In this document: in pieces, positions 1 through 11,525 of the stretch
How positions within the stretch are numbered: position 1 is the stretch's first letter
How the letters are laid out: each line of letters begins with the position of its first letter
UHGV virus genome: UHGV-1357462
Length of the DNA: 11,525 nt
Origin: a virus
Reading direction: 5' to 3' (one strand)
Translations under genes and position numbers: made by a program
Notes under the pieces: generated by a model
The model's input: the letters and a program-made list of their open reading frames with translations, nothing else
Database searches by the model: none
What the model was told of the DNA's origin: nothing

Positions 1-786
1 CTGATTGACTGTGCAGCCGAACCGACACAGTTTAACGGACGATCGCTGGTACAGATTGCGCAGGCGCTTGCTGCGCCTTTCGGCATTGAGGTGGTGAACA
101 ACAGTGCGCCGTCGGGTGTTATTCCTGATGTCCAGCCTGATCACGGCGAAACGGTGATTGAGGTGATCAACAAAATACTCGGTCAGCAGCAGGCACTGGC
201 TTACGACGACCCGCACGGCAGGCTGGTGATTGGCGGTATTGGCTCAACGCGGGCACATACCGCGCTGGTACTTGGGGAAAACATCCTTTCCTGTGATACG
301 GAGAAGAGTATCCGGGAGCGGTTTTCAGTTTACCAGGTGGCGGGGCAGCGTGCCGGAAACGACGATGATTTCGGTGAGGCCACCACCACCGCGCTGCGGG
401 CCCGCACAGAGGACGCATTTATTGCCCGTTACCGTCCGATGTATATCAGGCAGACAGGGCAGGCCACGGGGGCAGGCTGTATTGCCCGTGCGGACTTTGA
501 AGCCCGACAACGGGCGGCGCGGACGGATGAAACCACCTATGTGGTGCAGGGATGGCGACAGGGTAACGGTACGCTGTGGCAGCCCAACCAGCGGGTGATT
601 GTCTTCGATCCGGTCTGTGGTTTCGACAATACCGAACTGCTTGTCTCGGAAGTCACGTTTACTCAGGACCAGAACGGCACCCTGACGGAAATCCGTGTCG
701 GCCCACCTGATGCTTATCTGCCTGAACCCGAAGCCCCCGGCGCGCGGAAAAAGAAAAAAGCCAGAGTACAGGAGGACCCGTTCTGA
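1..786 (+). CDS. Phage baseplate hub protein, Mu gp44 (P)-like; 5'-partial
   Basis: Frame 1 has no stop from nt 1 (LIDCAAEPTQFNGRSLVQIAQALAAPFGIE precedes the tracked GTG at 91), so the gene enters from upstream. Its stop overlaps the next start (TGATG, 784-788). It is the first gene of a V / gp46 / J / gp48-like series, matching Mu 44-45-46-47-48 order. The assignment rests on synteny and remembered family appearance, not on alignment. Confidence 0.7.
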   Translation: MIDCAAEPTQFNGRSLVQIAQALAAPFGIEVVNNSAPSGVIPDVQPDHGETVIEVINKILGQQQALAYDDPHGRLVIGGIGSTRAHTALVLGENILSCDTEKSIRERFSVYQVAGQRAGNDDDFGEATTTALRARTEDAFIARYRPMYIRQTGQATGAGCIARADFEARQRAARTDETTYVVQGWRQGNGTLWQPNQRVIVFDPVCGFDNTELLVSEVTFTQDQNGTLTEIRVGPPDAYLPEPEAPGARKKKKARVQEDPF

Positions 787-1334
787 TGAGGACGATTGAA
801 GCCATGCAGCGACAACTCCTCGGCCTGATTGGGCGGGCTGTGGTGAAAAGCATCAGTGCCGCCACGAAATGTCAGACCGTGGATGTGTCCCTGATTGCCG
901 GTGAACCCAAAGCCGGGGTTGAACATCTTGAACCCTACGGTTTTACCGCAAGGGCAAACAGCGGTGCGGAAGCGGTGGTGTTGTTTCCGGATGGCGACCG
1001 TTCTCATGCGGTGGTTGTTACGGTGTCGGACCGGCGCTACCGCCTGAAAGGGCTGCAGACGGGTGAGGTGGCTGTCTATGACGATCAGGGGCAGTCCGTG
1101 ACGCTGACCCGGGAGGGGATCGTGGTGGACGGTGCAGGTAAGACGATCACGTTTCGCAATGCGCCCAGAGCACGTTTTGAAATGGACCTGGAAGTGACCG
1201 GACAGGTGAAAGACCTGTGCGACTCCGGCGGCACCACCATGTCAGCGATGCGGCTTGCCTATAACGGGCATCGTCACAGAGAGAACGGTCAGGGCAGTAA
1301 CACCGATAAACCTGATAAAGCGATGGAGGCATGA
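786..1334 (+). CDS. Baseplate spike / assembly protein V (Mu gp45, P2 gpV-like)
   Basis: 182-aa ORF, translationally coupled on both sides (TGATG upstream, ATGA downstream). The central segment GEVAVYDDQGQSVTLTREGIVVDGAGKTITF...LEVTGQV looks like the gpV spike fold. Its position between the hub and the gp46-like gene fits. Confidence 0.8.
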   Translation: MRTIEAMQRQLLGLIGRAVVKSISAATKCQTVDVSLIAGEPKAGVEHLEPYGFTARANSGAEAVVLFPDGDRSHAVVVTVSDRRYRLKGLQTGEVAVYDDQGQSVTLTREGIVVDGAGKTITFRNAPRARFEMDLEVTGQVKDLCDSGGTTMSAMRLAYNGHRHRENGQGSNTDKPDKAMEA

Positions 1335-1759
1335 TGGAACTGTGGCTGACGGTGAACGGTAAACGCACCTGCGCCAGCTCACCGCTGGATCCGCTGACCC
1401 GCGCCGTGGTGATTTCCCTGTTCACCTGGCGGCGGGCGGAGCCTGATGACAATGCCGACGTCCCGATGGGATGGTGGGGGGATACCTGGCCTGCGGTACA
1501 GAATGACCGTTACGGCTCCCGACTGTGGCTGCTTCAGCGCAGCAAACTGACCAATCAGCTGGTGCAGACGGTAAGGGGGTATATCCGCGAATGCCTGCAA
1601 TGGATGATTGATGACGGCGTGGTGTCCCGTATTGATCTGGATATCCGCCGCACCGGGATTAATGAGCTGGGTAACAGTATCACCCTCTGGCGTCGTGACG
1701 GACCGGTAATGATTTCTTTTGATGATCTGTGGAGTGCGATAACGCATGGCGGACAGTGA
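1331..1759 (+). CDS. Mu gp46-family baseplate protein
   Basis: 142-aa ORF with an ATGA overlap to the V gene. The segment WGDTWP...YGSRLWLLQRSKL resembles the GP46 family as I remember it. It sits directly upstream of the J-like gene, as in Mu. Confidence 0.75.
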   Translation: MMELWLTVNGKRTCASSPLDPLTRAVVISLFTWRRAEPDDNADVPMGWWGDTWPAVQNDRYGSRLWLLQRSKLTNQLVQTVRGYIRECLQWMIDDGVVSRIDLDIRRTGINELGNSITLWRRDGPVMISFDDLWSAITHGGQ

Positions 1760-2804
1760 ATTTCAGCGCCCGACGCTGGCAGAAAATATCAGTATGCTCC
1801 GTAACGATTTATTCGCCAGGCTGGACGTCAGCGACACGCTCCGGCGCATGGATGAAGACGTGCGGGCAAAGGTGTATGCGGCGGCGCTGCATACGGTTTA
1901 CGGGTACATCGATTATCTGGCAATGAACATGCTGCCTGACCTGTGCGATGAGTCCTGGCTGGCGCGACATGCTGCGATGAAACGGTGTCCGCGCAAGGGG
2001 GCCACGGCTGCCAGCGGGTATATGCGCTGGGAAGGTGTCAGCGATGGCCTGAAGGTGACTGCCGGGAGTGTTATTCAGCGCGATGACCTGGTTCAGTACA
2101 CGGCAACTGCCGATGCAACCAGCTCCGGTGGTGTCCTGCGCGTGCCGATCGCCTGCTCAAGTGCAGGCGCGGTCGGTAACGCTGACGACGGTACGTCATT
2201 AATCCTGGTCACGCCGGTTAATGGTCTGCCGTCTTCCGGCGTGGCAGATACCCTGACAGGTGGATTTGATACTGAAGAGCTGGAAACGTGGCGCGCCCGC
2301 GTCATTGAGCGATATTACTGGACGCCTCAGGGCGGGGCTGACGGGGACTATGTCGTCTGGGCTAAAGAAGTGCCCGGCATTACCCGCGCATGGACATACC
2401 GTCACTGGATGGGAACGGGAACTGTCGGTGTGATGATTGCCAGCAGTGACCTGATTAATCCCATTCCGGAAGAATCAACGGAAACGGCGGCAAGACAACA
2501 CATTGAGCCACTGGCCCCGGTGGCAGGCTCTGATTTGTATGTATTCAGGCCGGTGGCACATACGGTGGATTTTCATATCCGCGTGACGCCGGACACACCA
2601 GAAATACGGGCTGCCATTACCGCGGAGTTGCGTTCGTTCCTGCTGCGTGATGGTTATCCGCAGGGAGAACTGAAGGTATCGCGTATCAGTGAGGCGATTT
2701 CCGGTGCGAACGGGGAATACAGCCATCAGTTGCTTGCACCGGTGGACAATATCTCCATTGCGAAAAATGAGCTGGCGGTTCTGGGGACGATTTCATGGAC
2801 GTGA
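1746..2804 (+). CDS. Baseplate J-like protein (Mu gp47 / P2 gpJ / e14 JayE family)
   Basis: 352-aa ORF that overlaps its neighbours by 14 and 10 nt. Size and position match Baseplate_J family wedge proteins, and the composition is GC-rich like the rest of the operon. Confidence 0.85.
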
Positions 2805-3379
2805 CAAACGATGATTACATCCGCCTGTTATCGGCACTGTTGCCGCCCGGTCCTGCATGGTCAGCCAGCGATCCGGCGATTGCCGGTGCGGCACCTTCAT
2901 TAACCCGCGTTCATCAGCGTGCGGATGCTCTGATGCGGGAGCTTGATCCGCGCACCACCACCGAGCTGATAAATCGCTGGGAGCGTCTGTGTGGCCTGCC
3001 GGATGAATGTATTCCCGCAGGGACACAGACCCTTCGCCAGCGTCAGCAACGGCTGGATGCGAAGGTTAACCTGGCGGGTGGCATCAACGAGGATTTTTAT
3101 CTTGCACAGCTTGCTGCCCTGGGCAGACCAGATGCCACCATCACGCGATACGACAAAAGCACGTTCACCTGCTCATCGGCCTGTACTGACGCTGTGAATG
3201 CGCCGGAATGGCGGTATTACTGGCAGGTCAACATGCCAGCCGCCACCAACACCACCTGGATGACATGTGGCGATCCCTGTGATTCCGCGCTGCGTATCTG
3301 GGGCGACACCGTTGTCGAGTGTGTGCTTAACAAACTCTGCCCGTCGCATACCTACGTAATTTTTAAATATCCGGAGTAA
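2795..3379 (+). CDS. YmfQ-like / DUF2313 tail protein (Mu gp48-like)
   Basis: 194-aa ORF. The N-terminal [16 protein letters not shown] is the signature start of YmfQ/Mu gp48-type proteins. It lies between the J-like gene and the tail fibre, as in e14 and Mu. Confidence 0.8.
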
Positions 3380-3382
3380 TCC

Positions 3383-4129
3383 ATGCATCGTATAGACACG
3401 AAAACCGCGCAGAAGGATAAGTTCGGCGCGGGTAAGAACGGTTTTACCCGTGGTAACCCCCAGACAGGCACGCCTGCCACCGATCTGGATGATGACTACT
3501 TTGACATGTTGCAGGAAGAACTCTGCAGCGTGGTGGAGGCATCCGGTGCCAGTCTGGAGAAGGCGCGGCACGACCAACTGCTTACCGCGCTTCGTGCGCT
3601 GCTGTTAAGCCGCAAGAATCCGTTTGGCGATATCAAATCGGATGGCACGGTGAAAACGGCTCTCGAAAACCTTGGTTTGGGAGAAGGTGCTCCAGCTATT
3701 GGCGTTCCGTTCTTCTGGCCGTCCGCTGCAATGCCAAATACTGTAATCGACAGCTGGTCCAGTATGGTGTTTTTGAAGTTCAACGGCGCGAAATTCTCTG
3801 CCACTGATTATCCTGTGCTGGCGAAAGTGTTTCCTTCGCTGGTATTACCTGAAGCCCGCGGTGATTTCATTCGTATCTGGGATGACGGGCGAGGTGCAGA
3901 CGGTGGTCGCGAATTATTAAGCTGGCAGGAAGCTACAAACTTTTCTCAGTTTGCCGGGAATATAGGCGGAGGTGCGGGACACGCAATTAACTTTCATGAT
4001 GGCATCGCCGGAAATCAGCCAGGATTTTCACGATTTAATTTCACCAGTAACTCTGTGGGTGATGGTGTGAATTTTGTTGCTGTCAGACCGCGAAATATTG
4101 CATTTAACTTTCTGGTGAGGGCTAAATAA
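3383..4129 (+). CDS. Short tail fibre protein (constant N-terminus fused to the currently expressed variable C-terminus, Sc+Sv)
   Basis: 248-aa ORF. The N-terminus [46 protein letters not shown] is the conserved start of short fibres in Mu-tail-type prophages. Codons 93-101 (ALENLGLGE) coincide with the left inversion site. DNA becomes visibly AT-richer after that point. The stop overlaps the tfa start (TAATG). Confidence 0.85.
3660..3685. repeat. Left DNA-invertase crossover site (hix/gix/pix-like)
   Basis: ctctcgaaaaccTTggtttgggagaa. It matches the reverse complement of 5465-5490 at 21 of 26 positions, including a perfect 14-bp block (3672-3685 vs 5465-5478) and the same central TT dinucleotide. 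It has the AAACC-NN-GGTTT core typical of Hin/Gin/Cin/Pin sites. Confidence 0.8.
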
Positions 4130-4722
4130 TGAAACCTGTTTTTGATGAAAATGGGCTGGCTACAGTGCCGGGCGATATGCGTTGTTTTTATTATGATGCT
4201 GAAACATCTGAGTATACGGGCTGGTCTGATGAATATATTAATACTGGCGTAAGTATGCCCGCCTGTTCCACTGGTATTGACCCGGGCGAAAACATTCCGG
4301 GGAAAGTGGCAGTATTTACGGGTAAGGGATGGAGCCATGAAGAAGACCATCGCAATGAGACTGTTTACTCAACAGAAAATGGCGCAGCTGTTACAGTGGA
4401 TTATATCGGTGCCATCAAAGACGGTTATGTCACGCTTTCACCGTTAACGCCATACGATAAATGGGATGGTGAGAAATGGGTGACGGATACCGAGGCACAG
4501 CATAGCGCCGCAGTAGACGCGGCAGAAGCACAACGTCAGTCACTGATTGATACTGCAATGGCTTCCATTAGTCTGATTCAACTGAAATTGCAGGCCGGAC
4601 GGAAACTGACGCAGGCAGAAACAACCCGACTTAACGCCGTGCTGGATTACATTGACGCGGTGACGGTAACAGATACCAGCACCGCGCCGGATATCATCTG
4701 GCCTGAACTGCCGGAGGCGTAG
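4129..4722 (+). CDS. Tail fibre assembly protein (Tfa / gpU-like), expressed orientation
   Basis: 197-aa ORF coupled to the fibre gene. The C-terminus LNAVLDYIDAVTVTDTSTAPDIIWPELPEA is the hallmark tail-fibre-assembly chaperone C-terminus. Confidence 0.85.
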   Translation: MKPVFDENGLATVPGDMRCFYYDAETSEYTGWSDEYINTGVSMPACSTGIDPGENIPGKVAVFTGKGWSHEEDHRNETVYSTENGAAVTVDYIGAIKDGYVTLSPLTPYDKWDGEKWVTDTEAQHSAAVDAAEAQRQSLIDTAMASISLIQLKLQAGRKLTQAETTRLNAVLDYIDAVTVTDTSTAPDIIWPELPEA

Positions 4723-5113
4723 GCCATTCAATATCTGGCGCACTGGAAGTATCGACCAGCTCCAGTGCGTCCAGATAATCCAGCCACAAATTATATTGCG
4801 CCAGTTCCTCACCTTTCAGACGACCAATAGCCGCTTTACCAGGCCATTGCCTGCTGTTCATGTGCTCGTTGGCTTCATTAATAAGTTTTCCTTTTTTCAA
4901 CTCTGCCAATGCAATAAGGTTTTCTTTTGATAAAGGTGGTTGCTCTGTCAAAACCGGATATCCCTCCTGATTGCTGACTATTTTCATGCCATTATCCTGA
5001 CCATCCAGTAGTGACAGCCATTCATCCGTGGTTATCTCAACAGCATCTGAAGGTGCTTTATTTAAATCGGTAAAAAAACCATTTTCTTTTTGTGAATAGA
5101 AGTATCTGTCCAT
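4694..5113 (-). CDS. Alternative tail fibre assembly protein (Tfa' / gpU'-like), silent orientation
   Basis: 139-aa ORF. The N-terminus is MDRYFYSQKENGFF and the C-terminus is LWLDYLDALELVDTSSAPDIEWPTPP, the same family hallmark. It is convergent with the other tfa and overlaps it by 29 nt. It lies directly downstream of the Sv' cassette. Confidence 0.8.
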   Translation of the reverse strand: MDRYFYSQKENGFFTDLNKAPSDAVEITTDEWLSLLDGQDNGMKIVSNQEGYPVLTEQPPLSKENLIALAELKKGKLINEANEHMNSRQWPGKAAIGRLKGEELAQYNLWLDYLDALELVDTSSAPDIEWPTPPAVQAR

Positions 5114-5116
5114 TTA

Positions 5117-5464
5117 TCAATCTCCAAAAGCAATCCAGTAAGCAAAAGGATTTATTCCTTGCTCAGTCACAGATGACATCAGGGAAAATTGCGATGGTGA
5201 AACAGGTAATGCTGCAAAACTAACCATTGTTGACACACCTGACCGTGCATTATCGTACGATGCAACAACACAATAATTGGTATTGCTGAAAGATATCGGC
5301 AGGGTGATATTTACAGGTGAGCCTAATGGCCCTGATGCTGATATTCCCATTTGAATGATGGTTCCATCAGGCAATTTTCTCCAGCGATTAGAACTCGGAT
5401 TTCTTTTCCAGGCTGACATATCCGGTATCTGATTTTCTCCTGTGCCTACATCCCTTTTCGCCGC
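5117..5464 (-). CDS. Promoter-less alternative tail-fibre C-terminal cassette (Sv')
   Basis: The minus-strand frame is open through the right crossover site. The peptide ...NVGLGEAAKRDVGTGENQIPDMSAW... shares GLGE with the fibre at the left site. Inversion would therefore fuse fibre codons 1-101 to this cassette. The tracked Met at 5518 has no usable SD. Confidence 0.7.
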   Translation of the reverse strand, partial: AAKRDVGTGENQIPDMSAWKRNPSSNRWRKLPDGTIIQMGISASGPLGSPVNITLPISFSNTNYCVVASYDNARSGVSTMVSFAALPVSPSQFSLMSSVTEQGINPFAYWIAFGD

Positions 5465-5490
5465 TTCTCCCAAACCAACGTTTATGAAAA
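5465..5490. repeat. Right DNA-invertase crossover site (hix/gix/pix-like)
   Basis: ttctcccaaaccAAcgtttatgaaaa. It is the inverted partner of 3660-3685, lies 55 bp upstream of the invertase ATG, and resembles remembered hixL/gix sequences. Confidence 0.8.
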
Positions 5491-5544
5491 TGCAGAAATA
5501 ACGAGCAAATGGCATCATTCCTGCTTTTGTCAGGGAGATCTACC

Positions 5545-5901
5545 ATGCTTATTGGCTATGTACGTGTGTCAACAAATGACCAGAACACAGATCTACAGCG
5601 TAATGCGCTGAACTGTGCAGGATGCGAGCTGATTTTTGAAGACAAGATAAGCGGTACAAAGTCTGAAAGGCCGGGACTGAAAAAACTGCTCAGGACATTA
5701 TCGGAAGGTGACACTCTGGTTGTCTGGAAGCTGGATCGGCTGGGGCGTAGTATGCGGCATCTGGTCATTCTGGTTGAGGAGTTGCGCGAACGTGGCGTTA
5801 ATTTTCGCAGCCTAACGGATGCTATTGATATCAGCACGTCGATGGGGCGTTTTTTCTTTTATGTGATGGGGGCCTTGGCTGAAATTGAGTTTCAGGATTA
5901 A
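5545..5901 (+). pseudogene. pin: Serine DNA invertase, Gin/Pin/Cin/Hin family; 3'-truncated (catalytic domain only)
   Basis: MLIGYVRVSTNDQNTDLQRNAL...VVWKLDRLGRSM...GRFFFYVMGALAEIE is near-identical in pattern to Gin/Pin, with the catalytic Ser in YVRVSTNDQ. An SD (AGGGAG) lies 7 nt before ATG 5545. Family similarity stops at about nt 5889, followed by FQD-stop. Full-length family members are about 180-195 aa and carry a C-terminal HTH. No other frame continues the homology. Confidence 0.85.
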
Positions 5902-6062
5902 GCGATATCGTACTCACCCTTGGTCCCACCTAATAAATCTGAAGAACGGAAGCGCTGCCAGATGATGGTGGTGGCTACAATTATTCACACTCAATCTTCG
6001 GAGCAATCACGTACATCATAATGATGTTAGGAATACGGAGTTTAATGACTGTCCAGTGATGT

Positions 6063-6091
6063 AAAAAGAAACCCCGGCGTAGTAGCCGAGG
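6063..6091 (-). terminator. Rho-independent terminator of the protease gene
   Basis: On the minus strand the sequence reads CCTCGGC-TACTAC-GCCGGGG, a 7-bp stem with one G-U pair, followed by TTTCTTTTT. It lies 24 nt after the stop codon. Confidence 0.7.
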
Positions 6092-6114
6092 TCCTCAATC
6101 AGAAACTACAATAT

Positions 6115-7119
6115 TCACTGAGTGCCTTCATCTGGTTGCTCTGCTGGTAAGGTTCCAGCCTCTTCTTCAGTTTCCGCATGTTTTCCATCGCCTCCCTGGA
6201 CAGGTTCATCCCTTGGCGGTTCTGCTCTTCCTGAATTTTGGTCAGAGATTTCATCTCCTTCCTGAATTCTGCTGTTGTCATGGGAATCTTCCTCTGCGTT
6301 AGTTGTTTCATATTGTTTTTTAGGAGTTAAATCTTTAATCATCGGTTTGTCGAAGATAGAGATTTCGCCTGACGAAATCATTTCACCAAGAACTTCGTAC
6401 AGGTTGGCTGCAAAATCTGTAGGACTCTCAACATGGTTGAATAGTTCCCTCGCCTCTTTACGGTCTATCACAAAACCATGGGCTGGATATCCAGCGATCA
6501 ACTTGCCTAATGAGCTTTCCTTAAGATTTTTCGAGTGACTATTCAAACGTTCCCCATAGGAAAGCGCTATGTTCATTGCTCGCTGATGCTCCCCGAGTTT
6601 GATAGGGTCTATCTGTGAGGCCATCGGCGATATGATTGCTTCAGTAAGCTTAGCAGCAATATCTGCAGACATCTTTGTGCTAATTTGGTTTCTGTACTTT
6701 ATATCAAGTACGTATGATCTAAAGGTCGAAATAGCGCACTCTTTTATTTCATCAATCGCCGTTGCGATAACAAGGCCCGAGCTCAATTCGCCGATCTCAT
6801 CATTTTTCTTAAGTTGGATATCTAGAGGGCCAAGCTCACCCATATCACCAATCACGAGCTTATGAGCGGCGACAGCCATCAATGTTCCAGCACTTTTGCA
6901 AGGGCCAACAACTAGAACGGTGATGTGCTCATAGTTGTGTTGCAAAGCGCGGCCAATTCTATATCCTGCGCTGGGATCACCGCCATAGGTAGCGACGCAA
7001 AAAAGAACATTTTTTTGTAAACCATGGTTAGTTTTTCTTTCTTTAATCGCTTTGGTGATGTCGTGATGACCAGAGCGGTGAACATCGCCTATGTATACGT
7101 AAACGTCTGTATCTTGCAT
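6115..7119 (-). CDS. ClpP/SppA-fold serine protease (SDH-family Clp-fold proteinase-like) with an acidic low-complexity C-terminal tail
   Basis: 334-aa ORF with an SD (AGGGA) 5 nt before the ATG. The core FCVATYGGDPSAGYRIGRAL...ITVLVVGPCKSAGTLMAVAAHKLVIGDMGELGPLDIQL fits the remembered pattern T-x-GG...S-A-G-T...LGP-x-D-x-Q of S49/SDH Clp-fold peptidases. The last ~70 aa are rich in Glu, Asp, Gly, Pro and Gln. The family call comes from motif memory, not from a search. Confidence 0.65.
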   Translation of the reverse strand: MQDTDVYVYIGDVHRSGHHDITKAIKERKTNHGLQKNVLFCVATYGGDPSAGYRIGRALQHNYEHITVLVVGPCKSAGTLMAVAAHKLVIGDMGELGPLDIQLKKNDEIGELSSGLVIATAIDEIKECAISTFRSYVLDIKYRNQISTKMSADIAAKLTEAIISPMASQIDPIKLGEHQRAMNIALSYGERLNSHSKNLKESSLGKLIAGYPAHGFVIDRKEARELFNHVESPTDFAANLYEVLGEMISSGEISIFDKPMIKDLTPKKQYETTNAEEDSHDNSRIQEGDEISDQNSGRAEPPRDEPVQGGDGKHAETEEEAGTLPAEQPDEGTQ

Positions 7120-7320
7120 TTTAATCCCTATGAATAAAATGGTTGAATTTAATGCTGTTCCTCAGCCAAAGCACTGTATCGATAACCAAAATACCTCAGA
7201 TTTGTCGAGAAAACTATCTGGAAAATTAGGCTAACTCTTTGAATCTTCGGAATGCAAAAAAGATAATTTCTCTGGATGGGCGCTAAGTTGATGTGTAAGT
7301 ATGACGGTTAGAACGGTCTC

Positions 7321-7359
7321 GGAAACCGCAGGCACGTCGTATGCAAGAACGTGCTGCGG
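7321..7359 (-). terminator. Weak or leaky hairpin terminator after the dinI-like gene
   Basis: On the minus strand the sequence reads CCGCAGCACGT-(11-nt loop)-ACGTGCCTGCGG, an 11-bp GC-rich stem with one bulge. Only TTTCC follows it, so the U-tract is poor. Confidence 0.35.
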
Positions 7360-7427
7360 CTGGCTGGCGAACTTTCGATAGTGCGAGTATTGAATGATTT
7401 CCAGCCGTTACCGATTTTACGTGTTAA

Positions 7428-7676
7428 TTAGTGAACAAACCACTCGTCAGCAGATTCCCAGGTATCTTTCAGAGTCTCCTGAACAAAAGTTTTTGCAGAA
7501 TCCTTATCTGCGGTGCGTGTAACAGAAAGGCCATCGTTGCTGGTGGCTTTTACGATCACCTCTACATCGTCATAACGTTTACTGATGCGTCGGGTTAATT
7601 CTTCCTTTAACGCATCCACAGCACCGGTTGGCATTTTAGTCATTTTTTCTTTGGCTATGCAGATTTCAATACGCAT
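7428..7676 (-). CDS. dinI: DinI-family protein (DNA-damage-inducible, RecA modulator-like)
   Basis: The 82-aa product [40 protein letters not shown]...[16 protein letters not shown] parallels E. coli DinI (MRIEVTIAK...GAIDAL..EL.RRI...ETWESADDWFV). It has an SD (AGAGGGA) and a LexA-controlled promoter upstream. Confidence 0.9.
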
Positions 7677-7689
7677 AAAAGTCCCTCTA

Positions 7690-7709
7690 CACTGTGTTTG
7701 TATACAGTA
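7690..7709 (-). promoter_or_regulatory. LexA box 1 (SOS operator), between the -10 element and the SD of the dinI-like gene
   Basis: The minus strand reads TACTGTATACAAACACAGTG. This is CTGT-N8-ACAG (7692-7707), close to the consensus TACTGTATATATATACAGTA. Confidence 0.85.
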
Positions 7710-7712
7710 TTA

Positions 7713-7741
7713 TTTTTAACTGTATGAATAAACAGTGTCAA
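7713..7741 (-). promoter_or_regulatory. Sigma-70 promoter of the dinI-like gene
   Basis: On the minus strand there is TTGACA (7741-7736), a 17-nt spacer, then TAAAAA (7718-7713). The spacer is occupied by LexA box 2. Confidence 0.7.
7718..7737 (-). promoter_or_regulatory. LexA box 2 (SOS operator), filling the -35/-10 spacer
   Basis: The plus strand reads aaCTGTatgaataaACAGtg, which is CTGT-N8-ACAG at 7720-7735. Its centre is 28 bp from box 1. Confidence 0.85.
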
Positions 7742-7760
7742 TAGAACAAAGATTGCTGCA

Positions 7761-8178
7761 TGTACAAATGTTCTTTGGCTACAAATACACCTACTGATCA
7801 TGTTCTGCTATGCTCTGATACCTCCAAAATGTACAATCAGCGGCATGAATTTTTCTTTGTACATATGATTGTACATAATTAAAGAGACAACAATTATGAC
7901 AAGCCTTTTGGCCGCAGAGGTAGCGAAAAGAAGAACCTTTGCAATTATTTCTCACCCCAATAATTAAGTCCAAATTAAAGCTCTTTTACTCTTTCAAAAT
8001 CCTTTCAGTTAATTGAAGTTGAGCTATATAACTCATTTAAATACATTTGTTTATGTAGCTTCTTTAATTGAAAACTCTTTCATGTAACTTTAAATCGATC
8101 AGCTTGCTTTCATCAAAAACCTGTACATATGCTTGTACATAATGTACAAAACAGCAGAGGTGTTTTGCGATTTGTACA
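7761..8178. repeat. Two clusters of TGTACA(W)A repeats flanking the prfC-like core; candidate attP arm-type recombinase or RDF binding sites
   Basis: There are eight TGTACA hexamers, at 7761, 7830, 7858, 7870 | 8122, 8134, 8143, 8173, and I found none elsewhere in the window. A 22-bp direct repeat, tgtacatatgAttgtacataat (7858-7879) vs tgtacatatgCttgtacataat (8122-8143), has one mismatch. Confidence 0.6.
7896..7967 (+). other. prfC: Surrogate 5' end of prfC (RF3), 23 codons, containing the probable att core
   Basis: It translates as [23 protein letters not shown]-stop. E. coli PrfC starts [28 protein letters not shown], so similarity runs through ...ISHP (to about nt 7958) and then breaks. 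The fragment lies 220 bp upstream of the integrase on the same strand. Confidence 0.75.
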
Positions 8179-8187
8179 AGGTGAGTA

Positions 8188-9411
8188 ATGGCGCTGTCTG
8201 ATGCGTGGTTGCGTTCAGTCGTTGGAAAGGAACGTGATAAGGTTTTGGTTAAATCCGATCGTGATGGTCTGTCTGTCAGAGTATCACCGAAAGGTCGCGT
8301 AGTGTTCCAATATCGTTATCAATGGGCAGGGAAAGGTGAGCGTCTTGATATCGGAACTTACCCGGCAACTGGATTAAAAGAGGCCAGAGAAGAAGTTATC
8401 CGTCTTCGTGGTGAACTCGAGTCAAACCGTAATCCACGATTGGTCAAGCAGGCTGAAAAACGAAAAGCTACTGAAGCCATGACGGTAGAGTCTGTGATCC
8501 GTGCTTGGTATGAAGCATATTGTGTAAAAAATAAAAAAGGTTCTGAACAGATACTTCGCTCGTTTGAGCTGCACCTGTTCTCTAAAATCGGGAATATCCC
8601 TCACGATGCAGCTACATTGCATGATTGGTTAGAAGTCCTGGAGCCTCTTAGCACTAAGACTCCAGCAATAGCAGACCGATTGCTAATTAACGCAAAGCAG
8701 GCCCATGTCTGGGCGTATAAGAGAAAGCTCATTGAAACTCGCCCGCTGTCGGATATCACGGGTAAAGATATGGATATCCGTAAAGGTCAGAAGAAACGGT
8801 TTCTGACACATGATGAAATTAAAATCCTTTATGCTGCGATCGATGGTTCTCGAATGGTTCCTAAATACCGGGCCTTCATTAAACTATTGCTGCATTTTGG
8901 TTGCCGTAGTTCAGAGCTAATTACCGCCCGGGTGGACGATTTTGATTTCATTAATAAAGTATGGACTGTACCACCAGAACGACATAAGACAGGGGAGATA
9001 ACAGGCGAACCGCTAAAGCGGCCCATTATTGAACCGGTTGAAGAGCTTATAAAGTACGCTATCTCTATGAACAATGGTTCCGATATGCTTTTTACTAAGG
9101 AAGGAAGCAGGGAACCCGTTGGTCGGACATCATTGCAGTCGCTGCCTTACAATTTAATGCAGTACGCATGGCGGTGTTTAGGATATCAATTCCCTCATTG
9201 GTCTCTTCATGACTTGAGACGTACAGCTCGAACAAATTTTTCTGATCTTACTGCGCCTCATATCGCAGAAATTATGCTTGGTCATAAGCTGCCAGGGGTA
9301 TGGCAAGTTTATGATAAGAGCGATTATCTAGAAGAACAGCGTAAAGCTTACCTGGCATGGTGGAAGAGGGTTGAATCGATTGTTAATTGTACTATCTCTG
9401 ATTCAAACTGA
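8188..9411 (+). CDS. int: Tyrosine integrase, P4/SXT-like (DUF4102 N-terminal arm-binding domain plus catalytic domain)
   Basis: 407-aa ORF. The N-terminus LSDAWLRSV...DGLSVRVSPKGRVVFQYRYQWAGKGERLDIGTYPATGLKEAREE is the DUF4102 pattern. Catalytic signatures are present: FGCRSSEL (Arg), WSLHDLRRTART (H-x-x-R) and MLGHK...WQVYDKS (His...Tyr). Confidence 0.9.
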   Translation: MALSDAWLRSVVGKERDKVLVKSDRDGLSVRVSPKGRVVFQYRYQWAGKGERLDIGTYPATGLKEAREEVIRLRGELESNRNPRLVKQAEKRKATEAMTVESVIRAWYEAYCVKNKKGSEQILRSFELHLFSKIGNIPHDAATLHDWLEVLEPLSTKTPAIADRLLINAKQAHVWAYKRKLIETRPLSDITGKDMDIRKGQKKRFLTHDEIKILYAAIDGSRMVPKYRAFIKLLLHFGCRSSELITARVDDFDFINKVWTVPPERHKTGEITGEPLKRPIIEPVEELIKYAISMNNGSDMLFTKEGSREPVGRTSLQSLPYNLMQYAWRCLGYQFPHWSLHDLRRTARTNFSDLTAPHIAEIMLGHKLPGVWQVYDKSDYLEEQRKAYLAWWKRVESIVNCTISDSN

Positions 9412-9697
9412 CGGTTTGTATCACCTGAACATAACCAAATCTCCTAGCACACTTTGAGCGAGATGTGAGCGTTAAGTTTACGCCATTGTGTTGACATAAG
9501 AGGGGGGCGGGTATCGATATCATCACTATCCCTATGCCCCTAAATCGCTCCTGCCATTTGATAAATGCAGATGTTTACCACCAAATGTTTTTGATACTAT
9601 AGGTCGATTCATGATTTACCTAGAAACTTAGTTGTAACGAAAACTTCTTAACGGACACTATCTGGATAAAGTTAGTTTTTTATTTAAGAGGGTTAAC

Positions 9698-10417
9698 ATG
9701 TCAAAGTTAAAAAATGAACCATTAGTAAGGGTATCAGAAGAAGACGGAATAGAAATAAGGAAGATCCAATATCCAGATAATACGATAGAAAGAATTTATA
9801 AGCAGAAAGGTGTAATATTACCACGAATACCTTTAAAAGGCCGCTTTGTAGAACAATATGTGGCCTTACAGTTGCTTGATAAAGATCTTCGGAATGTTAT
9901 TGGTTGGGAGAATATAATAAAAAACATTTGTAATAACATTAATAAAGAACAACACTTTATTTATCCGGATTTAGAAAAGAATCTAATATTAAAGTCTTTA
10001 TTTATATCAAAAGTTGTTACTTACGGTAAGTGTTTTACAGAGGCGAAAGGGCGTCGATTCACATTGCAGAGAAAGCATGTGCCAGAAAAATACAGAGATT
10101 TACATGATTCTATTATGAATGTTAGACATAACTTTGCTGCCCATAAAGGTGAATTCGAATATGATCAATGTGGCTTGGTTTTAATATTGCCGGGGACCAA
10201 GAAGAAAAGGTACTATCATATTTTTTCAGAGCTCAATCAAATAAATTACGGTAATAATGAGGAAGATGATGAACGTTTTTTTATGTTATATGATTCACTG
10301 CGTGAAGTCATTAAAGAAAAACAAGATAAATTAATTGATAAAATATACGCTGAAAAGATTCATACTCAAACAATGGAGTATTGGTTGAGCCGAGCAGGAA
10401 AAGAAACAGAGATTTAA
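9698..10417 (+). CDS. Orphan hypothetical protein, 239 aa, very AT-rich; possible HEPN-like (R-x5-H) abortive-infection or exclusion protein
   Basis: It is an isolated ORF with an SD (AAGAGGG, 9686-9692) and ~280-bp non-coding flanks. I recognise no family. The motif V-R143-H-N-F-A-A-H149 (nt 10124-10144) is present. The composition contrasts strongly with the phage backbone. Confidence 0.6.
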   Translation: MSKLKNEPLVRVSEEDGIEIRKIQYPDNTIERIYKQKGVILPRIPLKGRFVEQYVALQLLDKDLRNVIGWENIIKNICNNINKEQHFIYPDLEKNLILKSLFISKVVTYGKCFTEAKGRRFTLQRKHVPEKYRDLHDSIMNVRHNFAAHKGEFEYDQCGLVLILPGTKKKRYYHIFSELNQINYGNNEEDDERFFMLYDSLREVIKEKQDKLIDKIYAEKIHTQTMEYWLSRAGKETEI

Positions 10418-10613
10418 TTTGTTCAGTATATAAAAGCTAATTTTTAAGGAGTAATTTTAAGATGATTAAAGCTGATTACATTGCGATAGGTACTCTACGA
10501 CTAACTTTTCAACAAGATTAAGGGGGTAATCAATTTTATTTGTATCAATGGTATGACATTTCTTGGTGATAATGTTTTGATCTTATCGATTCATGTCATA
10601 TGGTCATTGGTGA

Positions 10614-10639
10614 CGTCCGCTCTTGGTAAAGAGTGGACG
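10614..10639. other. Stem-loop between the convergent orf239 and xis
   Basis: cgtccgctctt-ggta-aagagtggacg forms an 11-bp stem with one G-U pair. No U-tract follows on either strand, so it is not a canonical intrinsic terminator. Confidence 0.4.
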
Positions 10640-10699
10640 CTCAGATTAGGTTTGGCATCTAAGCATAGATGTGTCAGCTCACATCTAAGCTAATACATA

Positions 10700-10894
10700 T
10701 TACTCAATCACTCCCGCAAATCTGTAAATCTTGTGTGATGCCCATTTATTTGGGCAGGATTTAATATCAGGATCTGGAAAGTCAGGCCTGTATTTCTGAC
10801 CAGTTCTCCTGTTTACGCTGTTCCAGCGAAGAACTGTCGATACTGAAACACCACAGAAATCGGCGACTTGTTTAGTTGTCATTAAGTTGTTCAT
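10700..10894 (-). CDS. xis: AlpA-family excisionase / recombination directionality factor (HTH)
   Basis: The 64-aa product has MTTKQVADFCGVSVSTVLRWNS...FPDPD...NKWASHKIYRF, which fits the AlpA/Xis winged-helix pattern (l..keva.l.gvS.sTv.rW....FP.P....rW). Its start overlaps the upstream stop (TAATG). This RDF type typically partners with P4-like integrases. Confidence 0.8.
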   Translation of the reverse strand: MNNLMTTKQVADFCGVSVSTVLRWNSVNRRTGQKYRPDFPDPDIKSCPNKWASHKIYRFAGVIE

Positions 10895-11525
10895 TACTTC
10901 ACCTCCTGCGGCGGCTCCGGTAGTGGCATCCAGTGGGTTACTTTCGATGCCTGTTCTTCCTCATTGTCAGTAACTGCCCACCATTTGTTTCTCGACCAAT
11001 CGTAATACCCTTCGAAGGTATCGCACTCAGTCCAGCCGTAAGACTTCCCCCAACACCAAACATACTGTTTATCATTCGGCATTCGCTCACTACAGCTTAT
11101 CCAACCACCCGGACTTACCGGAGAGTTGCCAGACAGCGCGTTCTGCAGCCGTTCCAGCTTAACGTATTCCTGAACCCTGTTTCCGTCGCACACCTGAAGC
11201 CATTGCGCAGCCTTTTGCGCATCAGTGTGAAAGGCACAAGTGCGACCGTCATCAAATTGCATTTCGTAGAGGTCAGCAACTTGTTCAAACTGCGTGTGTG
11301 GTGACTTGTAAGTTTGGTTTACAGGTTCGGCACCATGAAGCATGGCGGCGCGGCAGGCGTTCCAGCCTTCATCAAAACCGACTATGCCATTATTTAAAGA
11401 CGGACGAGCATCTGGCACTACCGGCACTGGCTTGGCTATATATAGCGGCTGAACATACCAGCCCTTTGATAACCAACTGTCAGCAATGTTTTTACACCTC
11501 GTTATTGCCGGAATACCTAAGCCAT
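10894..11525 (-). CDS. DUF551-domain early-region protein; the 5' end probably lies beyond the window
   Basis: The C-terminus GGWISCSERMPNDKQYVWCW...WWAVTDNEEEQASKVTHWMPLPEPP is the DUF551 pattern common in lambdoid early-left operons. The tracked start is GTG 11427 without an SD. The frame stays open with no stop up to nt 11525, so the gene is likely 5'-partial. Confidence 0.7.
   Translation of the reverse strand, partial: GLGIPAITRCKNIADSWLSKGWYVQPLYIAKPVPVVPDARPSLNNGIVGFDEGWNACRAAMLHGAEPVNQTYKSPHTQFEQVADLYEMQFDDGRTCAFHTDAQKAAQWLQVCDGNRVQEYVKLERLQNALSGNSPVSPGGWISCSERMPNDKQYVWCWGKSYGWTECDTFEGYYDWSRNKWWAVTDNEEEQASKVTHWMPLPEPPQEVK

Follow-up and report, generated by a model that had tools for sequence, protein, structure and literature searches.

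The question raised by this locus is whether the flagged 4.8 kb between about nt 5890 and nt 10699 is one island of AT-rich cargo whose genes are candidates for conflict functions, as an earlier note had proposed. The window, i.e., the whole stretch of DNA that was analysed, comprises 11,525 nt of the viral genome UHGV-1357462.

The flagged interval is composite and not a single cargo island. It represents the attP-proximal part of a temperate E. coli phage, lambdoid and prfC-integrating, whose tail is of the Mu/e14 type, and contains two accessory slots of unequal quality, one between pin and dinI and one between int and xis; outside the int-xis gap, it is ordinary phage backbone and accessory DNA. 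The overall explanation given below, which blends separate assessments of the slots, of orf239 and of a predicted protease, is considered likely.

Gene Content and Composition of the Interval

All of the genes listed in the earlier note were present, namely a truncated pin, the protease gene, a dinI-like gene, int, orf239, xis and a DUF551 gene. The right boundary was confirmed, with coupled, overlapping minus-strand genes resuming at 10700:

10700-10894, minus strand: excisionase gene (xis; phrog_1553), the conserved right flank of the int-xis slot, 92-100% identical in related loci
10894-11427, minus strand: gene of a DUF551 protein, the stop of which overlaps the xis start; the early-left backbone begins here

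An abrupt change in composition at about nt 5890 was not observed on the left side. The GC content drops from 0.58 to about 0.50 within stf already, at about nt 3700; the inverted tail-fibre segment is at 0.42-0.44, the truncated pin at 0.476 and the protease gene at 0.44. The truly AT-rich parts, where the minima are found, are the attP region (GC 0.327) and the int-xis slot (orf239, GC 0.315). Likewise, gene orientation does not switch at 5890, because it is mixed already upstream owing to the invertible stf/tfa segment. This segment is bounded by a Pin-type inverted repeat that lies outside the flagged interval:

3667-3686: left arm of the Pin-type inverted repeat bounding the invertible stf/tfa segment (20-nt arms, 95% complementary)
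5464-5483: right arm of the repeat, pairing with 3667-3686

The dinI-attP-int Region

The centre of the interval, which had been counted as cargo, is occupied by conserved genes and functional DNA:

7428-7676, minus strand: dinI-like gene (Pfam DinI, PF06183, 70.9 bits)
7692-7735: two LexA-type boxes, CTGT-N8-ACAG (7692-7707 and 7720-7735), overlapping the dinI promoter (7741-7712, minus strand)
7896-7967, plus strand: phage-borne substitute 5' end of prfC (23 codons and stop), holding the attP crossover core ATTATTTCTCACCC at 7944-7957
8188-9411, plus strand: tyrosine integrase gene (int), a core gene with Arm-DNA-bind_3, Phage_int_M and Phage_integrase domains

The presence of a promoter overlapped by two LexA-type boxes (0.11 boxes expected) supports the earlier description of dinI as a separate transcription unit. 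Comparison of 80 IMG/VR prophage loci revealed dinI to be 96-100% identical at the DNA level in every one of them, by which its reading as swappable cargo was rejected. Its assignment to a fixed att-int module was rejected as well, with most of the identical-dinI loci having only about 65 bp upstream in common, and not the att side. dinI is a widely shared, SOS-regulated moron (region 7323-7741).

The attP region extends between dinI and int (approximately 7742-8187), with a crossover core of 14 bp that was placed via three-way alignment of the window, attL (RMDEC465) and attR (APEC E19025). The chromosomal integration site lies between yjjG and prfC. In 80 IMG/VR loci, the integrase showed no less than 97% identity, and attP and int are core. 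The claim that all of the 4.8 kb, including dinI and int, is swappable cargo was, thus, not sustained.

The int-xis Slot

The right-hand accessory slot is delimited by int and xis:

9412-10699: int-xis cargo slot, a very probable defence hotspot (1288 bp here; 1.08-4.2 kb in relatives)

Occupancy was determined in 83 loci in which identity is at least 97% for int and 92-100% for xis, comprising the window, three GenBank/RefSeq records and 79 IMG/VR prophages, the latter being from related E. coli genomes and, thus, not independent samples. The int-xis intervals fell into 19 unrelated sequence clusters (occupant types). Slot boundaries were sharp, with divergence starting no more than 10 bp from the int stop and no more than 37 bp from the xis stop.

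PADLOC analysis of the variants, which the earlier note had suggested as a check for known defence genes, revealed strong matches in 32 of the 83 loci (a raw slot count). These matches were to DSR1 (2683 bits, 16 loci), BovA of the Borvo system (801 bits; eight loci including orf33 of phage cdtI), a dGTPase (351 bits, five loci), AbiU (371 bits), PDC-S59 (245 bits) and PDC-M01A/B (821 and 369 bits). Occupants include a PtuA-like pair, and nuclease-domain proteins were found in six further loci; Pfam added Mrr_cat with HEPN/RES_NTD1, DUF4365, and HNH_2 with dsrm. Ten of the 19 occupant types have no recognisable domain and one occupant is FlxA-like. The occupants of the 83 loci included no toxin, effector or metabolic gene.

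The features expected of a P2/P4-type hotspot, i.e., conserved flanks, mutually exclusive unrelated occupants and known defence genes, were all found at the sequence level. We conclude that the int-xis slot is, with high probability, a defence hotspot, and for this position the earlier idea of a swappable conflict-gene bay flanking att is strongly supported. No description of an int-xis hotspot was returned by a literature search. Homologous recombination within the conserved int and xis genes may exchange the intervening DNA; this would explain the variety of self-contained cargo genes among related prophages.

orf239, the Occupant of the int-xis Slot

In the window, the slot is filled by a single gene:

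9698-10417, plus strand: orf239, occupant of the int-xis slot, with an invariant RHNFAAH motif (R143-x5-H149); GC 0.315

The same gene fills the slot in 16 loci. When the window's own slot genes were compared with PADLOC-DB v2, neither the protease nor orf239 gave a match, and that of dinI was at chance level. Because these cargo genes are without a recognised defence domain, a conflict function is suggested for them by their position. As the slot often holds known defence genes in related prophages, orf239 is a good defence candidate, and we lean slightly towards it being a defence gene.

The orf239 family comprises 925 representatives at 50% clustering, all of about 230-250 aa. Residues D63, Y109, R119, H136, R143 and H149 were invariant across 35 diverse members, with R143 and H149 (Rx4-6H motif) being invariant also in 23 close members. 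Homologues of 38-42% identity are located directly after int at the end of P2/186-like prophages, the hosts being Enterobacter, Citrobacter, Yersinia and one unassigned assembly, and a 55%-identical homologue adjoins an icd fragment (e14-type att).

Neither Pfam (2025 copy) nor PADLOC v2 contains a model for the family; a Pfam search with orf239 and 23 relatives gave no match, and PADLOC on 35 family members gave no consistent match. A PDB profile search yielded chance matches only, comparison of the structure with the BFVD viral predicted structures yielded nothing at E ≤ 0.001, and no promoter was identified for orf239. One distant family member matched HEPN_AbiU2 at E 0.015, with 15 bits against a cutoff of 26.8. 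Homology of orf239 to the DUF4145 protein found in the pin-to-dinI slot of relatives, with which it has an NxAAH motif in common, was rejected (hhalign probability 1.3%).

We infer that orf239 would most likely act as a single-gene, lysogen-expressed anti-phage effector of the abortive-infection type, possibly as a HEPN-like RNase acting via the invariant R-x5-H motif. The wider reading is put forward tentatively, namely that orf239 founds a large family of single-gene anti-phage effectors with an R-x5-H (HEPN-like) site that is integrase-adjacent in at least three temperate-phage lineages. If this reading were true, about ten further occupants of the int-xis slot would be undescribed defence genes and the slot would be a discovery platform.

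The pin-to-dinI Slot

The left-hand slot (5889-7322) follows a broken invertase gene and contains the protease:

5545-5901, plus strand: truncated DNA invertase gene pin (118 aa), which retains only the Resolvase N-terminal domain and has lost the C-terminal HTH
5889-7322: moron cassette composed of the S24 fragment, the terminator and the SDH protease with its upstream region, as delimited by empty-slot relatives
5903-6076, plus strand: frameshifted C-terminal fragment of an S24/LexA-family peptidase gene (pseudogene remnant; RefSeq annotation)
6069-6094, minus strand: intrinsic terminator-like hairpin (10-bp stem, 6 GC pairs) and T-run just past the protease stop codon
6115-7119, minus strand: predicted serine protease of 334 aa (SDH family, ClpP/SppA fold), its C-terminal tail (residues ~271-334) being acidic and disordered

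Homology of the truncated pin to intact pinE prophages stops at window position ~5885-5888, and relatives with an empty slot have the window's sequence in common up to the pin region and then again from 7321/7322. The arrival or a later rearrangement of the protease cassette may have deleted the 3' end of pin. The junction of truncated pin, S24 fragment and protease was found in 21 of 5426 complete E. coli genomes. Assignment of the S24 fragment rests on the RefSeq annotation of the APEC E19025 prophage end (100% identical) and of UTME-7. The fragment was rejected as the remnant of a repressor normally preceding the protease, since it is convergent with the protease gene and located downstream of it; moreover, nothing in the window was matched by tblastn when the cI-like S24 protein of a related locus served as query.

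The slot was surveyed in 48 prophage ends with a YmfQ tail (Mu-type tail). They were anchored on dinI, as the phage-type prfC 5' end in viral contigs gave only three loci. Of these ends, 26 were empty, nine encoded a DUF4145 protein, three the SDH protease, two an acyltransferase and one an IpaH-like protein, with the other seven carrying alternative tail-fibre or short unassigned ORFs. In lambda-tail relatives, the position was occupied by DRT UG17 with SLATT (527 and 189 bits) or by cdtABC with cif and an nleH-like gene. O-acyltransferases, an alpha/beta hydrolase and IS elements are also found in the slot and its lambda-tail equivalents, and the IpaH-like protein is of the LRR-NEL type.

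Known defence genes were recovered at this position as DRT UG17 with SLATT only, and in lambda-tail relatives only, the contents otherwise being mixed. The notion of a swappable conflict-gene bay applies here to a moderate degree, the slot being variable and often empty. It is most likely a general moron slot in which defence, virulence and surface-modification genes are mixed and which is weaker than the int-xis slot.

These contents bear on the alternative that both slots are generic lysogenic-conversion (moron) sites, with orf239 and the protease serving host physiology, virulence or prophage regulation. Such a reading would accommodate the cdtABC, cif, nleH-like and IpaH-like LRR-NEL genes, the O-acyltransferases, the hydrolase and the IS elements of the pin-to-dinI position, as well as the FlxA-like occupant and the ten domain-less occupant types of the int-xis slot. 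It is, however, opposed by the strong matches to known or candidate defence proteins in the int-xis slot, by the nuclease domains in six more of its loci and by the lack of toxin, effector or metabolic genes there, and is regarded as improbable. For the int-xis slot, the defence-hotspot reading is retained.

The SDH-Family Protease

The terminator at 6094-6069 supports the earlier view of the protease gene as a separate transcription unit. The protein matched phrog_21683 and scored 27 bits against Pfam PF01972, below the cutoff of 31.3, while a precomputed PF01972 match exists for most of its homologues. An AF2 model (pLDDT 79) retrieved SppA (4kwb/3rst, E 6.5e-6) in Foldseek, the matches to SppA (4kwb, 3rst) and ClpP having E ≤ 1e-5 and a probability of 1.0. 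On the basis of these matches, the protease is assigned to the SDH family with a predicted ClpP/SppA fold. The putative catalytic residues K75, S76, H214 and D219 were invariant in a sequence alignment of 40 homologues.

Homologues from E. coli, Klebsiella, Serratia and Bartonella are encoded directly downstream of, and co-directional with, a prophage repressor. This repressor is an HTH protein, with an HTH+S24 architecture except in the Klebsiella Rac-like prophages; in E. coli, the gene order is cI-SDH-N-cIII-kil-gam. A repressor-like ORF was located immediately upstream in four of the five closest GTDB matches and 637 bp upstream in the fifth. Across the wider family, an S24 ORF is present in the 1.5 kb upstream in only about 13 of 76 members. 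Exclusion genes, such as rexAB in lambda, are classically located after cI.

Because its closest relatives directly follow the CI repressor, which is the position of rexAB in lambda, the protease probably is a lysogeny-expressed accessory function, either in exclusion/defence or in repressor- or SOS-linked regulation. Its designation as a defence gene is possible, yet doubtful. The CI-linked SDH protease could constitute a new repressor-coupled exclusion or induction-control system; no description of the SDH protease in phage biology, and none of the RefSeq accessions, was found in a literature search.

A purely regulatory role, in which the protease controls the lysis-lysogeny switch of the prophage or the SOS response, e.g., by degrading repressor fragments or RecA-related factors, and does not act in defence, would agree with the consistent pairing of its closest subfamily with a prophage repressor, mostly HTH+S24, and with the S24 remnant and the SOS-controlled dinI adjoining it in the window. 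Against this stand the exclusion-gene position after cI, the paucity of upstream S24 ORFs in the wider family and the finding that the window's protease is full-length and 99-100% conserved though uncoupled from any intact repressor. This role is considered rather unlikely, and a lysogeny-expressed accessory function is preferred.

The truncated pin, the frameshifted S24 gene and the rarity of the pin-S24-SDH junction might also indicate decaying junk at a degenerating prophage end, with the ORFs being relics without selected function. This is very improbable given that the protease and orf239 are both full-length and, taken jointly, 97-100% conserved in many genomes, that their homologues occur across genera with invariant putative catalytic residues, that int, xis and attP are intact and that the int-orf239-xis module is also present in the sequenced phage 2H10. 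Both cargo families recur at defined genomic positions, and accessory functions expressed in the lysogen remain the preferred reading for orf239 and the protease.

Significance and Comparison with Known Systems

The P2 and P4 defence hotspots are productive sources of new immune systems. The int-xis slot would be a comparable, sharply bounded hotspot in a very common E. coli lambdoid prophage family and is an easily anchored place for mining defence candidates. Its int/att module is the same as in cdt-, Stx1- and Stx2c-converting phages, which links anti-phage cargo to medically relevant converting phages. In addition, two widespread uncharacterised families are nominated, the orf239 family and the CI-linked SDH protease.

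In comparison with HEPN abortive-infection and toxin proteins (AbiU2, MNT-HEPN), orf239 is without a significant HEPN-family profile match and carries two additions, a beta unit at the N-terminus and an inserted beta-hairpin; a partner antitoxin gene is absent. The protease resembles lambda rexAB in that its close homologues fill the cI-to-N interval, co-directional with cI, whereas the window's protease is located in the pin-to-dinI slot and has no sequence relation to RexA or RexB.

Prophage e14 carries mcrA after pinE and lit beside intE, both being anti-phage genes. The e14-like arrangement proposed in the earlier note holds for the tail-end module, i.e., ymfQ, stf, tfa, the invertible segment and pin (truncated here), followed by cargo and then att. 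In both elements, att lies inside a host gene, the lost end of which is replaced by the phage, this gene being icd in e14 and prfC here. The second cargo, however, is not at the lit position. In e14, ymfD, ymfE and lit form a second cargo block that separates att(icd) from intE, with intE and xisE being direct neighbours of the same orientation. In the window, att directly adjoins int, and this cargo is enclosed by int and xis, which are convergent. The two elements also use different att sites and integrases of different families.

Phages 2H10, cdtI and Ayreon and prfC-integrating Stx prophages have the dinI-attP-int...xis-DUF551 module in common with the window at 95-97% identity, but possess lambda-type tails. 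Phage 2H10 carries the same int-orf239-xis module, whereas in cdtI and Ayreon the int-xis slot contains Borvo (BovA), and cdtI additionally has cdtABC, cif and an nleH-like gene upstream of dinI.

The P2/P4 hotspots (Rousset et al. 2022, PMC9122126) resemble the int-xis slot in their fixed position between conserved phage genes and in their many mutually exclusive, AT-rich, self-contained cargoes, comprising known defence genes together with unknown genes. The int-xis slot differs from them in its lambdoid, prfC-integrating lineage and in its position between convergent int and xis.

Gene order and composition

The window is organised as follows.

91-3379: Mu/e14-type baseplate genes
3383-4129: stf
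4129-4722: tfa
4694-5518: inverted alternative tfa and stf C-terminus
5545-5901: truncated invertase gene (pin)
6115-7119, minus strand: 334-aa protease (SDH protease)
7428-7676, minus strand: dinI
8188-9411, plus strand: int
9698-10417, plus strand: orf239
10700-10894, minus strand: xis
10894-11427, minus strand: DUF551 gene, overlapping xis
3667-3686 and 5464-5483: 20-nt inverted repeat bounding the invertible tail-fibre segment

The gene list of the earlier note holds, as does the switch back to coupled backbone genes that it placed at 10700, where xis and the DUF551 gene overlap on the minus strand. The abrupt change it placed at 5890 was not borne out: GC content falls in steps from the baseplate genes (0.58) through stf (0.51) to the inverted segment (0.42-0.44), measures 0.476 over the truncated pin and 0.44 over the protease gene, and is lowest around attP (0.327) and in orf239 (0.315); since the invertible segment occupies 3667-5483, mixed gene orientation starts well upstream. 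Both 20-nt crossover repeats are intact, and the invertase is cut near codon 118; without an invertase supplied in trans, the host-range switch is probably locked. The 248-aa stf product carries the RefSeq label 'integrase' in APEC E19025.

Attachment site and phage identity

The right end of the APEC E19025 prophage matches window 3300-7950 at 100% and continues directly into prfC, and left prophage ends from many genomes begin to match at about 7916 and continue rightward, beside yjjG and a 5′ prfC fragment. Three-way alignment placed the crossover at ATTATTTCTCACCC (7944-7957), with its core in a 23-codon stretch of phage DNA that substitutes for the prfC 5′ end (7896-7967). On this att evidence, the window comes from a lambdoid phage that integrates at prfC, in its circular or attP form or as a tandem junction. 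Phage 2H10 matches the dinI-attP-int-orf239-xis-DUF551 block at 97% identity; minus orf239, the block is 95% identical to phage cdtI, Ayreon, and Stx1a- and Stx2c-converting prophages.

The attP holds a diverged copy of prfC codons 1-21 with its own upstream region (window 7896-7967; L003, strain RMDEC465, 5978-6046; L004, 12597 onwards). After integration, the functional prfC is predicted to lie under phage DNA adjoining the LexA-controlled dinI promoter, and the host prfC promoter with the native 5′ fragment to face int and any plus-strand cargo. A group II intron reverse transcriptase/maturase near the RMDEC465 prophage attL (L003 1390-3078), between a tRNA-Leu cluster and rsmC, bears no relation to the cargo slots.

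The int-xis interval

Eighty IMG/VR prophage loci with an integrase at least 97% identical were fetched, xis was located in each, and the interval was measured from int stop to xis stop (9412-10699 in the window). It ranged from 1.08 to 4.2 kb and held 19 unrelated clusters over 83 loci; these come from related, non-independent E. coli genomes, and the occupant counts carry no matched background control.

Identified occupants of the int-xis interval (loci; PADLOC score or Pfam)
DSR1: 16 loci; PADLOC, 2683 bits
BovA (Borvo), including cdtI orf33: 8 loci; PADLOC, 801 bits
dGTPase: 5 loci; PADLOC, 351 bits
AbiU: 1 locus; PADLOC, 371 bits
PDC-S59: 1 locus; PADLOC, 245 bits
PDC-M01A/B (PtuA-like ATPase and partner): 1 locus; PADLOC, 821 and 369 bits
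Mrr_cat and HEPN/RES_NTD1 pair: Pfam
DUF4365 protein: 3 loci; Pfam
HNH_2 and dsrm protein: 2 loci; Pfam

Ten occupant types, including orf239 (16 loci), were left without identification by PADLOC and Pfam over the 83 loci. Besides orf239, eight occupants without a Pfam or PADLOC assignment (L022 1782-3032, L036 1760-2575, L019 1412-1960, L039 1591-2583, L033 1399-2949, L069 1395-2525, L064 1322-2356 and L052 1522-3428, in the fetched loci) are candidate new defence genes. Several of these eight are predicted to be membrane proteins; one comprises three genes, among them one for a STAS-like DUF4325 protein.

Across loci with different occupants, similarity stops no more than 10 bp from the int stop and 37 bp from the xis stop, as expected if homologous recombination in the flanking genes drives exchange; occupants may thus be swapped by recombination inside conserved int and xis. 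Cargo lies on either strand, so each gene presumably has its own promoter.

orf239

No informative Pfam match was obtained for orf239 and 22 close relatives; orf239 had no PADLOC match and a single PHROG, itself without annotation, and its family gave no consistent PADLOC match. A word-indexed search returned 25 clusters in Enterobacterales, and an exhaustive profile search 925 representatives, all single-domain and of about 230-250 aa. Among 35 diverse members D63, Y109, R119, H136, R143 and H149 are invariant, RHNFAAH constituting an R-x5-H motif. The model (pLDDT 87) comprises an N-terminal beta unit and a four-helix bundle with a beta-hairpin insertion. Sequence evidence for HEPN consists of one sub-threshold HEPN_AbiU2 match in a distant member, and in hhalign against the DUF4145 family the motif alone aligns.

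Homologues of 38-42% identity directly follow int at the ends of P2/186-like prophages in Enterobacter, Citrobacter, Yersinia and one unassigned assembly, and a 55%-identical homologue adjoins an icd fragment, which is an e14-type att; from these positions, orf239 is a cargo that recurs next to int or att in three lineages of temperate phage. Its slot is elsewhere filled by DSR1, Borvo, dGTPase or AbiU. We lean slightly towards a predicted function in defence or abortive infection, for which HEPN-type RNase chemistry is a plausible but unproven mechanism.

The pin/tfa-dinI interval

dinI is 96-100% identical across 80 loci, but in most of them the shared upstream sequence extends for only some 65 bp and does not include the att side; dinI is thus a widely shared SOS moron, and was rejected as swappable cargo in the window's lineage. 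Two perfect CTGT-N8-ACAG LexA-type boxes (7692-7707 and 7720-7735; 0.11 expected by chance) overlap its TTGACA-18-AAAAAT promoter.

A census anchored on dinI covered 48 loci with a YmfQ-type tail.

Occupants of the pin/tfa-dinI interval (of 48 loci)
Empty, dinI directly abutting pin or tfa: 26
DUF4145 protein: 9
SDH protease: 3
Acyltransferase_3: 2
IpaH-like LRR-NEL protein: 1
Alternative tail-fibre or short unassigned ORFs: 7

Lambda-tail phages that share this dinI carry instead a DRT UG17 reverse transcriptase and SLATT, or else cdtABC, cif with an nleH-like gene, or IS elements. With such mixed occupants, we conclude that this interval is a general moron site, defence being one theme only. 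The swappable defence bays of the earlier note are thus retained for the int-xis interval, whose genes are not conserved backbone and include known defence genes (DSR1, Borvo, dGTPase, AbiU); the pin/tfa-dinI interval is variable, but mostly empty and of virulence, surface and defence content.

The DRT UG17 protein (456 aa) and its SLATT_5 2TM partner (183 aa) adjoin dinI in L126, L139, L124, L154 and L138. The commonest occupant, a 231-aa zinc-ribbon/DUF4145 protein encoded downstream of dinI (L133, L096 and eight others), often beside a pin truncated to 154 aa, had no match in a PADLOC search.

In the window, the interval holds a cassette (5889-7322) of a frameshifted S24-peptidase fragment and the SDH protease, whose junction with truncated pin is rare, being present in just 21 of the 5426 complete E. 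coli genomes. In E. coli UTME-7 (L173), the same cassette lies downstream of intact pin, in a prophage integrated at dusA and also containing IS903B, between two copies of the 124-bp dinI 3′ flank (window 7321-7444; L173 5840-5963 and about 8353-8476; L106). The intact pin and duplicated flank indicate that the cassette entered by recombination-driven insertion and that the window's lineage then lost the pin 3′ end in a secondary deletion.

The protease is predicted to adopt a ClpP/SppA fold (AF2 pLDDT 79; Foldseek to SppA, E 6.5e-6), with K75, S76, H214 and D219 invariant and an acidic, predicted disordered tail of about 60 residues; its gene has its own terminator, and PADLOC gave no match. 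Its nearest relatives (42-77% identity; E. coli, Klebsiella, Serratia, Bartonella) directly follow the prophage repressor in the same direction, this being an HTH+S24 protein except in Klebsiella Rac-like prophages. In E. coli the genes run cI-SDH-N-cIII-kil-gam, which puts the protease in the rexAB position of lambda. A repressor-like ORF is immediately upstream in four of the five closest GTDB matches and 637 bp upstream in the fifth; in the wider family, an S24 ORF lies within 1.5 kb upstream in only about 13 of 76 loci. The repressor-adjacent position argues for a lysogeny-expressed accessory role, either in exclusion/defence or in repressor/SOS regulation. Pairing with a CI-like HTH repressor, mostly HTH+S24, was seen in Escherichia, Klebsiella, Serratia, Rahnella, Proteus, Bartonella and an Aeromonadaceae MAG (L186 4130-6005; L188; L189/L190; L168-L172; L191; L193-L197).

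Comparison with known systems

Prophage morons and defence hotspots are already established, notably in P2 and P4 (PMC9122126). In the literature searched, of which coverage was incomplete, no description was found of the int-xis hotspot, the CI-linked SDH protease or orf239. The int-xis slot is useful mainly because new defence genes can be sought there at a well-anchored position, in a prophage family whose members include cdt- and Stx-converting phages.

In MG1655, e14 runs icd, ymfD, ymfE, lit and the adjacent, co-directional intE-xisE, and later ymfQ, stfP, tfaP, tfaE, stfE, pinE, mcrA and icdC. Of the e14-like arrangement proposed earlier, the pin-cargo-att half stands, being common to both elements; the int-cargo-xis half fails, since in e14 lit sits between att and int, and there is no int-xis gap such as the window has. 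The two also differ in integrase family and target gene.

Follow-up and report, generated by a model that had tools for sequence, protein, structure and literature searches.

What does a temperate, e14-like phage of E. coli do with a stand-alone protease gene placed beside its attachment site? The gene lies in the virus genome UHGV-1357462, whose 11,525 nucleotides are the window analysed here, and an initial annotation made from the letters and ORF translations had proposed that it encodes a ClpP/SppA-fold serine protease with a role in defence, counter-defence or lysogenic conversion. We asked what kind of protein this is, how the gene came to occupy its slot, where its relatives are found and which role these data favour.

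A divergent SDH-type serine peptidase

The ORF list confirms the minus-strand reading frame of 334 codons with an ATG start, and the low GC content ascribed to it is borne out as well (44.3% compared to 56.7% for the tail/baseplate operon at 91-4129). The Shine-Dalgarno sequence, initially called good, is present as AGGGA, but its grade is acceptable rather than strong. As had been claimed, the gene has an intrinsic terminator of its own, a hairpin followed by a U-run 20 nt past the stop codon, with a folding energy of -16.8 kcal/mol and z = -2.7 (RNA fold of 6094-6069, minus strand). The gene and its parts are as follows.

6069..6094, minus strand: intrinsic terminator of the protease gene, 10-bp GC-rich stem and U-run (terminator scan)
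6115..7119, minus strand: protease coding sequence, predicted SDH-type Clp-fold serine peptidase, 334 aa
6118..6333, minus strand: codons 263-334, disordered acidic tail (pLDDT, composition)
6334..6810, minus strand: codons 104-262 (secondary structure, pLDDT, invariant columns)
6811..7119, minus strand: codons 1-103, ClpP-like alpha/beta catalytic core (Ser76 at 6892-6894, Asp100 at 6820-6822)
7125..7129, minus strand: Shine-Dalgarno AGGGA, 5 nt before the ATG (read from the sequence)

Judged by context, the product is WP_001766808.1. It is matched along its full length by phrog_21683 (E = 1e-198), and at 19 near-identical E. coli loci RefSeq gives it the name "SDH family Clp fold serine proteinase". 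Because RefSeq already names the protein, the SDH family itself is not new; to our knowledge, it has no member of known function, and a search of the literature on the family, the accession and the PHROG found no published one. An apparent SppA match in PMC11317147 proved to be a text artefact of 'SP^PAM'.

The proposed assignment to the SDH/Clp fold stands, with matches of the core to two profiles that both score under their curated cut-offs: PF01972 SDH_protease (E = 2.9e-6, 27.0 bits against a cut-off of 31.3) and NF047768 Clp_like_SDH (E = 5e-9, 35.9 bits against 250). The SDH profile match is confined to the N-terminal ~70-90 residues, and SDH is the best-scoring family for the protease and for all 67 aligned relatives, several of which exceed the Pfam cut-off. 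From these scores the protein looks like a divergent SDH subfamily. A PDB search with the single sequence returned no match, and one with a profile returned only weak matches to ClpP and NfeD. The ClpP/crotonase fold is present with Ser76 as the nucleophile at the strand-helix elbow; in agreement with the KSAGT motif singled out at the start, this serine lies in CKSAGT and aligns with the nucleophile serine of ClpP (AASMG) and of 1510-N (AASAGT). A check for loss of catalytic residues, which had been named as a possible objection, found Ser76, Asp100 and His214 retained in all 264 homologues (100% invariant) in the sequence order Ser-Asp-His. Going by the Pfam description, this order presumably sets the SDH family apart from ClpP, and the protease has the Clp fold in common with the family, together with a putative catalytic set of invariant Ser, Asp and His in that order. 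Its sequence places the protein in the SDH branch of ClpP/SppA-fold serine peptidases, with predicted activity.

Comparison with better known peptidases places it at some distance from them. ClpP (S14) shares the nucleophile serine at the strand-helix elbow at an overall identity to the protease of 11-18%, but by alignment reasoning the position of its catalytic histidine corresponds to a GELGPLD segment in the protease, which has its candidate histidine near the C-terminus and three long helices in place of the ClpP handle. The PF00574 domain of ClpP has no match in the protease and a weak match in 14 of the 67 relatives, and there is no sign of an ATPase partner or a tetradecamer as in ClpP. 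NfeD 1510-N has a similar 'SAGT' nucleophile motif; SppA and NfeD are, however, membrane proteases with a Ser-Lys dyad, whereas the protease is unanchored, and its invariant His214 together with Asp100 suggests a triad rather than such a dyad. With no membrane segment or signal peptide, an acidic N-terminus and a top 19-residue hydropathy of 1.59 that falls inside a buried core strand, the protein is predicted to be soluble and cytoplasmic. Beyond the core, codons 104-262 begin with a flexible loop (104-112), continue with three long helices (115-196) that form a bundle specific to the family, and include a conserved YPxHGFVIDRxEA segment that holds His214 (6478-6480) and Asp219. This C-terminal helical domain, like the disordered tail, is particular to the protease's subfamily. 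Extra domains are absent from the longer homologues, whose extensions are probably mis-called starts.

These features, together with the genomic setting, bear on whether the gene might encode a head-maturation or scaffold protease of the virion (ClpP-related or S49) or a membrane signal-peptide peptidase. Some database entries do label the protein SppA, and it has weak matches to Clp_rel_HeadMat (28.7 bits) and to PHROG head-maturation protease families, but the former score is far under the cut-off of 120 for that model (NF045542), no Peptidase_S49 Pfam match accompanies the missing membrane segment and signal peptide, and the gene lies on the opposite strand to, and outside, the late operon. 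There are no head genes within the window, as the initial annotation had noted in arguing against a prohead protease, and that argument is strengthened by a 100%-identical prophage of APEC E19025, which has a separate HK97-family prohead protease between portal and capsid. We consider a head-maturation or signal-peptide role effectively refuted.

A swap-in cassette between pin and the attachment site

Homology to three sibling prophages stops at 5889 and resumes at 7322 (blastn), on either side of a cassette of ~1.4 kb that lies between a truncated pin invertase and dinI/attP. The features of this region are as follows.

5545..5889, plus strand: pin-type invertase, C-terminal part missing (PF00239, E = 4.6e-40)
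5890..7321, no strand: swap-in cassette, comprising an S24 fragment, the terminator, the protease gene and 202 nt of upstream DNA
5891..6064, plus strand: S24 pseudogene fragment, 3' end of a HumD/UmuD-like peptidase gene (RefSeq annotation)
7324..7361, minus strand: dinI-protease intergenic hairpin with a weak U-tail, UUUCC (RNA fold)
7428..7676, minus strand: dinI-like gene, upstream of the protease gene on the same strand (PF06183, E = 1e-19)
7916..7957, no strand: attP core, 42 bp, present at both junctions (attR, attL) of the APEC E19025 prophage (blastn)

The protease gene had been said to begin exactly where the invertase gene is broken. The cassette border does coincide with the truncation of pin (5889/5890), but the gene itself lies further in, with a 174-nt S24 pseudogene fragment and the terminator between the border and its stop codon. 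The pin copy retains the resolvase catalytic domain only and carries the RefSeq label 'missing C-terminus'. Strain UTME-7 has the same cassette behind an intact pin, and dusA-integrated prophages, which are of a different type, contain it together with dinI. In sibling prophages this slot is occupied by a DUF4145 protein or an LPO_1073/Vpar_1526 protein, or else is empty; PADLOC found no match for the DUF4145 and LPO_1073 proteins. The proposal that the gene is accessory cargo is thus well founded, since it sits in a variable slot with alternative cargo in sibling prophages and, with conserved phage genes on its flanks, has the positional attributes of prophage hotspot cargo (a moron); because there are sibling prophages that lack the gene, it is dispensable for the phage. 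The comparison with e14 is also sound in that the e14 order is pinE-mcrA-att, which makes the slot syntenic, but McrA is an HNH restriction nuclease and is not homologous to the protease. The cassette is a single-gene mobile unit with its own terminator beside the attachment site of an e14-like prophage, which carries Mu-type baseplate genes. The phage carries a copy of the prfC 5' end, with the translation MTSLLAAEVAKRRTFAIISH, and the attP core falls within it.

The S24 fragment is frameshifted, fused to the truncated pin and 70-77% identical in nucleotides to the 3' ends of intact HumD-family/S24 peptidase genes. We ruled it out as the remnant of an operon of cI and an SDH gene, given that it runs convergently to the protease gene and resembles the 3' ends of HumD/UmuD-like genes.

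Upstream of the protease gene, dinI is preceded by two perfect LexA boxes at 7692-7707 and 7720-7735 (CTGT-N8-ACAG, 0 mismatches), and neither a LexA box nor a convincing promoter was found immediately 5' of the protease gene. The hairpin between the two genes has a folding energy of -21.6 kcal/mol at a z of only -1.06 and was not called by the terminator scan; it is possibly a leaky terminator that might permit SOS read-through into the protease gene.

Relatives behind phage repressors and in other hotspots

Homologues occur in 49 of 5426 complete E. coli genomes (0.9%), one copy each, and the survey of prophage positions suggested in the initial annotation placed them always inside prophage hotspots. 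The homologue in 28 of these 49 genomes is a ~60%-identical paralogue of a type found directly downstream of cI. All five cI-downstream loci sampled have cI followed by the SDH gene, with cro/cII divergent; the gap between cI and the SDH gene is ~115 nt, and at one such locus it contains no terminator, a strong terminator lies past the SDH gene and ahead of pL, and both pL and pR are lambda-like. In other genomes a P63C-domain protein or a hypothetical one lies between the same cI-N flanks. RexAB of lambda and BstA of Salmonella BTP1 are abortive-infection genes co-transcribed with cI. They lie in the same cI-N slot as the protease paralogues and, like them, have no terminator after cI and one before pL, but their proteins are unrelated to the protease, and the window copy is in the pin-att slot instead. 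The cI-N region has been described as a mosaic hotspot containing rexAB and bstA (PMC8585504).

A third setting is provided by a P2-like Burkholderia phage with a homologue in the gpA-gpQ slot, flanked by int/primase on one side and by a toxin-antitoxin pair and the portal gene on the other; this slot is the old/tin hotspot of P2-like phages (10.1101/2021.01.21.427644). The family hence recurs in three independent prophage positions known for exclusion genes, namely pin-att, cI-N and gpA-gpQ.

Linkage to repressors extends to viral contigs, where a phage repressor is the commonest neighbour of the SDH gene: an HTH-S24 gene lies immediately upstream on the same strand at 41 of 80 IMG/VR loci and, after dereplication at 70%, in 16 of 30 clusters. 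HTH-S24 is also the sole recurrent neighbour of homologues in species genomes. The SDH gene of Klebsiella phage ST13-OXA48phi12.4 is divergent from an XRE/ImmA pair, and at least three loci have CapH/CapP-like DNA-damage regulators beside the SDH gene (capP E ~1e-17), a type that governs many immune operons (10.1101/2022.04.27.489752; PMC13228613).

Across bacteria, the SDH family comprises ~3000 clusters at 50% identity from many phyla, with homologues that are rare and patchy, in synteny that is not conserved; many non-enteric ones lie among housekeeping genes with no phage markers. Only 2 of 50,697 sequenced phage genomes contain a homologue, and both are temperate, none virulent. Neither the protease nor its neighbours in the window had a match among the 5027 models of PADLOC-DB v2 at E <= 1. 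Enrichment next to defence genes, the other survey that had been suggested, was not borne out, as 76 species-level loci gave scattered R-M, PD-Lambda-1 and PDC genes that are not clearly above background.

Candidate roles of the protease

The repressor-adjacent and hotspot positions make the protease look like a lysogen-expressed accessory protease. We propose that the gene may be a moron expressed from the prophage, through co-transcription with the repressor in the lambdoid paralogues and, for the window copy, from a weak promoter of its own and/or by read-through from LexA-controlled dinI, and that its product would act in phage-phage or phage-host conflict. Most probably it would be an effector of superinfection exclusion or abortive infection which, once triggered, cleaves either an essential protein of the host or one of the infecting phage. 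The position of the gene is what points to a defence role, and we hold that role tentatively, at somewhat less than an even chance. Hotspot slots are home to non-defence morons too, which counts against it, as do the missing PADLOC match, the housekeeping-sited homologues, the unclear enrichment of defence neighbours and the lack of a convincing promoter. Protease-based abortive infection exists in the same prophage lineage in the form of e14 Lit, but because Lit is a zinc metalloprotease, encoded elsewhere in e14 and not homologous to the protease, the analogy is only conceptual.

Other roles have to be weighed against defence. The protease could instead regulate the lysis-lysogeny decision by acting on the repressor or another switch protein and so tuning induction or immunity, much as ImmA cleaves ImmR and CapP cleaves CapH. 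In about half of the viral lineages and in 28 E. coli prophages the gene is right behind the repressor in what appears to be the same operon, a layout of cI and SDH gene that mirrors immR-immA, and SDH genes also occur near XRE and M78 pairs and near SOS-controlled dinI. In the window, however, no intact repressor adjoins the protease gene, the S24 fragment being HumD/UmuD-like and convergent, and the cassette travels independently of cI. A single SDH allele group is found with at least two different cI alleles, homology breaking off precisely at the border of cI, which is unlike the expectation for co-evolving partners; moreover, self-cleavage of S24 repressors makes a second protease unnecessary, and many homologues are orphans in whose vicinity there is no regulator. 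We regard a regulatory role as improbable, although it would add a new layer to the lysis-lysogeny switch. A role in counter-defence or host takeover, in which the protease is made on induction or early in infection and degrades a host defence or SOS component, seems to us similarly improbable. It would fit the place of the gene behind LexA-controlled dinI, from which just a weak hairpin separates it, the DNA-damage-responsive regulators near SDH genes, the divergent XRE/ImmA pair of the Klebsiella phage and, more speculatively, an acidic tail that could mimic nucleic acid. It fits less well with an independent transcription unit that has its own terminator and with homologues so scarce among phage genomes and restricted to temperate ones, and the location behind cI, closed off by a terminator ahead of pL, implies a gene active in the lysogen and not one belonging to the lytic programme.

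The protease might also have no part in conflict and serve an accessory or housekeeping purpose, stress proteolysis or the turnover of peptides for example, as a passive passenger of prophages. The breadth of the family, the many copies among housekeeping genes and the absence of the protease from recognised defence systems agree with this, but its confinement to prophage hotspots in under one per cent of complete E. coli genomes and the unconserved synteny do not, and a housekeeping enzyme would hardly be expected to show so strong and repeated a linkage to phage repressors. We judge this unlikely, if slightly less so than the two preceding roles.

Returning to defence, the protease is a candidate, open to testing, for a new phage-exclusion gene that works by proteolysis. 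More specifically, the family could constitute a new single-gene prophage system of abortive infection or superinfection exclusion, with copies in the hotspots of rexAB, mcrA and old/tin in three temperate-phage types that are unrelated to one another. Its expression would accompany that of the repressor or the SOS response, and the disordered tail with its C-terminal motif would hold it latent until an infecting phage sets off the cleavage of a key protein of phage or host; in this full form we think the proposal rather doubtful. If the protease does defend the lysogen, a Clp-fold serine peptidase would join the short list of protease-based phage-exclusion mechanisms, and a family known by name only would gain its first function. 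The repeated siting behind cI also suggests a simple rule for finding lysogen-expressed effectors, which is to inspect the replacements of rexAB. A single 1-kb E. coli gene with obvious catalytic mutants makes for a cheap test system.

Latency is where the tail may matter. The acidic, disordered tail noted at the outset has a net charge of -15 and a pI of 4.1 over residues 263-334, with pLDDT below 50 from residue 271. Together with a conserved C-terminal motif it may serve for autoinhibition or regulation, for which there is a precedent in Bacillus SppA, whose own C-terminus fills the active site according to the title of PDB 4kwb. Among 213 homologues the tails have a median length of 64 aa and 84% are net negative, so that a mostly acidic, poorly conserved disordered C-terminal tail appears from these sequences to be a trait of the family. 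The tail of the protease ends in GTLPAEQPDE, the motif conserved among enterobacterial relatives.

The protease and its gene

The protease is encoded by a minus-strand ORF of 334 aa (6115..7119) that opens with ATG and carries an AGGGA Shine-Dalgarno 5 nt 5' of this start. Terminator scanning and RNA folding place a GC-rich hairpin with a U-run at 6094-6069, 20 nt past the stop codon, with a predicted energy of -16.8 kcal/mol (z = -2.7) that was equalled in only 1 of 200 shuffles. At 44.3% GC the gene is AT-rich relative to the baseplate/tail operon (91-4129; 56.7%), and in all of these respects it is as the initial annotation had described it. Judged from the DNA, expression of the window's copy is uncertain: neither a good sigma-70 promoter nor a LexA box was found upstream of it, and between it and SOS-controlled dinI there is only a weak hairpin (z = -1.06).

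The proposed membership in the SDH/Clp-fold peptidases, with the serine of KSAGT as nucleophile, held up. The protein matches Pfam SDH_protease (PF01972; E = 2.9e-6) over residues 37-106 only and NCBIfam Clp_like_SDH, both under their curated cut-offs (27.0 bits against 31.3 and 35.9 bits against 250, respectively), and PHROG 21683 ('unknown function') spans its full length (E = 1e-198). PF01972 is the top Pfam family in 67 of 67 aligned relatives, some of which score above the cut-off, and we take the protein to belong to a divergent subfamily within the SDH branch. AlphaFold2, run on an alignment of 67 sequences, models residues 1-270 with confidence (block pLDDT mostly 85-98) and gives disorder at residues 104-112 and 271-334; among viral models, Foldseek ranks giant-virus 'serine dehydrogenase proteinases' first. 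Consistent with this fold match, a family profile aligned CKS76AGT with the nucleophile motifs of ClpP (AASMG) and 1510-N (AASAGT), with a weak E of about 0.1. Ser76, Asp100 and His214 are retained in all 264 homologues, as are G46, G47, C74, G78, G97, P98, Q102, S114, Y188 and F227; the Ser-Asp-His order is the hallmark of the SDH family in Pfam. Neither a signal peptide nor a membrane segment was found in the protein, whose maximum 19-residue hydropathy (1.59) falls in a buried core strand, so that the name 'SppA protein' found in some databases is misleading. Together, these data show the predicted product to be a cytoplasmic SDH-type Clp-fold serine peptidase with predicted activity.

The tail, previously noted as rich in E/D/G/P/Q, comprises the last ~72 residues, is also T-rich, and has a net charge of -15 and a pI of 4.1. 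Tails in 213 homologues have a median length of 64 aa and 9% hydrophobic residues and are net negative in 84% of cases, which marks the tail as a family trait by composition, not by sequence. A short motif, G-[TA]-[LIV]-P-x-x-Q-P-D, is retained at the C-terminus of enterobacterial members as distant as about 59% identity, and the tail may be regulatory.

An exchangeable cassette between pin and dinI

Homology with sibling prophages ends at 5889, inside the pin invertase gene, and returns at 7322, delimiting a variable cassette (5890-7321). The features of this region are as follows.

5891-6064, plus strand: frameshifted 3' fragment of a HumD/UmuD-like S24 peptidase gene, in the cassette
6094-6069, minus strand: terminator of the protease gene, in the cassette
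6115..7119, minus strand: protease gene, 334 aa, ATG start, in the cassette
Right end of the cassette: 202 nt of upstream DNA
7428-7676, minus strand: dinI, with two perfect LexA boxes
7916-7957: attP core, 42 bp, inside a phage-borne copy of the prfC 5' end
8188-9411: integrase gene, right of attP

The protease gene had been thought to begin exactly where the invertase gene is broken; because the S24 fragment and the terminator lie between the two, this is true of the cassette border and not of the gene. Strain UTME-7 has the same cassette behind an intact pin. The S24 fragment, which is fused to pin, accompanies the protease cassette in all contexts seen; it was considered as a piece of a cI repressor and rejected as such, being related to translesion accessory genes of the HumD/UmuD type, at their 3' ends, in other E. 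coli prophages.

Other prophages of this type fill the slot with a DUF4145 protein gene (sibling-prophage locus L002 4690-5385) or with a small 84-aa ORF and an LPO_1073/Vpar_1526 protein gene (sibling-prophage locus L003 4995-6187), or leave it empty; in e14 of K-12 it holds the type IV restriction gene mcrA, as the initial annotation had stated. No PADLOC model matched the DUF4145, 84-aa or LPO_1073/Vpar_1526 genes, and these may be further unrecognised hotspot genes. At 94.6% identity, cassette and dinI also occur together in prophages integrated at dusA: one has lambda-type tail genes, the other the window's Mu-type baseplate and tail-fibre module. These comparisons show the protease gene to be a dispensable, horizontally exchanged single-gene cassette.

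Genomic positions and candidate roles

Across its relatives, the protease gene is found time and again at three prophage sites where exclusion genes are known to reside, and its commonest neighbour is a phage repressor. Homologues occur in 49 of 5426 complete E. coli genomes, each with one chromosomal copy; 21 carry the window allele and 28 another one, about 70% identical to it in nucleotides and about 60% in amino acids. In 5 of 5 sampled loci, which represent every sub-group, this second allele lies directly 3' of an S24-type cI on the same strand, with cro and cII divergent and N farther on. At one of these lambdoid loci, L097, no terminator separates cI from the protease gene, a strong one lies behind the latter, and the flanking promoters have hexamers identical to those of lambda pL and pR, an architecture matching that of lambda cI-rexA-rexB. 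Both rexAB and bstA are known from the cI-N interval, which is documented as a mosaic hotspot (PMC8585504). Within the same flanks, other genomes carry a P63C-domain gene or a small hypothetical gene, which add to the uncharacterised genes seen at the rexAB position in otherwise homologous lambdoid prophages (loci L097-L101, database hits H105-H112).

In IMG/VR, 106 viral contigs encode a relative, and an HTH-S24 ORF lies immediately upstream on the same strand in 41 of 80 fetched loci (median gap 115 nt), or in 21 of 39 and 16 of 30 clusters after dereplication at 90% and 70% identity. Among 76 species-level genome loci, the sole recurrent neighbour was HTH_3 with Peptidase_S24 (about 10 loci); XRE and M78 peptidase pairs lay nearby in 5-6, of which 3 match PADLOC capP (E about 1e-17) and 2 of these also capH. 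CapH/CapP regulators turn on many immune operons upon DNA damage (10.1101/2022.04.27.489752; PMC13228613); the pairs found here are not consistently oriented as regulators of the protease gene. Only 2 of 50,697 sequenced phage genomes have a homologue: a temperate Klebsiella phage, beside an XRE/ImmA pair near dinI, and a P2-like Burkholderia phage, between int/primase and a toxin-antitoxin pair with the portal gene. The latter position is the gpA-gpQ hotspot, where P2 has old and tin (10.1101/2021.01.21.427644). The family is large (about 3071 clusters at 50% identity, E <= 1e-3), and many of the remaining homologues are orphans amid unrelated genes in diverse phyla.

We tentatively favor a role in defence, for which the support is entirely positional: the protease would be expressed from the prophage and would serve in conflict between phages or between phage and host, with exclusion or abortive infection as its most likely task. 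A modulator of the lysogenic switch on the ImmA/CapP pattern is improbable, given that at least 2 different cI alleles are paired with the protease allele, making the gene independent of any particular one, and that no intact repressor lies beside the window copy. Lysogenic transcript architecture and near absence from sequenced phages likewise make a counter-defence or induction-time factor quite unlikely, and a peptidase without a part in conflict is unlikely. A head protease or signal-peptide peptidase is effectively refuted; the 100%-identical prophage of strain APEC E19025 has, in the interval from portal to capsid gene, a separate prohead protease of the HK97 family, which rules out head maturation and agrees with the initial annotation.

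The existence of the family is not new, as it is already named in RefSeq. Our literature search found neither a function nor a link to phage conflict for it, and no known defence model in PADLOC matched the protease. What is new is the synteny with repressors and hotspot positions. We regard this divergent SDH subfamily member as a protease moron or candidate abortive-infection gene, and as a cheap, well-defined candidate for experiment.

Adjoining regions of the window

The cassette is separated from dinI by a stretch of about 110 nt (7322-7444) that sibling genomes have annotated as a 'capsid protein' fragment. Its recurrence beside dinI in prophages of unrelated types suggests a scar of recombination that marks the right border of the swap site. 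Beyond dinI (7677-7957), the phage copy of the prfC start has its ATG at 7896 (MTSLLAAEVAKRRTFAIISH) and runs into the 42-bp att core, so that in lysogens the prfC 5' end and promoter region are phage DNA. This region and dinI, with its pair of LexA boxes, are divergent neighbours that share a 220-bp intergenic stretch, and SOS could therefore influence prfC in lysogens. Past attP, the sequence runs on into this phage type's integrase end (7916-11525; 95% identity to the E19025 attL side), which indicates that the source is a phage genome in circular or excised form, or else a tandem lysogen, and not a simple prophage-chromosome junction.

A 20-nt inverted repeat (3667-3686 and 5464-5483, 95% complementary; left arm AAACCTTGGTTTGGGAGAAG) flanks the tail-fibre C-terminus and tfa genes, and the bracketed segment is a Pin/Gin-type invertible host-range segment. 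With the C-terminal DNA-binding part missing from pin, inversion has probably come to a halt here, barring help in trans from another invertase. Adjoining the integrase gene is a 239-aa ORF (9698-10417, plus strand; 31.5% GC) covered over its full length by phrog_8440 (unknown function) and without a Pfam or PADLOC match; in a sibling prophage another hypothetical gene, of 271 aa, takes this position, which is thus probably a second variable moron slot.

Follow-up and report, generated by a model that had tools for sequence, protein, structure and literature searches.

The window analysed here, an 11,525-nt stretch of phage DNA, contains a short open reading frame that resembles the start of prfC, the gene for release factor RF3, a short distance upstream of an integrase gene. 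Phage-type DNA lies on both sides of this reading frame, as the original prediction had stated: the left flank comprises Mu/SfV-type baseplate and tail-fibre genes, an SDH-family protease and DinI, and the right flank comprises int, a cargo ORF, xis and a DUF551 early gene. The features relevant to the argument are the following.

7428..7676, minus strand: phage dinI-like gene with LexA boxes (7692-7707 and 7720-7735) in its promoter region; a neighbour of the P arm, outside attP proper
7727..7943, no strand: P arm, with TTGTACAT at 7760-7767 (minus), 7829-7836 (minus), 7857-7864 (plus) and 7869-7876 (plus)
7896..7967, plus strand: replacement 5' end of prfC, whose codons 1-21 join the host prfC body in frame after integration; when unintegrated, the frame ends in NN-stop
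7943..7965, no strand: putative core-type Int sites, a perfect 7-bp inverted repeat AATTATT (7943-7949) / AATAATT (7959-7965) with the 9-bp spacer TCTCACCCC
7944..7957, no strand: common core ATTATTTCTCACCC, common to attP, attB, attL and attR; codons I-I-S-H-P, directly before the P-loop
7958..8187, no strand: P' arm, with repeats at 8121-8128 (CTGTACAT), 8133-8140 (plus), 8142-8149 (minus) and 8172-8179 (TTGTACAA)
8188..9411, plus strand: tyrosine integrase, 407 aa, with Arm-DNA-bind_3 (PF13356), Phage_int_M and Phage_integrase domains; P4-type arm-binding N-terminus
10700..10894, minus strand: excisionase (recombination directionality factor), phrog_1553, E = 4e-36; annotated as excisionase in cdtI and 2H10

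Between int and xis, the cargo ORF at 9698-10417 (plus strand) encodes 239 aa at a GC content of ~32%. Its sole match was phrog_8440, a family of unknown function; searches against Pfam, NCBIfam and PADLOC gave no match for it, and neither the SDH protease nor DinI had a match in PADLOC. The same slot is occupied by a 2.1-kb ORF in the phages cdtI and Ayreon, by an AIPR-family gene in the circular record p13P484A-1 and by an 816-nt ORF in a prophage of E. coli E19025, and is a variable hotspot, possibly for defence or moron genes. The stretch 5509-7119 looks like a second accessory-gene hotspot. It carries a truncated Hin-type invertase of 130 aa, which retains just the resolvase N-terminal domain, followed by the SDH-family protease, a Clp-fold serine protease of 334 aa on the minus strand, between the tail-fibre genes and dinI; at the equivalent position, p13P484A-1 carries TIR-domain and reverse-transcriptase genes. 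Beside the truncated invertase, an alternative tail-fibre C-terminus with assembly genes (4694-5518, minus strand) lies on the opposite strand to the tail-fibre genes at 3383-4722 (plus strand). This arrangement looks like an invertible host-range segment, which may now be locked.

In the dinI promoter region, the two CTGT-N8-ACAG boxes (7692-7707 and 7720-7735) make up an inverted repeat of 20 nt with an AT-rich centre (7689-7738). A strong promoter match on the minus strand, TTGACA-18-AAAAAT, contains LexA box 2 inside its spacer.

A phage-borne start of prfC

The mini-ORF begins with an ATG at 7896 and ends with a TAA at 7965-7967, and thus consists of 23 codons and a stop (ATG ACA AGC CTT TTG GCC GCA GAG GTA GCG AAA AGA AGA ACC TTT GCA ATT ATT TCT CAC CCC AAT AAT TAA). 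In comparison with RF3 of E. coli K-12, its codons 1-7 are divergent and the phage copy is shorter by one codon, and its codons 8-21 specify the same residues. Similarity to K-12 prfC stops at 7957/7958, after the CCC proline codon (7956-7958). Hence, the K-12 comparison bears out what had been proposed from the window itself, namely that a 23-codon ORF mimics the RF3 start, that its first seven codons are divergent and one residue shorter, and that the similarity ends at about 7958 after ISHP.

Between the divergent N-terminus and the core lie nine codons, six of which differ from E. coli prfC by a total of 8 nt, and all of these differences are synonymous. The ATG, the reading frame and an AAGAG Shine-Dalgarno-like motif 9-10 nt upstream are conserved in all six phages compared. 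Judging from these alignments, the resemblance of the mini-ORF to the start of prfC is not a matter of chance, because the differences are synonymous only and because 700 of 5,426 complete E. coli genomes have the same sequence joined to the prfC body (see below). The phage copy contains two consecutive rare AGA arginine codons at 7929-7934, where E. coli prfC has CGC CGC. The opposite strand has an ORF of 60 aa (7791-7973), which was regarded as a chance ORF.

The attachment site and its junctions in lysogens

Searching complete E. coli genomes with the window (megablast) identified a 40-kb prophage in the APEC strain E19025 (NZ_CP126931.1), which served as the reference for attL and attR. 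Positions 1-7957 of the window match the attR side of this prophage with 99.99% identity, and the match is broken exactly at 7957, where the prfC body continues. The attL side is matched by positions 7916-9411 with 95.5% identity. At the attL end, which adjoins yjjG, CAATAATTAA and the integrase gene come after the native promoter and initial 22 codons of prfC, such that the host start of prfC is fused to NN-stop with int behind it. At attR, the mini-ORF is in frame with the prfC body, and PGAP calls an RF3 of 528 aa versus 529 aa in K-12.

A four-way comparison of attP in the window, attB of K-12, and attL and attR of the E19025 prophage yielded a common core, ATTATTTCTCACCC, of 14 bp at 7944-7957. 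The crossover core had been predicted near 7940-7960, and the identity block shared with host prfC that was to be sought as a check is therefore present within that range. The identical 14 bp are annotated as 'duplication due to insertion' in the record of an Stx2c phage (LC727876). Strand exchange must, on this comparison, take place inside the core. The 7-bp inverted repeat that surrounds it provides putative core-type Int sites, and the overlap region presumably lies inside 7950-7957. In Ayreon, attP has a C instead of an A at the equivalent of 7943, directly left of the core (Ayreon 2712), which extends its identity with the K-12 attB to 20 bp. This C may be a footprint of an earlier cycle of integration and excision, and is a hint that strands are exchanged to the right of that base.

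The attR junction is common. Using a 260-nt probe of which at least 80% had to be covered, we found it in 700 of the 5,426 complete E. coli genomes (~13%), which have an annotated intact prfC, whereas the remaining genomes match the prfC half only. Both reciprocal junctions that the original prediction had asked for are therefore present: the phage arm with the mini-ORF and the prfC body at attR, and the host prfC 5' end with int at attL. The 14-bp core shared by four att sites and the in-frame fusion at attR identify the feature as the attP of a prfC-specific temperate phage.

The arms on either side of the core are rich in repeats. All eight copies of TGTACA in the 11.5-kb window fall within 7761-8178, and the six copies of the octamer TTGTACAT all lie in 7760-8149, where 0.41 copies would be expected. 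Moreover, a 23-bp block, TGTACATATGMTTGTACATAAT, is present on both arms, at 7858-7880 and again at 8122-8144. Among six prfC phages, the P arm hardly varies between ~7727 and the core. One of the six, Ayreon, has no dinI beside it, and homology with Ayreon and with ~45 genomes without dinI begins at ~7727. The TTGTACAT repeats are putative arm-type sites, as expected for an integrase with an arm-binding domain. The locus thus combines a shared core duplicated at attL and attR, repeats on both sides together with an arm-binding Int, and both int and xis, which is the organisation of a complex (lambda-type) attP.

An alternative explanation might be that the 23-codon ORF encodes a phage micro-protein, which has a role of its own in the excised state, for instance as a decoy of the RF3 N-terminus. 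In attP, the ORF indeed runs from ATG to TAA without interruption, and it is conserved in every copy of attP. Yet, its C-terminal NN-stop falls in the core-type repeat and the P' arm, and the host version at attL gains the same NN-stop tail as a by-product. Furthermore, the 23 residues cover one beta-strand before the P-loop, for which no independent fold is expected, and the attP function together with the replacement role fully explains the conservation. A separate micro-protein is therefore extremely unlikely, and we continue with the reading of the ORF as the phage half of prfC.

The junction in the window is one of phage DNA with phage DNA, which had been attributed to either a circular or virion form or to two elements in tandem at prfC. 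Of these two possibilities, the circular form has the stronger support. An uninterrupted attP containing the same mini-ORF can be read in the genome records of phages 2H10, cdtI and Ayreon. Among 20,395 E. coli records it occurs once, in the 33.7-kb circular record NZ_CP019281.1 (p13P484A-1). This record was deposited as a plasmid; its sequence is a phage genome with many frameshifted genes, and the record probably represents a prophage after excision, or the circular form as assembled, rather than a plasmid. No chromosome among the 5,426 E. coli genomes has an internal attP at the prfC site. In IMG/VR, the exact 46-nt attP junction had no match, and a degenerate 30-nt junction query retrieved 32 contigs with the site near the contig end in nearly all of them.

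If two prfC-specific elements were arranged in tandem, the tail end of one prophage would meet the int end of the next in a sequence identical to attP. Several observations are compatible with such an array. The closest relative is not the same for the two arms, given the 99.99% versus 95.5% identity to the E19025 prophage and the different cargo gene on the right arm. In addition, the literature discusses SXT elements arrayed in tandem and the possibility of tandem Stx phages at prfC (PMC5812530, PMC10132054), and a tandem array at prfC is present in a Rheinheimera MAG. The single E. coli record with an uninterrupted attP is, however, a circle and not a chromosome, the same junction occurs in deposited phage genomes, and module mosaicism is normal in these phages. 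Moreover, both arm types can be found in single prophages: in strain bR_120_Kylling (NZ_CP182374.1), the right arm of the window (99.8% identity) and the left arm lie ~41 kb apart in one prophage. We consider a tandem origin of the junction unlikely and favour an unintegrated attP.

The Rheinheimera contig (CAYTIQ010000001.1, 14782-23996 and 64188-73402) carries two homologous integrases 49 kb apart with an RF3 fragment before each. Host chemotaxis genes lie upstream of the first integrase, and a gene for a polyvalent ART/LPD38 protein lies upstream of the second. By its gene order, this pair represents two elements in tandem at prfC, and the junction between them resembles attP.

Integrase specificity and related elements

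The integrase gene starts 220 bp past the stop of the mini-ORF on the same strand, and its position and Pfam domains agree with the co-oriented P4-type integrase that had been predicted there. P4-type integrases usually target tRNA genes. A tRNA gene as integration target was rejected in this case, because there is no tRNA gene anywhere in the 11,525-nt window. Homologues of the integrase are numerous (>1,000 at E ≤ 1e-20), and the catalytic-type residues are invariant across the family alignment. We surveyed 80 loci of homologues with 43-98% identity, and in 36 of these an RF3 fragment that ends right after ISHP lies 125-235 bp upstream of int. These 36 loci include Enterobacterales, Pantoea, Xenorhabdus, Serratia, Pseudomonas, Acinetobacter, Methylobacter and Burkholderiaceae, and the pattern extends across Gamma- and Betaproteobacteria. 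In translational GTPases, a single beta-strand precedes the P-loop. The DNA target encodes this beta-strand and the start of the P-loop, which explains why attB is conserved.

Smyshlyaev et al. (2021; PMC8138268) placed the integrase of the cdtI phage and IntSXT in one prfC-associated cluster. The integrase of the window is 98% identical to that of cdtI, and would by this proxy belong with the prfC-targeting SXT cluster. Insertion at the 5' end of prfC, which characterises the cluster, is also found here, in attL and attR of E19025, in the 700 attR genomes and in the 36 of 80 loci. In terms of comparative sequence evidence, the integrase is specific for prfC.

The closest known systems are the phages cdtI (NC_009514), 2H10 and Ayreon and the Stx1a and Stx2c phages at prfC (e.g., LC727876), the last two of which are well documented (PMC10132054). 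They share with the window the attP, the mini-ORF, the 14-bp core, the arm repeats and the int-cargo-xis layout, and differ from it in neighbouring modules only. The window has an SfV/Mu-type contractile-tail module and an SDH-family protease gene, whereas these phages have a lambda-like tail or toxin genes; the cargo ORF between int and xis differs as well.

Similar strategies are used by other mobile elements. SXT also replaces the promoter and N-terminus of prfC, according to Hochhut and Waldor (1999) as cited in PMC8409611, and the SXT-related ICEApl2 has a 14-bp imperfect repeat in prfC (PMC5890775). The SXT/R391 elements are, however, conjugative elements of ~100 kb with a 52-gene backbone and integrases that are nearly identical among themselves, whereas the element in the window is a tailed phage. 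There are no conjugation genes in the window or in the matching 40-kb prophage, which instead contain tailed-phage structural genes, lysis genes and lambdoid early genes. A place within the SXT/R391 group of ICEs was therefore rejected on account of this tailed-phage backbone. The dusA-specific elements (e.g., IMEVchUSA3) follow the same replacement strategy with a different target gene and a different integrase.

Phage SKA5, which is closely related and shares its tail and dinI modules with the window, carries a different integrase beside a 5' fragment of dusA ('tRNA-dihydrouridine'; SKA5 8593-9901, corresponding to the window from ~7741 onward). A dusA-type int module occupies the genome position beside dinI where the window has a prfC-type module. 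The dinI module, which elsewhere lies beside other integrases, ends at ~7741-7745. At this boundary, just to the right of dinI, complete attP-int modules are exchanged for one another, and each brings its own replacement gene start.

Taken together, the feature is, with high confidence, the attP of a temperate E. coli phage in unintegrated (circular or virion) order that carries a replacement 5' end of prfC. Its gene content is that of a phage with an SfV/Mu-type tail module, a lambdoid early region and an int-xis module of the cdtI/2H10 type. In the proposed mechanism, the integrase (8188-9411), probably together with host bending proteins, would bind the core-type inverted repeat and, on either side of it, the TTGTACAT arm sites, and would exchange strands inside ATTATTTCTCACCC (7944-7957) with the identical sequence at host prfC codons 18-22. 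The cleavage positions and the repeats bound by Int are predicted from the sequence. At attL, the host promoter, RBS and first 22 codons end up on NN-stop in front of int; at attR, the phage RBS and 21 codons (7896-7958) are placed in frame with the prfC body. The Xis protein (10700-10894) would reverse the integration. As a consequence of the in-frame joining at attR, lysogens should retain a full-length RF3 (528 aa) whose N-terminal heptapeptide differs from the native one.

Such an attP is not new. The group of prfC-integrating phages to which this textbook-type site belongs has been described before, and the principle of a replaced gene start is established for SXT, dusA elements and Stx/Cdt phages.

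Expression of the hybrid prfC in lysogens

After integration, the P arm must hold the RBS of the hybrid prfC, and a promoter within it (at about 7727-7895) probably transcribes the gene, which would place RF3 expression under the control of the phage, as the original prediction had proposed. A consensus scan found no sigma-70 consensus promoter on the plus strand in the conserved P arm (7745-7895). The sole plus-strand candidate, at 7686-7713, was rejected; it is weak, overlaps LexA box 1, which lies in its spacer, and is not conserved, as the A of its -10 element is lost in 2H10 and Stx2c and the candidate is absent from Ayreon and ~45 genomes. According to Ogura et al. (2007; PMC2323221), the presence of an Stx1 phage in prfC changes the RF3 N-terminus and removes the native RBS and promoter; these authors left the expression of the hybrid gene open.

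Bobay et al. (2013; PMC3603311) counted prfC among the genes 'disrupted' by prophages. In line with that view, the mini-ORF might be a dead remnant of host prfC left by imprecise excision, with prfC inactivated in lysogens. The gene is non-essential (PMC2323221), and there is no clear promoter upstream of the mini-ORF. Our results point in another direction. A dead remnant would not be expected to differ from prfC by eight synonymous changes out of eight in the nine pre-core codons, nor to keep its start codon, AAGAG motif and frame in six phages. The in-frame fusion is annotated as full-length RF3 in 700 genomes, and the unrelated Rheinheimera element has an independent and different mimic with the same invariant 10-residue end. 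For SXT, moreover, the element is reported to supply both promoter and N-terminus (Hochhut and Waldor, 1999, as cited in PMC8409611). We therefore regard a dead remnant as very unlikely. The synonymous differences, the retained ATG, motif and frame, and the separate Rheinheimera mimic with the same end argue for selection on the encoded peptide, i.e., for translation of the hybrid prfC. This indicates, as far as genome comparisons can tell, that prfC is restored rather than 'disrupted' in lysogens. Accordingly, the 23-codon ORF is best annotated as the phage half of a split prfC, neither as an independent gene nor as a pseudogene.

Possibly, the phage does more than repair prfC, and rewires it such that the RF3 dosage in lysogens responds to SOS induction or to occupancy by Int and Xis. 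The hybrid prfC lies directly behind the Int arm sites and ~160-200 bp downstream of the symmetric dinI promoter region with its double LexA box; in 655 of the 5,426 genomes (~12%), the dinI-LexA region lies directly upstream of it. RF3 dosage could differ in lysogens because of this upstream LexA-box region, the Int arm sites, the new heptapeptide and the tandem rare AGA codons, the last of which could lower or modulate RF3 translation. Rewiring of this kind is a speculative option to which we assign a low probability. If true, termination fidelity and peptidyl-tRNA drop-off could change with RF3 dosage. Irrespective of its regulation, ~13% of the complete E. coli genomes would make their RF3 from a 5' end supplied by a phage.

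Follow-up and report, generated by a model that had tools for sequence, protein, structure and literature searches.

The eight copies of TGTACA that flank the integration core of this phage are probably arm-type sites, read by the N-terminal Arm-DNA-bind_3 domain of the phage integrase. They lie in a stretch of DNA of 11,525 bases, analysed at its full length and referred to here as the window, which represents the attP, or unintegrated, form of a lambdoid E. coli phage. On the sequence comparisons described below, the N-terminal domain of the integrase (Int) would be the most economical candidate reader of TGTACA. Arm-type sites for Int had been proposed in an initial reading of the letters made without database searches (the sequence-only reading), and this proposal has gained from the analysis: Int carries an Arm-DNA-bind_3 domain, the motif keeps its pairing and position across divergent integrases, and the hexamer is swapped in sister clades.

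Over positions 7400-9500 the window shares 97% identity with Escherichia phage 2H10 and 96% with phage cdtI, and its int side has matches in numerous Stx1a, Stx2a and Stx2c converting phages. Prophages matching the int/att region were found in 1,866 of 5,426 complete E. coli genomes, about a third. A tyrosine integrase of 407 residues, comprising Arm-DNA-bind_3 (residues 3-90), central and catalytic domains, is encoded on the plus strand at 8188-9411. The dinI gene is on the minus strand at 7428-7676, as is the gene at 10700-10894 for an excisionase-like helix-turn-helix (HTH) protein of 64 residues; the latter is called excisionase in phage 2H10, and its weak HTH_17/MerR matches all fall under the Pfam cut-off. 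A tail-fibre and invertase cassette and an unannotated AT-rich ORF are also found near the site. No Rfam RNA family was detected in the window.

E. coli prophages commonly insert into prfC, an established site for their integration and also the one used by SXT/R391; they include Stx1a, Stx2a, Stx2c and Cdt-I converting phages. The att core was defined from an attL junction (L003), an attR junction (L004) and an annotated insertion duplication. It is the 15-bp sequence ATTATTTCTCACCCC at 7944-7958, over which attP and host prfC are identical and where strand exchange takes place. In GenBank, the 14-bp sequence ATTATTTCTCACCC is marked in Stx2c phage records as a 'duplication due to insertion'. 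At the attL of a lysogen the 5' end of host prfC runs ...TTTGCC-ATTATTTCTCACCCC-AATAATTAAG... and is followed by the right arm and int; at attR the order is dinI, left arm, a phage-donated ATG (7897), core and the remainder of prfC. The donated prfC 5' end (7897-7968, plus strand) is fused in frame to host prfC on integration and is the annotated prfC start in lysogens, the full left arm being fused to prfC in about 693 E. coli records.

As the core at 7944-7958 was placed by lysogen junctions, four TGTACA repeats fall on each arm. The core itself contains no TGTACA, and its sequence is distinct from that of the repeats. From the end of the core at 7958 the next gene is int, which adjoins it and is transcribed away from it. 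The resemblance to the P and P' arms of an attP, which had previously been drawn from the layout, is borne out by this junction-defined core between the two clusters and by the direction of int.

A scan of the whole window found TGTACA starting at 7761, 7830, 7858, 7870, 8122, 8134, 8143 and 8173 (n = 8) and no further copy outside 7761-8178, exactly as the sequence-only reading had listed them. Dinucleotide shuffles of the whole window contained 2.45 copies on average, and none of 200 reached eight. With 33% G+C, compared with 48% across the window, the att region is AT-rich, and so 7677-8187 (511 bp) was shuffled separately. In 20,000 dinucleotide shuffles of this region the maximum was 4 copies (Poisson P ~1e-9) and the mean 0.30, and it is against this expectation that the eight copies stand in the motif-enrichment check suggested beforehand.

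The extended consensus first given for the repeats, TGTACA(W)A, is better replaced by an oriented 8-mer, TTGTACAT, which six of the eight sites match exactly and the remaining two with one mismatch. On the left, or P, arm the distal site (7760-7767) and the one that follows it (7829-7836) are exact but inverted copies of TTGTACAT, on the minus strand. A double unit on the plus strand comes next, with TTGTACAT at 7857-7864 as its first copy and, 12 bp further on, TTGTACAT then AAT at 7869-7876 as its second. On the right, or P', arm there is again a double unit on the plus strand, whose first copy, CTGTACAT at 8121-8128, is kept in all relatives and whose second, at 8133-8140, is TTGTACAT then AAT, 12 bp past the first. 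It is followed on the minus strand by an inverted site (8142-8149), which forms a 17-nt palindrome, TTGTACATAATGTACAA, together with the preceding copy (sites 8134 and 8143), and by the int-proximal site TTGTACAA (8172-8179), which adjoins the Shine-Dalgarno sequence AGGTGA. The strand of this last site is ambiguous, and comparison with relatives makes it an inverted copy. Each arm has one direct TGTACA pair with a spacing of 12 bp and two more copies in inverted orientation, the order being minus, minus, plus, plus on the left and plus, plus, minus, ambiguous on the right.

The 22-mers at 7858-7879 and 8122-8143 differ at a single base, as had been noticed at the outset, and the repetition of the double unit extends to 35 nt with 80% identity and a start-to-start spacing of 264 bp. 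Site 7830 forms a perfect 11-nt inverted repeat with site 7870 (7866-7876). The four left repeats lie 78-190 bp from the core centre and the four right repeats 171-222 bp from it. The last TGTACA (8173-8178), said earlier to lie 10-15 bp before the int ATG, has its first base at -15 and ends 9 nt before that ATG at 8188. A LexA (SOS) box, CTGT-N8-ACAG, was tried as an identity for the repeats and rejected, as it fits none of the eight sites; genuine LexA boxes are present at 7692-7707 and 7720-7735, upstream of dinI.

The N-terminal region of Int matches the Pfam family Arm-DNA-bind_3 with E=2.1e-16, and its residues 1-80 and 1-96 align with the solved arm-binding domains 3JTZ and 3JU0 (E=1.4e-6 and 2.6e-4, respectively). 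In related integrases the role of this domain is the binding of accessory arm sites.

Relatives were collected by integrase homology alone, from Trabulsiella and Pantoea (integrase identity 83% for both), Symbiopectobacterium (65%), Serratia (61%) and Moraxella phage Mcat16 (41%). The four enterobacterial elements occupy the same prfC insertion position as the window phage. All four have kept TGTACA-N6-TGTACA about 55-73 bp before the int ATG, together with an extra int-proximal TGTACA at -15 to -21; the remaining arm has diverged and is unalignable. Mcat16 also keeps the TGTACA pair at 12-bp spacing but has no such int-proximal copy; it carries tgTGTACAtaattgTGTACAtaat immediately before int. 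When the int-proximal copy of the TGTACA group is read from the opposite strand, it matches the consensus for the pair's second unit, ctgTGTACAtaatt, which gives a pattern of two forward units and then, after an interval, a reverse one. In six of these lineages 228-235 bp separate the core from the int ATG, and in L181, the integrase of which is 37% identical, two TGTACA pairs are 262 bp apart (264 bp in the window). The Mcat22 record ends in host DNA.

The comparison was also made in reverse, by scanning IMG/VR viral contigs for TGTACA-N6-TGTACATAA, a pattern matched by at least 120 contigs. Among the matches listed (120), 24 encode an Int relative, of 26-99% identity, that starts 20-80 bp downstream, and the orientation of the pair with respect to int is identical in all 24. 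No related integrase was found by tblastn in 96 of the 120 contigs listed; a profile search added only L188, a degenerate relative of L181, so that 95 of the 120 are without one. The degenerate pattern scan is noisy, and the contigs inspected that have no related Int are chance matches or unrelated arrays, including a coding repeat (L160/L178), an iteron-like array (L100) and the attP of another phage (L106).

At closer range, 25 distinct right arms of E. coli phages (88-100% identical) were compared column by column. None of the 24 TGTACA columns is variable, against 54 of the 205 other non-coding columns (Fisher p=0.0016). The left-arm variants in E. coli are 96-100% identical to the window and have few differences between 7750 and the core; they are near-invariant there, so conservation in that interval is uninformative.

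That the motif travels with the integrase gene, through Enterobacterales, Moraxella and uncultured viral contigs, is difficult to reconcile with the repeats being operators of a host factor, or of an unseen phage repressor, that would control the int and donated prfC promoters. Such operators would account for the palindromic form of TGTACA and for the location of both double units upstream of an ORF start, and the double unit can be read as an 18-bp dyad two mismatches from the TyrR box consensus, TGTAAA-N6-TTTACA. The single and inverted copies misfit an 18-bp box, however, the corresponding places in sister clades hold direct repeats that are not palindromic (GTGTCCA, TGTACC), and TGTACA is missing from the other 11 kb of the phage. 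Control by a protein of this kind is accordingly considered very improbable. The specific identification as a TyrR box was rejected on its two mismatches, on the four of eight copies that lie outside such a dyad, and on the passage of the motif with int into Moraxella and unrelated hosts.

In every TGTACA-bearing relative the N-domain of Int is better conserved than the whole protein. Identity over residues 1-60 is 63% in L181 and 68% in L162, compared with 37% and 39% overall. This stronger conservation of the N-domain agrees with an unchanged DNA target.

Sister clades have a changed hexamer. SPN3UB and Kpn_R1 (Int 46% identical) have GTGTCCA as a 12-bp pair on each arm, the pairs being about 235 bp apart; before int their units run forward, forward, reverse, reverse, and their donated 5' end is lepA-like. 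Pairs of TGTACC, 256 bp apart, are found in Sf101 (33%). The repeats are again on both arms in MagusPhagus (34%; TGTACC and TGACC), in ENT39118 (30%; AGTACA) and in the P27-like phage phi345 (31%; TGTACA, GGTAC and AGTAC). The arm repeats are kept with the integrase lineage and change with it. In the GTGTCCA clade two strands of the N-domain are altered, GLSVR to GLWVR and FQYRY to FFYRF, at positions that are invariant in the aligned TGTACA-bearing relatives. The covariation of S29W and Q41F with the change from TGTACA to TGTCCA was weighed as possible proof that Int reads the repeats, but it represents a single switch, and the Stx2a-phage integrase in L222 has the F-F strand residues of the GTGTCCA group yet GTGTACA repeats. 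Because of this exception, residue-to-base covariation was downgraded. A comparison of repeat and integrase for covariation had been recommended in the sequence-only reading; a change of hexamer between sister clades was found, but a clean match at the level of residues was not, being broken by L222.

From these alignments, a GTAC-core double unit of 12 bp, present on both arms and 235-265 bp apart, would be a signature shared by a wide clade of integrases. A more speculative reading is that this clade may have kept one GTAC-core arm code and the geometry of about 235-265 bp while switching its target between paralogous genes for translational GTPases (prfC, lepA), at the 5' end that encodes the P-loop.

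The sequence-only reading had left the RDF beside Int as a reader of TGTACA. In that case the repeats would be sites of the 64-residue HTH excisionase, which would bend the arms and repress int. A small, convergent Xis-like HTH gene does accompany int in most relatives, which makes an element-encoded partner other than Int conceivable, and the RDFs of KplE1 and P4 repress the int promoters beside which they bind. The lambda paradigm confines RDF sites to a single arm, in the interval from the core to the arm sites of Int; TGTACA is in equivalent double units on both arms. It also outlasts the divergence of Xis. Homologues of the 64-residue protein abut int with 84-89% identity in close relatives, 52% in Symbiopectobacterium and 44% in Serratia (L008) and are undetectable beyond those relatives, no adjacent HTH ORF being evident in L136, L158, L127 or Mcat16; TGTACA is constant at 44% Xis identity and where Xis is undetectable.

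A separate repeat, on one arm, does track the Xis lineage. Four direct copies of CTTTCA are present on the plus strand at 7991, 8002, 8077 and 8107 (7991-8112), confined to the stretch of the P' arm that separates the core from the right TGTACA cluster. The last three are at equivalent positions in L006 and two of those in L007 and L009. Where Xis is more diverged there are other one-arm repeats, AAAACCCCC in the Serratia element (L008) and CCAAGACA in L136, L158 and L127. Judged as RDF sites, by location on one arm, in the interval from core to arm site, and by lineage specificity, TGTACA fails and CTTTCA fits. CTTTCA thus appears to fit excisionase sites better than TGTACA does and is put forward as the candidate Xis site, and recognition of TGTACA by the excisionase is regarded as distinctly unlikely.

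The left double unit had also been described as overlapping a promoter for the donated prfC start. The hexamer on which this was based, CATAAT at 7874-7879, is present, and TGTACATAAT provides this -10-like element without a -35 element, but a consensus scan reported no sigma-70-like promoter on the plus strand over either double unit. As no promoter was predicted by the scan, the 'CATAAT promoter' is a reading of the sequence and not a result. The whole 22-bp unit could in principle be a duplicated promoter module for the donated prfC and for int, with TGTACATAAT as its -10 and no dedicated protein. Both arms of the window have TGTACATAAT, as do all but one of the five homology-derived relatives, the exception being L008 with TAAC, and it lies 20-30 bp before the int ATG in several relatives. 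A sigma-70 element would not, however, switch to TGTCCA or TGTACC between clades, nor would a promoter module, here lacking its -35, explain the inverted copies and those at 7761, 7830, 8143 and beside the ribosome-binding site. We find this explanation hardly credible.

If Int is the reader of TGTACA, its C-terminal domains would act on the 15-bp core at 7944-7958 and its N-domain on the arm sites. By bridging arm and core sites Int could then fold the attP of about 420 bp, at 7760-8179, into an integrative intasome. The IHF consensus WATCAANNNNTTR was not found in 7677-8187 with one mismatch or fewer. During excision, Xis on the one-arm CTTTCA repeats would remodel the right arm and probably aid folding.

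The right cluster spans -66 to -15 relative to int and its last copy adjoins the Shine-Dalgarno sequence, so occupancy by Int should lower int transcription; by analogy with IntS of KplE1 and Int of P4, Int bound there probably also limits transcription of its own gene. Autoregulation of int together with control of the donated prfC promoter, as first suggested from the positions of the repeats, is plausible on the same analogy with KplE1 and P4. The stretch from the donated prfC start to int holds no predicted terminator, so that int may be reached by read-through that begins in the left arm (free phage) or at the host prfC promoter (lysogen). A more elaborate scheme, in which the two 22-bp double units are Int-controlled promoter/operator cassettes that swap partners on integration, seems rather unlikely. 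If it were true, transcription in the free phage would run from the left cassette and the donated prfC start through the arm into int. In the lysogen, host prfC (RF3) would be driven by the left cassette, and int would be reached from the host prfC promoter; the amounts of Int itself and of release factor 3 in the lysogen would both depend on Int occupancy.

The phage, its integration site and the concept of arm-type sites are already established, and the accepted view of integrase action is unchanged by the present analysis. Among the papers searched, none was found that links TGTACA to arm-type sites or to the attP of these phages, and the TGTACA arm sites are unannotated in public records. 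What is added is an attP map, with a minimal length of about 420 bp, for a very common group of toxin-converting prophages, which would be useful in work on the stability and excision of these prophages and in the design of integration vectors. The GTAC-core 12-bp double unit could, in addition, serve as a signature with which to delimit the att sites of many unannotated prophages and islands that have integrases of the P4/SXT type.

The proposed system resembles that of lambda, where Int is a heterobivalent tyrosine integrase with an N-terminal arm-binding domain and the arm-type sites (P1, P2 and P'1-P'3) are needed for intasome assembly. In both there is a short repeat, different from the core, on both sides of it, with close copies (9-12 bp) on the int-proximal arm. 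Here, however, the domain is of the Arm-DNA-bind_3 (P4/SXT) type and not of the lambda type, the motif is TTGTACAT, and the attP is about 420 bp long compared with about 240 bp in lambda, the nearest right-arm site being some 170 bp from the core. Unlike in lambda, int is transcribed away from attP from within the arm, and the IHF consensus is undetected.

The arrangement also resembles that of KplE1 (CPS-53) and P4, with their IntS/TorI and Int/Vis proteins, in which the promoter of the integrase gene is located inside the attachment site; there too int adjoins the core and reads away from it. The attL of KplE1 has been mapped experimentally, and the order of core, RDF sites, P' arm sites and int is the one proposed here. 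IntS and TorI both repress intS, and a similar situation has been noted for P4. The P' sites of KplE1 differ in sharing TAAA, and its target is the argW tRNA gene, whereas the sites here contain TGTACA and the phage enters the 5' end of a protein-coding gene.

SXT/R391 elements likewise insert at the 5' end of prfC, and the integrase here belongs with theirs to one broad AB-domain subgroup, 'IntSXT'. SXT, a conjugative element and not a phage, reportedly also equips prfC with a new promoter and 5' coding end (Hochhut and Waldor 1999). The solved arm-binding domains of the HPI and HAI7 island integrases (3JTZ, 3RMP and 3JU0) align with the N-domain of this Int, although the match is a distant one (E=1e-6 over about 80 residues) and those elements target tRNA genes. 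The Gifsy-like phages SPN3UB and Kpn_R1 also have a donated translational GTPase 5' end in the P arm, a repeat pair on each arm and an int that reads away from the core; they differ in their lepA-like target, in GTGTCCA, in having W and F in the N-domain where the TGTACA group has S and Q, and in an extra LexA box upstream of int. The arrangement is thus that of lambda and of KplE1/P4, in an integrase family of the P4/SXT type and at a protein-coding target.

Between the att core (7944-7958) and the TGTACA cluster, each sub-lineage was found to carry a direct repeat of its own, and this was confined to the int-proximal arm. The repeat is CTTTCA in the window (7991-8112) and in three enterobacterial relatives found by integrase homology (L006, L007 and L009, 3800-3930), AAAACCCCC in the Serratia relative (L008, 3790-3870) and CCAAGACA upstream of int in three viral contigs that carry a TGTACA pair and an integrase relative (L136, L158 and L127). 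These lineage-specific, one-arm repeats are candidate excisionase sites: they change along with the excisionase, whereas the TGTACA sites are constant.

The left arm of the window, from about 7750 to the core (7750-7943), is near-invariant when compared with E. coli phages and lysogens (L001, L002, L004 and L226-L230) that show up to 12% divergence in their right arms. The substitutions on the left side cluster further left than about 7750, in the dinI promoter region. Possible reasons for the invariance are recent spread, or constraint from the prfC promoter and 5' end that the phage donates.

A pair of LexA boxes (CTGT-N8-ACAG, 7692-7707 and 7720-7735) directly adjoins the left arm on its left side. 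They bracket a sigma-70-like promoter (7741..7712, - strand), and downstream of it lies the phage's dinI (7428-7676, - strand). Given this arrangement, prophage DinI is probably SOS-induced.

A 334-aa ORF (6115-7119, - strand) lies on the other side of dinI, between it and an invertase remnant. Its similarity to ClpP-like SDH-type serine proteinases is weak and falls short of the Pfam cut-off. At the attR of E. coli AMSHJX01 the gene for this ORF also adjoins dinI, and RefSeq lists it there as an SDH family Clp fold serine proteinase. At this end of the prophage it may represent cargo or a gene of defence type. The remnant itself, at 5509-5901, is a resolvase/invertase ORF that reaches only 130 aa and appears truncated. 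It forms part of a tail-fibre cassette (4129-5901) that resembles an invertible segment, with two opposed tail-fibre-assembly genes (4129-4722, + strand, and 4694-5113, - strand) and a tail-fibre C-terminal ORF (5117-5518, - strand).

On the other side of the att site, int and xis are parted by about 1.3 kb of inserted, AT-rich DNA (9412-10699), within which is a 239-aa ORF (9698-10417) that gave no match in a Pfam search. In relatives from Trabulsiella, Pantoea, Serratia and Symbiopectobacterium, xis adjoins the 3' end of int, and 9412-10699 therefore looks, by this comparison of gene order, like a moron inserted in the int-xis module.

TGTACA clusters were also seen in two unrelated settings among the viral contigs. 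In L106 they flank a tRNA-like core on both sides (5229-5588), next to a 386-aa tyrosine integrase with a zinc-ribbon N-terminus (5603-6763, - strand) that differs from that of the window and reads toward its site; this is apparently an independent use of the hexamer in an attP. In L100 eight copies, mostly cgTGTACA, lie at 4456-4747, upstream of an 891-aa primase/helicase-like ORF, and look like replication-origin iterons with no relation to integration.

The integrases of Salmonella phage SPN3UB and Klebsiella phage Kpn_R1 are 46% identical to that of the window. Their attP (2190-2500 in both) has a LexA box upstream of int (about 2380-2397), and its arm repeat is GTGTCCA rather than TGTACA. 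The ORF that they donate is the lepA 5' end (MKNIRNFSIIAHID*), whereas in the window it is that of prfC; the crossover falls at the equivalent P-loop-coding position, in a paralogous translational GTPase gene.

What the first reader, a model, noticed from the sequence alone, without database searches (positions are those of the whole stretch)
9698..10417. Orphan AT-rich 239-aa gene wedged between integrase and excisionase: candidate single-gene HEPN-like defence or exclusion factor
Seen in the sequence:
- It is an isolated + strand ORF with its own SD and ~280-bp non-coding spacers on both sides.
- It is far more AT-rich than the phage backbone. The 60-nt line starting at 9901 has 13 G+C, while the line starting at 1381 has 42.
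- It splits an int/xis pair that is normally adjacent.
- I recognise no family for it.
- It carries V-R143-H-N-F-A-A-H149. This fits the R-x4-6-H signature of HEPN RNase active sites, with a polar residue after R. The hydrophobic-x-R-[NHD]-x-x-A-H context is one I associate with AbiU2/AbiV/Abi_2-type HEPN abortive-infection proteins.
- The sequence looks mostly helical and is of a size compatible with a HEPN dimer.

Established knowledge: integrase-proximal slots of prophages are hot spots for defence and superinfection-exclusion morons. Examples are lit next to intE in e14, old/tin/fun in P2, and the P4 hotspot.

Inference: this is a stand-alone anti-phage toxin, possibly an RNase.

Caveat: the motif is short and could occur by chance.
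Basis: partly seen in the sequence, partly recalled or inferred. Interest (0 to 1): 0.7.

Follow-up and report, generated by a model that had tools for sequence, protein, structure and literature searches.

The report
Unannotated HEPN-like prophage defence candidate
A real, strongly conserved 239-residue gene of unknown function sits in a swap-in cargo slot next to a phage integrase where other phages carry known anti-phage systems; it looks like a new family of stand-alone HEPN-type RNase defence proteins, but neither that fold assignment nor any function has been proven.

Summary
ORF 9698-10417 (+) is real: 31.5% GC against 56% in the tail genes, with its own SD and 286/282-bp spacers. It is under purifying selection (dN/dS about 0.1).

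It founds a large, wholly unannotated family of about 240-residue single-domain proteins. There are 925 50%-identity clusters and no Pfam, NCBIfam or PADLOC hit.

Across 116 diverse members, R143 is invariant, H149 is 115/116, and residue 144 is always H, N or D. That is the HEPN Rx4-6H signature. D63, Y109, R119 and H136 are also (near-)invariant.

In 12 sampled alleles of the same int-xis slot I saw at least 9 cargo types. These include dGTPase, Borvo and a NucC-like nuclease.

Homologues are terminal cargo of P2-like prophages, a single-gene integron cassette, and members of CBASS/TIR/AbiV islands.

Verdict: a probable new solo HEPN-like abortive-infection or defence family. The mechanism is inferred, not shown.

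The parts
9698..10417 (+). 239-aa ORF. It is the founding E. coli member of an unannotated family of about 240-aa single-domain proteins.
   Evidence: One search lists the ORF. One search finds 925 family clusters. dN/dS is 0.09-0.12 against 77-86%-identical homologues. The AF2 model has pLDDT 87.1.
10124..10144 (+). Codons for R143-H-N-F-A-A-H149, the candidate HEPN Rx5H catalytic motif. It lies at the C-terminal end of predicted helix 130-148.
   Evidence: R is 116/116, H is 115/116, and position +1 is H64/N50/D2. The HEPN definition comes from PMC3710099.
9686..9692 (+). Shine-Dalgarno sequence AAGAGGG, 5 nt upstream of the ATG.
   Evidence: Read directly from the sequence.
9592..9600 (+). 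Candidate extended -10 promoter element TGaTACTAT with a weak -35. This is an inference only.
   Evidence: A relaxed scan found it. The standard scan found no consensus promoter or terminator on the + strand.
9420..10610 (.). Variable cargo segment of the int-xis slot. Flanks conserved between alleles end at 9393-9462 on the left and resume at 10607-10668 on the right.
   Evidence: blastn of five alleles carrying other cargo (L004-L008) against the window.
8188..9411 (+). Context: tyrosine integrase with Arm-DNA-bind_3, Phage_int_M and Phage_integrase domains. It forms the left wall of the slot.
   Evidence: One search gives the domains. The gene is present in 698/5426 E. coli genomes, 70 of which carry the ORF.
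10700..10894 (-). Context: excisionase (PHROG 1553, HTH_17-like), convergent with the ORF. It forms the right wall of the slot.

Best explanation
The ORF encodes a stand-alone cytoplasmic protein of a previously undescribed HEPN-like family. Temperate phages and other mobile elements carry it as a single-gene anti-phage (abortive-infection or exclusion) module.

Proposed mechanism:
1. It is transcribed on its own in the lysogen from the AT-rich spacer downstream of int.
2. It oligomerises through its four-helix core. This would bring R143, H144 and H149 together into a metal-independent RNase site, probably with invariant D63, Y109, K111, R119 and H136.
3. It stays latent until an infecting phage supplies a cue. 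The N-terminal three-stranded beta unit (residues 9-36) and the beta hairpin (157-180) inserted right after the motif may sense that cue.
4. It then cleaves host and/or phage RNA and halts the infection.

Shown here: a real gene under purifying selection, invariance of the motif, the predicted topology, single-gene autonomy, and residence in defence hotspots.

Inferred: HEPN homology, oligomerisation, RNase activity, the trigger, and the anti-phage phenotype.
For: Conservation and fold:
- R143 is 116/116, H149 is 115/116, and residue 144 is H/N/D in 116/116. D63 is 115/116. Y109, R119 and H136 are 116/116.
- The AF2 model (pLDDT 87.1, pTM 0.76) has helices 49-79, 92-111, 130-148 and 188-221, with an insert at 112-129 between helices 2 and 3. 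The motif sits at the end of helix 3. This matches the HEPN description in PMC3710099.
- In a non-significant hhalign against the HepT family, the R and H of both motifs still co-align.

Slot content:
- The same int/xis slot carries dGTPase (PADLOC 3.5e-105), Borvo BovA (1.4e-174), a DUF6602/NucC-like nuclease, a TPR protein and four unknown cargos.

Context of homologues:
- They overlap the 3' end of P2/186-type int at prophage ends.
- They lie after umuDC at prophage ends.
- One is in a filamentous Vibrio phage.
- One is a single-ORF integron cassette bounded by attC-like repeats.
- Others lie beside two CBASS systems and TacAT, beside SMODS and DUF6602, and in an int-cI cargo array with HEPN_AbiV, TIR_2 and an ion channel.

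Other:
- dN/dS is about 0.1.
- There is a precedent for a partner-less prophage HEPN Abi protein: HepS of Gifsy-1 (PMC13043305).
Against: - No significant sequence-profile or Foldseek match to any HEPN family.
- The conserved acidic residue D63 lies in predicted helix 1, not helix 2 where HEPN families usually place it.
- The extra invariant residues Y109, K111, R119 and H136 could define a different chemistry.
- No PADLOC model matches any of the 116 members consistently.
- No consensus promoter or terminator was found.
- No experimental data exist for any member. All database names are 'hypothetical protein'.
- One Pseudomonas homologue has no mobile-element or defence genes among its called neighbours.
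Confidence: 0.42

Rival explanations
1. It is a defence or conflict effector built on a helical bundle, but not a HEPN RNase. The invariant R/H/K/Y/D cluster would bind or process another phosphate-bearing substrate, such as a nucleotide, NAD-type cofactor, signalling nucleotide or DNA. Alternatively the protein could be a sensor or adaptor.
For: Hotspot and island context is as for the main explanation. No HEPN family is detectable by profile. Four extra invariant residues (Y109, K111, R119, H136) lie outside the classical HEPN signature. The fold matches generic four-helix bundles equally well.
Against: The R-[HND]-x4-H motif at the end of helix 3, with the polar +1 residue always kept, is exactly the HEPN signature. 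No alternative enzyme family was hit either.
Confidence: 0.22
2. It is a selfish addiction, exclusion or inter-element competition factor. Examples would be a latent toxin that stabilises its element, or one aimed at rival prophages or plasmids. It would not be a broad anti-phage defence.
For: It always rides on mobile elements: prophage ends, a filamentous phage and integron arrays. Integron arrays and prophage ends are rich in toxin-antitoxin modules. HigB and TacAT genes are neighbours in L053 and L015.
Against: No conserved partner gene exists. The integron cassette holds this ORF alone. The 19-aa downstream ORF is broken by an 11-nt duplication in L021. No Rfam antitoxin RNA was found. 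The slot-mates are defence systems, not TA modules.
Confidence: 0.15
3. It is an accessory or regulatory factor for integration and excision, since it lies directly downstream of two different integrase families.
For: It sits after a P4-type int with a 286-bp spacer. It overlaps the stop codon of P2/186-type int genes.
Against: About 90% of prophages with the same integrase lack it and carry unrelated cargo instead. Homologues also occur with no integrase nearby, in an integron cassette, after umuDC, in defence islands and in Pseudomonas. No DNA-binding domain was detected.
Confidence: 0.03

Closest known systems
HepS of Salmonella prophage Gifsy-1 (solo HEPN abortive-infection protein; PMC13043305)
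   Same: Both are single-gene, partner-less, prophage-borne accessory proteins of about 200-240 aa. Both have an RxnH motif on a helical core and sit in a lambdoid-phage accessory-gene position. The HepS trigger peptide binds by forming a beta sheet with HepS, and the present protein also has beta elements around the helical core.
   Different: [quoted passage not shown] No PDB chain was detectably similar in sequence in profile searches with A1 or A3. The present family has Rx5H, an N-terminal beta unit, a hairpin after the motif, and additional invariant Y/K/R/H residues. Its activity and trigger are unknown.
HepT/DUF86 HEPN toxins of type VII MntA-HepT toxin-antitoxin systems (PDB 5yep/6m6u, 7ae2)
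   Different: hhalign probability is only 0.15%. There is no MNT antitoxin neighbour. The protein is 100 residues longer and has beta insertions. The spacing is Rx5H rather than Rx4H.
Lactococcal Abi HEPN families AbiU2, AbiV and AbiD/F (Pfam PF18734, PF18728, PF07751)
   Same: They share the concept of stand-alone or minimal abortive-infection proteins with a HEPN core on mobile DNA. An AbiV-family gene lies in the same prophage cargo array as a homologue.
   Different: No member reaches any Pfam threshold. Only 2/116 give E about 0.015 to AbiU2. hhalign against an AbiV protein gives probability 0.17%. According to PMC3710099, AbiV lacks the motif histidine, which is near-invariant here.
Integron-cassette defence genes (BRiC systems such as Esos; V. 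mimicus HNPBCG_15845; Vpc_cass2, PDB 3jrt)
   Different: I could not obtain the sequences of Esos or HNPBCG_15845, so identity with this family is untested. HNPBCG_15845 is reported to carry a recognisable AbiU2 domain, which this family does not.
Prophage cargo or defence hotspots (P2 and P4 hotspots; int-proximal moron slots)
   Same: The slot has conserved flanks (int on one side, xis/DUF551 on the other) and interchangeable AT-rich cargo. Cargos include dGTPase, Borvo and a NucC-like nuclease.
   Different: This hotspot is in lambdoid prophages integrated next to yjjG. I found no paper describing it, though I did not search exhaustively.

Membership tests
HEPN superfamily (definition: Anantharaman et al. 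2013, PMC3710099) | Conserved Rx4-6H motif | tested here: met
   R143 is 116/116 and H149 is 115/116, with a 5-residue spacer.
HEPN superfamily | The residue after R is polar, mostly N, D or H | tested here: met
   Position 144 is H in 64, N in 50 and D in 2 of 116 members.
HEPN superfamily | Four-helix core with an insert between helices 2 and 3, and the motif at the end of helix 3 or start of the loop to helix 4 | tested here: met
   The AF2 model (pLDDT 87) has helices 49-79, 92-111, 130-148 and 188-221, with an insert at 112-129 and the motif at 143-149 (compared). This is a prediction, not a solved structure.
HEPN superfamily | Conserved acidic residue, usually in helix 2 as Ex3[KR], close to the motif | tested here: inconclusive
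   D63 is 115/116 but lies in predicted helix 1, in a K-D-L-R context.
HEPN superfamily | Significant profile or structural similarity to an established HEPN family | tested here: not met
HEPN superfamily | Dimer or oligomer that juxtaposes two motifs, with metal-independent RNase activity | not testable with these tools
   No multimer prediction tool or biochemistry was available.
HEPN_AbiU2 (PF18734) | Match to the family model above Pfam's gathering score | tested here: not met
   The window protein gives no hit at E<=1. Only 2/116 members give E about 0.015. The family consensus gives no hit.
HEPN_AbiV (PF18728) | Match to the family model or to a family member | tested here: not met
   No Pfam hit. 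hhalign against the AbiV-family protein L052:3151-3804 gives probability 0.17%.
Known or candidate defence systems in PADLOC-DB v2.0 | Match to any of the 5027 models | tested here: not met
   The window protein gives 0 hits at E<=1. No model is shared by more than 1 of 116 members.
Mobile-element defence-hotspot cargo (operational class) | Occupies a slot with conserved flanks where alternative alleles are recognised defence systems, and homologues lie in other hotspots or islands | tested here: met
   dGTPase, Borvo and a NucC-like nuclease occupy the same slot. Homologues lie in CBASS, TIR and AbiV islands, an integron cassette and prophage ends.

The most novel reading that the evidence does not exclude
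The family is a new, widespread class of single-protein immune effectors. Its catalytic centre would be larger than the classical HEPN dyad: D63, Y109, K111, R119 and H136 in addition to R143, H144 and H149. Its beta-strand module would sense a phage component directly. It would therefore be a self-contained sensor-effector with a chemistry or target not yet seen in HEPN proteins. It would be spread by at least five kinds of mobile-element cargo site across Gammaproteobacteria.
Probability: 0.15. Interest if true: 0.75.

Novelty: new variant of a known kind. Interest (0 to 1): 0.55.

Why it matters
If confirmed, this would add a large, currently invisible family to the anti-phage repertoire. 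There are 925 clusters at 50% identity, and every database entry I read back is named only 'hypothetical protein'. It would be a minimal single-gene system suited to studying how solo HEPN-type effectors stay silent and are triggered.

It would also mark the int-xis slot of yjjG-integrated lambdoid prophages as a defence hotspot. About 13% of complete E. coli genomes carry this integrase. The remaining unknown cargos there are ready candidates for new systems: proteins of 331, 342 and 413 aa, and a 436+81-aa pair.

Tried and rejected
Family and structure searches:
- Pfam, NCBIfam and PADLOC scans of the protein, of 116 members and of the family consensus gave nothing usable.
- PDB sequence-profile searches with A1 and A3 gave nothing.
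- Foldseek against the PDB and BFVD gave nothing. AFDB50 was unavailable.
- hhalign against the HepT/DUF86 family was not significant. I recalled the seed sequence from memory and verified it as 100% identical to PDB 6m6u/5yep. hhalign against an AbiV protein was also not significant.

Attempts to get comparison sequences:
- I tried to fetch HepS from the Gifsy-1 LT2 record. The two candidate ORFs lack the R100-H105 motif, so I dropped this.
- I tried to get AbiF or AbiU from lactococcal plasmid pMRC01, but no such annotation was present.
- The supplements of the HEPN census and of the integron paper hold no usable sequences.

Other:
- The genome-contig scan returned only one locus because the peptide patterns were too narrow.
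- I first read L035 (63% identity inside 99%-identical flanks) as allelic diversification. The DNA alignment shows two compensating frameshifts in A-runs instead.
- I considered a downstream 19-aa ORF and a 46-aa ORF as possible partners. The 19-aa ORF was rejected: it is broken in L021. The 46-aa ORF was not tested. In either case the integron cassette holds this ORF alone.
- An Rfam scan of the spacers found no RNA partner.
- A literature search for the protein accession returned zero papers.

Full report
**1. What is there**

The window is a temperate-phage genome segment in attP configuration. It contains these features:
- Mu/P2-type baseplate and tail-fibre genes (91-5113).
- A truncated invertase (5509-5901).
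- A ClpP/SDH-like protease gene (6115-7119, -).
- A dinI homologue (7428-7676, -).
- An AT-rich att region.
- A tyrosine integrase (8188-9411, +).
- The ORF in question (9698-10417, +).
- An excisionase (10700-10894, -).
- A DUF551 gene (10894-11427, -).

- The ORF is 239 aa. Its SD (AAGAGGG) lies 5 nt upstream of the ATG.
- The spacers are 286 and 282 bp.
- G+C is 31.5% in the ORF, 44% in int and 56% in the tail genes.
- The two quoted 60-nt lines have 13 and 42 G+C.
- The motif R143-HNFAA-H149 is present.

**2. Is it a real gene?**

Yes.
- The exact protein is recorded on 885 contigs.
- The locus occurs in 71 of 5426 complete E. coli genomes and in Escherichia phage 2H10.
- dN/dS against homologues of 77-86% identity is 0.09-0.12.
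- An exhaustive profile search found 925 clusters at E<=1e-3 and 398 at E<=1e-10. Among the 150 best-scoring listed, most are 220-260 residues, with no sign of fusion to other domains.
- Named members come from Enterobacterales, Vibrio, Photobacterium, Psychromonas, Alteromonadaceae and Pseudomonas. Every one is called 'hypothetical protein'.

**3. The motif**

On its own, Rx4-6H is meaningless. It appears in 74% of shuffles of this sequence.

Its conservation is what counts. In an alignment of 116 members (19-54% identical to the query; mean column identity 25%):
- R143 is invariant.
- H149 is 115/116.
- Residue 144 is H (64), N (50) or D (2).
- A148 is 111/116 and G151 is 112/116.
- Also invariant or nearly so are D63 (115), Y109, R119 and H136 (116 each), K111 (113) and F113 (112).

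A polar N/D/H residue after the arginine is part of the published HEPN signature (PMC3710099).

**4. Fold**

AlphaFold2 with a 24-sequence alignment gives pLDDT 87.1 and pTM 0.76. The predicted elements are:
- A three-stranded beta unit (residues 9-36).
- Helix 49-79.
- Helix 92-111.
- A loop insert (112-129) that carries R119.
- Helix 130-148, with the motif at its C-terminal end.
- A beta hairpin (157-180).
- Helix 188-221.

This is the HEPN layout described in PMC3710099: two alpha-hairpins, an insert between helices 2 and 3, and the motif at the end of helix 3.

The structural searches do not single out HEPN:
- Designed bundles and chemoreceptor sensor domains score 8.0-8.9, so the match is not specific.
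- Foldseek finds nothing significant in the PDB or BFVD.

**5. Sequence-profile tests of HEPN membership**

- Pfam, NCBIfam and PADLOC give nothing for the protein.
- Of 116 members, two touch HEPN_AbiU2 at E about 0.015, which is close to the expected noise.
- The family consensus hits no HEPN model.
- I recalled the S. oneidensis HepT sequence and verified it as identical to PDB 6m6u/5yep. I then collected 120 DUF86 relatives and ran hhalign against A3. Probability was 0.15%. Even so, the alignment puts R on R and H on H, and the preceding helices in register.
- A genuine HEPN_AbiV protein found next to a homologue gave probability 0.17%.

So the motif and topology criteria are met, and the homology criterion is not. 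This may be a new HEPN family beyond the reach of these tools, or a convergent look-alike.

**6. Genomic context of the window gene**

All sampled prophages with this integrase sit beside yjjG.
- Homology with the window starts at 7916, which marks the att junction.
- It ends within about 50 bp of the int stop codon (9393-9462).
- It resumes at 10607-10668, just beyond the xis stop.

The integrase is in 698 of 5426 genomes. The ORF is in 70 of them, about 10%.

In 12 sampled alleles the slot held the following cargos:
- This ORF.
- A dGTPase (PADLOC 3.5e-105).
- Borvo BovA (1.4e-174, split into two ORFs).
- A DUF6602 nuclease that also matches the PADLOC NucC and PD-DExK models (E 1.9e-16 and 2.6e-24).
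- A 646-aa TPR protein.
- Unknown proteins of 331, 342 and 413 aa.
- An unknown 436+81-aa pair.

No empty slot was seen. This is a cargo hotspot enriched in defence systems.

**7. Context of homologues**

- Homologues of 38-42% identity lie immediately downstream of P2/186-type integrases, usually overlapping the int stop codon, at the prophage edge.
- Homologues of 31-86% identity follow umuDC after the tail-fibre genes, near prophage ends.
- One is in the accessory region of a filamentous Vibrio phage.
- In Photobacterium sp. J15 the gene is a single-ORF cassette. attC-like repeats lie at 7885-7990 and 8683-8788 in an array of about 20 such repeats. This shows it needs no neighbouring partner gene.
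- In V. alginolyticus it lies beside TacAT and two CBASS systems.
- In an alteromonad it lies beside SMODS and DUF6602 genes.
- In Psychromonas it lies in an int-cI cargo array with HEPN_AbiV, a TIR protein and an ion channel.
- In Pseudomonas it has no mobile-element or defence genes among its called neighbours.

None of the loci examined places it in a replication or structural module.

**8. Expression and partners**

- The consensus scan finds no sigma-70 promoter or intrinsic terminator on the + strand.
- A relaxed scan gives one extended -10 candidate at 9592-9600.
- No Rfam family lies in the spacers.
- A 19-aa ORF with a strong SD (10462-10521) is disrupted by an 11-nt duplication in one otherwise identical allele, so it is probably not coding.

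**9. Interpretation**

The best reading is a new family of stand-alone HEPN-like effectors acting in abortive infection or exclusion (confidence about 0.42).

The closest functional precedent is HepS of Gifsy-1. HepS is a partner-less prophage HEPN protein that is inactive until a phage tail-tip protein binds. It then cuts tRNA anticodon loops (PMC13043305). There is no detectable sequence relationship to HepS.

The rivals are:
- A non-HEPN enzyme or sensor on the same scaffold (0.22).
- An addiction or inter-element competition factor (0.15).
- An integrase accessory factor (0.03). This is disfavoured because about 90% of the same prophages lack the gene, and many homologues have no integrase nearby.

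**10. Novelty and score**

The kind of system is known: solo HEPN-type Abi proteins and prophage defence hotspots. The family itself is not described or annotated in any library I could query, and I found no experiment on a member.

It also departs from classical HEPN in several ways:
- Rx5H spacing.
- Additional invariant Y/K/R/H residues.
- An N-terminal beta unit.
- A hairpin after the motif.

I rate it a new variant of a known kind, with interest 0.55. It is a well-founded, cheaply testable candidate rather than a surprise.

Noticed in passing
window 7761-7875 and 8133-8179 (junction near 7916): TTGTACA occurs 8 times, all clustered in two groups flanking the point where homology with integrated prophages begins. 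None of 200 shuffles reached 8 matches. These are probably integrase arm-type sites of attP, and they overlap the int promoter region. The window is therefore in phage (attP) configuration rather than prophage configuration.
   Followed up: partly
window 5509-5901; inverted repeat 3667-3686 / 5464-5483: The Gin/Pin-type invertase is truncated to 130 aa. It keeps the resolvase catalytic domain but has no C-terminal HTH. A 20-nt inverted repeat (95% complementary) brackets a 1.78-kb segment holding alternative tail-fibre and tail-fibre-assembly genes. The invertible host-range switch may be frozen.
   Followed up: partly
window 6115-7119 (-): This 334-aa ORF has a ClpP/SDH-type serine-protease N-terminal region (Pfam E 2.9e-6, below threshold) and an acidic C-terminal tail. 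It matches PHROG 21683 (unknown function) and has no PADLOC hit. It sits between the invertase and dinI, so it is another uncharacterised accessory gene.
   Followed up: partly
window 1-7322 versus 7323-11525: Only 7323-11525 (dinI, att, int, ORF, xis, DUF551) is shared with Escherichia phage 2H10, at 97% identity. 2H10 has lambda-like tail genes where the window has Mu/P2-type baseplate genes. The int-proximal module is therefore exchanged between phages with different tails.
   Followed up: partly
loci L005/L046, L006, L007, L050, L048 (same int-xis slot in other E. coli strains): The slot also carries unknown cargos: 331 aa (WP_000653746.1, including strain UTI89), 436+81 aa, 413 aa and 342 aa. 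None has a Pfam or PADLOC match where tested. A 646-aa TPR protein there gives only weak PDC-M02A hits. These are further candidates for new defence systems.
   Followed up: partly
window 10462-10521: A 19-aa ORF (MIKADYIAIGTLRLTFQQD) lies behind a strong AAGGAG SD just downstream of the main ORF. An 11-nt duplication disrupts it in the otherwise identical allele L021, so it is probably not a gene.
   Followed up: yes
window 10666-10687: A perfect 8-bp hairpin (TAGATGTG-tcagct-CACATCTA) lies immediately 3' of the xis stop codon, inside the conserved right flank of the slot. Neither strand has a T-run after it. Its function is unknown; it could be a transcript-end or protein-binding site.
   Followed up: no
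L035 1510-2226; NZ_CP116067.1 (hit H1): One IMG/VR allele has two compensating 1-nt indels in A-runs. They shift the frame across about 280 nt of the ORF, from sequencing error or phase-variation-like slippage. In one E. coli genome an IS1 element is inserted in the locus.
   Followed up: partly
L052 2783-7720 (Psychromonas aquimarina P2-like prophage): A seven-gene cargo array lies between int and the cI-like repressor. It has a 93-aa ORF, HEPN_AbiV, a TIR_2 protein, two unknown genes, an ion-channel protein and the family member. It is a compact multi-system island inside a prophage.
   Followed up: no
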